Source of the DNA: Raja brachyura
Lineage: Eukaryota
Direction: 5' to 3'
DNA: 64,000 nucleotides
Assembly (NCBI GenBank): GCA_963514005.1
Contig: OY740789.1
Coordinates: forward strand, 72,912,001 to 72,976,000
Shown: one piece after another, positions 1 through 64,000 of the stretch
How positions within the stretch are numbered: the first letter of the stretch is position 1
Layout: every line of letters begins with the position of its first letter
The notes under the pieces: generated by a model
Database searches by the model: none
What the model was told of the DNA's origin: nothing
Seen by the model: only the letters and a program-made list of their open reading frames with translations
Translations under genes and position numbers: made by a program

Positions 1-668
1 CTTAATGCTGACTTCCACATCTCGAAAGATAAGAGTCCGATTAAACTTCATTGTTTTGGTTTGGCTTCGAAAACGCTGCTTTTTTTGATCTTTGAAGACT
101 TTCCGGTATTAAACTTAACCGTACTAATTCTTAAAGATAACATTTAATTTAAACGACAGCGCTTTTTTAATTTTAAAATATATTCATAACATTAAATTTT
201 CCCCGCTTGTTAAAGACTTTCTGGGTTTTTTTCGGTACTAATTTCTTTACAATTTTAAAAGTTTGCGGTTATTTACTCTGCGGATTTTGACTGATTTTTG
301 TCCGCTTTCAAAAAAATTCATAATTAATTTGCAAGGACTCCATTTTGAACAAATTGACCTGTCTTCGATGAAAACTGAGATTAAAAATCATTGTTTTGGT
401 TTAACTTCGAAAACGTTGCATTTTCTGTTCTTTAAAAACTTTCCAGTGTCTCACCTAACTATTAATTCTTTAAGATAACATTTAATTTCAAAGACAGCGC
501 TTTTTTAATTTAAAAATATATTTCTAATGTTAAGTTTTCCCCGTCAGGTAAAGACTTTCCGTTTTTTTTTCTGGTACTAATTTCTTTACAATTTTTAATG
601 TTTGCAGTTATTTACTCTGCGAATTTGGACAGATTTTTGATCACTTTGATGAACGAGGCTTAATGCTT

Positions 669-1649
669 CGGCCGGAAGTGGCGGTGCTGCCTTGTACCTG
701 TGGCTCACCTGCAGTCCATTTTGTCTTTTTTTTTTGTTTTCTTTTTGTCCCGTTTCTGTTTATTTTGGCTTGTTGGGTTGTGTATGTGTGGGGGGGGGGG
801 GGAATCGTGTTTTTCGTCTCTTCCTTCGGGGGGATGCGACCCTTTCTTGTCAAATCCCATGTCTCTGTCTCCATCTGCGCTGAGGCCTAATGGCGGAGCT
901 GGCAACCTCCAACCGGGACTGACCTTGAGGCTCCGGAGGCAGAGCCAGGACATACTTAGCTGTGATGGCGTTCCGGCGGCCCGACTTCGGGGCTGTGGTG
1001 GCATTCCAGGGGCGCGGCTTCGTGGCTGTGGTGGCATTGTGGTGGCTTTGGCCTGGCTTTTGGGCTGTGGTGGCATTCCGGCGGTGGCGGCCCGGATTCA
1101 GGGCTGTGGTGGCGTTCTGGCAGCGGCGGCCCGGCTTCAAGGCTGTGGCAGCGTTCCGACAGCGGCGGCCCAGCTTCGGAGCCTCGGAGGCTCAGCCACG
1201 GGCCCGGTAGACGATAGCATTGGGAGCTCGCAGGTCACAGGTTGGTGACCTGTTTTTCCGGGGCACCCGCAACAACAGCTTCATCCGCTGGACTGGTGGG
1301 CGGCAGCTTCAACCGCCCCGGGCCGCTGAGTTTGAACCGGCCCATTCGCGGAGCTCGGATTCAGCAACAGGACATGCTTGCCATCACCCGGCGGGGTCAC
1401 AGCATCGGTGGCCTGGATCACCTCAGCGCAGATGGAGAGCAAGGAGGGAAGAGACAAGGACTTTGGGACTTTTGCCTTCCATCACAGTGAGGAGGTGCCT
1501 GTTGGACTCACTGTGGTGGATGTAAAACTGTGTTAATTGTGTGTTTTGTTATTTTATTCTATGTTATGAATGCAAGGTTAAACCATTTCATTGTACTGTA
1601 AATGTGCAATGACAATTAAATGGAATCTAATCTAATCTTATCTAATCTA
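669..1649 (+). mobile_element. Non-autonomous retroposon (internally deleted Rex1-like family), copy 1, with internal 33-39 bp GC-rich tandem repeats and (AATCT)n tail
   Basis: Interrupts the satellite right after GAGGCTTAATGCT. Shares TTGCCTTCCATCACAGTGAGG, CTGTGGTGGATGT and a TGACAAT(T)AAA+tandem tail with copies at 20.0, 41.7 and 47.2 kb. Confidence 0.7.
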
Positions 1650-2129
1650 AAAATAAGAGTCCGACTGAACTTCATTGTTTTGGGTTAACTTCAAAAACGT
1701 TGCTTATTTTGTTCTTTAAAGACTTTGTCTTTCAGTCTCACTTAACTGTACTAATTATTAAAGATAGCATTTAATTTCAAAAGCAGCACTTTTTAAATTT
1801 TAAAATGTATTTCTTTAAAAATATATATTCTTATTAGAAGTCATATACAATAGGGTACATTAACAATAATATAATGCATTTCATATACAACTTCTGTTTT
1901 TGAATTTAATAATTAAAAAGTAATATAAGCAAAAAGAGAGAAAAAGAAAGTTAGGTAAGGTGGTGAAAGCGATAGTTTGTGAAAAGTACAAGAAAAAGAG
2001 AGAAAGGAGGAGAGATATATTTTAAAAAAAATTAAAAAGGAAAAAAAGGATAATAAAAGGAAGATAAGGAAGATAAAATGGAAGGAATATACCTACTTCC
2101 TATCTTTGCGCACCCCTCACCCAGTTCTG

Positions 2130-5100
2130 AAACAGTTTATTTTCAGGATTATGTTGCACCCTATGCTTGTAATAAATCGATAAAGGGAAACCAAATCTTT
2201 AAGAATTGGTCTGATTTGCCTGCTAGGACGAATCTCATATCTTCTAGGTGTAACAATTCAGACATGTTTGAAATCCACATTTTAAGCGTTGGTGTTGGTG
2301 CATTTTTCCAAAATTTTAATATACGTTTTTTTTGCCATTATTAAGCCATAGTTAAGGAAACTCTCTTGGAACAAAGTCAGCTCAGAGCTGGTCTCCATTG
2401 TTCCAAAGATAATCAATTCTGCATTACGGTTCATTTCTGTTTTAAATACGTTTGTAAAAATTTTGAAAATTTTATTCCAAAACCTTTGAAGTTTTATGCA
2501 AAAGACAAAAGAGTGTGCTGTAGCTGCATCTTGAGATAAGCATTTATCACAGATGGGTGAGACATTTGGAAATATTTTATTCAATTTAAATTTTGAGTAA
2601 TATAATATATGTAAAATTTTAAATTAAATTAAGGTATGTCTTACATTTATCGAGCATTTATTTACATATAGCAAATATTTATCCCATCTGTCTTTCGAGA
2701 TATTTATAGATAATTCTTGTTCCCAGTCTCTTCTGATTGCATCAGATGGTGGTATCTCTATGTTTAAAATAATATTATACAAATATGATATTAAATTAGT
2801 AGAATCTGCCTTTCTGTTCATAGCTTCATCAAGTATATCTGGTCAAAGTTTTATGTTCTTTTGTATGTGTTTTCAAGTAGTCACGATTTGAAGATAATTA
2901 AAGTACTGATTACTTTTCAGGTTATATTTGAGTTGTAGTTGTTGGAATGATAAAAGATTTCCCATTTCATACATTTCTCCAAAGGTTTTAATTCCTATTC
3001 TTTCCCAGTGTGTAAACGTTGTATCGATAATAGATGGTTTAAACTATGGATTATTAACAATAGGAGAGAGATGCTATAGATTTCTTAATTTGAAAGTTAA
3101 TTTTATTTGTTTCCACATTCATATTGTACAATGAATAATTGGATTTTTCTTGTATATTATGTTATCAGTTTTATCGGCGAGAGAAGGATCGCTCCTATAT
3201 TAAAAGGAGAGCAGTCCTCTCTCTCCATTCCTATCCAATCTACCTGTTGGGCAGAATTGTCCAACAAGTAAATTATATATTTAATATTTGTTGCCCAGTG
3301 ATAGTTCAGAAAGTTGAGTAGTGTCAATCCACCAAATTCCTTGGGTTTACACAGGTGTCTGCTTTGAATTCTATGGGGCTTATAGTCCCATATGAAATTT
3401 GTGATATCAGAGTAAAGTTAAAAAAAAAAAATGTAGGTAAATATATTGGTACTGATTGAAATAAATATAACATTTGTGGCAGAAAAATCATTTTTATGGC
3501 ATTTATTCTGCCTATTAAAGACATCGGTGGTGTTTTCCAAAATTTAATCAAACATTTAATTTAGTAAGGGCATATAGTTTGCATTGAATAAAGATTTATA
3601 TTTTCTAGTAAATTGAATTCCCAGATATTTAAATTTTTCTGTAGCAATTCTAAAGGGGAATTTTAAAAGGTGTGTCGGTTCTTGAGGTTTTATTGTCATA
3701 ATTCACTTTTATTCCAATTTATTCTATATCCTGAAAAGGATCCAAATTCCTCTACTAAATTTAATTTATTTGGTATGCTGATTTGCGATTTTGTAATATA
3801 TAATAATACGTCATCTGCATATAGTGATATTTTATCATTTGAATGTTTTGTATTATAATCATGGATGTTCAGATGCATTCTTATACTTTCTGCTAAGGGT
3901 TCTATCACAAGAGCAAATAGCCGGGGTGATAATGCATATCCCTGTCTATTGTCCCATGATAGTTGAAATTTCGAAGAGAGTATATTATTAGTCAGTATTC
4001 TAGCATTCGACTTGTCAAATAATAATTTTACCCATAAGATAAAATTCTTTCCCATTTGACATTTTTGCAATACTTTGAAGAGATATTCCCATTCCACCTG
4101 GTCAAATGCTTTTTCTGCATCCACTGAAATAATTGATAAGTCTTCTTCTTCTTCTTCTTCTTCAGTATTATGTGAATACATTATATTAAACAGACGTCTC
4201 AGATTGTTGAATGAGTATCTCTTAGGTATAAACCCCGTTAATAGATTCTTAATTTATTAACATATTTGCTCAATCTTCTTGCTAGAATTTTCGCTAGAAT
4301 TTTCTGATCTGTGCTTAACAATGCAATGGCTCTATATGAACTGGGATCTTCTAGATCTTTATCATTTTTTCGGTATGAGTGTAATAGTTGATTCCACTAG
4401 TGTTTCTGGCAGTATTTGTTCTTTAAAAGCGTATGTGTACATTTTTTGTAGATGTGGTGAAATTGTTTCGTAGAATCTTTTATAAAATTCATTATTAAAT
4501 CCATCTGGTCCTGGCGTTTTACCATTCTTCAGTGAGTTTATTGTCTCTTCTATTTCCTTAATTGAGATCTGAGCTCCTAATTCCTCTTGTTCCAGCAGAT
4601 TAAGTTTTGGGAGGTTACAATTATCCAAGAAATTTGTAAGTTTAATGTTATCTGTTGATGTTTTTGATATGTATAATTTTTTATAAATTTGAGGAAATCT
4701 TTTATTAACGTCTTTAGGTATTGTTAACAATTCGCCTTTATCTGATTTAATTTTTGAAATCGTATGGTCCTTTTCGCGATTTTTCAGTTGACGTGCCAAG
4801 AGTTTATGTGGTTTATCACCGAATTCAAAGTTTTCCTGTTTTGTAATTTGAAATAGTCTTATCTCTTGTGGATAAGATTCTGCTTAATTTAAATTTCAAT
4901 ATTATTATTTTATTATGTTTGTCTATGGTTGGTTCTTTAGCGTTATCTACATCTAGTTGTCTAATTTGTTCCTCTAACTGCAATTGTTCTTCCTTATTTT
5001 TTTTATTTTGAAATGCTTGATGTGAAATTATGGATATTCGAATAAATGCCTTAAAAGATTCCCATAATAAAGATGGTGAAATGCCTGGTGTGTCGTTAGT

Positions 5101-5947
5101 CTCAAAAAAAAAATTCCATCTGTTGTTTTAGATATATACCACCTTGTGGATCGTTTAAAATTTGGGGATTAAACCTCAAAAACGATTTTTTATTGGGAAT
5201 TCCTAATTTTAAGGAGAAGGTTAACGGAGAGTTATCAGAAATAATACTATTATGATACTTAGGATTCAATGTATGAGGAATTAATTTTGTATCAACTAAA
5301 AAATAATCGATACGTGAATAAGTTTTATGTACCATTGAGTGAAAAGAGAATTCCCTTCCAACTGGATTAGCGATCCTCCATACATCTGTTATATTTGTAT
5401 TTTAATTATATGTATTTAGGAGTTCACTAGCTTTTGATTTTATATTAAGCCTCTTTTGTTGTGCAGATTTATCGAGGTATGGATTTAAAACGCAATTGAA
5501 ATCTCCCCCAATTATCACATTTTGATAATTAAACTCTGCAATTAATTTCAGTATTTTGTTAAAAAATTGAGGATTGTCAAAATTAGGCGCATATATATTT
5601 ACCAAAGTAAGTGGTGTAGCATTGATTTCTCCCGTAACTATAAGATATCTCCCCTCTTTATCTGTTATGATATTCTTTGATTTAAATGGTATACCTTTAC
5701 AAATGATAATTGCCGTGCCTCTAGATTTAGAAATATATGAAGAGTAATATGTTTGGGCAATCCAATTTGCCTTGAGTCTGGTCTGAGCTTGAAGTTTCAG
5801 GTGTGCTTCTTGTAGGAAAAGTATGTCTGTATTGAGTGATTTTAATTGTGCAAAAATCTTACTCCTTTTAATTGGCTCATTGGCACCCCTTATATTCCAG
5901 CTACAAAACGTGATTCCTCCTAGTTTCTTTTGTTTATCGTCTTGCAT
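2130..5947 (-). pseudogene. L1 ORF2 (APE endonuclease + reverse transcriptase), disrupted by frameshifts/stops
   Basis: Motifs SWNIRG, LFLQEAH, NIYAPN, IIGGDFN, YSRIDYF, KTPGPDGF, SVDAEKAFDQVEW, RQGYALSP, LYADD, CDKC spread over several ORF fragments. Confidence 0.92.
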
Positions 5948-6629
5948 TATGAATTACTTTAATACCTTTAAGTCATACGGTGCGACACAATACCTCAGGC
6001 CCCTAGGTGTTGGGTGGGCACTGGCGGTTGCCAAGTTCTGTTTGTATATCCCCTTCAAACTTGAAAAAAAACAGAGAGGTGTAAAGTGATATAAAAATAA
6101 AAATGATGATATTATAGCATCTAAAAATAAGGATACTATTAAAAAAATAACCACCTAGTGGTGGTAGCTAAATTCTTAACTTCCATAGATGTTAATTTAC
6201 ATTAAGCTCCGCTCCCTTGACCAAATATTGTAAAAAGTAAGAAAGGCCAGGTCAAAACTGAGTTATAGATAAAAAGTAAAAAGCCTCCTCCCCCCGGAGG
6301 AGTTAATCATTATTACATTATATCACTGCATATTTTGTTTCTATTGCTCTCGCTAAGCTAATTCCATTACTTGATTACTTATATGTTAGTATTAGATTAT
6401 TAACATTTTTTAATTAATCAGTTTTTATTTTAAAGTCCCTATATATTAGTTTTCCATGCTCCATGGCTCTGGTTTGTTTTGTCCTTCATTCCAAGTGAAA
6501 CATAAAGTTCGGCCTTGAATTAACATTCCAGAGAGATAAAATGTCTAGCCATTGCCTCGTATATAATTTCGCCATCTTAACGAGAGCATTGTCTTTTATT
6601 AAAAAGTCATATCTTCAGCGTTTCCCGTC

Positions 6630-7664
6630 TGCCGATATTATACAGGACCAGCTCCTGAAATTTCTTGTGCATATTTGAATGCCTCTTCTGGATCAATGAA
6701 GGCACGTTCCAGATTGTTATAAGTGATCCTCATTTTTGCAGGGCACATTATGCCATATCTTGCGTTTTCGATTCCTTTCAGAATCTGTCGTCTTTGTGAA
6801 CATGTCCCGTTTTTCAGCTATTTCTGCAGGGTAATCTCTGAAGAATCTCAGATTGTCCTCTTCAAACGTCAGATTCTTTCCATAAGGAATTTGTTTCATA
6901 ATATCTTCCAGAGCAGAAATGTCATGAAATTTCACTATGAACTGTCTTGGAGGGGCTCCTGGCTTTGTTTGAACTCTTTGAACCCGATGAGCTACATCTA
7001 TTTTCGGTTTGTCAGACAGTTTAAATACTTGTTTAAGTAAGTTGCCAGCGAACTCCCAAGGGTTCTTTCCAGCTTCCCTTCCCTCTCTCACTCCAACTAT
7101 TCTTAAATTCTGCTTTCTTGGACGTGCTTCCAAATCCAGGCATTTGTTAGTCATTTTGGCCAGTTGCCCTGAGACACAATCTTGCTCCTTCCTCAGTCTT
7201 TTCATCTCTTCAGACATATCAATCATCGCAGTTTCCATATCTTCCATAACCGTGGAGAATGCTTTAGTGTTCTTGAGAACAGAATCAAACTTCTTGTTGC
7301 AATCTTTTTCAACCTGTTTGATTTCTATATTTAAGCCATCCTCAATTTCTTCAATACGTTTCCTTAGAGTAGCTATTTCCTCAATGACTTTCTCATTACA
7401 TTTAATTTTTTTAGACAGATTTTTCTCCAGTGCAGAATTTCCATCTTGTATCATTTTAGCAAAGTCACTCATTAATGAGGTTGTTACCAACTGCTCCAGT
7501 TGCTCCATCTGTTTCTCCTTTGAAGCCATTACAGTAGGTATTCTTTGAGCCTCAGACTCTTCTTTGGAACTTTCTGTTGCTGTTTGCAGGGTTTTATCCA
7601 GCTCTATAGTCCGTTGTTTCACTTGAGATCTTGTAACAGCTCTGTTGGAATTCTTCTTGTGCAT
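6630..7664 (-). pseudogene. L1 ORF1 (coiled-coil + RRM/CTD, Transposase_22-like), frameshifted near the C-terminus
   Basis: 315-aa ORF 6717-7664 with coiled-coil, DLEARPRKQNLRIVGVREG, AHR, PRQFIVKF and FRDY motifs typical of L1 ORF1p. Confidence 0.88.
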
Positions 7665-9168
7665 TTAAAAGTATCAGAAAACCCCGTTTTCAGCAGGACT
7701 TTAGATAACTCCTTTTACACAATTAAATAACAGCTCCGGTAGTTATTTTTAGAAATCCCTCTTCTTCCAACTCGTATTTAAGCACATTAAGGCATTCTTC
7801 TGGAGCGGAGCTAATAGCAGCACCTCTCAGCACTCCATTGACGCCAACAGAAGTCTTAAAATGTATTTCTAACGTTAAGTTTTCCCCACTGGTTAAAGAC
7901 TTTCTGTTTTTTTATCGGTACTAATTTCTTTACAAATTTAAGTTTGCCGTTATTTACTCCATGGATTTTGAAAGATTTTTGATTACTTTAAAAAAAAAAT
8001 CGGTGTTAATTTGCAAAGACTCCATTTTGAACAAATGGATCTGTCTTCATTGACAACTGAGATCACTTTGATGAACGAGGCTTAATGCTGACTTCCACAT
8101 CCCTAAAAATAAGAGTCCGATTGAACTTCATTGTTTTGGTTTAACTTCGAAAACGTTGTTTTTTTTGTTCTTTAAAGACTTTCCGGTGTCTCACTTAACT
8201 ATACTAATTCTTAAAGATAACATTTAATTTCAAAGACAGTGCTTTTGTAATTTTAAAATATATTTCTAATGTTAAATTTTGCCTGTTTGTTAGAGACTTT
8301 CTGTCTAACTTAACTGTACTAATTCTTAAAGATAATATTTAATTTCAAAGAGAGCGCTTTTTAAATTTTTAAATGTATATCTAATGTTAAATTTTCCCCA
8401 CTTGTTAAAGACTTTTAATTTTTTTTTCCGGTACTAATTTATTTACAATTTTAAAAGTTTGCGGTTACTTAGTCCGCGGAATTTTGACTGATTTTTGACT
8501 GCTTTCAAAAAAATTTGCAGTTAAATTGTAAAGACTCCATTTTGAACAAATTGATCTGTCTTCATTGACAACTGAGATTAAAATAATCCGCGGATATTTA
8601 CTCCGCCGATTTTGACAGATTTTTGACCACTTTAAAAAAAAATCCGCTGTTGATTAGGAAAGACTCCATTTTGAACAAATTGATCTGTCTTCATTGACAA
8701 CTGAGATTAAAAAAAATCAATGTTTTGGTTTAACTTCGAAAATGTTGCATTTTTTGTTCTTTAAAGACTTTCCGGTGTCTCACTTAACTATTAATTCTTT
8801 AAGCTATCATTTAATTTGAAAGACAGCGCTTTTTAAATTTTAAAATATATTTCTAACGTTAAATTTTCCCCGTTAGTTAAAGACTTTCAGTTTTTTTTCT
8901 GGTACTAATTTCTTTACAATTTGAAAAGTGCGCTGTTATTTACTCCACGAATTTTGACAGATTTTTGATCACTTTGATGAACGAGGCTTAATGCTGACTT
9001 GCACATCCCTAAAGATAAGAGTCCGATTGATCTTCATTGTTTTGGTTTAACTTTGAAAACGTTGCTTTATTTGTCCTTTAAAGACTTTCCGGTGTCTCAA
9101 TTAACTGTACTAATTGTAAAAGATAACATTTAATTTCAAAGACAGTGCTTTTAAAGTTTTAATATATA

Positions 9169-9680
9169 CCAGACCAAGTGCAGACCCATTGGGTCTGGTC
9201 CCCGGAACGTGCTTCATAGCCTGAGTATGGGGGGAGGGGGAGAAGGGGGGAGGGGTGGTGGAGAGGGAGCGGGGGGGGGGGGGGGGGGGGGGTTGTTACC
9301 GAACTGAACTCACTGTGGAATGAATCGATGAACGGAGCCACTCTACTGCTGGATTGAAAGTTGTCCCTGCCTTCCCTCTGGCTGACAGGCCATTAATGCG
9401 CCAGCTGAAGGCAAAGATCAGCTGTTCCCCCGCAGTATTTCGGAGCACGTCGAAAAGCAGCGGTGGAAGAGGCGATCTCAGCCAGCGTGATAGAGCCGAG
9501 CCAAGCCGGGCCGGGGGGGGGGGGGGGGGGAGTGGAGGAAGTAAAATCAGCAGTGAAATAAAAGCCGGGCAGCAGCAGGGAAAATTGCCAGCAAAATAAA
9601 ACAAATGGCTGCGTTTTTGGAGAGCGGGCTGCAGCAGCTGCCATTCTGGTGGGTGGCCAGCAGGAGGACACAAAATAACC
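9169..9680 (-). mobile_element. Helitron-like element, 3' portion (minus strand)
   Basis: Minus strand reads GACCAGACCCAATGGGTCTGCACTTGGTCTGG|TATA: hairpin + CTRR end, same terminus as at 60326 and 62238. 5' boundary uncertain. Confidence 0.7.
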
Positions 9681-9825
9681 ATATAACCATATAACAATTA
9701 CAGCACGGAAACAGGCCTTCTCAGCCCTTCCAGTCCGTGCCGACCATTTATTTTCCCTTAGTCCCATCTACCTGCACTCAGACCATACCCCTCCATTCCC
9801 TTCCCGTCCATATACCTATCCACTT
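9680..9825 (-). mobile_element. CR1-type LINE/SINE 3' end fragment
   Basis: (ACCATATA)n tail followed by CAGCACGGAAACAGGCC..., resembling CR1-like 3' ends elsewhere in the window (e.g. ~46800). Confidence 0.55.
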
Positions 9826-10700
9826 TACTTTTTTTTTGTTAATATTTTTTATTAGAAGTTAATACATATTAAGACAATTTAAAATGTGAAAAAAAAACAA
9901 AAGAATACATTATTCATCACATACATTCTTAATATTTTTAAAGTTTACAATCATTCTTGTTTGTACTTCTATATTTTTTATTATTTTTAATACAGAAAGA
10001 AATTAATAGAAATAAATAATAAAGAAAAATAAAATAAGAGTAAAAATAGAAAATCAATAATGTGAGTGGAGTTTTAAACAATCTATACTTCATTGGAGAT
10101 ATATCAGTGATCTATTATATATGATTCTTCATCCATTCCTCGTTCAGGTTTCAGTCAGGCTCTCGAACCGAGCCAACTTATCCCTTTAGATAATCAATAA
10201 ATGGAGACCATGTTCCTCTAAACTGGTCTAGCCTGTCCAGAGGACAAGTCTTTATCTTTCCAAATGAAGTGTCTCCGACATTTCTGTAATCCACATTTTG
10301 ATAGTGGGGGAGGTAGGGCCTTTCCAAAATCTTAATATTAATTTTTTACCAATTATTAAACTATAATCGATAAAAATGTGTTGTATTATTGTTAGTGGTT
10401 GATCAGTTTCTAATATACCTAATATGATTAATTTTGAATCTGGAGACAAAATTGTATTAACTACCTTCGAAATTATCTTAAAAACTTCTGACCAAAAATT
10501 AGTAATTTTTATACATTTGGTAAATGAGTGCGTTAGGTTGGCTTCTAGGTGTTGACATTTATCACATATAGCAGAAACATTTGAGAAAATTCTGTTTAAT
10601 TTGGACTTTGAGATATGTAATCTATGTAAAATTTTAAATTGTATCAAAGAGTGTCTGGCATTTAATGAACGGATTACATCATTTACACAGATTACACATT
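9826..10700 (-). mobile_element. 5'-truncated L1 (ORF2 C-terminus + 3' UTR + poly-A)
   Basis: ORF 10252-10713 (HSLIQFKILHRLH, CDKC, FWKGPTSPTIKMW) is homologous to the end of the full-length L1 ORF2. T-rich tail at ~9826-9850. Confidence 0.88.
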
Positions 10701-10704
10701 TAAT

Positions 10705-10924
10705 AACCCCCAACTAGCTGCGCCTGCATAGTTGGGGGTTATGTGTGAGTGGATAGGGGGGGGATGGGGTAAATGGAGCGAATGAATAACATTAATATAA
10801 TATCAAGGGGGGTGGGTTAGTGTGTGTATGAGGGGCGGTGGTTAGTGTGTGTCTGTGTGTGATGCCAAAGGCCACCCCCCCGTACGTTGAGGGGACGGGA
10901 CCCAACAGGTTCCCCTTGATCTAA
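10705..10924 (+). mobile_element. Helitron-like 3' terminal fragment
   Basis: Aligns with 61610-61801 (GCCTGCA.AGTTGGGGG.TATG..., ATTAATATAAT..CAAGGGGG, GGTTAGTGTGTG). Ends GGGACCCAACAGGTTCCCCTTGATCTAA|T. Confidence 0.65.
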
Positions 10925-11175
10925 TATTATATAAAAATAATATAATGAATATAATTGTGAGTGTGTATTTTGAATGGGGCTTCCACAGAGGTCCGGTTCC
11001 TGAACCCGCCTAATTAATGTGGGCTCTTCCTGTGGGTTCCCCCCTTTTACTGAACCTCACTGAATGCCAGTGGGCAGAGTGGGCCTCATGGCCATAGTGG
11101 GACTGGGGCAGTGCCAGGTTGGGGGAAGGCTGAGGCATCTTCCACTGAGAGGAAAATGCCTAACCCTAACCCTAA

Positions 11176-11519
11176 AGGGCCTGTCCCACTGTACAAGGAA
11201 ATTCAAGAGTTCTCCTGAGTTTTCCCGATTCGAACTCGGAGAATGTCCGTATCTGGTCCGTAGGAGTTTGTGGATGTCTCATAGCGGCTCGTGTGAGTAA
11301 AAAGTATCAATTTTTTTCATCACAAGTATTTTTTTACTCGTGGACATTTTTCACAGCATTGAAAAAACATCACGAGTTTACCGGATTTCCCGAGTACCTA
11401 CCATTACTCGTATGAGCCACTACGAGACATCCACAAACTCCTACTAGGGACATTCTCCGAGTTCGATTCAGGGGAAAACTCGGGAGAACTCTTGAATTAC
11501 CTCGTACAGTGGGACAGGC
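11176..11519. mobile_element. PIF/Harbinger-type palindromic MITE
   Basis: AGGGCCTGTCCCACTGTAC...GTACAGTGGGACAGGC with ~100+ bp inverted arms. Preceded by TAA inside (CCCTAA)n. Same termini as the element at 23020-23226. Confidence 0.8.
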
Positions 11520-12149
11520 TCGCTCCCTTCCAGAGCTGCCCAGGGCTGGAGCCGCTTTGGGACCGGCTGCAGGCTCCGTACCTGTGGCTGCTCAGCGCAT
11601 CTACCTCAGCCAGCATGCCCTTCTGGATCATCATGGTGATGATGGTGGGGAGCAGCACTACCCTGCACGCCGCCCAGGCCGCCTTCAGCACCCCCATAGC
11701 GCCGGCTCCATCAGGCTGCCCGCTTGCTTGCTGCAACACCGGCCGTCCGACAGCCCGACCGACCACTCTCAGCACCCACTGGCGGCCTGACCCATCCTTC
11801 ACAGCACTCACTGGCCTACCGATAGCCCGACTGATCCTTCAAGGCACCCACCGGCCTACCGACAGCCCGACCGACAGATTGATCGACTGATCGACTGACT
11901 GACTGACTTCTGACTGATTGACTTCTGACTGACTAACCCTAATCCTAACCCTAGCTCTACGTTTGTTATTTATCATTTTTATTTAACAGTTCAGATCATA
12001 ACTTCACAAGGTTAAATCAATTGTAAAACAAAATTATCAGCAAGGTTAGCATTGCCTTTATTCCTTGGAAGCCTTGCTATTGTTTTGATGTAATTAGGAG
12101 GCAGCCATGATCTCAGATAAATCTACGTATGAAGATCCTTTGTATGAAG

Positions 12150-13825
12150 TCCTCTGCCAGTGCTGGACAGAAGGAGCTGTACTGCAGGATATGAGGGATG
12201 AACAAGGGGCTATACCGCAGGACATGAACATTACCCTATACAAGAACAAGGGCGAGAGAAGCGACTGCAACAACTAGAGGCATCTCTCTCCTCAACATCG
12301 TTGGCAAGATCCTTGCTCAGATCATCTTGATCCACCTGCAGAAGCTGGCAGAACGTGTCTAATCATAGTCACAGTGCGGTTTCCAAGCTGCAAGGTCAAT
12401 TGTGGACATGGTCTTCTCCATTCGCCGCTCCAGGAGAAGTGCAGAGAATAGCGGATGCAACTGTATGTTGCTTTCATTGGCCGCACCAAGGCGTTTGACC
12501 TTGTCAGCAGAGGTGGTCTATTTAAGGCTCTGCCAAAGATCAGCTGCCCACCAAAATTGCAAAGCATGATAGAATCCTTCCGCATCAACACGAAGGGGAC
12601 AGTGCAGTTCAATGGCAGCTTCTCGGAGCCATTTGATATCTGCAGTGGCAATAAACAAGGCTGCGTCCTCGCTCCCACACTCTTTAGGATTTTCTTCGCT
12701 CTGCTCCTGAAACATGCCTTTGGCACTGCAACAGAGGGGATCTACCTGCGTACTAGATCAGATGGCAGGCTCTTCAACCTCACCTGCCTCAGAGCAAAGA
12801 CAAAGGTACGTTAAACTCTCAACAGAAACATGTTGTTTGCCGATGACGCTGCAGTTGTGTCCCACACCCAGCAGGAACTACAGTCACTGATGGAGTGCTT
12901 CTATCGGGCATGCAAAGACTTCGGGCTGACCATCAGCCTGAAGCAGATGAACGTCTTGGGGCAGGATACAGAGGTGCTGCCTGTCATCAGCATCGACGAC
13001 TACGAACTTGATGCTGTCCGTCAGTTCACGTTCCACCATCACCGACAACCTCTCCTTGGACACAGAGATAGATAAGAGGATCGGGGTGGCAGCTACAACT
13101 CTCACTCACCTCACAACTCTAGTGTGGACCAACCCAAAGCTGACAGTGAAGACAATGATAACAGTCTACAACGCCTCTGTCAACAGCACACTGCTGTACG
13201 GCAGTGAGACATGGACTACATATGCCAGGCAGGAGAGAACACCTCAACACCTTCCACTTGAGAAGCATCTGCCCTATCCTGGGCATATCCTGGCAAGACA
13301 GAGTGTCCAACGCTGAGATCCTGTCTAACTCTGGCCTTCCCATTATGTACACTTTACTCAGGCAGTGCAGATTGCGGTGGCTGGGCCAAGTACACCGCAT
13401 GGAGGATGGCCATATTCCAAAAGACATCCTCTATGGAGAGCTGACATCTGGGAGGAGAACCATCAGCCATCCCCAGCTACATTACAAGGATGTCTGCAAG
13501 AGAGATATGAAGGTGCTCAACATCGATGTGGAGTCTTGGGAGTGCATTGCAGCTGACCGCACGAGGTGTAGAGGTACCCTGAACCAAGATCTCAAAACGG
13601 GGGTAGAGAAACTGCTGAACACAGCGGGCATGCAGAAAGGAGCTCAGCAACTTCAACAAACCAGAGGCCACACACAAATGTTACCTTTGCGACAGAGACT
13701 GTCACTCCTGCATTGGTCTCTTCAGCCACAAGCGATGCTGCTCTAGCCGAGGTTTGGAGCAAGCAGCCAACAACTAGTATGATTCACCCATGGTCAGTCA
13801 TGATCGAGGGGGGCCTACTATGATC
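12150..13825 (+). mobile_element. RTE-clade LINE (BovB/Expander-like), 5'-truncated, degenerate RT
   Basis: Fragments LLNIVGKILA, AFIGRTKAFDLVSR, KQGCVLAPTLF, LFADDAA, LLYGSETWT, LRWLGQVHRMEDGHIPKDILYGEL. Confidence 0.9.
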
Positions 13826-14323
13826 CCAGAGTGCTCGCTGCCTAGCTACCATGAAACAAAGCGCGTGATTGATCAATTGGCGTCAGACGCAATGCCAGAC
13901 GTACATTGATTGGACAATTACTACTCGGAAAATTGAAGGTTTTCCCTCATATTTTAAAAATACGTGCAGGTTTTGTTCTTGACGCGTTTCAGGTATGATT
14001 TCTATATTTTTACACTATGTTGAAAATTCAGGTAGTTACGTGATTTGGGTCACAAACTTAAACGAAAAAGCACCTTGGCCCACTGCCTAATTCATCACTA
14101 ATTGGTTCCTACTGTAGTTGGTGCGGGATTCAAGACTTTAATAGAGATTGTACGGCAAGGATTTAGGAAGCAAAGAGAAATGTTTTTAAACATTAAAGCA
14201 AGTTAATTTTACGTTATTTACAAGTGTTTTAACCTAATTCCCTTAAAAACATGTATATTTTAATTCATTTCACTTATTAGCTTTTAAAAACTAAAAATGG
14301 GAGTTTGCTGCTTAAATCATTAA

Positions 14324-17300
14324 TTTTATTTCGAAGTAACATGAGTGACTACGTGAAGAGCCCACCAGCCCGTATGAGCGTCAAGACGTCGACGCATGGC
14401 GCGGGAATCGGAGTAGTTCGAAACTGCTCTGGCAGGTAAGCCAATTTTGTTTTCAGGATGTAGCTGACGGGCGCAGCTATGCAGCTGCCGCAGTTGGAGC
14501 TCCGAACGGGAGCATGCGGCCAAATTTGGAGGCTCCGTAAGGAGCTGGCGGGAAACAAAATTGCGGCTGCCGGCGTGGCCAGGTCTGCGACCGCTGCTAA
14601 GGATTAGCAGCAGCTGGGGGTTTTAAAAATAGCCGCGGCCAAGTCAGCGACTGCTGCTAAGGATTAATAGCAGCCGAGGGTTTTTAAAAATAGCCGTTGC
14701 CAGGACAGCGACCACCATGGAAGCTCAGCTGCCGGGTCAGTATTCGCTGTGGGGGTTTCCACAGCACCTAGCATTTAAAAAATAGCTGCTGCCATCTGTG
14801 GTTGGTTCAGCATATGCTGTAGAGCAGCGTATAGCATATGCTCTATTTATAGGGCAGCTATAAATAGAGCTGGCAGTTTATAATAGCGGTTGCCGCTCGG
14901 CCACGTTTGTGACTATCGTCACAATGGGGCTCCACTGGAGCAGACGGCTGTTCGGAGTATCTTACGGGCAATGCCTGTACAGATTGATGTTCCGAAAGGG
15001 AGTCAGCCGGAGGCCTGACTCCGTGCACCGGAGGCATTAACAGGCAGCTCCAGCCATAAGCCTGTGGCAACACCTGGTTCAGGGTTTCAGTATTCCTCCC
15101 ACTCTGATGAGGGGAGTATTGTAGAATATTACAGAGGTGACTCCGATTATGGGAATATTAACAGGATATCTGAATCCCATGATTTATCGATGATATGTGG
15201 GAGCTACCAGCTCCTGTCACATATTTGCCATCCCTTTGGGGATAGGAGATGCACTGGAGGAAGATCTGGATAAAAGTATTCAGGACATATACAGTCCACA
15301 TAAACTGCCAGACTTTTTGGATGTTCCATACGTCTATTCTATCTGTTGAGATATCCCAGTGATTATATGTAGGCAAGTCCAATATTCGCTCTGGAGTCAT
15401 TACGGACTTTTGCAAGTCAAAAGATGGGTCTCATCTCTCGGAGTGCAGAAAGCTGTATTAATACTTCTCTGTAATACACAGTTGGGGCTGTCACCTTCAC
15501 AAAATGCTATAAGGCATGAGATGATTCCCAAAATGGCTCTTTTTTTACAGGGCCAGTAATGTGCAGCCTGCATTGTATCTCTTCAGAAAAGACTTATGTA
15601 GTAAGTGAAGACTTGCAGGGGTTAGGTAGCTGCAGGAGTGGAGTACCATCCTATGCGGATAAGCTCCAGTTTTCCTGTGGGTTTTTCTCCCTGTATTCAT
15701 AGGAGCAGGAAGCGCCGTTGAAGACATGGAAAGGAGCAGCCTGTTAATCCAGGCTGAGGAAAGCTGGAAGCTCGATCTGCACAGTCAACTCCAGCAAAGG
15801 CTCCAATAAAGGCAAGGACCGCAGGAGCAGGCTCGGAATTATGGCCAGAGTTGTCCTTCGAGGTAGGCTCGGAATTATGGCCAGAGTTGTCCTTTGAGGC
15901 AAGCTCTGGGGAAGCTCCAACGAGCAGGTCGACCTGGGCTCAGAAACGCTGGCAGGTAAGGTCTCTTTATTAAACTGCCGTAAATTCCGAAATGGAGCAG
16001 TCTGTCAACCAGGTTTGGATTCACTGGCAGCATGGGCTGTCTAATACGTTTCAGTCTGTGGAGAGGTCAGGTTGATGCAAAGACATTGGTAGGGTGCCTG
16101 CATGGCAACCTCTCTAAGCTGTAAGTTGCAACTGGCTGCTCATATAGATCTTATTGACCAGGGAAACGCTGCCTCAACATCTGTGATTGAGAGAGTGAGG
16201 TAGTTTGAGGTTTAAACACATGTTTAATTCTTTCAGCTCTAGGATAAGTAGCTACCAGCAGAAAGCCGGTCTGGCATGTAGCATTTTTTTTCTGACCTGC
16301 AGGTTCATGTTGTGAATTTTAAAAAAAATATATATATATACAATAATTTGTAGGCTCTCAATACCAGTATTCCGGATTGAGTGGCTGGTGGAAGACAGAG
16401 TGTTGTGTACACTGGCGACTGAGAGGTGGTTTCAGTCAGAGGACTCCTGGTTCAGGGTTGCATTATGCTATTTTCCATTCTGAGGAAGAAGGCTGAGGTT
16501 TCGTGGTGACTCTGACAGTCAAGAGTTGACAGGGATCGTGTATTCCCACATCAACTGGATGTTGTGTTTCCGCTCTAGTCATCAAGATCTGATTATATGT
16601 TATGAGTAAAATAAATAAATAAATAGATAAATGCATCTTCCAAGGCAAGAGAAGCCAAACGTTTCCTCCATATGGTCAATAAAGGAAATGATGGTTATCC
16701 AAGTGGATACAGAGACGTTTAGTCTGCCCAAGAACAAGAGGGGCATATTTCTGATATTTCTCAAGGTTGTAGCAAAGTGGAGCATGCCAAATCAGGTTAG
16801 GATTTGGCTAGTCTGATCACGTGCCTCGTTACCCACTCTAAAATGGATAATTGGTTTTCAGCAATTTAGCTGATTCAAGAGGATAAGGGCCTCAATTGAT
16901 CTTGAAGATGCATATTTTGCCTTATCTCTTCACGAGAGGCATAGATATATCTGGCGTTTTGATGACAAAGCCAGTGGCGAAGTTTAGGCAGTACCTATGG
17001 GTGTCTTCAGGCCTAGACTATTTACAAAGATTCTATAATGCTGCCCTACTCAGATCAAAAGGGCATTGTGTCATGGAGTTTTTAGACGACACACAAATTT
17101 TGTAGCTGATAAGACTCAGGGGTTTATCAAGAGATGCCTCTTAAGATATTAAGGATAGGCAACATGAAATTTAATCATGCCAAATTTGCCTACTCTTTCA
17201 GAGTGTCCATGGTAAGGCAGCTGAAAGAAGCTCCTTTTTACTCAGTCACGAGTGATGGCTAGCTCAGCCTATTTCACGTGCAGCTAGCTCTGCACGATTG

Positions 17301-18561
17301 TATGGGGACTTTGTGGAGAAGACATGTGAGCTACATTTAAACAGAAGTAGCAGTGCTTTGTTACTCAGTTTGCGCTCAGAGAAGCGATTATGTTATAATA
17401 CAATTGACACTGTTTAAGCTGCTTTGTCATTCTTTATAGTGCCATAAGTGGGACAGTTAATGATTGGTTATTCTCCCATTGTTGACTAACATCAAGCAAG
17501 GTGTTTTTTATGTGACTTCTCTAAAGCCCAGACTCATAGTAGCGTGGAATGTATATCAGTAGATAATTATGCAGATATTCATCTACTGTTTTCCTCATGG
17601 GAGCAGAATGTTTTAAGTTGATTGTGCTTTAGCAGCAGATTCAGCACAAAGAACATACCCTTTACTCAATGCCTGGCTTGATCTCTGGGTCATAACTGAC
17701 ATAAGGGTAGCTTGTTATGAGAATGATCTCATAAAGCTAAATGGGCATGGTTGGGTACAAGTTGGAGTTGCCAGCATATCCACCAGATCGGAGATTGGGG
17801 GTGCTATTATGTATACAGGTACACTGAGCTTGCGGGTATCTATGTGTTGAAGGATACTTTCTTCATTGTTAATTAATAGTTTCAAGAGATTGTTGGTGGC
17901 TCATTAGCAACCAATAGAATGGATATTCCCATTTGTCCATTTTCTTGCAACAGCAGGAGGTTTACATAGTACCCTTTCAGAAGTTATAACATTTTGGTTG
18001 AATATGTCTGAATGATTGCAGAAAGAATTCTGTATAGTGTGGCACAAGTTATTGTCTAACTCAGAAGCCAATTGGGACTATGGTCCGATTAAGAGCAATG
18101 GCCATGTATGCAAGTTAGCATCATGTTGTTAATAACCCATGTCTTTTTACCATATTTCGGTTTATCTGTTTAAGTGTTTCACACACAGATTGGGTTACTG
18201 CATGGAACCACATAGCTTTGAAGGCTTCACAAAGTAACTAACTTTACTTCGAAATAAAATAGAAAGATTAAACGAGAACTTACCGTTTGAAGTTCGATCT
18301 TTATTTTATGAGAAGTTCAAGTGAGGGAATACGTGCCCTCCACTCTCAACCCTGATTCTCATAAAAGATCATCCGGTAACTCTAGTCTCGTTAGTCTTTC
18401 TATAGTTTAAGTTCTGCAACTGGTCTGTGGATTTATACAGTTGCTCTGAAGATTGACGCGCATGCAGGCTGGTGGGCTCTTGACGTATCCCCTCACTTCA
18501 ACGTCTCATAAAATAAAGATCAATCTTCAAACGGTAAGTTCTAGTTTAATCTTTCTATTTT
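14324..18561 (+). mobile_element. DIRS1-type tyrosine-recombinase retrotransposon, degenerate copy 1
   Basis: Left ITR (TACGTGAAGAGCCCACCAGCC..GCGTCAA) is inverted at ~18453-18487. ICR ~18245-18335 is complementary to both the left end (TTTTATTTCGAAGTAA) and the right end. RT remnants ASIDLEDAYF (~16889) and ALLRSKGHCVMEFLDD (~17040-17090); YR-like remnants (SAQR, LATAG). Confidence 0.85.
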
Positions 18562-18749
18562 GTTTCCCTGAGCAGTTAAGGCCAGGTTAGGCTCATCCCA
18601 TTCACCTATGTCAAATGCAGGCAACTAAAGGGGTGTAAGATCTGTGGCGATGATTCAAAGTGGGATGACAGGGCAACATGATCTGACCTCATTTAATAAC
18701 CAGATGGTGCATCTCCATAAACATCCACATTCAAAAGGAGTGAAATAAC

Positions 18750-19850
18750 TGAAATATCACATTTACATAAGTATTCAGACCCTTTACTCAGTACTTTGTT
18801 GAGGCACCTTTGGCAGCGATTACAGCCTCAAGTCTTCAGGAGATGCTACTTGTCACTTTACCTCCCCCCTCGACTCCATTCAAGGACCCAAGCAGTCATT
18901 CCAGGTGCGACAGGGGTTCACCTGCACCTCCTCCAATCTCATCTATTGCATCCGCTGCTCTAGATGTCAGCTGATCTATATTGGTGAGACCAAGTGTAGG
19001 CTTGGTGATCGTCCGCATTAACCAACCTGATCTCCCGGTGCCTCAGCACTTCAACTCCCCCTCCCATTCCGAATCCGACCTTTCTGTCCTGGACCTCCAC
19101 CATGGCCAGAGTGAGCACCACCGGAAATTGGAGGAGCAGCACCTCATATTCCGATTGGGTTCAAGTCCGGGCTCTGGCTGGGCCACTCAAGGACATTCAC
19201 AGACTTATCATGAAGCCTCTCCTGTGTTGTCTTGGATGTGTGCTTCAGGTCATTGTCCTGTTGGAAGGTGAACCTCCACCCCTGTCTGAGGTCCGGAACG
19301 CTCTGGAGCAGATTTACATCAAAGATCTCTCTGTACTTTGCTCTGTTCATCTTTTCCACGATCCCGACTAGTCTCCCAGTTCTTCCCGCTGAAAAACATC
19401 CCCACAGCATGATGCTGCCACCACCATGCTTCATTGTAGATATGGTATTGGCCAGGTGATGAGCGGTGCCTGGTTTCCTCCAGATGCGACGCTTGCCGTT
19501 CAGGCCAAAGTGTTCAATCTTGGTTTCATCAGACCAGAGAATCTTGTTTTGCTGCCTTTTGGCAAACTCCAAGCGGGCTGTCATGTGCCTTTTACTGAGG
19601 AGTGGCTTTCGTCTGGCCGCTCTACCATAAAGGATTGATTGGTGGAGTGCTGCAGATATAGTTGCCCTTCGGGAAGATTCTCACATCTCCACAGAGGAAC
19701 TCTGGAACTTTGGCAGAGTGACCATCGGGTTCTTGGTCACCTCCCTGACCAGGGCTCTTCTCCCCCAATTGCTCAGTTTGGCCGGGCGGCCAGCTCTATG
19801 AAGAGTCCTGGTGGTTCCAAAGTTGTCCATTTAAGAATGACGGAGGCCAC
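18750..19850 (-). mobile_element. Tc1/mariner transposon remnant, split by a Penelope fragment
   Basis: ORF 19144-19584: [45 protein letters not shown] (Tc1 DDE motifs). 3' part CATAAGTATTCAGACCCTTT at ~18766. Confidence 0.9.
18846..19158 (+). mobile_element. Penelope-like element GIY-YIG endonuclease fragment
   Basis: Translates FQVRQGFTCTSSNLIYCIRCSRCQLIYIGETKCRLGDR...[13 protein letters not shown]. Confidence 0.85.
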
Positions 19851-20001
19851 TCTACATTGCAGCCTCTCTGAAGAGAATGGGTGACATTTTGGGTCGAGAC
19901 CCTTCCTTAGACTCCTACACAGAACTGAGAATATTGGAATGCAACAAATCATGCCACTAATGCTCATGGAGGCCACTGAACAAACAGCAAGTTTAACTAG
20001 C

Positions 20002-20682
20002 AATGGCTGCCTCACAAACAGTCTGTCTGTCATTTCCTTCTTTGTGTTTTAATTGTGTTAAATGTATGTTTTTAGTGTTCTTTAGCTTCTTTTATGTGGG
20101 GGGTTGAAGGAATCTCTTACTTCGACGGAGATGCAATTTTCCTTATCGTATCTCCGTCCGCATTGCAGGCTGACATCGTGCGGTTGGCGGTCTTTTCTGA
20201 GACCGATTTTGAGAGTACAACTGTGGTCGCCTGAGGACTTCCCATCGCGGAGCTCGTGATCCTTTTGCCAGGGGTTGACCTCGAAGCTCCAACCGTGGGT
20301 GCTTGCAGACTTTAACATCAGAGCCCGCGGTCTCTGGTCAGCGACTGACTTTGGGAACTCCAAGCCGTGGGAGTTTCAACCGCCCCGATGCGGGAGTTTT
20401 GATCACCCCGACGCGGGGGTTTGACCGCTGGCTACGGGAGCTGCGACTGCCCCTTCGGATTGTTCGACTGCCCCGACCGCAGGAGAATAAAGAGGAAGAA
20501 GTTTGGACTTTTTTGCCTTCCATCAGTGAGGAATGTGGGGAATCCGCTGTGGTGGATGTTTATGTTAAATTTTATGTAGTTGTGTCTTGTTGCTTTTTTT
20601 CCTGTATGGTTGTATGGTAATTAGCATATCACTGCACCTTAATTGATACATGTGACAATAAAAGACCTTTGAAACCCTTTAA
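20002..20682 (+). mobile_element. Rex1-derived non-autonomous retroposon, copy 2
   Basis: Shared blocks with copies 1, 3 and 4 (TTTTGCCTTCCATCAGTGAGGAATGTG, CTGTGGTGGATGT, GTGACAATAAA + CCTTTGAA-type tail). Confidence 0.7.
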
Positions 20683-21364
20683 AGATCATACAGTATTGAC
20701 AGCTTGGTCATATCAAGTTACTTTGTCGTGTGCAGATGGTAATTATCTTAAGAAGTTAATTCAAGTCACCTGGATATTGAACTTACAGAATATTGAATCA
20801 GAAACAGAAGTACAAACCGTCAGTAGAAAAGCATAATTCAACACGAACAGGCAGCAAAGTTTCTGGAAGAAGTTGTATCTTGTGAAATTCTTTTCAGTAT
20901 TTTATTGGGTGGAATTTTGCAGGTGTTCAAATAGACAATAGGTGCAGGAGTAGACCATTCGGCCCTTCGAGCCAGCACCGAGTCAATAAACTGATGAAAT
21001 ATTTTTCTTATTCTTGAGAGATAAAGAAGCACTCGTAAATAATGGCCTCACATTCAGCATAGGCGAGAATCTGCTGTTCAAGACTGTCACGAGTCTTTTT
21101 CTGAATGTCGATTGAATCATAACTAGGTTTGGGGCAGTAATGGGCGTGGGAAATGCTGAGTGATTGTATGGAGAAACAATGCTTTGTTTATACAGGTGGG
21201 GACGGATAAAAGTGAATAATGATTTCCATTTACTGTGGCACAGTTATTTGGAATAAAATGCAACAGTAACAGTGAAAAATTTGGTTTCAAAATTCCCAGG
21301 GGAGACCAATGATACACTTGTTTGTGGGTGGGCGCAGTTTCCTATTGAAAACTTCAACTTGGCT

Positions 21365-21755
21365 TTTCCCTCTCCCCTCCTCCAACCCCCCCTCCCCTCC
21401 TCCAACCCCCCCTCCCCTCCTCCAACCCCCACTCTCCCCTCCTCCAACCCCCCCCTCCCCTCCTCCAACCCCCCCCTCCCCTCCTCCAACCCCCACTCTC
21501 CCCTCCTCCAACCCCCCCTCCCCTCCTCCAACCCCATCTCCCCTCCACTCCCTCCCTTTTCCTCTTCTTCCCACACTCCCCCCTCCTCTCTACCCCTCTT
21601 CTCTCCCATCTCTTCTCTCACCCCTTCCCCCCTTCTCTCTCCCCCGCTCTCTCCCCTCCCCCTCTCCCCCCTCTTCCCCTCCCCACTCTCTGCCCCTTCC
21701 CCCCTCTCTCCCCCCTTCCCCCCCTCTACCCTCCCTCTCCCCCGTCTCACTCTCA
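21365..21755. repeat. Polypyrimidine tract with ~21-bp (CTCCCCTCCTCCAACCCCC) tandem repeats
   Basis: Direct inspection: about 8 units followed by a pure C/T low-complexity tract. Confidence 0.9.
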
Positions 21756-22024
21756 GTTTCCTAGCCTTGTGATCATTCCAGTTGCAGTTGCTGGTCTGTG
21801 CATATTTTGTTATTGATCACCGTTATGCAAGAATGTCGCTCAAACTTCGTAATGGAGGACGGTAGATTTCATTAGTTTACCTGCAGCCCATTGGAGCAGG
21901 CGCAGTATCTCCCAGTAATGCAGTCTTCCCCAATGTGCAAGCATTCATGTAGTGAACTTCTTATAAGAGACATACCTGACAACCAAGGACCCCATTGCTC
22001 TAGTACATAATGAACATACCACTT

Positions 22025-22330
22025 TTAGTTTAGTTTAGAGATACAGCGCAGAAACAGGCTCTTCGGCCCACTGAGTCCGCACTGACCAGCGATCCCTGCA
22101 CATTAACATCGTCCTACACACACTAGGGGCAATTTACACTTATACCAAGCCAATTAACCTACAAACCTGTACGTCTTTGGAGTGTGGGAGGAAACCAAAG
22201 ATATCGGAGAAATCCCACGCGGTCATGGGGAGAACGTACAAACTCCAAACAAACAGCACATAGTCGGGTTCGAACCCGGGTCTCCGGCGCTGCAAGATAG
22301 CAACTCTATTGCTGCATCACTGTGCTGCCC
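22025..22330 (-). mobile_element. tRNA-derived SINE (V-SINE/HE1-like)
   Basis: (TTTAG)n tail on the plus strand, core TGTACGTCTTTGGAGTGTGGGAGG, GGTTCGAACCCGGG B-box-like motif. Related copies at ~27450-27570, 40960-41290 and 52730-52930. Confidence 0.75.
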
Positions 22331-22688
22331 AAACATACAGTTACTGCTCTTCATCTGGCTGCCCAGTCCTCTCCAATGCCAAGGCAGCACTCTAATTCTG
22401 CAGCCTCTCATTGTAGTAATATTCCCCTGCACTGGAAGAGTGCCACATACTGTGGTATCCCATCAATGCCATCAGCTGCTAAAATCTTCCATCATTATTC
22501 TGCAAACCTCAAAAGTAAAGATCTTTATGGGACTTCCAGACAATGTTGGGGTGATCCATAGCACTGATTTGTCATTATAAAGAGGCAATTGAACAATTAC
22601 GAGTCAAATGATTCATTTCACTACAGTACCAGTAAGGTACAATAATGTGTAAAATGTCTGCAATATAAAATATATTGATTTAAGTTGT

Positions 22689-22694
22689 TTTATT
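22689..22694 (-). terminator. Candidate polyadenylation signal of the MGA-like gene
   Basis: AATAAA on the minus strand ~170 bp beyond the inferred ancestral stop codon (22865-22867). Confidence 0.35.
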
Positions 22695-22864
22695 GCAAGG
22701 CCATATGAGCCCTTACCACAGGAGGTTCTAATCAGGTCTGTTAGCAGTATGAATTGCCTGAAAAAATAGTACTCTCTCGACAAAAGAAAACACAAAAAAC
22801 GTAAGAAAAGTTTTGGCTACACATTTTAAAAACCATATTGTGAAATACAGTATTTACACATCTT

Positions 22865-23791
22865 CTAATAGACACTTATAGCAACTTCTGGACTCTCCCA
22901 GCTGGTTTGTTGTGGGGAGGAGATCCGAGCCAAAGCAGGCATAGGCTTGCTACTCTCTGGAGAATTCTCAGATTCTGACTCAGTCTGTTCTTATGACTCA
23001 CCTTTCCCAGATCCCCTAAAGGGCCTGTCCCACTTTCATGATCTAATTCACAACCTTTTTTACTCGTGGACATTTTTCATCAGGCTAGAAAAAAACGCCG
23101 CAAACTACTTGATGCCATGTGTACCTATGACTAGCATCACGACCTGCTACAACCTCGTGACGAATCTGAGTCAAGGGCAAACTCGGCTGAGATTGTGAAT
23201 TAGATTGTGAAAGTGGGACAGGCCCTTAACTAAACCAAGCGGTGTCAGCTTAGGCATGGGTCTCCAGAGCAGATCCAAAGAACTTGGGATCTCTGTATTT
23301 GTTGAAAAGGAGGTTGTCTTCATATGGATCAGTGGGGGAGGAGAAACATTTACTGAACTATTGGAACCACTCGCAGAGTTCCCCTCAAAGTCCAGTGTGC
23401 AATTATCTAACTTACTCTATGAATCCACAGGCATCTCATCGCCAAGCAATTGTTCAACATTCAAGTCTTCTCTTTCCAGCTGCAACACCAGGGGACTGGT
23501 GGAGCCACCACTCTCCCTCCCTCCCTCTTGCTTCAGTACTGTTGCATTGTCAACAGCATCGATGTCCATCAGACTTACTGGTCCATGCTGTCCCCTTGGT
23601 TTCCACTGCCAATAAAGCCCAATGTGTGGTGGTCTGACATTGATCAGAGAAATGCTGATTTAAAAACGCAAGCTTGTTTAAAGGTGAAGTGAATGGCTCA
23701 TATCTCTGTGTCCACCATGTCACCAGTTGCTGAGCCATTTGCGTTCAACAATGGTTCGAGGAGCTGAGATGCTGATAGTTCTGCATCTCTG
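22865..23791 (-). pseudogene. mga: Decayed ancestral C-terminal coding region of the MGA-like last exon (now presumably 3' UTR)
   Basis: MGA C-terminal motifs in different frames: EPFTSPLNKLAFLNQHF, STSPLVLQLERED, VSPPPLIHMKT, LWRPMPKLTPLGL, ESSKPMPALARI. In-frame TAG 23417-23419, TAA 22991-22993, MITE at 23020-23226. Confidence 0.8.
23020..23226. mobile_element. PIF/Harbinger-type MITE, 207 bp, TAA TSD
   Basis: TIRs AGGGCCTGTCCCACTTT / AAAGTGGGACAGGCCCT flanked by TAA (23017-23019, 23227-23229). Confidence 0.88.
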
Positions 23792-24354
23792 TCACTGCCC
23801 ACCAGCTTTGTCCTTACTGCACGCCTGCAATCGGTCACTCATAACCTGCAGTTCCAATTTATCTCCAAGTATTATCTCAGTCTCAGACGTCGACTTCCCT
23901 GGGACCAAATCTTGATTCCAAGAATGCCTTGCACAAGATACTGCGGTTCCATCAGGCAAACCAGACAAATCCAGCTCTTTGGGTAAATCAGCGTTCTTGT
24001 CAGCATTCATTGAACGAGAATCTGCAGTCTGTTGGGTATGTTGCTGGGCACATTCGGAATCTGTGGCCTCTGATGAAACAAGAAATGACATGGCCTCACT
24101 TTCATCAGGTGCAGTAAACTGCCCAGATGACGGCGAGTTGCTCTTTATAATGGGCAAACTTGGTTTATTACTGGTCATAGGACTGAGCTGTTCTTGTGAT
24201 GTATACTTCCTTCCTTTCATGCTGAAATCACGTGACTGTGGAACCAGTGCACAAGAATCATTCGCTTCTTCTAGATTTAGCAATGGGGATTCGCCAGTTG
24301 CCAATGACGTTACATTCACTATTCTCGGCATCATGAATGAAGACACTTCATCAT
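23792..24354 (-). CDS. mga: MGA-like, last coding exon (ends at premature TGA)
   Basis: Acceptor ..CCCTAG|AT, phase 1. DDEVSSFMMPRIVNVTSLAT matches the MGA motif FMMPRIVNVTSLAT. Stop TGA at 23792-23794. Confidence 0.88.
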
Positions 24355-26246
24355 CTAGGGTGACACACAAAACAAATAAAAACATAATTACAAGATTAGT
24401 ATCCACTATTGATACCTTTTTTTGTAGTTCAGTCTCAATCTACAACAAGTTTATTAACGTTATTTTCATCTGTCAGTTTCCAGTAATGAAATGTGCAAAT
24501 AAACAAATTCCCTCAAATAATGTTGCTCCTTAAATGGTTACTGTGAGGTGTGCAACCTCAGCTTGGGGGAGTCACTTCTTATGTGTATTCCCATGAACTG
24601 CCAGGCTATCATCCAGAGCTCAATGATCAGGTATGAAAAAGTAACATGTGAGGAATGTCAAGAAATATCATAAAACACAAAATGCTGGAGTAACTCAGGA
24701 CTGGAGAGAAAGAAACGTCACCCTTTCCTTCTCTCCAGAGATGCTGCCTGTCCTGCTGAGTTACTCCAACATTTTGTGTCTATCTAACACAGCATCTGCA
24801 GTTCTTTCCTACACATCAAGAAACATTTCCTGTACTGTAAATTAATTGTAATTACATGGAAATCCTCATAATAACAAACATGGCTCACATAACATCAGTT
24901 AATCTTATCTCATATGTTGTTATAGCACACTTGTGTGGCCAAGCACTCTCTAAAACAGGAATCTGGGAACAATGAGAAGGATGGTCAAGCTGATCTTCAA
25001 CCAGCTAGGCCGCCAGACATTCAGTCGGAGCTCACAGGTTAGTGTTACTAAGACAAGAACCGGTGTTACTGATCAGTGATTGAATATTCAACATAAATAT
25101 CGGTTCAGGGAAAGAAGAAGAATAGGGAAGTAGACTCATTGTAGTCTTGGTTTCTTGCCTCTCCTTTATTTGGAGGGGTGCATTCAAAGCCTCCCTCAAG
25201 GACTTTGATCCATTGAGGTGACTTACAGTGGCTGGGTGGGAGGGATATTCAACTGATCAAGCAGAGAGGTTTCTGGAAGGCCACAGCGGGGGCATAACCA
25301 ATCAGCAGCATTATTAGCAGGAAGAACCTTAACAGCAGCCAGCCAGGATCACAACCAGCAAAAGCTTACATTGTGAGCTCCAATCAAAGGTGTAGAAAGA
25401 AACAGCACCACCTGAGATGGAGACCAACCTTCATGAAGAGTAGAGAACCCCACACTCTGGAAGCCCAATGAAGATACCGGTGACAAACACCAAATGTGAC
25501 AGGTGGTAATTTGGGACTCAGATTGATTGAGCCTAAAGTATTGCATGATTAACTGTGTGGATGCATGTGTGTGTGAATAAAGCTGTCTTTGCACTAGGAA
25601 CTGATAATCTCAAAACTATAAAGCACTGGGTAAAGCAATGCCAAAAGTAACATTCGTCAAAGTGCTCAGAAAGAGTTGAGGCAACAGTTATCAAATATAG
25701 CTTTAACCATTCTCATCAACCAAAGTACCAAGATAAATCAATACTAACTTAGAATGATTGAAGTTGAATTAGGGTTGAATCCCCAGACCCTCAAAGCTTC
25801 TTCAGATGTCAGGAGTTATGAGGATAAGGCAGGAGAATGGAGCTAGGAGAGATATATCAACCATGATGGAATGGCGTAGACTTGATTAGCCGAATGGCCT
25901 AATTCTGCTCCTATTCCTCATGACCATATGACTAACAACTGCAATGGTGTTGAAAGTGAATGACTGGGTGGGGAGGGGGTGCTAATTGTCCATCTTTATC
26001 TGTTGTCAGCCAGAAAGACCACTTTCATCAGATTTCGACTGATGGGCGTTAACCAATATACAGTACATCCTGGAAACGGAAGTCTGAATGCATCTATTAT
26101 TTTTATAAGATCACAATTTTCTCCTCCATTTGAAATCTCCCTTCCACTAATGTATTGGGACAATGGCATATACTGAAAACCTGAGTTCTCTGTATTTTAA
26201 AACATACTATGGAAATCAGAAAAGGAAATACTGATGTAGTGCTTAC

Positions 26247-26438
26247 CAACTGAAACAGTGGCCACGTTCAATCTGGCATCGTTGCCTTGACACGCATCAG
26301 CCAAACTGAAGCTTGAGGCCTCCATACCAGGTCTAGTGGTCAACTGTGTAGACGTTGTCAGTGTAGAACTGAGTGATCCCGCAATAGTAAAGTTATTTAC
26401 CTGAAGTGGCACTGGCAAGCCTTGCAGTTGTATAGTAA
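26247..26438 (-). CDS. mga: MGA-like exon (192 bp, phase 1-1)
   Basis: Polypyrimidine tract + GGGCAG acceptor, GTAAGC donor. Open frame VTIQLQGLPVPLQV...; phase-compatible but skippable. Confidence 0.65.
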
Positions 26439-26558
26439 CTGCCCAAAGGGATAGGGAGAGAGTGAGACAAAGGGAGAAGTGAGGGGAGGGGGGGGGGAGG
26501 GGAAGCCTTTCACAAATGTGGAGCACAATGAAGATCCAGCTGAAACTCATAGCAATAC

Positions 26559-26735
26559 CTGCAATACTTGCTCCAGTAACACCATCTCCCTTGGACTGGT
26601 TTTCACTTAGGAGTCCCTCAGCAGTGAAGAATGGAGTTTGGCCGGAAATAAGAGGACCCTTTAAAGTCGGAACCTGACCCTGTGGTGTCATCAGCAAACT
26701 TCCAGTTGTCAGCGGGATGGATGAGGTTGAAGACT
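26559..26735 (-). CDS. mga: MGA-like exon (177 bp, phase 1-1)
   Basis: TTTTGACAG acceptor, GTATTG donor. SLLMTPQGQVPTLKGPLISG matches MGA NLVMTPQGQLLTLKGPLFSG. Confidence 0.88.
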
Positions 26736-27765
26736 CTGTCAAAAAATCAACATCCCGATGAAGACATTTCATTTCTAATCATGCATCTAATAGTTCAAAT
26801 TTCTTCCTCTTCTCTGTTCTTTGTCATCACTCACTGTTCTCTCCCACATATCATCCAGTGATGATATCTTTCTGACCCTTCATTATATATTCACATCACC
26901 CTCCAATGACCTAATAACAAACCTATTGCGTGTGTTCCAAACTTTCCCCCGATTATGTTTCCACCACCCCACGACAGAACAATTACTCACAGTTCAAACA
27001 AACAGTTCAAACAAATCAGTCGCCAAGTCAGAAACTCTCCCTGATCCTCTCACCTCTTTCCCCAATGCATGACCCACTTGCTCAGAGAGCTCTGCAATGG
27101 CTAAAACCCACAAAGAAAAGGCATCGACACAAACTTAAACAAGACGTGATAAACAGCACATTGACTTTGTGCACATAAGACTCATGCTGCAGGGGGGCTC
27201 TATAAAGTTATATGGGTCTTTACACTGTTGTTTTCATGTATCTTTTAGGTCTTGTTATAATTTTTGGCCAATACCCAAACTGGTGTCAGGAATTTCTCCT
27301 TCACCTTAGATCAACAAATCTATTTGACTTTTTCTTATGTCAAATCTCTTGAAAGGAGAGAAAGTCAAAACTCCTTGATCTTACCCACAGCACCAAATGC
27401 CAATTTAGCATGAGAGAGGCAGAAGCCTTGCAGTTAAGTGTGCGTCTGCAGTTAAATTGTCCCCAGTGTGTATGTAGGATAGTGTTAATGTGCGGGGATC
27501 GCTGGTCAGTGCGGGTTCGATGGGCCAAAGGGCCTGTTTCCGTCCTGTATCTCTAAACCAAACCAAAACCAATTGCAGAATTGCATTGTTCTCCTCAACA
27601 CAATAATAAAAATTGTCAATACACAACTACATTTTCCTTCTTAAAACCTGTACATACGTATCCCCATTCAAGGCGTGCCTGTCTCTCCCAAATTGCCTCA
27701 AACATCCTCAAAATTATTTCATTATCTTTGTAGAAGGTAGCAACAGAAAGGAAACAAAACAATAA

Positions 27766-28796
27766 TTTTATATCGAAGTCTCGTGATAAGACTATGTGAA
27801 GAACCCGCCAGCCTGCATGCACGTCAATACGTCAACACATGGCGGGTAACTAATTTTTTGTTCCAGGAACTGCCCGCTGCTCCGTTAATTAGGTGCAGCG
27901 GGCTTGGAGAAGCTGACGGGCGTGGCCTGGTGCAGCTACTCGAGAAGCTGACAGGCGCGGCCGCACAGCTACCGCAATCAGGCTCCGAAAGGGAGCAGGC
28001 GGCCGGACTCGAGAAGCTGACATGCGGCCCGTGCAGACACCTCCATTGAAGCTCCGAAAGGGAGCCAGCCAGATGCCTGAGGAAGCAACACCTGGCTCAG
28101 GGTTGCGTTATATTCCTCCCCTCAGATACTCCGTTGAGGCACCAGAAGTGAGCAAGGTAGGACTCGGAGTCACTAGCAGGCACAACCTGTCCAGTGAGCA
28201 AAAAAAAAAGGAAATGTGCTCCTGGCTCAGGAGACACTTACACAGGCTGTGCCAGGCAGATGCCTGTGGAAGCAACACCTGGCTCAGGGTTGCATTATAA
28301 TATCTCCCGCTCAGAAGAGGGGATGCAACACCTGACTCAGGGTTGATTTATTATATCTCCCACTCAGAAGAGGGAGTGTTGGAGATTATTACATTGGTGA
28401 CTCCGACTATGGGGGGGGTTTTCATATTTTGACCTTGGATAAATAATAAGTAGCTCTTGCTCTTGTGTTCCACTGCCAACATGTACTTTTTTTTAAACCA
28501 TAACAATAATCTTGTTTTGGCTACTGAGTGGCAAATATGCTTTCTTTTTATGTTGGGTGCAGTTGTTAGGAGAGATGGGGGTAGGGAAGGGATTAGGTAG
28601 CGTACTGACTGTCCATTGGTCAGTTTCGGGCTTTGGATGGGTTGGTGGGGGGGGGGTCTTTTGCTTTTAGCTTAGTTTTTTTCATCTGTGCAGAATCTGA
28701 ACTACAGAAATGTCTGAAATGTCGTCACTTTTGGCACCACCCTAGATTTTTCTTCTTCCAGTATCATGAACTATTACGCTTTTTTTGTGTTTGTTT

Positions 28797-28827
<31 letters not shown>

Positions 28828-31800
28828 AGCTTTCTTTTAAACATTTAACTACATTTACATAGAAACCGGGAGGTCTATATTCAATGTGTTTTTTGACACT
28901 GGACTCATATTTAGGTTATACCTGTTATTAATGTAATCCTGATTCCTTTGTATCAATATCATTGCTATGTTTATCATTCTTCTTTTTTATGTTGTTTTGG
29001 TTTTTTTGTGGAAAAAAGCTAATAAAAAGATTTTAAAAGAAAGGAAGGAGATCCACTGGAGGATAAAGTGGCTAAGAGCATCAGTGATTTAACTTCTCAT
29101 TAGCTAAGGAGAGGAATATGCTGGATACGGCTGGGAAATATGTCAGTCCAGATAAATGCCAGACTTTGGATGTTCTATAAGTCAATCTCAATATTTGGGA
29201 TATCTCAGTGGTGATACGCAGGCAAATAATTATTTCACCGAGTCCAAAGACTGCTCACTGGAGTCATTACGGCGTTTGCAAGGTCAGTAGATGGGTCTCA
29301 GCTCTCAGAAGTGCAGAAAGATGCATTAGCGCTTCTATGTAATACGCAGTTGGAGCTAATTGCCTTTGCAAAATGCTATAAGGCATGAGATATCCCTAAA
29401 ATTGCTCATTTTTGCAGGGCCAGTAACGTGCAGCCAGCATAATATCTCTTCGGAGAGGACTTATGTAGCACGTTAAAGACTTATAGGGGGAATTTAAGGC
29501 GGCTGCGGGGGTGGAATACCATCCTATGTGGGTAAGGCTCCAGTATTCTGGCGGGCATTTCACCCTTATATAACAAGGGGCAGGAAGCGCCATTGAAGCT
29601 CTGGAAAGGAGCAGTCGGGAGTCACTAGCTGGCCCCGCAAGAGCAACCTATTGAACCAGGCTTGCAGTAGTGGCAGGCGTGACCTGTTCAGTAAGCCCTG
29701 CTGAGGCTCCAAAGGAGCAGCTGGCCAAAGGAGCAGTAGGCCAAAGGTGCAGCCTGTCAATCCAGGCTGGGAGAAACTGGCAGCGTGATCTGCAGTCAGC
29801 TCCAGCTGAAAATGGCAGAAGGCCCGCAGGAGCAGCCTGTCGAGTGAGGCTCGGGGCAATGGCAGGCGCAGCCTGTTCAGTGAGCTCCGCTAAAGCTCCG
29901 AAGGAGCAGAAGGGGCCGAAGGAGTGGCCTGTCAAACCAGGCTGGGAGTAACTGGTAGCGTGTCCTGCACAGTAAGCTCCAGCAAGGCTCCAAAGAGACT
30001 GTAGGCCGGAGGAGCAGTCTGTCCCATTGGGCTCAGAAATGCTGGCAGACGTGTCTTGTACAGCAATGTCGCTTTTGAGTTCCGGAAGGGAGCTGTTTGG
30101 CAAACGTGGGGCTGAAGATGTGGTCAGACATGGTCTGCAATGGAACTTTGTTGAAGCTCCAACAAAGAGGTCGACCTGGGCTCAGAGACACTGCAGGTAA
30201 GGTCTCTTTACTAACCTCTGTAAAAACTCTGAAATTGAGCAGTCTGTCGACCAGGTTTGTATTTACTGTCAGCATAGTCTGTCTAGTACCTTTCAGTATC
30301 TCTGGAGAAGAGCAGGTTGATGCAGAGACATTGGCAGGGTGCCTTGCATAAACAACCTCTGTAAGCTCCAAGTAGGAACACTTTGGCTACCCTGGTTCAG
30401 GGTAGACCAACTTGAAACTGGCTGTCCATATGGAACATATTGGCCAGGGAAGCACCGCCTCGACATCTGTGATTGAGGTTATCAGGCTGCTCAGCAGAGG
30501 GGGATAGTTTGAGGATTCCCTCAACACATGCTTAATTCTTTCAGCTCGGCTAGTAGAGTTGCCAGCTCGCTGGAACATCATTTGCCATCCTCTCGGGGAT
30601 TGGTAGCTACCAGCAGAAGGCCTATCTGGCATGTAGCATTTTTTATCTGACTTGCAGGTTCATGTTGTAATAGCAAATATATAATATTAATCTGTAGCCT
30701 CTGTAATCTGTAATCTGAGAGGCTGGTCGCATAGAATGTGTTGGGCACACTGGCGACTGAGACAGGTGGTTTCAGTCAGAGGACTGCGAAGCAATTCCTG
30801 GTTCAGAGTTGCATTATGATATTTTCATAAATGCAAATATCTGTTGAGGGCTGTTGAGGATTCGTGGTGACTCTGACGGTGAGGAGTTGACAGGGAACTC
30901 GTATTCCCACATCTAGTGGATGTTCCGCTCTGATATATGTTATGATTCTGCCAGACACTGGAGCTTCGTAGGTTTTGGTCACCAGTTGAAGCAAAAAAAG
31001 TCTAAAGGCCTTATACCCCAGAAAGTTATGAGTTTTCTCAGGGAAGGATTGGCCTTTACGAGGTCAGTAGAGGGAATTATGCTGTCTGATTTACAGTGGA
31101 CACTTTAGCACTTTTGTGTATTTGCAGTCTAAACTCAATTGTGCTCAGATGGTATAGGCCTGAAGTCTATCCAATTTATGTTAATTTAGTGCAAAAGAAT
31201 TTCAAGGCTGCGGTGGGCGTAGTAAATACACCCTCGGAGGGTAAGACTCCTGTTTACATTCATATGGTTCAAAGAGGAAACTATGGCTATCCAAGTGGAA
31301 CAGAAACATCTCACACAGGAAGAGCAGTCTGCCCAAGAACTAGAGGGGTATATTCTAATATTTTCTCAAGGTTGAAGAAAAATGGAGGATGCCAAATCAG
31401 GCTTCGATTTGGCAAGTCTGATCATGTGGTTGGTATAACCAGTTTAAGATGGATAATTGTCATTCAGCAATTTGGCTGATTACAGAGGATTTAGGGCCTA
31501 AATCAATCTTGAAGATACATACCGTTCCATATCAATACACGAGAGGGCATTTTGTCACAGAGTTTATAGACAACATGAATTATAGTAATGCCATTTTGGC
31601 CTACTCACCCAGGGCTTCCATTGTAGATAAGTCTGCTGAAAGAAGCTCCTTTATTTACTCGAAGACACGAGTGGTGGCTAGTTCAGCCTATTTCTCATGC
31701 ATGTATCATTGCATGATTGTATGGGAAGTTTGTGAAGAGATGCATGTGAGCTAGTTTAAACAGAAGTAGCAGAGGTTTGTGGTTTCTTTCAGTTTGGGTT

Positions 31801-32943
31801 TAAGAGAAGCAATTATGTTATAGCACAATTGACACTGCTCTTGTTGCTTTGTCATTGTATCTAGTTCTATAAGTGGGACAACAAATGATTGGTTATTCAC
31901 CCACAAGGTTATGAAAGGTGTCGTTTATATGAACACTCTGAAGCCTACATTCAAAGTAGTGTGGAAATTGTAATCAGTATAAATTATTATGCAGATATAC
32001 ATCAACTGTATTCCTAATGTTCGTGCAGTATCTTTTAAGTTAATTATGCTTATGATAACTGATTTCAGCACAAAGAGCACAGTCTTTACACAATCTCCAT
32101 CTGGATCTCTGGGTCATATGTGACATAAGGGTCGTTTTTTAATGGGAATGAGCTCATAAAGCAAGGTACTCTGAGCTTACTAGTACCTATGAAACAAAGG
32201 ATAGCTTCTTTATAGTTATTTAATAGTTTCACAAGAGATTGTTGGTGCAGACTATTTCAAGGTGAATAGAGTGTGAGCGGAGGGGGGCTGGCATTAGCAG
32301 CCAAATTAATGGAATTTCTCCTTTGATCATCTTCTTGCAACAGCAGGAGGCTCAGATAAGCACACTTTCAGAAGTTATAACATCTTGATGAACATGTCTG
32401 AATGGTTGCAGATAGAATTCTGAACAGTGCTGCATGAGCTATTGTCTAACCCAAAGGCAATTGGGACTGTGGTCCGATTAAGGGCAATGTACATGTATGC
32501 AAGTTAGCATCATGTACCAATTTATACAAAACAATTTATGGTTTATCTGTTTAGTGTTTTCACACACAGATTGGTTTACTGCATGAACCATAAAGAGCTT
32601 CGAAGGTTTCACGTAGTCTCATCACGAGACTTTGATATAAAATAGAAAGATTAAACAAAAACTTACTGTTTGAAGTTAGATCTTTATTTTATGAGAAGTT
32701 GGTGTGTGGGACTACGTGTCCTCCTCTCCAAACCCTGAATCTCATAAAGATCATTTCGTAAGTCAAGCGTTATTAATCTTTCTATAGTTTAAGTTCGTGC
32801 AAGTGCTCTGTGGTTTCATACAGTTGCTTTGAAGATTGACGCGCATGCGGGGGTGGCGGATTCTTCACGTGGTCCCTCACTCCAACTTCTCGCAAAATAA
32901 AGATCAAACTTCAAACGGTACGTTTTTGTTTAATCTTTCTATT
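27766..32943 (+). mobile_element. DIRS1-type retrotransposon, degenerate copy 2, in MGA intron
   Basis: Left end TTTTATATCGAAGTCTCGTGATAAGACTATGTGAA is complementary to the ICR at ~32609-32643. The rest of the ICR is complementary to the right end (..CAAACGGTACG..TTTAATCTTTCTA). RT remnant GVYSNIFSRLKKNGGC; collinear with copy 1. Confidence 0.85.
28412..29045 (+). mobile_element. Probable LINE 3' UTR fragment nested in DIRS copy 2
   Basis: Absent from DIRS copy 1 at the homologous position (after GACTCCGA.TATGGG). T-rich, with AATAAA and an A-rich end. Confidence 0.5.
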
Positions 32944-33299
32944 ATCTTCCACTATTTCTACAACATTTCATTGTGTATCAGCAAAACTGAATGTGGAAAA
33001 TATTTTATGCAGCAAATTATGCAGATGAAAAGTCTTCAGTAGATAGGGTCTTCAAGACACCTTTAACACTGGAGGGCTCCACCCAACTCTCCTGTTACTC
33101 AGCAATGGAGAGGACAGACGTAGACTGCAAATTAATAAAAAGGGAACAGAAAAAAGATATACCCAACAACTGTATTTAGAAATTGCTTAATGTTGTTTAC
33201 CAACTATAGATTTCAAAATAACAGTGTTACACCCAGTGGCTTCCACAATGTGCAATTATACAAAAACATTATACTACCGAAAGAGGCAAAATTACATAC

Positions 33300-33581
33300 G
33301 GGGAGTTGATGAATGTTTCATGGTGAGAATAAGAGGTTTTGCACGACTAGCCTCAGACATTAAGTCCTGTCCACTACAAAGCATAGTGACATTGGGTGGA
33401 TTCTGGATTTGAAAATCCATGGCCACCTTCTGTAGAGAGTGCATAGATGATATAGATGCTGTATTCCCACTGACAGAATGCTGTTCACTTGCATCATCTC
33501 CTTCCTGCATGGACGTTCTCTTCTCAACATCTAGTGCGCAGTTATATTCCAGATTTTTCAAAATAACTTCCACAGTCTGCC
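33300..33581 (-). CDS. mga: MGA-like exon (282 bp, phase 1-1), post-zipper
   Basis: TTTGTAG acceptor, GTATGT donor. GQTVEVILKNLEY matches MGA GKTEEVVLKKLEY; RAKPLIL matches RGKPLIL. Confidence 0.88.
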
Positions 33582-33653
33582 CTACAAACAAAACATGTAA
33601 TAAAATAAATACAGCAAAGATTAAAGTTGACATGAACATTAACATCCTGAGCA

Positions 33654-35211
33654 TCTATACATACCTAAAACTCTGATCTTGTGCTCTTCCGGTTTGCGGG
33701 TTTTTTTTTGTTTGCGCAAAAACAGTACATGATAGCGCTACGATTTTTCATCAGGTTACTCACCGTTCTCCTGTCCTGCGAGTGCACCAAGTTTTGTTCC
33801 AATCGGTGGTATATTGAAAAACTTATCGAGGTTGAAAAATCTTAAAAAACGCGTGTGCGCAGATTCCTTCAGTCAGCACCACGCAGATTGGATTCTTATC
33901 CTGTCAGTCAATGCCACGGTCGGGATGGCACACCCCTTCCTGCCCCACTGACGGCGGCCTGTCCAGGGACAACTCACAAACTCCTCTCTCCCCTCCTCAC
34001 AGTAACTTGTCTATCATCTCCCCCACCACCGGCGGCAGCCGCGGTGGGGGGGGGGGGGGGGTGTGTGTTCAGTGGAGGCCCAGTGGAGGCCTTGGTCCTG
34101 TCTCTCTCTCCCTCATCACACACCCCTCTCCCCTGCCCGCCCTCTGCGGCAATGGCAGTTCCATCTACCCGTCCCCCCCAGGTCTGTCTCCGCCGCCGCC
34201 ATTGCGGTAATTCATCCTCATGGCCTTCTCGGAGTTCTTCTCCACCAGCTCATCGAAACTCGTGGTGCCCACCATGATGCACACCGTCGCAATCCCCCCT
34301 CCCCCCGTGGCCCGGTGGCAGCAGTGAGCAGGCAGGTGGGTGGGCAGGGCAGGGACGGGCCAAGTGGCAGCAGGGGGCGGGCGAGCAGGGCGGGTGCGGG
34401 CTGAGCTGCTGCAACGGGCAGTCGGACAGGCTGGGGATGGGCTGAGCACGGCTGAGCCGGAGTGGGCAGAGGGAGGGAGGGAGAGTCGCGTTGCAGGGTG
34501 GCCAAGCAGTTTGCGCGGAGTTTGAGTAACTCACACACACAAATGCAAACTGGTCCAATCGTCAAGTCAACGGGATCTAAACTACAGCTAACAATGAATG
34601 ACCTATGGAGGAAGGAACTGCAGATGCTGCTTTTTATGGATGGAGGGAGTGACTGAGGGTAGGGGAAAGGAGAGGGAGGGAGAGGTGAGGGAGAGATTGG
34701 GGAGGGGAGGAGGAGAGGGGAACGATCATGGGTAGGTGAGGACGGGTGTGGGGGGATTGAGGAAGAGGAAGGGGTAGGGAGGGAGAGGGGGAGAGTGGGG
34801 GAGGTGAGGAAAGTGGGGGAGGAGGGGGAATAGAGGGAGAGGAGGGGGATTGGGGAGGAAGGGGAGTGGGGGGGTAGAGGAAGGTGAGGAGTGGGGGATA
34901 GAGGGATGGATGGGGGTAGGGAGGGGAGAGGAGTTATGGAGGGAGGGAGGGAGTGACTGAGGGTAGGGGAAAGGAGAGGGAGAGGTGATGGGGGATTGGG
35001 AGGGGAGGAGAGGGGAAAGAAGCGGGAGGGTGAAGGGGAGGGAGTGCTGGGGGATGAGGGGAAATGAGCCTGTGCAGTTGGGGGCTATGCATGAGTGGGG
35101 GGACGGGTTGCATTGGGGGAACGGATGAGTGATGGAATATTGCATTGGGCAGCGGGTTGTGTTGGGGGAGCTCCCTTGTGACAGGGACCCAACGGGTCCC
35201 TCTCAGTCTAG
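33654..35211 (+). mobile_element. Complete non-autonomous Helitron-like element (1.56 kb)
   Basis: A|TCTATACATAC 5' end, GGGACCCAACGGGTCCC hairpin followed by CTAG|T 3' end, no TSD. Both ends are homologous to 53290-54626. Confidence 0.85.
34212..34293 (-). pseudogene. Captured ALG13 exon-1-like fragment inside the Helitron
   Basis: Translates IATVCIMVGTTSFDELVEKNSEKAMRM, resembling the ALG13 N-terminus (MKxVFVTVGTTSFDxL). Confidence 0.6.
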
Positions 35212-35303
35212 TTCTCTTCTTAATTCTGCATCTCATGTCAACAAGTTAGGCCGGACGCATGTCTGTGAGCGGATGGCAGGCCACATCTATTACGTGTACA
35301 CAT

Positions 35304-36752
35304 CAGGCACGTGCCGTGAGTAATTACTCAGGGTAGGCACGCAGTCCGCTTAAAAAATATATAAACCGCGCATGCGCAGATTGTTCTCTCCGTTAAATAA
35401 ATAAATAAAACGTGTCAATTCAATTTGCCCAAGGCTTCCCAGTCTCCATTATTCTGAATTACTGAATTGGGGGGGGGGGGGGGGGGGGGTGAAGGGTGAT
35501 GGCAGATGGAGAGATGATGGGAAAAAAATTCAGGGAATAGTTGAATTAGTTGTCATCTTATTGAATGACAACACTTGTTCAAGGGACCAATTGGGGGAAC
35601 AGTTCCTTTCACAGCATGTGGAGAGTCTGTGTCAGGGGTAAAGTTGTGGGGAGGGCACGAGTGTTGAGAAGGAGGGTGTCAGGGATACTGCCAGTAACTC
35701 ACTCACTCACCGCTACCGCTGCTCTCCGGGCGTGAAGCCACGCACTGTAGCTGGGGATAGAAGCAGCTCGGGGAGCTGCGAGCAGCCACCGGGACCTGAC
35801 AGCAGAACTGGCCGCCACTTCAGCGCCTTCTGCCGGCCCGCTCACCTTTCGCAGTGCTCTCCGTCGGAACACCTGTCACCTGCCGTTCGCCGACTTCGCT
35901 CATGTCAGCGGTTTCCTGCAAATTCTTAAATTCCCACAGCCGAGTAATTCGCTGTCGGAATTTAAGGACATGAGTGAGGCCAGCGAGCGGCAGGAGAGAG
36001 GTTTTTAGACGGAGAGCTGCCAGAGGTGAGCGGGGACCGCCAGAAGGAGCTAAGGTGGCGGCTGGTTCCGCTGTCCGGCCCGGCGGCCGCTCAGCCACCC
36101 GAGCTACTTCTCTCCCCACCCCCCCACCCCCCCCCCGGCCTCAATGCGGTGGCATTCGGGAGCGTCGCAAGTGGCATTATCCCAATCCCCTCCTTCATAA
36201 CATTTGTGCCCTCCCTGCAACTTTACCCGGGGCCAGACTCCCCAAACGCTCGGAAAGCAGCTCTCCCCCCCAACCCCACACCCCGGGAAATACGGTATTT
36301 ATAAACATCACCAAGAAATGTACTTACCACATCGTTGGTACAAGAGCTCCATTCTTCTCTTTTTGTTACCTAACATACACTTAAAATATTGACAAACCAT
36401 ATTTGAAAACCCCGCCAAGAAACTTGCGCTGCGCATGCGCAGTAGACTGATGCGCATGCGCAGGGCTGCAAAGGCAGAATTTCAGCTGCCTTCAGCCCCG
36501 CTTGAAATTGACGGCTTCAGGCAGCGCTGACGGCACGTGGCTGCACAGAGCTTCCCGTGTTACAAACGCTGCGGATGAAAGGCACGGAGAATTATGCACG
36601 GATGAAAGGCACGGAGAATTATGTAAGAGATCGGTCTCTTACATAGGCATAATTCTCCCATGCCTTTACTATTTATATTTAGTAATGACTATGTTATAAT
36701 TTTAGTCAGGGTAGGCAGTGCCTACCTTGCCTACCCTGATGGCACGTGCCTG
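35304..36752. mobile_element. Non-autonomous hAT DNA transposon (1449 bp)
   Basis: TIR CAGGCACGTGCC / GGCACGTGCCTG, perfect 8-bp TSD GTACACAT (35296-35303, 36753-36760), subterminal CAGGGTAGGCA repeats. Confidence 0.9.
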
Positions 36753-36764
36753 GTACACATGGAT

Positions 36765-37567
36765 CCCACCGGTTTGCTGATGACACCATGGTGGTGGGCC
36801 TGATCTCAGACAACGATGAGAAGGCCTACCGGGAGGAGGTAGCTGATCTGGCACTCTGGTGTCAGGACAACAGCCTCCTCTTGAACATCAAAAAAACGAA
36901 GGAGCTGATCGTGGACTTTAGGAGGGCACATCATCCGAGGACGTACACATCATTGAGGATAAATGGGGATACTGTGGATAGGGTGAGCTGTTTTAAATAC
37001 CTGGGAGTCCACATCTCACGCTGCAGCATTCGTGAGTAAGGCAAAGCAGCGCCTTTACCACCTCAGGCAATTGAGGAAATTCAGAGTGTCTCCGAGGATC
37101 CTCCAGTGCTTCTACTCTGCGGCTGTGGAAAGCATCTTGTCCGGAAACATTACAATCTGGTATGGGAACTTCTCTCGCCCCTCTGCAGGAACTATACATC
37201 AGGAGGTGAAACTCCAGAGCCAATAAGATAATGGGAGGCCCCTTCCACCCCTGCAACGGACTGTTCCAGCTCTTATAGTCAGGCAAACGGCTCCGTTGCC
37301 ATGCTGTGAGAACGGAGAGGATGAGAAGGAGTTTCTTCCCAGAGGCCATTCAGACTGTAAACTCCTATCTCACCAGGGACTAACTCTACTAACTTACTGT
37401 ACCACAATGCCACCCACAATATTTAATATGAAAAAGAACATGTGATTCTGTTTGTAGTTTGTTGGTTGTTTGTTTGTTTTTTTTTGCACAAAGTCCACAG
37501 GCACTGCCACTTTTCATTTCACTGCACATCCCGTATGTGTATGTGACGAATAAACTTGACTTGACTT
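36765..37567 (+). mobile_element. Rex1/Babar LINE 3' fragment
   Basis: FADDTMVVGLISDNDEKAYREEV, KTKELIVDFRR, FKYLGVHI, KAKQRLYHLRQL. Ends GTGACGAATAAACTTGACTTGACTT. Confidence 0.9.
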
Positions 37568-38019
37568 AATACTTTAGGGAACAAAAGGTTAAATATTCAG
37601 GTATCATCATTTAACTCTTCCAGCTTCAGTATAATCCTGAAGGATTTTTGCTGTACCCACTTCAAGGTTACCAAACTAATTCTTCCCAGAACGTTCTTCA
37701 CTGTGGACATCATAAAAGTCCCAAAGAGTTGTCAGGGTACAGAGGGTTATGAGTTCCTGCACCTCATTGCAGAGATTTTTTTTCCAACTTCCAATAAAGG
37801 TTTGCTGTTGCATGGTACCAAAACATTATTTTGATCTTTAAGGACAATCTTTGTCTTCACAAATACTGGTCACTCACCACAACTGTACAAATGATCTAAA
37901 TTCTAGCAAACTAACAAAGAAAAGGCGGATGAACAATAATGGTTTTTTTTCACGTCTTCACAGTGGAAGACACCAGCAATGTGCTAGAAATTCAAGAGAG
38001 TCATGAGACAATCACCATT

Positions 38020-40890
38020 ACTGAGATGAAGGTGCTTGGGTAGTTGAAAGGTCTGAATGAGGATAAGGCACTGGACCAGATGGACAACACCGTTTGAAAT
38101 AGGGAGCTGTTGAAGCATTGTGGAAGTATTATTAGGGATCTTTCAATAATCACTGGAGTCACGAATGGTTTCAGGGCACTGGAAATACACAAATGTAACT
38201 CCACTATTTAAGAAGGGAGCTAGGTAAAAGAAAGGACATTAGAGGCCAGTTAGTCTGACTTCTGTGGTTGTTAAATTTTAGTCCACTATTAAGGATGAGG
38301 TTTTGGAGTACTTGGAAGCACAACATAAAATAGGCTGGTTTCAGCATGGTTTCATTAAGGGGAGATCTTGCTTGACAGACCTTTTGGTACTTTGTGATAG
38401 ACAGTCAGGATAGACAGAGGAGACAGTCGATGTTGTTTACTTGGATTTTGAGAAGTCGTATGTTAAGATGCCATGCATGAGGTTGCTAAACAAAATAGAA
38501 CTCCATAGTATTAGAAGCACGTGGACAGAGGATGAGTGAATATACCGTGCTAAGCAGTCAGCAGAAAGATAATACATGATTACAATCGAGCCATTCATAA
38601 GTGTACCGACACATGATAAGAGAATAACGTTTAGTGCAAGATAAAGTCTGATCAAATATAGTCTGAGGGTCTCCAATGAGGTAGATAGCACTTCAGGGTT
38701 GCTCTTTATTGACGGTAGGATGGTTCAGTTGCCTGAAAGTAGCTGGGAAGAAACTGTCCCTGAATCTGGAAGTTTGCGTTTTCACACTTCTATATGTTTT
38801 GCCTGATGGGAGAGGAGAGGGAATGGCCAGGGTGCAACAATTGTCGGTGCACAATTCGCTGCAATTTCTTATGGTGTTGGATGGAGCTGTTCCCAGAAGT
38901 TGGTGAGTGTTGGGGACATGCCAAACTTCCTAAGACCTCTAAGGAAGTACAGATGTTGGTGTGCTTTCATGGTCGTTGCTTCAATATAGGTGGTCCAGGA
39001 GAAGTTGTTAGTGAAATTTCCTCCTTGGAATTAGAAGTTTTCAACCATCTCTACTTCGGCGTTATCAATGCAAACTGGGGTATGTGTACCACTTTGCTTC
39101 CTGAAGTCGATCACTATCACCTTTGTCTTGTTGACTGAGAAAAAGGTTGTTGTCTCCACACTGGACACAGGTTCTTAATCTCCTTCCTGTCTCACCATTA
39201 TATTATATCCGCCCACAATGGTGGTGTCGTCTGCCAATTTGTAAATTGAATTAGATTTATATACGGCTGCACATTCGTGGGCGTACAAGGGGTAAAAGAA
39301 GGGGGCTGAGAAGGCATCCTTGTGGAGGAGTGTTGAGGATTATCATAGAGGATCATTGTCCCCTATCCTCACTGATAGGGGTCTGATGGTCGAAGATCCA
39401 GTTGCAGAGATGACTCGAAGTCCCGCTAGTTTGTTGATGAGCTTGGATGTATAGCGATGTAAAAGGCAGAGCTGTAGTCTACAAATAGGAGTATGACGTA
39501 GGTGTCTCTATTAGCCAGGTGTTCCAGGGATGAGTGTACGGCCAGGATGACAGTATCGTCCATGGTCCTGTTGTGACTGTCGGCGAACTGCAGTGGGTCA
39601 AGGCCGCTTGGTAGACTAGATTTAATGTGTTCCATAACTAGCCTCTCAAAACATTTAATGATGGTGGGTGTCAAGGCCACTGGACGGTGGTCGTTTAGGC
39701 ATGACATTTTGCTTTTCTTCAGCACTGAGATGATGGTGCAGCTACTAAGGACATGGCCAGGAACTCCATCTGGGCCAATTACTTTCTTTGGGTCCACCCT
39801 CAGGAAGTGGGTCTAACCTCTGCACCAGTGACCCTGGGAAGAGCACACTCTAGTCTGAAGGGCCAGGTGTCACCACCCTGTTGGCCTTCTGCTCAAAATG
39901 AGCATAGAAAGCATTCAGTTCATCAGGTAGGCTCAAACCATCACCACTGTCACTATGGTGTTCCGCTGGGGTTGGTGTTGGGTCTGCAACTTTTCATATT
40001 ATATGTTAATGATATGCAAGATTGAATTAATATATGATGGAATTGATGGCTGTGGCCAAGTTTGCAGATGATATGAAGATAGGTGGAGGGGAAGGGATTT
40101 CGAGGCAGCAGGAAGTTTGCAGAAGGACTTGGATAGGTAGAGAGGGTGGGGAATTAGGTGGCAAATAGAATACAACGTTGCAAAGTGTTCAATCATCCAC
40201 CTTGGTAGAAGGAATAAAGGTATAGACTATCTTCTAAATATGGAGAGGATTGAGAAATCGGAGGTGCAAAGGGACCTGAGAGTGCTGGTACACGATTCCC
40301 AAAAGGTTAATTTGCAGATTGAGCCAGTGGTAAGGAAGGCAAATGCAATGCTAACATTCACTTCAACAGGACTAGAGTATAATAACAAAGATGTTATGCA
40401 AAGGTATTATAAGACACTGGCGAGGCCATATTTGGAAAATGGTGTGCAGTTTTGGGCCCTATATCTGAGGAAGGATGTGCTGGGAGAGGGTCCAGCGCTG
40501 GTTTACAAGAATGATCCCACAATACGGGGATGATTGGGTGAACATTTGAGGAGCGTTTGATGGCTCTGGGCCTGTACTCACTGGAATTTAGAAGGCTGAG
40601 GGGGGATCTCAATAATGGGAGAGTCTAGAAACACTATAGTGGGCATAGTCTCAGAATAAAAAGATACTGTTGAATGGAGATGAGGAGGAATTTCTTTAGC
40701 TAGAGGGGGATGAAATTCAAAAGCCAATGAGTATTTCTGAAGCGCTCTTGATGAGTAAATGTGTGAAAGGTTACATTGAGAAGGCAGGAGAACGGGTTGA
40801 GAGGGAGAAATAGATCAGCCATGATCGAATGGCGGAGTAGACGTGACGGGGAAAATAGCCTAATTCTGCACCTTTGTCTTATGGTCCTAA
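38020..40890 (+). mobile_element. CR1 LINE remnant (38020-38520 and 39950-40890) split by a minus-strand Rex1 fragment (38540-39880)
   Basis: CR1 motifs (QHGFIKGRSCLT, QRDLRVLVHDSQKV, LARPYLE.GVQFW). Rex1 motifs on the minus strand (GPDGVPGHVL, LNDHRPVALTPTIIKCFERLV, LDPLQFA). Confidence 0.8.
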
Positions 40891-41747
40891 AATGTGTTGG
40901 AATCACAGGTGAATCAAAATAGCACACACTCCAGTTTCATTTCTGCTCCTTTAAAGATCTATGGTGGCGCAGCTGTTAATGCTTTTGCTTCACAGCACCG
41001 AAGTAATGGGTTCATTCCTGACCTTTGGTACTGCCTGTGGTAAATTGCATGTTCTCCCTGTAACTGTACCCAACAAGATCCATCCGTTTCTTCCCAAATG
41101 CAAAAGATGCGTTGAATCACAGGTTAATTGACTACTATAAATTGTGCTTAATGTGGAGGTAGAGGATGGCAGGCAAATTAGGGGTGAGGGATTTGGTGGG
41201 AATGCAAGAGGAAAATGCAGATTAGTGCACATGGGTGCTTGAAGGTCGGCATGGATGCAGTGGGACGAAGGGATGTTTCGGTGATTTTTAACTATGAATG
41301 TGAGGCCAATGTCCTATCAAGACATTTTTTCTAATCGATTATTTCTTATAACACAGATTTTTCTTTGTAATTTTCCCAAGTCTTCTTCAATTTAGTGCAA
41401 AGACAAAACTTAAAATATTAATGTGGTGGGGATCTTCTTGCACTCTGTTATAATGGAAATGCCAGCATCAATGGAACAGTTCACAATAGCAGCGCTGCAT
41501 TATAGTATCCCCCAGTGGCGTTCAAACCAACTTATAATGCAGTTTTAACATTAGACCAACGACAATTCTAAGTATAAATGGCAATTCCTTGTAGATACCA
41601 GTTCCTTTTACAGATCGAAAAAATATCTAGTAAAGTCAGTCTTCTTGACAAGAAGCAAAAAGAGACCTTTCAAACAGGTGCATCAAGACATAAATAACAT
41701 ACTCAAAAATATTTCTGGAAATCCTATTTCCAACTCTGTGAACCACC

Positions 41748-42588
41748 GGATGGCGCCATAAGTAGCAGGCTCGCCAACAGCCTGTCTCGTCCCTTTCTTC
41801 TTTTGTTGTTTTTAGTCTGTTTTATTTGTATGTTTTAGTGTATCTTTAGTTTTGTATTATGTGGGGATTGGGGTAAACATTTTTTATCTCTTCCCTCGAC
41901 AGAGATACGCGTTTTTCTGTATCGGATCTCCGTCCACACTGCGGCCTAATATCGTGGTGCTGGCGGTCCCTTTGTGAGGGATCGACTTCGGGAGCTCCAA
42001 CTGCAGGGGCTTCCATCACCCTGATCGCGGCAGCCTCGATTGCCCCGTTGCGGGAGCTTTGATCGCCCCGACTGCGGTTGTTTCAATCACATAGACCGTG
42101 GGAGAAAAACGAGGAAGAAGGTAAAAGTTATTTGCCAACCATCACAGTGAGGAATGTGAGGTTGCCGAAAAACAAGATGGACGTGCTGCCTGCGCTGGTG
42201 AGGACTCGAAGGGATAGCCGTGAGTGCAGTGATCTCGGTGTTAGTGGGGGCATCGCGCCATGAGAACATCCTGGGGTCTGGTGCGAGTGTGGACGGCTTT
42301 CTGACTGTTTGGGCGGACAGGGACAGCAGAGAGAGTGACAGTGGTTGGTATAACTCTGGCCACATCACGGTGAAGGAGCGTGTGTGTGGCCCAAACTGAT
42401 GAATGATGACTGTGGGTGTCCCCTTATGCTGTGTTCCCTAGGGATTCTCACACGCCGCTGTGGTGGCTGTTTATGTTTAATCTTTATGTAGTTTTGTATC
42501 TTATTGCTTTTTTGGTATGACTGTATGGTAAATCAAATTTCATTATACTTCGGTACACGTGACAAAAAAGGGCCATTGAACCATTGAG
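41748..42588 (+). mobile_element. Rex1-derived non-autonomous retroposon, copy 3, retaining extra APE-coding remnant
   Basis: Shared family blocks plus LPTITVRNVRLPKNKMDVL..RRDSRECS and ASVDGFLTVWADRD; (CCATTGAA)n tail. Confidence 0.75.
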
Positions 42589-42982
42589 ATTGGGGAATTT
42601 AGAAATATTCATAATATTGGACTTTTAATGCAAATTCTGAGTATTTTTAAGTAATTGTGCATCTGGGAGCAAATATGATCAGCATGGTACTCTCGCAAAT
42701 AATGTTGATTGTGTGCTTTTTAGAATCTGCACAACACATGAATATTATAAGTCCCATAGTTCCCATAGATGCTGCCTCACCCGCTGAGTTTCTCCAGCAT
42801 TTTTGTCAACCTTCAATTTTCCAGCATCTGCAGTCCCTTCTTAACAATATTATAAGTCTACAGGCAGATCTTCCTGTCTCCCTGCATGAAAAGAAATTCA
42901 CCATCTCCCCAACAAATGTGACAGACAACACTGAATAACTTTCAAAGAAGTGGTATTATTGAGAGCAGCAGCCAATCCTTAC

Positions 42983-43094
42983 CTGTCAATAGAGAGACTT
43001 TTTGAATAAGAGAATCCCTTATGCCAGTCTGGATACTTTTCCCAGCTGATAAACAATCAGAATAATTCTGCAGATTCTGGATTTCTGCAAATGC
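42983..43094 (-). CDS. mga: MGA-like exon (112 bp), helix 2 / leucine zipper
   Basis: CTTATAG acceptor, GTAAGG donor. AFAEIQNLQNYSDCLSAGKSIQTGIRDSLIQKVSLLT vs MGA AFSEIQGLTDQADKLIGQKNLLTRKRNILIRKVSSLS. Confidence 0.92.
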
Positions 43095-43173
43095 CTATAA
43101 GAGCAGAGAACTAACAGTCACAAAATATTCCGAACAATACAGGCATTCAGACATTTCAAATATCTTCACAAAC

Positions 43174-43359
43174 CTGCTTCAGGATAAAGTATTTTGAAGC
43201 TTTTCCCTCCCCGCCATTGGCCAAAGTTCTCTTCAACCTTTCAAAGAGGTCTCGCAAATTAGAACGCCTCCGCCGCTCATTTACTGTGCGCGTGGTCTGA
43301 CACACTACCAGAGCATCCAGCTGAGCCTTTGCTTCCTTACTGAGATTAGCAATGTGTTT
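43174..43359 (-). CDS. mga: MGA-like exon (186 bp), basic region / helix 1 / loop of the bHLH
   Basis: CTTTAG acceptor, GTTTGT donor. QTTRTVNERRRRSNLRDLFERLKRTL...KASKYFILKQ vs MGA RRTHTANERRRRGEMRDLFEKLKITL...KVSKSLIL. Confidence 0.93.
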
Positions 43360-44277
43360 CTAAAGGAACAAGAAATAATCAAGATTTTATTGTACAGAAT
43401 TTCTTGCAGTTGTCAACAGTCATTTGGATCAGACAAAGCAAGGAATGTGAAATGTTTCTTGTGTTCATTAGACTCAATTCCAGGGGTGAGTGTGTTTTCC
43501 TATCATAAATTGCTAAATAAACTGGAGATACTCTATTTAGAAGAAAGAGGGGTGATCTGATTGAAATATGCAAGATCCTGAAAGTATGACATGGTAGATA
43601 AAATCTATTGGAACAAACACCTTGGAGGAAAAGGGATGGTCGATGTTTTTAGTCGGGCCGCAGGGTCCTGACCAGAATGTCATCCATCTCATTTCTACAG
43701 ATTCTACTTGACCCGCTAAGATCTTCTAGCAGTTTATTTTTTTGTCCCAGATTCCAGCATCTGCAGTTTTTTATGTATCCATGACAGGATATTGAGAGAT
43801 TTTAAGTCAAAAGAGAATCTTGAACAAGAACAGGCGGCGTATGTTTAAAACTGAGATGGGTAGTTAACCTCTCAGAGGATGGCAAATCTTTGCAATTCTC
43901 TACCCCAGCGATTTGTGGAGCCAAGATTGTTGCGGGTAAAGAGCAATCAGAAAATGTTTTTGAAAGAAAAAAGAGTTGACAATAGGAAACTGCTGCAGGA
44001 GTTGAGGCTGGGCATTTCAGCCACAATCATACAGTATGGTGGGACTGGCCTACATCTGCTTCAATTTTCTTATATTGCAAAACAGTGACAAAAGTGAAGC
44101 CTGCTATGGGTTACAGCAAGACCAACTCATATTTGCAGATTTTCCTACTTCTTTCAACGGTCCAAATGATAGGATATGAAATAACCCACCGAATGCTTTC
44201 CATCCACAGGTATTATCTCCCTCCAAGGGTGCCCTATCAACAGTTGATTCAAAGCCCTCCTCCAAAGAGGAACTTAC

Positions 44278-44350
44278 TGGTTTGGATTTGATGTCGCCCT
44301 CCTCCACCTCATCCGATTTATTTGTAAGGCATGGGTTGTGGAAATGGCAT
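44278..44350 (-). CDS. mga: MGA-like small exon (73 bp, phase 2-0)
   Basis: TTTTTCCTTCCAG acceptor, GTAAGT donor. Exactly bridges the phase-2 end of the upstream exon and the phase-0 start of the bHLH exon. Confidence 0.78.
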
Positions 44351-44859
44351 CTGGAAGGAAAAAGGTTTATGTATGAACCAGCTGATGTTACAAGGAAACA
44401 AATTTGAACACAAACCTTTAACACACACGCCCAGTTAGTGTGATGTATAATTCGATATATTTCATTAATGCACTTTTGGAGGTCAACACTGATTCCATCT
44501 ACTTCAAAACAGAAGAACAGCAAAGCTAAATACTGGTCAACATCTCCTTTAAAGAACTTAAAGCTGTGATACAAGCAATATCCCTAAATGTGGTGTATAC
44601 AGAACAAACCATTGTAAAACAGTGTCCATATAAACACAAACTCCACATTTACATTAATGTGCAAGTATCTAATACCAATTAAGCCTAGTTGTAGGATTTA
44701 GGATTTGCCCAACAATAGAACAATGTCCAAACTCATCCATTTTTATCTAAACTGGCCCAATAATATGTTAGAAGGTTGAACACTGTAGTTCATCATAACT
44801 TAGCTCAAGGAGGTAGAGAGTAATTCAATCCGAACAACTTCAGGATTTGCAAGGACTAA

Positions 44860-45880
44860 CGATACTATAGAACTTTATTTATCCCTGGAGGGAAATTGAT
44901 CTGCAACAGTCATAAAACAAAATACTGTACATGAAACATGAAATTAAAGTGAGAGTGGAGAGTCCAGGATTGGGGATGTGCAAAGATTGGGGAGGGGGAG
45001 GAGGGGGTGGGGGTGGGGAAGAGGAGTCTACCTCTCAACAGAAGGGGGAGGAGTTGTACAGTTTGATAGCCAGAGGGAAAAATGATCTCCTGTGGCGTTC
45101 CGTGCTGTATCTTGGTGGAACCAGTCTGTGCTGATGCTCCCTAGGTTGACCAGTGTGTCATGGAGGAAGTGTGCTGCATTGTCCAAGATGCTCCACAGTT
45201 TGAGGAGCATCCTCCCCTCCAAGATCATCTCCAATTAATTCAACTCCACTCCCAGGATGGAGCCAGCCTTCCTGATGAGCTTGTTAATTATTTTGGTGTC
45301 CGCGGCCTTTACCCTGCTACCCCAACACACGAGAGCGTAGAAGATGGCATTGGCCACCACCGATTGATAGAACATTTGCAGCATCTTACTGCAGATGTTG
45401 AAAGAGCGGAGCCTCCTCAGAAAGTATAGACGGCTCTGTCCCTTGTACACGGCCTCAATGTTCCTGAACCAGTCAAGTTTACTGTCCAGGTACATTAAAA
45501 GGGTGCTCCTTTTCTCCTAAAGTCCACCATCATGTCTTTAGTCTTGTCAGTGTTGAGCTGCAGGTGATTCAGCCGACAGCACTCGATAGTTGTTGACTTC
45601 ACCTTTGTATTCAGCATCCCTCCTCTCACCGATGCAGCCCACTACGCAGAGTCATCCAAAAGCTTCTGGAGGTGGCAAAAGACAGAGTTGTATCTGAAGT
45701 CCGATGTGTAGATGGTGAACAGGAAGGGAGAGAGGACCGTCCCGTGTTGCTCACTACCATGTACGAGACACAGTTCTGTAGCCTGACATACTGTGGTCAT
45801 CCAGTCAGGTAGTTGGTGATCCAGGACACAAATGGAGCATCCACCCGCATCTTTGTCAGTTTGCTCCCTTGCAGTGCAGG
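44860..45880 (-). mobile_element. Rex1/Babar-type LINE fragment
   Basis: YLDSKLDW..., GQSRLYFLRRLRSFNICSKMLQMFYQSVVA, INKLIRKAGS. Confidence 0.85.
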
Positions 45881-47179
45881 ATGGATGGTGTAAAAGAACT
45901 GGAGAAGTTAAAAAAAAACATGACTCTCACAGTTCTTCCCAGCTTATCCAGGTGAGGATAGGAACGATGGAGCTGGTTCATCCTCAGAAATGCCTTCAAG
46001 ATGGAGAAAATGCCTCAATCCTCCATTCTTCAATTGATGATATTAGCAGCTGAATCACTGCTACAACAAGCAATGGAACAGAGGTCCCCATACCCTGACA
46101 GACACTGCACATTATTACAAGGCTTTTGATGAAGTCCCACATGACTGGTAAGCCAAAAAAGATTAAGTTTGCTGGATCTAATGGAGTGTGCCAAACTGAA
46201 TTCAAAACCTGAACAGATGAAGAATGGAGAAGATAGTATTTGATTATTATTTTTGGCAGTGGAAGGCTATAACCAATGGGGCTTCACAGAGTTTTATGTA
46301 CAATGTATTAAAGATTAAAATTTAAATAAATGGAGCGAGTTAAACAAGTTTGTAGATAACACAAAAAATGTCCATGTAGTTGACAGCGAGGAAGACAGCT
46401 CTGAGATGCAGCAAGATATTAATTGACTACTAAGTTGAGAAGAAAAACTTTAAATGTTGAGAAGAAAAACTTCAAATGACGTTCAATTTCAAGGTGAGAG
46501 AGAGAGATGCAATAAAAGTAGATGATACTAAAAGCTGTGGAGCAACAGAGTACCCTAGGAGTGTATTGACAACAGATAATTAAAAAGGTAGTGAAACAGG
46601 CTCGGTTGAGGTGTGGAATACAAGAGCAGGGAGATTATGCCAGAATTTTATTTGACCACTTAAATACTGCAAACACTTCTGGCCCTGGAGTCTTAAGGGT
46701 AATACAGCATGGAAACGGGCCCTTTGGTCCAACTTGCACTTGTTTACTTTGTATTTTAGTGTGTATGCGCTGTGACACTAATGTTACCCAATAAGTCCGA
46801 GACATACAGGACGGAAACAGGCCCTTTGGCCCAACTCATCCATGCCGACCTAGATTCCTCGTCTTAGCTTGTCCTATTTGCCCGTGTTTGGCCCTCATCC
46901 CTGTAAACCAAGTGTCTTTTAAATGCTGTTATAGTACCTGCCTCAACTACCTCCTTTGGCAGCTTGTTCCATATCAGTGAAAAAGTTGCCCCTTAGGTTC
47001 ATATTAATTTGCACCTCAAACATATGTGCTCGTGCTTTTCCTATCTATTCTCCTTATGCGTTCATACATCTCTATAAGATCACCCCTCAACATCCCGCCC
47101 ATCTAAGGAATAAAGTTCGAGCCTGTCCAACCTCTCTAGCTCAGCCTCTCAATTCCTGACTGCACCCTCAATCTGCACT

Positions 47180-48046
47180 CAAGACAAGACAAGAGACAAG
47201 AGACATTTATTGTCACATGCACCAATTGGCCCAGTGAAATTTGGGGTCACCATACAGCCATACAAATAAAAAAAAGAACACAGATCACGATAGTCTTTAA
47301 CAATAACATCCCCACACAGATAAATCAAAGCTTCCCACTGCGAGGGAAGGCACCAAAGTTCAGTCATCCTGTTCTTTGATGTCTTTGATGTTCCATGATC
47401 GGGGCCTCCCAAGCCCCCTGCAGTCGTCGTAATGGTGGCCCAATGTTCAGGCCCTCTCACCAGGATAATGGAACTCCGACATCGGAACGGAAGAACACCC
47501 TTAGCGGCTTGGACTTCCGAATCAGCCACTTCTTACCAGAATCCGCGGCTCCCGAAGTCCACAGGCCGAGCTGGGCAGAGATTCAAGGTGGCGGCCCTCG
47601 GCAAAGGGATCCCAGGACTCCACGATGTTGAAGTCAGTGCCGCCCTCGGCTGGGAGCTCTGCAAACTACAGCTCCACAATGTTGAAGCAGCAGGCCCAAC
47701 ACTCTGGAGCTTCAAACGGCAATCCCAGGTAAGGCATCGCCCGCTCCGCGATAAATCCAGTGCTGCACCGTTGCTGAAGCTCTTGTCCGGTCCCCAGCAG
47801 GAAAGGCCACTCCAATCCAGTTGGTAGGCCGTAAGGGGGAGGGGCGAAGATGCGACTGAGAATAGCCGCATCCTCGCCAGGAAGTGACTGGGAAACGGTT
47901 TTCCCCTTATCCTACCAACTCCCCCCCACATAAAAATACTAAGAAACTCCAACACATACTTTTAAACAGACTAAAAATTTTAAAAAAGATGGAAAAACAG
48001 ACAGACTGTAGGCAGAGGCTGCCATCATGCGGCCCCCCATAGTGGC
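47180..48046 (-). mobile_element. Rex1-derived non-autonomous retroposon, copy 4
   Basis: (CAAGA)n tail + TTTATTGTCACATGCAC on the plus strand; GCCTTCCCTCGCAGTGGGAAG block on the minus strand; 5' ATGGCAGCCTCTGCCTACAGTCTGTCTG shared with copies 2 and 3. Confidence 0.68.
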
Positions 48047-48348
48047 CAGATATCTTTCCAGTTTAATGGCATTCTTCCTATTGCAGTGACCACATAAAAC
48101 TTAGATTACACTGAATAACATTCAAAGGAAATCTATGAGGATAGCCATGAAAAAGATTGGATAGGGTGGGTTTATTTTCTTTGGAACAGAAGCTGCTGTG
48201 GTGCTTGTACCATCTATTAATGAAAACAGTGTCTCAATATGAACATTTACATCTTAACTCCCATATACAGATTTTACAGATGAAATCTTTAACTACACAC
48301 ATTTTGTTAACCAGATTATATTTCAAATTTATAAAATATTCACAATAC

Positions 48349-48464
48349 TTTGATTTGCTTGTAAGACGAGAGGCATAAGCAATAAGACGAGCAATGTTGT
48401 TTTTCTCAGAGATTTCCTCCACATTCTCAGTGTCCATTGCCTCTTCACTGGAGGTTGAGTCCAA
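48349..48464 (-). CDS. mga: MGA-like exon (116 bp, phase 0-2)
   Basis: TTTTCACAG acceptor, GTATTG donor. MDTENVEEISEKNNIARL matches MGA VDIETVEELSEEINVAHL. Confidence 0.85.
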
Positions 48465-49194
48465 CTGTGAAAACATTAAGGTTAGTAAAGCACAATACTG
48501 ACTCTTCACGCACTGTGCAAAACACTACATTTTTGAAGAACAGCCTATAAAAGCTTTATAGAAATGAAGAAAAAACTTGAAATCCATGACATGTCATCTC
48601 ACATTTGTCACTAAAATGGACTGCCGAGAAATTGGAGTTTTAACCTTTTCTGACAAGCTGAACCATTATTATATTTTGTACTTCCCTGCAAGAGTTGGAG
48701 AAATTGGTCCCAAAAATACTTGATGTGGCGTTGGCGGTTTTCATCTAGAAACAGTGCAGTTCACAAATCTTCTGGTAATTTACTGCACTAATTTCAGAAA
48801 GGGATTAGTCCTTAAAGGCAGGGACAACTGCAATAAAGTTAATGACTGCAATGGATGAAAGGGAATCTAGAGGGGAGAGGGATATTTTGAGAGAATGACT
48901 TGGATATTCTCCAATAGAAACAAATGCCAGGATGTACAGTGTGAAAGAGGGGAGGGGGACATACATTGGTGCTGGTAACAAGTAGGGCCAACATGAAAAA
49001 AAGCTGTACACCACCTCCTATGCAAAAAAGTAACGATGATCAAGGAAGAGTTGAGCCCACAACGGTCTATTGTTGGCTGTAGGCTAGGTGATAACGAGTT
49101 ATAGACAATTAAACTCAACAGAACGACAAATAGGGTGGGAGAGGGACAGAAAGAGAATGGATGCAAGGGTTACTTGATGTTACAGAGATATCAA

Positions 49195-49495
49195 TATTAA
49201 TACTGCTGGGTTGCCCAAGCGAAATATGAGGTGCTGTTCCTCCAATTTGCATTTAGCCTCACTCTGACAACGGAGGAAGCCCAGGACAGAAAGATGTGGG
49301 AATGGGAAGGGGAGTTAAAGTATCCAGCAACTGGAAGATCACATAGGGCAGGACGACTGAACGTTATCTCTCGTTTCCCTTTCCCCTGACACTTAGTTTG
49401 AAGAAGGGTCTTGACCTGAAACGTCAACTGTTCCTTTATTTCAGAGATGCTCCCTGACCCACTGAGTTACTCCAGCATTTTGCGTCTATCTTAAT
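49195..49495 (-). mobile_element. Penelope-like 3' fragment and associated terminal repeat
   Basis: YFNSPSHSH.. and [13 protein letters not shown] region homologous to 19040-19158. The CTGAGTTACTCCAGCATTTTG module also occurs at ~24675-24815, 42765-42840 and 43610-43780. Confidence 0.6.
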
Positions 49496-49913
49496 TATGC
49501 TGGAGTTTAGAATCAGGTGGAAGCCTTCTTATAAAGATTGCTTCCAATCAGAAGAACCTGGAATATGCAGGATTCAAACCACGAAGCTGTAGGCAGAGTA
49601 CAAATGGTATTTCTATTAGCATACACACTTTTGCATTAATTACACATATAAACTGTGATTTGTTGATAAGATGAGTTATATACTACTTTTTCCTTATCAT
49701 TTTGCCACCCTGACAGTTCTGGGTCAAATATTTCTAAATCAAATGGATCTACACTTTGCCATGAAAAAGAAATAAAATTAGCAAGGATGAAGCTCACAAG
49801 GTAATCCCTATATTATTTGGCAAAAAGACGATGCTACTCAAAAAAACAACCTATCCTATGCCAAGTCAAACAGCAAGCTGATCATTACAATGCCAACAAG
49901 TGAAACTACTCAC

Positions 49914-51007
49914 CGTTCTCTCAACGTCAATTTCCTCTGCATCACTTTGACTGTCAGCATCCTCCAGATCACTCTGAGAGTCAGTATCTTTATCAGAGTC
50001 CATAAAGTTTTCATATCGCAGTAATCTTTGATGAAAGTCTAGTTCCTCATTCTCTGGATTTTTTAGCATATCCTTATCAATCACTTCATGGTTAGATCTG
50101 GAAGAATCTTTAGCAACAGCAGTTCCTTTTCCAGTTCTTGTGGAATTATCTAGTACAGAATTTTCATTTTCTTCTTCCACAATATGTTTTGCACTAGTGT
50201 ATGAATGGTCAACCAATTCTGCTGGAGTATGGTGTTCTAATGCATTTTGATGGCCCATAGAATCATCCTCCAACTCATTGTCTACCTCACTACCTGAAGG
50301 AGTGGAAGGAAATGCATCAGTCGCCTGTTTAACTTCTGGCGATGGATCAGCATTTACATGGTCCTCATCTGGTACACCCTGAGACACCGGTGTCTCAATA
50401 AGCTCAGAATCAGCAACATGAATCTCCTCTAGCCCAGGTTCAATCAACTTTTCTTCTGATTTGTTATTCTGGTTGGCAGTCTTCTCAGAGCCTGCTTTTT
50501 CAAATGACTGTGAACCAGATGACTGATCCACAAGCTGCAATGACTGTCCAGTAGTTATGATGGCATTTGAAACTTGTTGAGGCAGCTGCAGTAGAGCAAA
50601 TCCCATTGGTTGAAGGGGAACTAGATGCCATGCACTGAGAGTTTGACCAACACCATTAGCAGCAACAAACGGAGGCTGTGAAGTAGTTTTAACAGGTACC
50701 TCTGACGCTACTGCAGAAATGGGTTGAGGAGTAAGGGCTTGCTTCAAAGCAACACCGGCTGGTTTTAGAACACGGGTTGAACGTGGCCTTCCTCGTTGTG
50801 GGATTTTCCCTTTAGGACATAGAGTGACATTGCTGGGAGATGAAGCCACAGAACAAGATTTTATTGGGGTAGGCAGAACAATAGGCGTCGAACATGGCTT
50901 TCTTCTTTTTGGTATTATCTGTTTAGGACATAGATTGACATTGCTAGGAGATGAAGCCACCGAACAAGATTTTATTGGGGTAGGCAGACAATTTCCACTC
51001 CCTGAGC
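49914..51007 (-). CDS. mga: MGA-like large exon (1094 bp, phase 1-0)
   Basis: TTCTTAG acceptor, GTGAGT donor. Open frame GSGSGNCLP...PMGFALLQLP...DHSY...EEIDVERT; phase matches neighbouring exons. Confidence 0.88.
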
Positions 51008-51289
51008 CTAAGAATATGAAAATCAAAAAAAGAGGAAATGTTAGATAAAACAAACCGACTTTATAAAAAATTAGAAATAAGTTAAAAGGTTGTGCAGTCC
51101 AGTTCCATATTATGGTAGGTGCAATTATCTTCTTGTGTGGAATTGTCTGGGTTGACTTCCACTTCCGTATTGTTATCTTCACCAATCTGTGCAGCATAAT
51201 CCAGAAGATTAAAAGTGAGAACAGAAATGATGATTAAGTGAAAGGGATGGCGGTGGAGACCCTAAAGCGAGGAGTGGCTTTTTGGAACA

Positions 51290-52550
51290 GGAATCATAGA
51301 AACATAGAAAAATAGGTGCAGGAGTAGGCCATTCGGCCCTTCGAGCCTGCACCGCCATTCAAGGTGATCATGGCTGATCATCCAACTCAGTATCCCGTAC
51401 CTGCCTTCTCTCCATACCCCCTGATCCCTTTAGCCACAAGTGCCACATCTAACGCCCTCTTAAATATAGCCAATGAACTGGCCTCAACTACCTTCTGTGG
51501 CAGAGAATTCCAGAGACTCACCACTCTCTGTGTAAGGATACACAGAGTTGATGAGGAGATGTTTACTTTTGGTTCATATTAGTTGATGAGGAGAGTTTAC
51601 TTTTGGCTCCTTACGTTAACTCAATTATTTAAATTAAAAGCTATGAAAACGCTAAATTTATTATTGTACAAATACTAAAAAATATTAAGCAATTAATACC
51701 TTAATCCCTACAAAAAAATGTTTAGAAGAGGATGGCAAAGGAGGTCGTTCACAGCAGCCCAATTCCAAGCAACTATACATACAGTAGGTAGGTGTCTCTC
51801 AAAAAAACCTGACTTAGCATCGCTGAACTGTTCATCATGAAGAGAAAGATAATCTGGACACCATCAACCAGCAGTGAGCAAATGCTCCTCTGAGAATGGA
51901 ATACAACGTAGCAAAGTTAAAGCTAATTTGCAGGTTGAGTCAGTGGTAAGGAATGCAAAAGCATTCCTTTTGAAGGGACTAAAAAATGCAAGCAAGGAGG
52001 TAATGCTGAGGCTTTATCAGGCTCTGGTGAGGCCACATTTGGAATATTATGAAAAGTTTTAGGTCCCATATTTGAGGAAGTGCTAAATTTGGAGAAGGTC
52101 CAGAGGCCATTTACGAGAATTATCCTGGTTTAACATATGAGGAGAGTTTGAAGGCTCGGTGCCGATAGTCACTGATTTAGAAGGATGAGGGGCGATTTCA
52201 TTAAAATCTAAAGAATAATGAAAGGCCTAGATAGAGTGAATGTGGACAGGATGTTTCCAATAATGGGAAAGTGCAGGACTAGAGGGAACAACCAAAGAAT
52301 AATGGGATGCACTGTTAAATTAGAAATGAAAATATTCTTCAGCCAAAGGGTGGTGAATCTGTGGAATTCATTGCCATTGACGACTGTGGAGTCCAAGACA
52401 CTGGGTATTTTTAAGGTGGAGATTGCTAGGTTCTTGGTTAGGAAGGGTGTCAAAGGCATGAGAATGGGGTTGAGAGGGCAAAATGATTGAATTGCAGAGT
52501 AGACTTGATGGGCTGAATGGCCTAATTCTGCTCCTATATCTTATGATATT
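51290..52550. mobile_element. CR1 LINE fragments (minus-strand 3' end at 51290-51530; plus-strand remnant at 51880-52550)
   Basis: (CATAGAAA)n tail with AGGCCATTCGGCCCTTCGAGCC; LYQALVRPHLEY, MKGLDRV, FFSQRVVNLWNSLP. A near-identical minus 3' end lies at 55250-55465. Confidence 0.8.
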
Positions 52551-55500
52551 ATGGAAGAAGTTGTATATTTGTCAGTGTTTAGTGCGAGGAAGATTCATTT
52601 TACCCGTACGCCATACAGCATTCGATCAGAGAAATCCCATTGGCCTCATTCTGTTTATTTTCCTCTAATATATTCTCTCTTGTGTGCTCACCAATTCTTC
52701 CCCGATTCTCCTACCACCCATCGGCACTAAGGGCAGTTACCAATTTCCAGTTACCAATTAACCAAAGAGCCAGCCCATCGTCCTTAGGATACAGGAGGAA
52801 ACTGAGTGCTCAGACAAAACCCATGTTGCTACAGGGAGAACATGCAAACTCCACAACTGCAGCTCCGGAAGCCACGATCGAACTCAGGCCGCGGGAACCA
52901 TGCAGCCCAACAATACCTACTGTGCTATAATACAGCTTTTTTATCTAAAATTTCTATTTAATTTAACTCTCTTATGACGTCAAGTTTATGGTGGTCCTCA
53001 GAGCAATTATATTCTCCTTTTCTGTTCTATTCTCCTGTGTATTTTTCCTGTAACATATACACTTTTGCATGGCCATCAACTCTACACTGCTTGTCCCACC
53101 TTGAACCCACATTTGGGATAATTATAGTGGCCAATTAATCTGACAACCAGCAAATAATTAAAATAACTAAATATCATAAAATGAATTAATTAAACCCACG
53201 TAAATGAGAGAGCAGGAAATATCTTGCGGCTGCAATGTATAAGAGTTTGTGAACACTTCCGCTCAAGGTCACTACTTAATGTCTGTCTGTCTGTCACTAA
53301 AATGTTCATCTTCTTCTCTTCTGGCTTGGGTTGATTTTACATTTGTGCAAAAACGGTACAAGATAACGCTACGATTTTTCACCATCTTACTCACCATTCT
53401 CCTGTACTGCAAACGCACCAATTTTTATTCAGATCAGTGGTATATTTTAAAAGCTATTAAGATTTAAAAATCTTAAAAACCGAGCATGCGTCGAATGGTC
53501 TCCTCCCCTGTCCGTCACCGCCGGGACGGCGACGCCCCTTCCGGCACCATCGCTACACTGATTGGCCACGTTCGCTATCACTCACCGGCACATGCCAGCC
53601 TCTACCGGCGCGCGGCTGTAGCTGTTGGTGCTCTGGTACCAGGCTGAGGATACGAGGCCTGAGCCTGGTTCTGAGGGCGCCGACAGCTGATGTTTTTCCA
53701 GGGCACGCAAAAAGGCAGGGGAGCGGCAACCTCGAGATCCTGGGGAGGTGAGGAGGGAGAGTAGGGGGATTGAGGGAGAGCAGGGGGTATGGAGGGAGAG
53801 GGAGGAGAAAGTGGGGGAGGTAAGGTGAGTGGGGAAAGTGAGGAGGGAGCCTGGGCGATTGAGGGAGAGCAGGGGGTATGGAGGGAGAGGGAGGAGAAAG
53901 TGGGGGAGGTAAGGAGGGTGGGGAAAGTGGGGGAGGTAAGGAGGGTGGGGAAAGTGGGGGAGGTGAGGAGGGAGCCTGGGGGGATTAAGGGAGAGGAGGG
54001 GCTAGGGAGGGATGGGAAAGTGGGGGAGGTGAGGAGGGAGAGTGGGGAGGAGGGGGAATAGAGGGATAGGAGGGGTGTAGGGAGGGGAGAGGAGTTTGGA
54101 GGGAGGGAGTGGAGGTAGGGGAAAGGAGACATGAGGGAGGGATTGGGGAGGGTAGGAGGGGAGCGAGAGAGGTGAGTCGGGAGAGTGGGGGAAAAGGCAG
54201 AATAGAGGGAGGAGAGGGAGTGGGGGAGGTAGGGAGTAGGGAATAGAGAGAGAGCAGGGCAGTGGGGAAGGTGAGGAGGGATAGTGGGGGGATAGGGGGA
54301 GGTGAGGAGTGGAGAGTGGAGGGTAGAGGGATAGGGGGGTAAGGAGGGGAAAGGAGTGGAGAGAGGGTGTGAGGGAGTGGCTGAGGGTATGGGAAAGGAG
54401 TGGGAGGGAGATGTAAGGGTGGGATTGGGGAGGGGAGGAGGAGTGGGGAAAGAAAAGGGACGGTGAAGAGGAAGGGGAGAGAGTGCTGGGAATGAAGGGA
54501 AATGAGCCGTGCCTGCGCAGTTGGGGGCTATGGGTGAGTGGTGGAATATTGCATTGGGGGAACGGGTTGCATTGGGGGACCAGGCCTCCCATGTGACAGG
54601 GACCTAACGGGTCCCACCTAGTCTAGTATACTATTAAAAGTCTTGACTTGTTTGCCTGTCTGTCTGTAGTCTCAGGTGCTACATAATAACAGGTAATAAC
54701 ATAATAACATAATACATGGTAGCGCTAAATTCTTTGCAGAATCTTACTCAGCTTTCTCCCGTCATCGGTCAAATCAATTTTCCTTTATATTTTATGTTAT
54801 ATTTCACGGTGTAAGGTTTACAAAAGCCAACGATTTACCAACTTTAACAAGATTTTTACTGATAATAGCCTTCCTGCCAGCTTCCAACAAACTACAATAC
54901 AAAGTTGCTATACAGGAACACTCTGTGATTCCACCAACTTTTCACCTAAACAGGATATCACAGTCCTCCACCTGACAATTGTAACAATGTTGCCATCATG
55001 CCACACTTACTCCAGCTCCTGGCAGGACAGGAGGGGAAGTGCTGGAATCTTTTGTTCGACAATGGGTTGAGTTGGGGGACTACGCGTCCCGTGGGGGGTA
55101 TGGGTTAGTAGTGCAATATTGCGTTGAGGAACGGGTTGCCGGGACGGCGACGCTCCTTCCAGCACTCGCTGTCAATCGGGAATCCGCTGATTGGAGTCGG
55201 GGAAGTCGCTGAGTGGAGTCGGGGAAGCCAGTGAGTGGAGTCTGTACAGCCATTCAATATTCGGCCTTCGAGCCTGCACCACCATTCAATATGATCATGG
55301 ATGATCATCCAACTCAGTATCCCATACCTGCCTTCTCTCCATACCCCCTGATCCCTTTAGCCACAAGAGCCACATCCTCTTGAATATAGCCAATGAACTG
55401 GCCTCAACGACCTTCTGTGGCAGAGAATTCCAGAGACTCACCACTCTCTGTGTAAAGAATGTTTTCCTCAAAAAACTGTGTGTGTGTCTGCCGACATCCG

Positions 55501-56484
55501 GCTGCCGCGTCTCCGCTCTTTGATTCCCTGCTCCGCCAAAACCGGACCCTCGGACGCCGCCGTTTTTCCCACTTAGCCAGACGTTACGCTTGTATGTTAT
55601 CAAAGGCGCCCCTCGTTACGTTTAGATGTCGTTACGTACAACATTTTTAATAAAATCCTTCCCCCCCCCCCCCCACTTTTTCAAAAATCAAACTGCTCTC
55701 ACCCATAGAATGTTGGTAAACATTCCATCGTGTGATGTCACAATGCCCAATGCTCACAGATGTCCAATCGGAACGGATCTCATTTCCATCTGCCGTCGCA
55801 CCAGCCCCAGCCCCCCCCTGATGTTCCAGCACGTTCCATTGTATGATGTCACAATGCGATCCCTCACAAATGGCCAATCACAATGGATCTCATTTACATC
55901 TGCCTTTGCCCCAGCCCCGGCCCCTCCCCCCGCAGCCTGTGTCGACATGTGACTGGGGGGACATTGCTGGCTCGCGTTGCCTTTGAAACCTTTTCCAGAA
56001 CATCCTTCCCCAACGGTCATTTGGATTTCGTTCCTCGACAAATTAACACACATTTCCCCGTTTTGTTAATATTCTCTCTTTTTTCAAAGGACTCCATTAC
56101 TCCACTTTGATGAGGTCATTGCTTTTCTGTTTTTAAACTTTGCAGTTATTTTCTTTGCCGATTTCCACAGCCGTGTTTATCTTTATTTTCAATTTAATTC
56201 ATTTTGAACAGATAATTGTGTTTAAAAACCTTGCGCTTATATCATCTGCTGTTTTAGACAAGTGATAATTTTATTTAATTTTCTGATTTTCATTGCTTAT
56301 CTATAATTTACATTACTCAAGTAATTTTTAAAAAATGCTTAAAAAACCCCATTAAAAATCCGTTAAAAAAATTCTCTCTTTATTTCGATTTACAGCATTT
56401 TTAACAGTTTTAAGAGTTCTCTGTTATTTGCTCCGCTAAATTTACCCACAATTTTCACCGTTTTCTTTTAAATTATTTTGTTGT

Positions 56485-59400
56485 GTTTGATTTAATTCTA
56501 CAGGAAAGTCAACTCTCCCTCCCCTTTCTCTCTCTCCCCCACTCTCTCCCCCTCCTATCTCTCTCCACCTCCCCTCCCCCTCTTCCTCCCCCTCTCCTCT
56601 CCCCACCACCTCTCCCTTTCCTCCCCTCTTCTCCACCACCCCTCTGCTCTCACCTCCCCTCTTCCCCTCTCCTTCCCCTCACCCCTCCTCCTCCCACCCC
56701 TTCTCTCTCCCCCCACCCCCTTCCCTCTCTCCCCCTGCCCCTTCCCTCTCTCCCCCACCCCCCTTCCTTCTCCCCCCCTGCCCCTTCCCTCTCTCCCCCG
56801 CCCCCTTCCCCCCTACACCACCCATCTTCCACCACTCCCTCCCACCCCCTTCTCCATACCCCTCTGTCCCTCTTCCACCACTCCCCCTACCCCTCTCCCC
56901 CCCAATCTTCCACTTCTCCCCCTCCCTCACCTCTCTCCCGCGCACCCCTTTTCCCCTACCCCTCTCCCACCACTCCCCCACCTCCTCCCCCCCTCTGTCC
57001 AACTTCCACCACTCCCCCTACCCCTCTCCCCTCCCTCCCCACTCTTCCACTTCTCTCTCCCTTCCCCCACCCCTCTCCCACCCCACCTCTCTCCCTCCCC
57101 ATCCTCTCTCTCCCCACCCCTTTCCCCTACTCCTCTATCCCTCTTTCACCACTCCCCCTTCCCCCACTCTCTCTCCTACTTCCACCACTCTCCCCAACAC
57201 CTCTCACCCTCCCTCCCCACTTCCACTTCTCTCTCCCCTACCCCCCACCTTTCCCCATCTCCCTCCCCAACCCCTCTCTCCCCCTCCATTCCCTCCCCCT
57301 CCCCACTCTTCCCCCTCTCTCCGCTTTCCCCCTCCCTCCTCACTCTTCCCCCTCCCTCCACTCTTCCCTCTCTCTCCCCTACCCCTCCCCACCTCCCTCC
57401 ACACTCTTCCCCCTCCCCTCCCACCCCTCTCTCAACCCCTCACACCTTCCCCCGCCCCCCTCTCCTCCTCCCTCTCCCCCTCTCCATCTCCCTCTCCCTC
57501 CCTCTCCCCCTCTCCATCTCCCTCTCCATCTCCTCCTCCCTCTCCCCCTCTCCATCTCCCTCTCTCCTTACCGCTCCCACCCCTCTCGATCCCCATCTCC
57601 CCCCCACCCCCTTCCCATCGCTCTTGCACCACTCCCTGCTACCCCTCTTCCCCTAACTCACCACTCTTCCCCTCTCCCTCCCCTCCTCTCCTTTCCCTCT
57701 CTCTCCCCCTCCTCTCTCACCCCCTCTCTCTCCACACCTCTCTCCCTCTCCTTTCACTCTCTCTCCCTCCCCCTCCACTCTCTCTCCACCTCTCCCCTAC
57801 CCCTCTTTCCCCCCCACTCCTCTCCCCTCCCCTCCACCTCCCTTTCCTCCCCTCTTCTCTATAACCCCTCTCCTCTCACCTTCCCCTCTCCTCTCCCCTC
57901 CCCTTCCCCTTCCCCTTACCCCACCCCTCTCTAACCCCCTCACCCACCCTCAGGGACATGCTGCCCCGTCCCCCCTGCACATGTGACTAGTGGGACACTG
58001 TACCACTTCCCCCACACGTGTGACTAGGGGCACACTGTACCTCATCCCCCACACATGTGACTAGGGGACACTGTACCACTTCCCCCACACATGTGACTAG
58101 GGGGACACTGTCCCACTTCCCCCCCACAAATGTGACTAGGGGGACACTGTACCACCTAATATCCCCCACACATGTGACTAGGGGGACACTGTACCTCATC
58201 CCCCACACATGTGACTAGGGGGAGCACTGTACCACTTCCCCCACACATGTGATTAGGGGGACACTGTAGCACTTCCCCCACACATGTGGCTAGGGGGACA
58301 GTGATGTCACAATGCCGAATGCTCACAGATGTCCAATCGGAACGGATCTCATTTACATCTGCCCTTGCACCACTATCCCCCACACATGTGACTAGGTGGA
58401 CACTGTACCACTTCCCCCACACATGTGACTAGGGGGAGCACTGTACCACTTCCCCCACACATGTGATTAGGGGGACATTGTAGCACTTCCCCCCCACATG
58501 TGACTAAGGGGACACTGTACCACTTCCCCCACACATGTGACTAGGGAGACTCTGTACCACTTCCCCCACACATGTGACTAGAGGGACACTGTACAACTTC
58601 CCCCACACCTGTGACTAGGGGGACACTGTACCACCTAATATCCCCCACACATGTGACTAGGGGGACACTGTACCACTTCCCCCACACATGTGACTAGGGA
58701 GACTCTGTACCACTTCCCCCACACATGTGACTAGAGGGACACTGTACAACTTCCCCCACACCTGTGACTAGGGGGACACTGTACCACCTAATATCCCCCA
58801 CACATGTGACTAGGGGGACACTGTACCACTTCCCCCCCACATGTGACTAGGGGGACACTGTACCACTTCCCCCCCACATATGACTGGGGAGACATTGCTT
58901 GCTTGCGTTGCCTTTGAAATTCGGACCGTTTCTCGACAGCGATCGATCTAAACGCTGGATTTCTGCCGTTTTTTTATTTTTCATTTTCAAAATCTTAGTA
59001 TTTGATTTAATTCTACAGGAAAGTCAACTCTCCCCTTTATCTCTCTCCCCTTCCACTCGCTCCCTCTCCTCTCTCTCCCCCTCCATTCTCTCTCCACCTC
59101 CCCTCCCCCTCTTCCTCCCCCTCTCGTCTCCCCGCCACCTCTCCCTTTCCTCCCCTTTTCTCCACCATCCCTCTGCTCTCACCTCCCCCTCTTCCCCTCT
59201 CCCCTCCCCTTCACCCACCCCTCTCCCCCCCTCCTCCTCCCACCCCCTTCCCTCTCTCCCCCACCCCCTTCCTTCTCTCCACCTTCCCCTTCCCTCTCTC
59301 CCCGTCCCCTCCACCACTCCTTCCCATCCACTTCCCCCTACCCCTCTCTCTTCCACCACTCCCCCACCACCCTCCCCTCCCTCTCTCCAACTTTCACTAC

Positions 59401-60280
59401 TCCCCCTACCCCTCTCCCCCTCCCTCCCCACTCTTCCACCTCTCTCCCTTCCCTCACCCGTTCCCCACCCCACCTCTCCCTCCCCCACCCTCTCTCTCCC
59501 CTCCCTCGCTATCTCCCCCACCCCTTTCCCCTACTCCTCTCTCCCTCTTCCACCACTCCCCTTCCCGCTGTCTCTCTCCCACTTCCGCCACTCTCCCCTA
59601 CACCTCTCACCCTCCCTCCCCACTTCCACTTCTCTCTCCCCATCCCCACCTCTTCCCTCCCTCCCCCACCCCTCTCTCCCCTCCTCCCTTCCCTCTCTCC
59701 CCACTCTTCCCCCTCTCTCCACTCTCCCCCTCCCTCCCCACTCTTCCCCATCCCTCTACCACTCCCCCCTCCCTCCACACTCTTCCCCCTCTCTCCCCTT
59801 CCCCTCCTCCCTCTCTCCCCCTCCCCCCTCTCACCCCCTCCCCCACCCTCCTCTCCTCCTCCCTCTCCCCTCTCTCCATCTCCCTCTCTCCTCACCCCTC
59901 CCACCCCACCCCCCTTCACCCCCAACTCCCCCCACCCCTTCCCCTCGCTCTTGCACCACTCCCTGCTACCCCTCTCCCACTCAGCCCCTCTCCCTCCCCT
60001 CCCCACCTCTTGCCCTCCCCTTTCTCTCTCTTCCCCTCTTCTCTCACCCCCTCTCTCCCCACCTCTCTCACTCTCCTTTCTCTCTCTCTCCCTCCACCTC
60101 CACTCTCTCTCCACCTCTCCCCTTCCCCTCTTTCTCCCCCTCTCCCCTCCCCTCCACCTCCATTTCCTCCCCTCTTCTCCATAACCCCTCTTCTCTCACC
60201 TTCCCCTCTCCTCTCCCTTACCCCACCCCTCTCTACCCCCCTCACCCACCCTCAGGGACATGCTGCCCTCCGCCCCTGCA
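56485..60280. repeat. Two diverged copies of a ~1.3-1.5 kb polypyrimidine block (56485-57975; 59000-60280)
   Basis: Both begin TTTGATTTAATTCTACAGGAAAGTCAACTCTCCC and end CCTCACCCACCCTCAGGGACATGCTGCCC. Confidence 0.88.
57976..58895. repeat. Minisatellite, ~23 units of 37-42 bp, consensus CACATGTGACTAGGGGGACACTGTACCACTTCCCCCA
   Basis: Direct inspection. Includes a higher-order 4-unit duplication (~58532-58684 / 58685-58837) and one ~75-bp interruption at ~58300-58375. Confidence 0.95.
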
Positions 60281-63129
60281 ACGGCACGTTCGAGGGACAG
60301 ACCCAACGGGTCTGCACTTGGCCTAGTATACTTTTTAAACTGTGTGTGTGTCGGCGGTGTGTGTTTGTGGGCGTATGTCACATTCCATTTTTTTTCAGAT
60401 AAGATTTTTGCCCTTTGATTCCATGGTCCGCCAAAACCACACGCTCAAGCCCATATTTTTTCCATTTTGCTAGACATTACCCTTTTACATTCACTAATGC
60501 ACTCCTCATTACATTTAGACATTTTTATGTACACATTTTTTAATAAAATCCTTCCCCCCCCTCCAAAATGTCAAAATGTTAGAAAAATCAAACAGCTCTC
60601 ACCCCGTAGAATGTAGGTGAACGTTCCAATGTCCAATCGGAATGGATTCATTTACATCTGCCTTTGCTCCAGCCCCGCCCCGCCCCCCCCCCCGCAGCCT
60701 GTGTCGCAGCATGTTCCATTGTGTGATGTCACAATGCCATCCCTCACAGATGTCCAATCGGAATGGATCTCAATTACATCTGCCTTTGCACCAGCCCCCC
60801 CCCGCAGCCTGTGTCGAAGCGCGTGATCACATGTGTGGGAATAGAGAAAGAGGATTGGAGGTGATAGGGAATACATGGACTGCTCCAACCCCTCCCACTC
60901 TACCTCCCCACTCTTTCCCCTCTCTCCCCCCACCCCTCTCAGCCCCCTCCCTCTCTCTCCCCTCTCTCTCTCCTCTCATCTCTCTCACCCCTCCTCTCCC
61001 ACCTTCCCTCCCCCCCTCACCCATCCTCCACTCCTCACCCACCCTCCCTCTCCTCCTCCCCTCCACTCCCTCTTCTCTTGCCCTTCTGGCTCTGCCCCTT
61101 TCTCTTTGTCTCTCCCCATTCTCTCTCTGCTGTCACTCTCTACCATCCTCTCTCTCTCTCCCCCACTCTATCTCTCCCTCCTCTCTCTCCCCCTCCCTAT
61201 CCCTCCCCCTCTCTCTCTCCCTCCCCCTCACTCTCTCCCCCTCCCTGTCTCTCTCCCTTCCTCTCTGCTGCCCTGCCCTCCCCTAAACTCCCTTCCCCCT
61301 CCCCTCCACACCCTCCCCTCCCCTCCCCCCTTCCCTCCACCCATCCCCCTCCCTTCCCCTCACCTCTCCCCCTTCCTTCCCCCCACCTCTCCCCCTCCCT
61401 TCTCACCCCATCTCCCCCTTCCCTCCCTCTCAGCTCCTCTCTCCCCCCCTCTCTCCTCCCATCTATCTCTCCCCTCCTCCCACACCCCCACCCTCCCTCT
61501 CCTCCTCTCCTCCAACCCCCCTCTCTCCCTGTCTCTTTCCTTTCGGTCTCTGCCTCTCTCATTGTTTCTCCACATTCTCTCTCTGCCCTCACTCTCTTTC
61601 TCTAGACACGCCTGCAAGTTGGGGGCTATGAGTCAGTGGCTAGGGCGGTTATGGGGTAAAAGGATCTAATTAATAATATTAATATAATAACAAGGGGGTA
61701 GTTAGTGTGGGGGTGGTTAGTGTGTGTGACGCCGCATGCCCCCCCCCCCCCCACAAATGCACGTTGGGGGAACAGACACAACGGGTCTGCACTTGGTCTC
61801 GTATATAAGTAAAACTTGTGTTTGTTTGTACATATATTTGTTCCCAAAACTCTGCAAAAACGGTGCACGATAGCTCTACAATTTTAGGCCCACCTTGCTC
61901 ACCATTATCCTGCGATGTGAACTACCAAGTTTCCTTCAGATTGATGCTATATTTTAGAAGTTATTGACATTTAAAACTTAAATTTACTTTATACTAAGCC
62001 CCCACTTGCCAGCCAGGCCTGCACAGTTGGGGAAGGCATGTCAGCTGTGTCACAATTGGCAATGGCGCTGGTGACACGGCAGTGACGCAAATTGACGCTG
62101 CCTCCCCGCATGTGCAGTTGGGGAAGGCATGCCGGGCCAGGATTGCCATTTTAACATCCAGTGTCGTGTATAGGTGAGTGGTACTGGGGGAATATTGTGT
62201 CGGGCGACGGGTACCTAACGGGTCCGCACTTGGTCTAGTATTCAATATCTGGGACAGACAGGCAAACTGAAAAGGAGATGGAGCAATATTACCAGAACGT
62301 AATGAAGTCATTGCAACAGGGAGAAAGGATAATAGTATTAGTGCCTGGGTAGAATTCCTTAAGTGTGGACAAGAAGGCATGTAGGCCAAGTATGTTGATC
62401 AGCCAACTAGGGAACATGCTAACCCAATCAGAGCATTGTACAATATAAAAAGTTCAATTAATAATCTTGCCCTGAGAGGTCCATTAAACAAGAACGACCA
62501 TAAAAGGCAGACAAAAATGCTGGAGAAAGAGGCAAGTTGAATAATAGGGTACTAATGAGTGAGTTTAATAATCCAGACACTAAATTATTAAACAGATGAA
62601 AAATAATTTCTGGATTACTACCCAAGACATATGAAAGGTAGCATCAAAGAATACAGTGGGAGACAGCCATTTCAACTCGTAGACCACTGGATACAGTAAT
62701 AGCTATCGACCAGAGTAGCACTTAGAACAAAGCCGAAACAAGCCTGTATTGAAAAAAAAATCTCTTATGTGGACTTTGTTGGCAAATCATAATACAGTCC
62801 TTAATACATCCAAATGGTAACTTAATGGCATGTACTGCCATTTCAGAGGTCACTTAAAAGTCAACCACATTCCTGTAGTTCTGGAGCAAACAAATAAAAC
62901 AAATGACTGGAGTAAAAATCTACACAGATCAAATAAGGATAGCAAAGTCTTCTCCAAAAGTCATAAGTTTCAAGGTTATTATTACAGATTGTAGTTTTTT
63001 TTAAATTCCTGATTTAATTAATGAAATTAACTCAAGTATCTAAATCTTTGACTTTTAAAGACCCTAATTTCAGTAGTTGTGTGCAACAACTACTATATTA
63101 CATTTCCAATGTGACCAAACAGGGTCAAG

Positions 63130-63465
63130 TCTCAATTTCTTGGTTGCAGGGACAAAAAAACAACAGGGGTGGGGGTGGATTGGGTGAGAAGGGATGAAAT
63201 GACCAGGAAGTTATGGAGGGAACGATCTCTGTGGATAGCAGAAAGGGGAGGAGATGGGACGATGTGGCCAGTGGTGGGATCCCGTTGGAGGTGACGAAAA
63301 TGTTGGAGGATTATATGTTTTATGTGACAGCTGGTGGGGTGGAAGGTGAGGACAAGGGGGACTCTGTCCTTGTTACCAGTGGGGGGGATGGGGAGTGAGA
63401 GCGGAGCTGCGGCATATAGAGGAGACCCTGGTGAGAGCCTCATCTATAGAAGAGGGGAACCCCCG
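63130..63465 (-). mobile_element. Penelope-like element fragment
   Basis: NKDRVPLVLTFHPTSCHIKHIILQHFRHLQRDPTT...PPLSAIHRDRSL, typical of the Penelope RT-to-GIY-YIG linker. Confidence 0.8.
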
Positions 63466-63835
63466 TTATTATGATACTTTCATGCATTTAATCAAAACAT
63501 GACTGTTCTAGAAACCTTCAAGACAAGCCACCTTTCTCAACAAAAAAGAATGATCAAAATTAGCAACATTAATCAGAATATTAAAACAAATATTAATTCG
63601 CTGGAAGTTAAATGCTTAAATCACTTCAAATTCTGACAATTAAGTTCTTCGAAAATTTAGTTTATTCCAAGTACACACTATGTAATATTAAAATAATGAA
63701 AGTTCACATTTTTCTTTTCCCATTACTTCAAGATTGTATTCAGCCAAAAACAGTGCATGAACAATGAGGCATAAGATGAACAAAACTAATAAAATCTTCT
63801 GAAAGTCTGCTCTGAGATTCAAAAGCAGAACTCAC

Positions 63836-64000
63836 CTGGATTCGGTTCAGCAAGAGTGACCATTTGGTGGAGATTTGGTCGACTCACTGGACCAGGATTT
63901 GGTAGAGGCAGAAATTGGATAATCTGGCCATTTGGATGTTGGAAGAGTTTTCCATCTGGAAATCTGAGGGGCTGCAGTATAATCTTCTGTCCAGATGTGT
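63836..64000 (-). CDS. mga: MGA-like exon (5'-partial at window edge)
   Basis: TSGQKIILQPLRFPDGKLFQHPNGQIIQFLPL..NP matches MGA LQPVRSPSGMNLFRHPNGQIVQLLPL..RNPG. GTGAGT donor, phase 1. Confidence 0.88.

Follow-up and report, generated by a model that had tools for sequence, protein, structure and literature searches.

An exon-shuffled, transcribed MGA duplicate with a fossil C-terminus in the skate Raja brachyura

The MGA locus and the composition of the window gene

The window analysed here is a stretch of 64,000 nt from Raja brachyura (contig OY740789.1, positions 72,912,001 to 72,976,000), and the locus around it was read over C9:72.64-73.71 Mb. An intact MGA gene (copy A) was found at C9:72.69-72.79 Mb. 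It encodes 3,110 aa in 24 coding exons with T-box, MGA_dom and bHLH, and its exon order is that of Stegostoma MGA. The gene in the window lies 240 kb from the intact gene and belongs to a group of at least five partial duplicates at this locus. An earlier interpretation made from the letters of the window only (the sequence-only reading) had left the existence of a second, intact MGA to a synteny check; copy A is such a gene.

The window gene consists of module B (exons 3-8 and 11b-24), preceded by module C, which carries a copied promoter and exons 3, 11b, part of 15, 16 and 17. Exons 3, 11b, 15, 16 and 17 thus occur twice in the gene, which extends about 140 kb past the window to the copied promoter at about C9:73.118 Mb. 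A 79-nt exon kept in all copies and RefSeq models was taken as exon 11b; a 40-nt candidate was dropped because of its GG donor in the duplicates. Exons 9-11 (690 nt) of the window copy are gone in an 11.9-kb deletion that preserved the phase, and the idea that they were hidden in an assembly gap was ruled out, since the deletion junction lies 13 kb away from that gap. DUF4801/MGA_dom (PF16059) gave one match genome-wide, in the intact MGA, so all the duplicates lack it. Single-exon T-box matches were found only at 72.790 Mb (intact gene), at 73.256 Mb (copy D) and on C40, and there was none between exon 3 of the window copy and its copied promoter. The earlier picture of a near-complete MGA with only its tail clipped is therefore not correct: the T-box and DUF4801 exons are also lost, and exons have been shuffled in front.

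Aligned introns of copies A and B differed at 9.7% of 26,292 sites. Exons 4-21 of the window copy were 89-98% identical to intact MGA, most of them below 95%, with introns at 90%. Exons 22-24 (window 26247-26735 and 23795-24354) were 95-98% identical, closer than most upstream exons, and gene conversion from intact MGA at this 3' end is possible.

The features in the window are as follows.

63836..64000, minus strand: 3' part of coding exon 15, which starts at 64135
49914..51007, minus strand: exon 16, open; +111, +27 and -129 nt relative to intact MGA, all in frame
48349..48464, minus strand: exon 17; conserved VDIETVEE changed to MDTENVEE
44278..44350, minus strand: exon 18; -12 nt, in frame
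43174..43359, minus strand: exon 19, with the basic region, helix 1 and loop of the bHLH; 31.3 bits for Pfam HLH (cut-off 20.7)
43290-43288, minus strand: basic-region His5 to Arg; Glu9 and Arg13 retained
42983..43094, minus strand: exon 20, helix 2 and start of the zipper
33300..33581, minus strand: exon 21, end of the zipper; -12 nt, in frame
26559..26735, minus strand: exon 22, 98% identical to intact MGA
26247..26438, minus strand: exon 23, absent from the RefSeq orthologue models but in contigs of all four runs examined there
23792..24354, minus strand: coding part of the last exon, ending DKAGGQ-TGA
24299..24322, minus strand: FAM motif IVNVTSLA, unchanged in three orthologues; in mouse MGA this motif binds ATF7IP
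23792..23795, minus strand: 2-bp deletion making the TGA
22880..23791, minus strand: fossil of 253 C-terminal codons, now 3' UTR
23020-23226, no strand given: MITE of 207 bp with 38-nt inverted arms (92%)
23017-23019 and 23227-23229: 3-bp TAA/TTA target duplication flanking the MITE
22875..22879, minus strand: junction of a deletion of about 640 bp
22689..22694, minus strand: AATAAA, candidate polyadenylation signal; contig cover drops near 22726-22744
3696-7664, minus strand: decayed element that we take from its motifs to be of LINE type (endonuclease, reverse transcriptase and ORF1-like frames)

Upstream of the last exon, the eight exons that lie wholly inside the window and the one truncated by its edge all keep AG/GT and phase, which agreed with the earlier description of open, phase-consistent upstream exons. 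Pfam gave no match in the last exon or exon 16, and a PDB search with exon 19 returned weak MyoD matches only (best bHLH E 0.12).

Other MGA-derived sequences

Copy D (C9:73,185,000-73,276,000) is only half a gene: it contains a promoter, an open T-box exon and exons 3-8, and no bHLH. Its exons 3-6 are open, a stop lies in the skippable exon 7, conserved T-box residues are altered (TAYQN to TADQN), and its tandem exon-3 start is present in exon-bounded contigs. Copy F+E (C9:73,298,000-73,445,000) is an inverted sister gene with exons 16-24 intact, including the last exon. Its exon 3 has lost 1 bp, the first of its two exons 16 contains a stop, and its exon 12 is inverted; the model of its Leucoraja orthologue (XP_055496980.1; 2,465 aa) is open. 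RefSeq models of the sister copies begin with a basic stretch, rich in Arg and Glu, that has no relation to MGA; it is encoded close to copy F (C9:73,304,000-73,318,000) and is possibly derived from a transposon. Two more MGA-derived modules lie at C9:73,470,000-73,550,000 and from 73,645,000 (about 73.65 Mb) on. Matched exons in the modules beyond 73.506 Mb were free of stops, and the cluster may extend past 73.706 Mb.

In module C, the 5' part of exon 15 (C9:73,065,894-73,066,073) comes from non-MGA DNA, an exonised insertion that is in frame both here and in Leucoraja. The third single-exon T-box (C40:18,256,107-18,256,655) is, from the T-box match, a candidate for the ancient MGA ohnologue of cartilaginous fish; it lies on another chromosome and is not part of this cluster. 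Within intact MGA, one intron (C9:72,709,000-72,718,900) holds a simple-repeat array of about 10 kb with spurious 3,200-codon frames. In geckos there are 'MGA-like' proteins 1,480-1,956 aa long; most of them gave no bHLH or MGA_dom match, and they possibly form an independent set of partial MGA copies.

Premature stop and fossil C-terminus

On the minus strand, the last exon begins at 24354 and is open down to a TGA at 23794-23792. It matched MGA proteins with a best E of 1.5e-10. A search of the same genome showed that the contig carries this exon twice more, with 92% and 90% identity to the window copy; both of these copies are open for 440 codons and lack the MITE. Relative to these two copies, the window exon shows -2, -2, -19, -19, a TAG, a 210-bp insertion and a TAA. 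The first 2-bp deletion, at 23795/23794, creates the TGA, so the early end of the exon noticed from the sequence was confirmed; the later small deletions are located at 23708/23707 (-2), 23645/23644 (-19) and 23588/23587 (-19). The loss beyond the TGA amounts to 253 codons, in place of the roughly 300 estimated earlier.

The conserved C-terminal motifs of MGA lie beyond this stop. All five motifs that the sequence-only reading had placed in shifted frames are present there, but only EPFTSPLNKLAFLNQ is in a shifted frame. SPLVLQLE, SPPPLIHMKT, LWRPMPKLTPLGL and KPMPALA are in the original frame again because the four small deletions total -42. The in-frame stops reported within the tail, TAG at 23419-23417 and TAA at 22993-22991, were both read in the sequence, as was a TAG at 22867-22865. 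It had been proposed that removing the MITE restores a frame ending at this last TAG. This was incorrect on two counts: the TAA at 22991 still breaks the frame, and the TAG is not the ancestral stop. Homology to the intact copy ends at 22879 and restarts about 640 bp further along the UTR of the intact copy, so that the junction at 22879/22875 marks the removal of about 640 bp containing the native stop and the first part of the 3' UTR. Since the native stop was deleted, the TAG at 22867-22865 is coincidental and comes from UTR sequence.

PIF/Harbinger elements make a 3-bp TWA target duplication. The inserted element has terminal inverted repeats, a 3-bp target duplication and many copies, and 39 other full-length copies were listed at 84-88% identity (40 of 2,749 candidates scored). 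It is Harbinger-like by these features only, in agreement with the earlier assignment to a Harbinger MITE.

The lesions past the stop comprise three further deletions, two stops, the MITE and the large deletion, where 3.4-4 frameshifts and 1.2-1.4 stops are expected under neutrality; the lesion count there matches neutrality.

Orthologues in other skates

Two RefSeq proteins, XP_055496970.1 of Leucoraja erinacea (2,655 aa) and XP_032882529.1 of Amblyraja radiata (LOC116976744; 2,757 aa), were identified as orthologues of the window gene, with 86.5% and 87.8% identity to it, respectively. Both are automatic annotations whose models omit exons 6 and 23. Both start with MNKSSIN at the predicted Met, follow the same shuffled exon order, and contain no T-box, including at their start. 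Pfam HLH scored above its cut-off in window exon 19 and in both orthologues. A frame of about 2,700-2,900 codons has been kept across three skate lineages. In a tree of exons 16-21 (15 rows), the three B proteins formed a clade (100/99) and, with modest support (89/88), all duplicates were placed later than the split from Rhinoraja. Leucoraja also has a further MGA copy ending at exon 21, besides its F+E orthologue.

The Amblyraja protein stops at the same DKAGGQ, and the Leucoraja protein 98 residues earlier. From this comparison, the TGA stop would thus predate the split of the window genome from Leucoraja and Amblyraja, as the proposed old truncation had implied. The same evidence bears on an assembly error or false duplication. 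A gap in one intron outside the window could be taken in its favour, but the shared stop in Amblyraja, the presence of the MITE junction and a 19-bp deletion in contigs of three organisms, and the distance of the exon 9-11 junction from the gap make such an error so improbable that it can practically be dismissed, in accord with the earlier view.

Retention of the reading frame

Counted from exon 3, module B has an open frame of 2,149 codons; modules C and B together predict a protein of 2,935 aa. The combined frame starts at a Met in exon 3 of module C, and the lesions of that exon all lie upstream of the Met. Both ends of the gene thus carry fossil coding sequence, before the start Met and after the stop. 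In module B the final third of exon 3 is missing, and the exon is spliced from a new donor that preserves the phase.

Among 16 indels upstream of the stop, 14 were multiples of three, and the remaining two (-2 and -1) cancel each other within a 30-codon extension absent from the orthologue models. Multiples of three made up 68 of 341 indels in introns, and by the same ratio the 14 in-frame indels imply many frameshifting ones. Neutral simulation at 0.043 changes per site, the synonymous rate of the branch, predicted about 10 stops and about 30 frameshifts, although the intron indel rate used may overstate the exon rate. None of 2,000 neutral runs was free of stops at d=0.043, and two of 2,000 were at d=0.03. 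The 2,149 codons contain no uncompensated disabling lesion, where about 40 are expected. We concluded that the window gene is very probably a maintained protein-coding gene.

Transcription of the window gene

Contig cover was examined in 5 of 21 runs, four for the last-exon region and four for exon 3. The runs have not been recorded as RNA; that X1, X4 and X8 are RNA was deduced from their exon-bounded cover and from loose ends that run from exon to exon. X1 may be the source of the window itself and would then not be independent. In X1, X4 and X8, contigs with 0-4 differences from B covered exon 3 (4534 to 5288 of L046) and left its flanks uncovered; in the DNA-like run X14, contigs covered the flanks of exon 3 and the rearranged junction. 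Loose ends of the contigs matched exon 4 at its start and exon 17 at its end. The junction of exon 17 to exon 3 in X1 matched the sister copy exactly, so these contigs show the junction types and not those of B itself. At the last exon, contigs ran across the MITE junction in X1, X4 and X8 with 0, 3 and 7 differences, respectively.

These results indicated that the window gene is transcribed and spliced; tissue and expression level are not given by contigs. The lack of the TAG at 23419 in the contigs was at one point read as the sign of a recent stop. This idea was dropped, because copies that are nearly identical become merged in contigs, from which only presence can be read, and the lack of window-type contigs in X16 is uninformative for the same reason.

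Amino-acid constraint and conserved motifs

Pairwise omega was 0.83 (0.68-1.06). On the B branch it was 1.02-1.35 depending on the method (43 synonymous and 153 non-synonymous changes) and 1.26-1.35 after correction for kappa; part of this work used the 40-nt exon 11b candidate, which has the same phase as the 79-nt exon. Residues conserved in amniotes were not spared, with 42 of 292 changed compared with 272 of 1,784 others (p=0.79). Between the B orthologues, elasmobranch-conserved sites changed as often as variable ones (111/828 vs 67/469, p=0.67), whereas canonical MGA spared them (38/828 vs 47/469, p=0.00025). The B-type orthologues differed about twice as much as canonical MGA (86.9-88.0% vs 93.0% identity over 1,822 columns). 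Judged from these comparisons, there is almost no general amino-acid constraint on the window gene. The view of a still-functional, divergent copy therefore stood in part: the frame test is strong and indicates selection on the frame, but omega upstream of the stop is about 1. The alternative under which the upstream exons are neutral and unexpressed was likewise half right, since omega is about 1 there but exon-bounded spliced contigs carry alleles of the gene. As omega is about 1, the case for function is built on the retained frame, on transcription and on two motifs that have not changed, and not on dN/dS.

These two motifs are the FAM block, in which 0 of 27 sites changed in the clade against a background of 21% (binomial P 0.0016), and the loop with helix 2, with 0 of 19 sites changed (binomial P 0.011 against the same background). 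Both were chosen after the sequences had been inspected, and in a shuffle test long stretches without change were no more common than expected (P 0.27 and 0.44). The near-identity of exons 22-24 to intact MGA means that gene conversion could explain the FAM identity. The zipper (16/43) and the basic region with helix 1 (10/27) changed more than the background, and these changes, as read from the sequence, may have broken MAX or DNA binding. His5 is replaced by Arg, with Glu9 and Arg13 kept, in all three orthologues; according to PMC8431614, His5 is frequent but not invariant in group B (MAX-network) bHLH-Zip proteins. Structure prediction of the FAM peptide with the ATF7IP-type FNIII domain of this genome scored 0.36 against 0.03 for the best control, with a partner pLDDT of 54-55 and runs agreeing in at least 92% of contacts. 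The support is weak. In a calibration that peptides fall outside, 51 of 78 solved complexes and 2 of 108 mismatches attained this mark; at scores of 0.60 or less it was attained by just 5 of the 78 complexes and by all four passing mismatches.

An expressed pseudogene that owes its open frame to chance, or to gene conversion by intact MGA, would be consistent with the omega and with the conversion signs in exons 22-24. We consider it improbable, since exons 4-21 are mostly below 95% identity to intact MGA, near the intron value, and have in-frame indels of their own, no neutral run at the branch rate was stop-free, and the orthologues are open too. The gene resembles a pseudogene in its neutral amino-acid evolution (omega 1.0-1.35), unlike one in having no spread of disabling lesions.

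A more serious alternative, possible though not likely, is that the gene has no job of its own: as a transcribed by-product of duplication, it would be subject to selection that removes only harmful early stops and frameshifts. The unspared conserved residues, the omega, the repeated loss of parts across the cluster and the different truncation points of the orthologues all fit this explanation. However, transcripts with early stops are normally cleared by NMD and harmless, the start Met, exon order and FAM motif have been kept in three lineages, and the lesions are confined to the parts before the start Met and after the stop.

Recurrent positive selection, by which the copies serve as decoys or retargeting factors in germline or transposon conflict, could also give an omega near 1 as an average of adaptive and conserved sites. 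The kappa-corrected omega, the number of rearranged copies (at least five), the doubled divergence of the orthologues, and the changes above background in the basic region and zipper but not in the HLH core and FAM motif point in this direction. The excess of omega over 1 was not significant (at kappa 2.2 about 51 synonymous changes are expected, and 43 were seen), and we regard this explanation as unlikely.

Proposed function

Canonical MGA is the direct parent of the window gene (84.6% identity in the 1,822 columns that both have, with splice sites in common). The two have in common the bHLH-Zip, with a diverged zipper here, and the FAM motif IVNVTSLA. In their basic region, group B (MAX-network) bHLH-Zip proteins have Glu9, Arg13 and, in most cases, His5; they pair with MAX and recognise CACGTG. 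Unlike canonical MGA, the window gene lacks the T-box, the DUF4801/MGA_dom exons and the last 253 residues, and has duplicated front exons, Arg for His5 and about twice the rate of change.

A stop in the last exon escapes NMD. The premature stop may have been tolerated owing to this position and to its place downstream of the FAM motif; the tail would then have become 3' UTR and decayed neutrally since.

MGA is described as the PRC1.6 scaffold in PMC7821913. In mammals, the region around DUF4801 binds L3MBTL2 (PMC8266391), IVNVTSLAA binds ATF7IP and recruits SETDB1 (PMC12303078), and truncated MGA can be dominant negative (PMC8102552). As the HLH core and FAM motif are kept and both truncation points in the clade lie past FAM, we infer that the protein binds MAX and ATF7IP and stands apart from PRC1.6. 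The protein is likely made, and it likely dimerises with MAX and binds ATF7IP-SETDB1. Without a T-box, and without the DUF4801 region through which MGA is linked to L3MBTL2, it would be uncoupled from PRC1.6, and could either compete with full-length MGA for MAX and ATF7IP or take H3K9 methylation elsewhere. The change of His5 to Arg would alter DNA reading, and the rest of the chain would be mostly unconstrained spacer. We hold it to be an even proposition that this transcribed, exon-shuffled duplicate acts as such an adaptor or competitor.

Two known forms can be compared with it. The mouse germ-cell splice variant of Mga (PMC8102552) is a shortened MGA that is dominant negative on PRC1.6. 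It is a splice form with T-box and without bHLH-Zip, whereas the window gene is a separate gene with the opposite domains; copy D (T-box, no bHLH) is nearer to this variant than the window gene is. The MGA-deltaDUF mutant (PMC8266391) lacks, like the window gene, the region needed for L3MBTL2 binding, but it is an engineered human/mouse mutant with the T-box and C-terminus that are both missing here.

Among the 15 shark and non-rajid ray clusters listed, MGA appears only in the three-domain form. The skate-specific exon-shuffled MGA cluster has been annotated automatically by RefSeq, and searches of the open-access literature showed no description of skate MGA duplicates, though gene tables in the skate genome papers could list them. 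The cluster provides natural domain deletions of MGA, always without the L3MBTL2-binding region, and its copies offer tests of what the T-box, bHLH-Zip, FAM and C-terminal motifs of MGA each do. The window gene keeps a frame of about 2,900 codons across lineages with almost no amino-acid constraint, and screens by dN/dS would call it a pseudogene. A broader and rather doubtful reading is that skate MGA has split into a megabase-sized, domain-partitioned family with T-box-only and bHLH-Zip/FAM forms, none with DUF4801, which would be positively selected dominant-negative or retargeting regulators of germline PRC1.6 and SETDB1 silencing. If this were true, the domain-partitioned skate family would be a gene-level version of the meiotic Mga splice variant of the mouse.

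What the first reader, a model, noticed from the sequence alone, without database searches (positions are those of the whole stretch)
34212..34293. Helitron carrying an apparent captured first exon of ALG13
Seen: within the complete A|TC...CTAG|T element (33654-35211), a GC-rich minus-strand segment translates IATVCIMVGTTSFDELVEKNSEKAMRM. The ATT GCG at its start is one substitution from ATG GCG. Established: ALG13 (UDP-GlcNAc transferase subunit) begins with the conserved motif VFVTVGTTSFD, and Helitrons capture host gene fragments (maize, vesper bats). Inference: this is gene-fragment capture by a fish Helitron family, and it lies sense to the MGA pre-mRNA.
Basis: partly seen in the sequence, partly recalled or inferred. 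Interest (0 to 1): 0.72.

Follow-up and report, generated by a model that had tools for sequence, protein, structure and literature searches.

The report
Skate Helitron carrying ALG13's first exon
A rolling-circle jumping gene in a skate-like fish carries a backwards copy of the start of the housekeeping gene ALG13 and has spread it to at least 400 places in the genome; the copy here has lost its start codon and splice signal and is likely an inert passenger, a behaviour already described in bats and frogs.

Summary
Confirmed. Window 33654-35211 is a non-autonomous Helitron. Five paralogous empty sites show an A|T insertion without target-site duplication, a hairpin lies 10 nt before CTAG, and both ends are shared with a broken RepHel-coding element on C21. 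Its middle (about 34094-34635, antisense to the element) aligns to the genome's own ALG13 locus on C13 at 74% (E 3e-92). It holds about 340 bp upstream, the 81-nt first coding exon, the splice donor and about 120 bp of intron 1, so the capture was from DNA. A 24-base exon pattern matches 407 places (control 0). Copies are about 6% from their consensus, with no sign of selection on the peptide (pN/pS 1.2, p 0.25). This copy lost its ATG, its GT donor and 3 bp; 32 of 63 sampled copies keep all signals. One correction: the host is not the complete MGA gene but a frameshifted tandem MGA duplicate with no T-box found. The anatomy matches bat HelibatN3 (NUBPL). My paper searches found no report for cartilaginous fish, but this scan noted the same family earlier, in this genome and another. 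New member of a known kind.

The parts
33654..35211 (+). Non-autonomous Helitron, 1,558 bp, TC...CTAG, inserted between A and T without target-site duplication
   Evidence: Dispersed near-full-length copies 74-79% identical; 5 of 5 paralogous empty sites; ends shared with the RepHel element C21:37310632-37304318
33654..33945 (+). Helitron 5' region, shared with the RepHel-coding element (first 211 bp, 86%) and with sister non-autonomous elements that lack ALG13 (about the first 210-300 bp)
33946..34093 (.). About 150 bp subfamily-specific segment of unresolved origin (boundaries approximate)
   Evidence: 19 of 39 non-self hits were examined and all belonged to this subfamily (17 with the exon, 2 internal deletions); no convincing match in the 100 kb around ALG13 (best E 0.013, short low-complexity words)
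34094..34215 (-). Captured start of ALG13 intron 1; splice donor decayed from GTGAGT to ATGAAT (34215-34210)
34216..34293 (-). Captured ALG13 first coding exon (81 nt in the donor, C13:8803051-8803131; 78 nt here); ATG to ATT, 3-bp deletion, 87% identical to the donor
   Evidence: exon boundary confirmed against Leucoraja ALG13 and by contigs ending at the exon end
34294..34635 (-). Captured ALG13 upstream DNA: 5' UTR and inferred CpG-island promoter, a (CA)n run and the end of a short interspersed repeat that sits upstream of ALG13
   Evidence: BLAST to 34618, about 17 more bases by eye; donor GC 74%, CpG o/e 0.81 versus 0.55 in this copy; contigs of runs guessed to be RNA cover 57-109 nt upstream of the ATG
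34636..35100 (+). GA-rich Helitron interior with an internal duplication of about 90 bp, shared with ALG13-free sister elements
35183..35201 (+). 3' subterminal hairpin (8-bp stem, 3-nt loop) ending 10 nt before the terminal base
   Evidence: z -2.2; same stem in the RepHel element, z -2.8
33582..42982 (-). GT..AG intron of the host MGA-like duplicate; the element lies 72 bp from its acceptor
   Evidence: bHLH exon at 43159-43359 (Pfam HLH E 2e-8)

Best explanation
This is a non-autonomous Helitron whose ancestor likely took up, once and at the DNA level, about 540 bp of the ALG13 gene start; the loaded element was then likely copied by a partner RepHel transposase to over 400 sites, and this copy is likely a decaying passenger. 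Shown: the element's ends, the empty sites, a RepHel element with the same ends, the donor locus, retention of intron sequence, the copy count, and loss of ATG and GT here. Inferred: the fragment replaced the middle of an existing Helitron by template switching or gap repair (about 60%) rather than by read-through past a 3' end (about 35%). Also inferred: mobilisation in trans by rolling-circle transposition, and lack of function of this copy.
For: Donor alignment 74%, E 3e-92, across upstream DNA, exon and intron. No ALG13 exon-2 sequence in 70 copy regions, so not a retrocopy. 407 pattern matches, 0 for the reversed control. 33 of 37 scoreable 5' ends read A|TC; 26 of 43 scoreable 3' ends read CTAG|T and 40 of 43 are followed by T (70 copies examined). 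A RepHel element with Helitron_like_N and PIF1 domains has the same ends. Single origin: the copies share alleles absent from today's donor (A at exon base 55 in 56 of 63, T at base 42 in 57 of 63) and none has both donor states at bases 5 and 55. Neutral decay: 43 synonymous and 154 non-synonymous non-CpG changes, pN/pS 1.23, p 0.25; CpG sites 29% changed versus 5.5% elsewhere; 14 of 63 frameshifted. Internal uptake: ALG13-free sisters share both the 5' region and the GA-rich 3' half, and no Helitron end of this family lies in 100 kb around the donor.
Against: Absence of Helitron ends at the donor does not exclude read-through capture; Thomas et al. found none in 26 bat cases and name loss of the progenitor as one explanation (PMC4224331, section 15). 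The left junction is blurred by 150 bp of unknown origin. The pN/pS counts treat related copies as independent, and a pooled test cannot see a few selected copies. The 70 copies are best-scoring matches, not a random sample. The one RepHel partner found is broken, and the nine other RepHel regions fetched showed no match to this 5' end.
Confidence: 0.88

Rival explanations
1. Same element and cargo, but captured by 3'-end bypass: a Helitron in ALG13 intron 1 read through the exon and promoter and ended in a second Helitron upstream, making a composite element.
For: Shown experimentally for Helraiser (PMC4778049, passages) and in one bat composite element (PMC4224331 section 15). The antisense orientation fits an element reading out of intron 1 towards the promoter.
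Against: No family ends within C13:8,741,501-8,841,500. The cargo is joined to the middle of the sister element's GA-rich half rather than to a second 5' end, and it replaces about 450 bp of sister interior.
Confidence: 0.35
2. The family acts as a mobile promoter plus first exon plus splice donor, like HelibatN3, and some copies drive chimeric transcripts.
For: 32 of 63 fully covered copies keep ATG, open frame and GT. HelibatN3 with the same anatomy drives transcripts (PMC4778049, passages). Contigs with the Helitron-type allele (A at exon base 55) occur in two runs guessed to be RNA (X1, X9).
Against: This copy lacks ATG and GT and has lost CpGs. There is no purifying selection. The runs are only guessed to be RNA, are contigs, come from other organisms, and one piece runs on into the intron unspliced. 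The intact fraction is inflated by sampling the best matches.
Confidence: 0.2
3. The fragment is a retroposed ALG13 mRNA piece, or a chance GTTSFD match.
For: The peptide alone scores no Pfam hit to the family. An earlier unchecked note reports a spliced DPP3 piece in another Helitron of this genome.
Against: About 120 bp of intron 1 and about 340 bp of upstream DNA align to the donor; no exon 2 in 70 copy regions; E 2e-55 genome-wide.
Confidence: 0.01

Closest known systems
HelibatN3 of Myotis bats (NUBPL capture; PMC4224331 Table S2, PMC4778049)
   Same: Non-autonomous TC...CTAG Helitron carrying promoter, 5' UTR, exon 1 and intron 1 of a host gene, internal and in minus orientation, amplified to many copies (1,033 bp, 2,745 copies). 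HelibatN23.3 (PIAS1), N301 (STK24) and N440 (KIAA1429) have the same layout.
   Different: Different gene (ALG13 has 0 occurrences in the 4 supplementary files searched; 1 file could not be searched), different lineage (skate-like fish), about 400-600 copies, and no evidence here of promoter use. Sequence relationship to Helibat elements was not tested.
Heli1Xen1 non-autonomous Helitrons of Xenopus laevis (PMC12001565)
   Same: [quoted passage not shown]
   Different: 64 insertions in all, the two examples quoted having 17 and 6 copies, in a family described as probably still active; here one fragment has over 400 copies about 6% from consensus.
Maize gene-fragment Helitrons (recalled; cited in PMC12001565)
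   Same: Host fragments carried inside non-autonomous Helitrons.
   Different: Orientation there is described as biased to the Helitron's own direction; here the fragment is antisense.

Membership tests
Helitron (canonical Helitron1, non-autonomous) | 5' TC and 3' CTRR termini | tested here: met
   TC at 36 of 37 scoreable 5' ends; CTAG or CTAA at 32 of 43 scoreable 3' ends
Helitron (canonical Helitron1, non-autonomous) | Insertion between A and T without target-site duplication | tested here: met
   5 of 5 paralogous empty sites
Helitron (canonical Helitron1, non-autonomous) | Short hairpin about 11 nt before the 3' end | tested here: met
   8-bp stem ending 10 nt before the end, z -2.2, 4 of 200 shuffles as good; Helraiser's lies 11 nt upstream
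Helitron (canonical Helitron1, non-autonomous) | A RepHel-coding partner with the same ends | tested here: met
   C21:37310632-37304318, 6,315 bp, 86% over the first 211 bp and 77% over the last 105-115 bp; PF14214 and PF05970 above cut-off; the partner is broken
Helitron (canonical Helitron1, non-autonomous) | Dispersed copies with unrelated flanks | tested here: met
Helitron (canonical Helitron1, non-autonomous) | Rolling-circle transposition by RepHel in trans | not testable with these tools
   inferred from shared ends
Helentron / Helitron2 | Subterminal inverted repeats and TT insertion (features recalled) | tested here: not met
   Target is A|T and ends are TC/CTAG; no search for subterminal inverted repeats was run
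Captured ALG13 5' gene fragment | Nucleotide alignment to the species' own ALG13 exon 1 and flanks | tested here: met
   locus identity
HelibatN3-like mobile promoter / exon trap | Intact promoter, ATG and splice donor in this copy | tested here: not met
   ATT for ATG, AT for GT, CpG o/e 0.55 versus 0.81; 32 of 63 sampled copies keep ATG, frame and GT
HelibatN3-like mobile promoter / exon trap | Transcripts initiating in or splicing from family copies | tested here: inconclusive
   Only contigs of runs guessed to be RNA, from other organisms

The most novel reading that the evidence does not exclude
Skates carry several hundred dispersed ALG13 promoter-first-exon-donor cassettes, about half of the best-preserved still intact, and some drive chimeric or truncated host transcripts. 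The repeated capture of CpG-island gene starts in bats, frogs and skates would then reflect a general preference of vertebrate Helitrons, testable in a slowly evolving genome where donor, empty sites and ALG13-free sister elements all survive.
Probability: 0.2. Interest if true: 0.62.

Novelty: new member of a known kind. Interest (0 to 1): 0.36.

Why it matters
In the papers I read, vertebrate Helitron capture of host gene starts is described for vesper bats and Xenopus. A clean case in a cartilaginous fish extends it to the other main branch of jawed vertebrates. The donor, the ALG13-free sisters, a RepHel partner and paralogous empty sites are all still readable, so the family is a good test case for the open question of how Helitrons capture DNA and why 5' gene ends are favoured. 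It also warns annotators of some 400 false ALG13 first exons. This particular copy shows no sign of function.

Tried and rejected
Pfam on the window peptide gave no ALG13-family hit. PDB sequence searches with donor exons 1 and 2 gave 0 hits. A protein search with the bHLH exon found nothing, and Pfam on five other candidate host exons gave no informative family. MGA identity therefore rests on collinearity with the T-box/MGA_dom/bHLH neighbour and on recalled MGA motifs. A second donor for the 150-bp segment was not found (19 of 39 non-self hits examined). Nine further RepHel regions showed no 5'-end match; one had a 42-base 3'-end match. Expression: no RNA holder listed; contigs cannot show starts or strand. 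One alignment timed out and was redone faster. No tree was built and no absolute age is given. Literature: Helitron + ALG13 gave 0 papers. (cartilaginous, elasmobranch, skate, fish, Chondrichthyes terms) listed no title or abstract start on Helitron capture in sharks or skates; most were seen only as listings. Repeat libraries such as Repbase or Dfam could not be searched and may already hold this element. One supplementary file of PMC4224331 could not be searched.

Full report
Observation. The window is G000:C9:72,912,001-72,976,000 of a 2.7-Gb genome. The peptide by itself is weak evidence, with no Pfam hit to ALG13's family. The DNA is decisive: the best non-self match of window 34170-34420 is C13:8802918-8803157 (E 2e-55).

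The donor is ALG13. A PF04101 search found an exon at C13:8811493. In 100 kb fetched around it, exon 1 is C13:8803051-8803131 (81 nt, followed by GTGAGT) and exon 2 starts at 8808926. Exon 2 is 93% identical to a protein named ALG13 from Leucoraja and 74-83% identical to eight other cartilaginous-fish proteins, so the fish is skate-like. The Leucoraja protein maps to this locus in 15 pieces, and its residue 28 begins exon 2. Contigs of three runs guessed to be RNA end exactly at the exon end.

Extent of the capture. Element bases 441-965 (window 34094-34618) align antisense to C13:8803236-8802732 at 74% (E 3e-92); by eye the match runs about 17 bases further. The piece holds about 120 bp of intron 1, the exon and about 340 bp upstream, including a (CA)n run and the end of an interspersed repeat. 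None of 70 copy regions holds exon 2. The capture was therefore from genomic DNA. The donor segment is 74% GC with CpG o/e 0.81; calling it a promoter is an inference.

The carrier is a canonical Helitron. Near-full-length copies at 74-79% identity lie on many contigs with unrelated flanks. Of 70 copies, 37 had a scoreable 5' end (33 A|TC) and 43 a scoreable 3' end (26 CTAG|T, 40 followed by T). An 8-bp hairpin ends 10 nt before the last base. The flank has five paralogues on C9, and all five read straight through A|T with no element and no duplication. One hit of the 5' end lies beside a RepHel hit. That 6,315-bp element on C21 shares both ends and encodes broken Helitron_like_N and PIF1 domains.

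Copy number and age. A 24-base exon pattern with up to 2 mismatches matches 407 places, control 0; by eye the donor itself would be one of them. The pattern catches 12 of 17 exon-bearing copies found through another segment, which suggests roughly 400-600 copies; first-look candidate counts were 556 and 561. Copies average 6.4% non-CpG distance from their consensus (this copy 5.6-6.2%), and the donor is 14.8% from it over the intron-exon part. The host paralogues differ from this flank by 9-12%, consistent with insertion after those duplications. The family state at codon 2 is GAG, as in Leucoraja, while today's donor has GCG, so the donor has changed since capture. Three large runs labelled as organisms E, F and G hold many contigs over the same segments; one of them may be the window's own species.

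Function. Of 63 copies covering the exon fully (70 examined), 49 keep ATG, 54 keep GT, 4 have stops, 14 are frameshifted and 32 keep everything; these are best-scoring copies, so the intact share is probably overstated. Non-CpG changes are 43 synonymous and 154 non-synonymous, pN/pS 1.23, p 0.25, with related copies counted as independent. The window copy has ATT for ATG, ATGAAT for GTGAGT, a 3-bp deletion and CpG o/e 0.55. The available expression data are inconclusive.

Host gene. The element lies in a GT..AG intron, 33582-42982 on the minus strand, 72 bp from the acceptor, downstream of a bHLH exon. The gene is collinear over about 120 kb, mostly at 80-91%, with a neighbour at C9:72.69-72.79 Mb that has T-box, MGA_dom and bHLH. 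The window copy has frameshifts and stops in the last exon, where the neighbour has a 457-codon open stretch. No T-box or MGA_dom exon was found in 184 kb. The fragment is thus sense to a degenerate MGA duplicate, not to the complete MGA gene.

Mechanism. Of the 30 best 5'-end loci, 13 lack ALG13 sequence. Several are sister elements that share the 5' region and the GA-rich 3' half with the ALG13 subfamily. The cargo plus 150 bp of unknown origin replaces the sisters' middle. At the right junction, donor-derived bases meet the Helitron's GA-rich block with no evident filler (read by eye). No family end lies within 100 kb around the donor. I favour internal uptake by template switching or gap repair (about 60%) over 3'-end bypass (about 35%), followed by amplification in trans by RepHel. 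These steps are inferred.

Comparison. PMC4224331 (abstract, sections 13, 15, 18, supplement 4 parts 8-9, supplement search) reports 110 of 645 bat Helitrons with host sequence from 54 genes, biased to 5' ends. It lists HelibatN3 with NUBPL promoter, 5' UTR, exon 1 and intron 1 in minus orientation at 2,745 copies; ALG13 does not occur in the files searched. PMC4778049 (passages) shows A|T insertion, hairpin termination, end bypass and HelibatN3-driven transcripts. PMC12001565 (passages) reports 5'-biased capture in Xenopus. PMC6817897 (passages) includes only one cartilaginous fish and says nothing on capture there. Searches listed no report of this family. Earlier scan notes describe the same ALG13 family in this genome and in another skate-like genome; I found them after my own tests and they are not independent support.

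Verdict. Real and correctly read, apart from the host gene's status. It is a new member of a known kind in a lineage where I found it undescribed; this copy is probably inert. Interest 0.36.

Noticed in passing
G000:C9:72.69-73.76 Mb (L155-L159; window 20000-64000): A tandem cluster of at least six copies of an MGA C-terminal exon, in both orientations, 80-88% identical. Only one MGA_dom match was found genome-wide. The window copy is frameshifted and no T-box was found for it; the neighbour at 72.69-72.79 Mb has all three domains. Possibly a skate-specific partial MGA expansion.
   Followed up: partly
L113:2818-9132 (G000:C21:37304318-37310632, minus): A 6.3-kb RepHel-coding Helitron, broken by stops and frameshifts, with the same ends as the element; 96 Helitron_like_N matches genome-wide.
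   Followed up: partly
L094, L096, L098, L105, L107, L111: ALG13-free sister non-autonomous Helitrons of 0.7-1.7 kb with a GC-rich interior related to the RepHel element's 5' region; 5,042 first-look candidates for the shared 5' end.
   Followed up: partly
L007, L020: Head-to-tail arrangements in which a family 3' end directly precedes the next 5' end.
   Followed up: no
L004, L009, L011, L018, L019: Many copies have (TCTA)n or (TCTG)n runs directly before the 5' TC.
   Followed up: no
L037 (G000:C13:8803290-8804100 and beyond): ALG13 intron 1 holds a long GC-rich minisatellite, and the 5' UTR region a roughly 36-bp unit in three copies.
   Followed up: no
L156:327-1127: A remnant of the same Helitron family lies near a different MGA duplicate at another position.
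   Followed up: no
window 53550-54650: A second GA-rich Helitron-family piece on the + strand, judged from its translation only.
   Followed up: no
window 3700-7660, minus: A broken LINE with endonuclease- and reverse-transcriptase-like stretches and an ORF1-like frame (family type recalled, not tested).
   Followed up: no
window 33946-34093: A 150-bp subfamily-specific segment of unknown origin, possibly a second captured piece.
   Followed up: partly

What the first reader, a model, noticed from the sequence alone, without database searches (positions are those of the whole stretch)
53290..62238. ~9-kb head-to-tail train of Helitron-like units from different subfamilies
Seen: four hairpin+CTRR-like termini (54626, 60326, 61801, 62238). 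After three of them the next unit starts immediately (CTAG|TATACTATTAAAAG, CTAG|TATACTTTTTAAAC, CTCG|TATATAAGTAAAAC), and all units face the same way. The units have related termini but different interiors. Established: Helitrons end in hairpin+CTRR, insert between A and T, and make no TSD. Inference: since the units are not identical, this is not simple rolling-circle concatemerisation. It looks like targeted insertion at or next to the TCTATA 5' end of earlier Helitrons, or end-bypass chimerism, building composite mega-elements. It fills most of a 12.8-kb MGA intron.
Basis: partly seen in the sequence, partly recalled or inferred. Interest (0 to 1): 0.75.

Follow-up and report, generated by a model that had tools for sequence, protein, structure and literature searches.

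The report
Helitrons landing in their own heads
Rolling-circle jumping genes (Helitrons) sit nose to tail at hundreds of places in this fish genome, likely because the short DNA pattern they prefer to land in is also part of their own start, so new copies would land four bases inside older ones; this intron holds two such stacks, likely fused by a deletion.

Summary
The stack is real. It consists of decayed non-autonomous canonical Helitrons whose ends match broken RepHel-coding copies in the same genome. Genome-wide there are 924 same-strand tail-to-head joins (about 0.6 expected), against 29 head-to-head and 7 tail-to-tail. In 687 of 924 the cut lies 7-8 bases before the head's TAAAA box; only 26 keep an intact TCTA head, which argues against rolling-circle concatemers. 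Ordinary insertion sites show the same A^T-N7-TAAA pattern (357 of 1964 ends; 7 at a control offset). The heads therefore likely carry the family's landing motif, and newcomers would split TCTA^T. All three window joins lack exactly TCTA. One correction: this is not one 9-kb train. A paralogous copy of the intron shows two empty sites about 1.07 kb apart. Two stacks (at least 3+3 units) were likely fused by deletion around a retroelement fragment. Nothing shows the stack moved as one unit. Two supporting tests (leftover TCTA, age order) were inconclusive. Adjacent Helitrons and the asymmetric target are each published, and this scan noted similar single stacks in other genomes. The genome-wide link between the two was not found in my searches.

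The parts
53282..54626 (+). Unit 1: non-autonomous Helitron, decayed (TCTG)3 head, G-rich interior, hairpin 54599-54615, CTAG end
   Evidence: left border from paralogues AAAT(A/G)^TCT.TG
54627..55140 (+). Unit 2: head lacks TCTA; last ~11 bases lost
   Evidence: solo relative L357 reads A|TCTA-TATACTATTAAAAG and ends 11 bases past the match with CTAG|T
55141..55258 (+). Orphan interior of a further Helitron (22-bp repeats); head and tail deleted
   Evidence: same 22-bp repeat inside other family members L042, L056, L104; TRF
55259..55470 (.). Fragment of a high-copy retroelement-like repeat, cut on both sides (CR1-type 3' end, reversed: recalled label)
   Evidence: 93-96% identical to many genomic copies; the copies continue on both sides
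55471..60326 (+). Unit 3: internally deleted relative of a RepHel-coding Helitron; first ~12 bases lost; perfect 7-bp hairpin, CTAG end
   Evidence: 5' part 84% to the RepHel copy on C4 and 82% to the one on C775; same tail type as the C4 copy
56461..60280 (+). Internal duplication in unit 3 (56461-57979 and 58978-60280, 94% over aligned columns) around a 37-bp minisatellite (57978-58894)
   Evidence: score 1319 vs 335-393 for shuffles
60327..61801 (+). Unit 4: head lacks TCTA; CTCG end
   Evidence: solo heads TCTA-TATACTTT in L268, L307, L351; tail 85-93% to relatives
61802..62238 (+). Unit 5: head lacks TCTA; CTAG|T right border
   Evidence: solo relative L384 A|TCTA-TATATTAC; paralogue empty site TTCAAGAA^TATTCAAT
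51008..63835 (-). Host intron (12.8 kb, splice sites inferred) of a bHLH gene, likely MGA-like, locally duplicated

Best explanation
The region is two stacks of old non-autonomous Helitrons that likely grew by repeated insertion at a preferred landing motif (A^T, seven bases, TAAA) which the elements also carry in their own 5' end, and that were likely fused afterwards by deletion of about 1.07 kb of host DNA. Shown: the family's ordinary insertion sites have T at +1 and an A-run at +9 to +12; many heads read TCTA^T-N7-TAAAA; joined heads lack the bases before that T. Inferred: RepHel reads the motif on the target strand, so a newcomer cuts an older head after TCTA and in the same orientation. 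The downstream half of the motif survives each insertion and the new head brings a fresh one, so the site can be hit again and the stack grows with one polarity. Here units 3-4-5 would have grown at the right site and units 1-2-orphan at the left site.
For: Target motif: 357 of 1964 exact 3' ends are followed by T-N7-TAAA, versus 7 of 1964 at offset N16; most of the 100 listed flanks are not Helitron heads (by eye). In 43 flanks not scored as heads, T at +1 is 43 of 43 and A at +10/+11/+12 is 0.74/0.67/0.60 (up to 5 of them may be missed heads). Joins: 924 tail-to-head, 687 at N7/N8, 26 with intact TCTA, 29 head-to-head, 7 tail-to-tail; chance 0.6/0.7/0.2. Register: the subfamily whose head is TC-TATATTAC (no A at the cut) is preceded by CTRG in 13 of 2525 cases, the other in 271 of 1847. 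Three-unit test chosen without regard to the downstream end: 8 of 13 units that sit just after a tail with extra spacer bases end on a head, versus at most 11 of 49 background (p=0.015). Window: TAAA at +9 in all three joins, and solo relatives supply the missing TCTA. Paralogue with both empty sites. Same ends on RepHel-coding copies.
Against: Leftover TCTA upstream of the inserted unit is not significantly more common at joins (9 of 23) than at solo copies (11 of 35, p=0.58), because solo heads often carry extra TCTA or TA themselves. The upstream unit is not detectably younger than the downstream one (11 vs 8 of 20 pairs, 1 tie, p=0.65). The 13/2525 versus 271/1847 contrast is confounded with subfamily age. 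Inverted joins may be lost or misassembled, which would inflate the polarity. Unit-4-type tails are often followed by heads of their own subfamily (9 of 18 best relatives, a biased set), so some pairs may have been copied as dimers. The right border here (TATTCAATATCT) has no TAAA box. No insertion was observed experimentally.
Confidence: 0.75

Rival explanations
1. Composite copying: a few tail-head joins formed once and were spread by end bypass, the transposase reading through the first end and moving both units.
For: End bypass is shown for Helraiser and inferred in bats (PMC4778049 passages; PMC4224331 passages). Elements with an internal second head recur here (L103, L116, L240, L241). 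Same-subfamily pairs are common after unit-4-type tails.
Against: Joins combine many different tails and heads. No second copy of the window's joins was among the scored hits. It does not explain why ordinary sites share the register.
Confidence: 0.15
2. Site re-use from the other side: the later copy lands at the G^T just after an existing tail and loses TCTA on the way in.
For: Re-use of the site behind a tail does occur: 26 intact CTAG|TCTA joins, and 5 of 13 units just behind a tail end on host DNA. It is one of two readings of the maize pair (PMC2267711 passages).
Against: It needs a precise 4-base loss in the large majority of joins, while solo copies keep TC or TCTA. The register equals that of ordinary targets.
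Confidence: 0.07
3. Rolling-circle concatemers that later diverged.
For: Circles with exact CTAG|TC joins are known (PMC4778049 passages).
Against: Only 26 of 924 joins keep TCTA; neighbouring units have unrelated interiors. Microhomology loss at TCTAG-TCTA would remove the G, which is kept (inference from the sequence).
Confidence: 0.03

Closest known systems
Canonical Helitrons (Helibat/Helraiser; PMC4778049, passages read)
   Same: TC...hairpin-CTAG ends, A^T insertion, no target duplication, AT-rich bias strongest 3' of the insertion
   Different: Reported head-to-tail joins are exact CTAG|TC circle junctions; here most joins lack TCTA
Barley Helitron asymmetric target (Wicker et al. 2017, PMC5738225, passages read)
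   Same: [quoted passage not shown]
   Different: The passages read do not link the motif to the element's own 5' end or to stacking
Adjacent maize Helitrons at r1 (Du et al. 2008, PMC2267711, passages read) and nested, multi-terminus maize Helitrons (Dong et al. 2011, PMC3288121, passages read)
   Same: Different Helitrons head to tail by consecutive insertion; insertion near or inside other Helitrons
   Different: Single case with an intact CTAG|TC join and undecided order; no register or genome-wide count in the passages read
Self-insertion of FoHeli in Fusarium (PMC5148889, passages read)
   Same: Insertion into or beside the 5' end of another copy; multiple 5' termini
   Different: Non-canonical ends and target (TNAT^A); few cases

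Membership tests
Canonical Helitron (Helitron1) | 5' TC terminus | tested here: met
   Solo relatives begin A|TC; in the window the joined heads are clipped and unit 1's head is decayed
Canonical Helitron (Helitron1) | 3' hairpin about 11 bases before CTRR | tested here: met
   17-bp palindrome, 7-8 base spacer, CTAG; two of the four window ends are decayed
Canonical Helitron (Helitron1) | Insertion between A and T | tested here: met
   47 of 48 sampled ends followed by T; 32 of 35 solo heads preceded by A; paralogue empty site A^T
Canonical Helitron (Helitron1) | No target-site duplication | tested here: met
   23 of 35 solo copies have no flank overlap and 8 a 2-base one, as the TA-rich composition would give. 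Of 34 rebuilt empty sites 10 aligned across the join: 3 clean, 4 with 2-4 extra bases at the head, 3 uninformative. A rare TA duplication is not excluded (L260).
Canonical Helitron (Helitron1) | RepHel partner with the same ends | tested here: met
   96 PF14214 matches; of 8 examined, 5 had the same tail within the fetched DNA; Rep and PIF1 domains in the C775 copy; the C4 and C775 frames read in full are broken; unit 3 is 84% to the C4 copy's 5' end
Canonical Helitron (Helitron1) | Rolling-circle movement through circular intermediates | not testable with these tools
   No activity data
Helentron / DINE-1 / Helitron2 | TT target and subterminal inverted repeats (recalled) | tested here: not met
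   Targets are A^T and ends are TC / CTAG; an endonuclease domain was not searched beyond the two frames
Rolling-circle concatemer array | Identical units joined CTAG|TC | tested here: not met
   26 of 924 joins intact; window units differ

The most novel reading that the evidence does not exclude
Helitron RepHel uses one recognition box (T-N7-TAAA) both to bind the element's own left end and to choose the target. Self-landing, one-way stacks and growing (TCTA)n heads would then be a built-in property of canonical Helitrons from fish to grasses, and a subfamily could escape being hit by shifting the A^T in its head out of register.
Probability: 0.3. Interest if true: 0.72.

Novelty: new variant of a known kind. 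Interest (0 to 1): 0.45.

Why it matters
It offers a simple, testable reason for an old observation, that Helitrons pile up next to and inside each other in one direction: the landing motif is part of the element's own start. It predicts the exact join (head clipped 7-8 bases before the TAAAA box). Annotation tools that look for TC heads would miss such units or merge them into false giant elements. It also points to a usable target preference for Helitron vectors. The locus itself has no sign of a function.

Tried and rejected
Leftover-TCTA test: not significant. Age order of partners by tail decay: not significant. SINE/LINE-tail or TSD origin of the ends: rejected by the shared ends on RepHel copies and by empty sites. 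One single insertion point: rejected by the paralogue. Public contigs: unit 5 with its right flank is present in runs of organisms F, H and A, and unit 1 with its left flank in A. Contigs of A, B, C and D that run into the empty left site may be paralogues, so they do not date the insertions. No run showed a stack with one unit missing; repeat-derived contigs swamped those tables. Protein search with the large host exon found nothing. No coding frame of note lies in the stack; its long frames are low-complexity. Literature searches found no paper tying the target motif to the element's own head, nor one on cartilaginous-fish Helitron stacks. Yang and Bennetzen 2009 and Kosek et al. 2021 were not held and may bear on novelty; I opened no supplements. 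Also read as passages without a change to the reading: PMC5876387, PMC13342296, PMC13286980, PMC12001565, PMC12477314, PMC4683698.

Full report
Observation. The four 3' ends and three tail-to-head joins are in the sequence as described. The window lies on contig C9 of a 2.7-Gb genome. A cartilaginous-fish origin is my inference from the repeats and the label in earlier notes of this scan; I did not determine it. The stack lies in a 12.8-kb minus-strand intron (inferred splice sites 51008-63835) of a gene with an HLH exon. 'MGA' is recalled, not tested.

Family. One exact 28-base 3' end occurs 1964 times (backward control 0), a looser end 10,620 times and the head box TAAAASTCTNATCTTG 15,387 times. 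Solo copies begin A|TC and end hairpin-CTAG|T. The genome has 96 matches to the Helitron Rep family. Of 8 examined, 5 have the same tail in the fetched DNA, and one encodes Rep and PIF1 domains in broken frames. Unit 3's 5' part is 84% identical to the RepHel copy on C4 and ends in the same tail. Of 34 rebuilt empty sites, 10 aligned across the join to other repeat copies: 3 show clean A^T insertion, 4 show 2-4 extra bases at the head, 3 say nothing. These are canonical non-autonomous Helitrons.

Adjacency. Same-strand tail-to-head joins number 924 against about 0.6 expected. Head-to-head joins number 29 and tail-to-tail joins 7. Of the 924, 687 have 7 or 8 bases between the tail and the TAAAA box and 26 keep an intact TCTA head. 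Partners come from many subfamilies. Inverted joins could be under-counted through instability.

Target motif. T-N7-TAAA follows 357 of 1964 exact ends, versus 7 at offset N16. By eye, most of the 100 listed flanks are host DNA. A sample of 48 distinct ends (one true duplicate set collapsed, and one distinct locus collapsed by mistake) gives A at +10 to +12 in 60-74% of the 43 flanks not scored as heads; 5 were heads by pattern and 8-11 of 49 by eye. Barley Helitrons have nearly the same asymmetric target (PMC5738225, passages), and Helraiser prefers AT-rich DNA 3' of the site (PMC4778049, passages).

Mechanism. Many heads read TCTA^T-N7-TAAAA, which is the target motif in register. Solo relatives of units 2, 4 and 5 have this form, and the window copies lack exactly TCTA, with TAAA at +9 in all three joins. 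A subfamily with TC-TATATTAC heads, which has no A at that position, is preceded by CTRG in 13 of 2525 cases versus 271 of 1847 for the other; age may contribute. I fetched 16 loci chosen only for a tail followed by a longer spacer and a head. A next tail was found in 13; 8 of these end on another head (one 4.8 kb away may not be that unit's own end) and 5 on host DNA, versus at most 11 of 49 in background (p=0.015, or 0.03 without the doubtful one). This fits a latecomer dropped into an existing join or re-using the site. That RepHel reads the motif is inferred, not shown.

Against. Leftover TCTA was not enriched at joins (9 of 23 vs 11 of 35), since solo heads carry extra TCTA too. Upstream tails were not less decayed than downstream ones (11 vs 8 in 20 of 30 loci with both scorable). 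Same-subfamily pairs are frequent after unit-4-type tails, so some copying of dimers is possible.

History of this locus. The flank is locally duplicated: 4 other copies lie within 0.8 Mb. One paralogue aligns to the left flank and, starting at base 62239, to the right flank, with the empty site TTCAAGAA^TATTCAAT and about 1.07 kb between the two sites. Parts of that interval are in three more paralogous stretches and it has no match in the window. The middle of the stack is broken in the matching way: unit 2 lacks ~11 final bases, an orphan Helitron interior follows, then a 212-bp fragment of a young repeat, then unit 3 without its first ~12 bases. The simplest reading is two stacks of at least three units each, fused by deletion. 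Unit 3 grew to 4.9 kb by an internal duplication and a 37-bp minisatellite. Contigs of public runs confirm the unit-4/5 join (one record, no differences) and show unit 5 with its flank in three labelled organisms and unit 1 in one other, so the insertions are not recent. Among the 40 best candidates scored in each of two DNA searches, none repeats the window's joins.

Known and new. Adjacent different Helitrons (PMC2267711), insertion near or inside others (PMC3288121; PMC12477314), self-insertion at 5' ends (PMC5148889) and tandem arrays (PMC5876387) are published; I read passages only. Earlier notes of this scan describe single stacks in other genomes. The fixed register, the 4-base clipping and its match to the ordinary target motif were not found in searches, but two key papers were not held. 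Verdict: ordinary elements, a real and well-counted stacking rule, moderate interest.

Noticed in passing
window 33654-35211 (+): Solo full-length Helitron of unit 1's kind with an intact A|TCTATACATACC head and CTAG|T end; a local control for the clipped heads.
   Followed up: partly
window about 8170-9260 (-): Another tail (CTGG|TATATATTAAAAC) followed by 115- and 129-bp tandem repeats, in the opposite orientation; a further Helitron tail piece at 10721-10900 (+).
   Followed up: no
G000:C9 about 73.06, 73.35, 73.65, 73.74 Mb (L397-L400): The host intron and neighbouring exon sequence are duplicated at least four more times within 0.8 Mb at 78-90% identity: a local cluster of MGA-like paralogues or fragments.
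   Followed up: partly
L035, L036, L038, L060, L121, L183, L301, L319: (TCTA)n and (TCTG)n microsatellites often sit directly before Helitron heads; repeated head-splitting or extended heads may seed GATA-type repeats.
   Followed up: partly
L034, L156, L196, L221, L260: One site in an abundant host repeat (GGCCCA^TATCCCTCTAAAC) is hit independently several times; it matches the target motif.
   Followed up: partly
G000:C47 3.84-4.62 Mb (L068-L071): Several near-identical RepHel copies spaced about 120-160 kb apart, suggesting large tandem duplications.
   Followed up: no
window 50769-50988: A 111-bp (37-codon) in-frame tandem duplication inside the large host exon.
   Followed up: no
L103, L116, L240, L241, L244: A young subfamily carries an internal second head after (AAAGTTGCCTTGCCTAATT)-type repeats, i.e. 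multiple 5' termini that moved as a unit.
   Followed up: no
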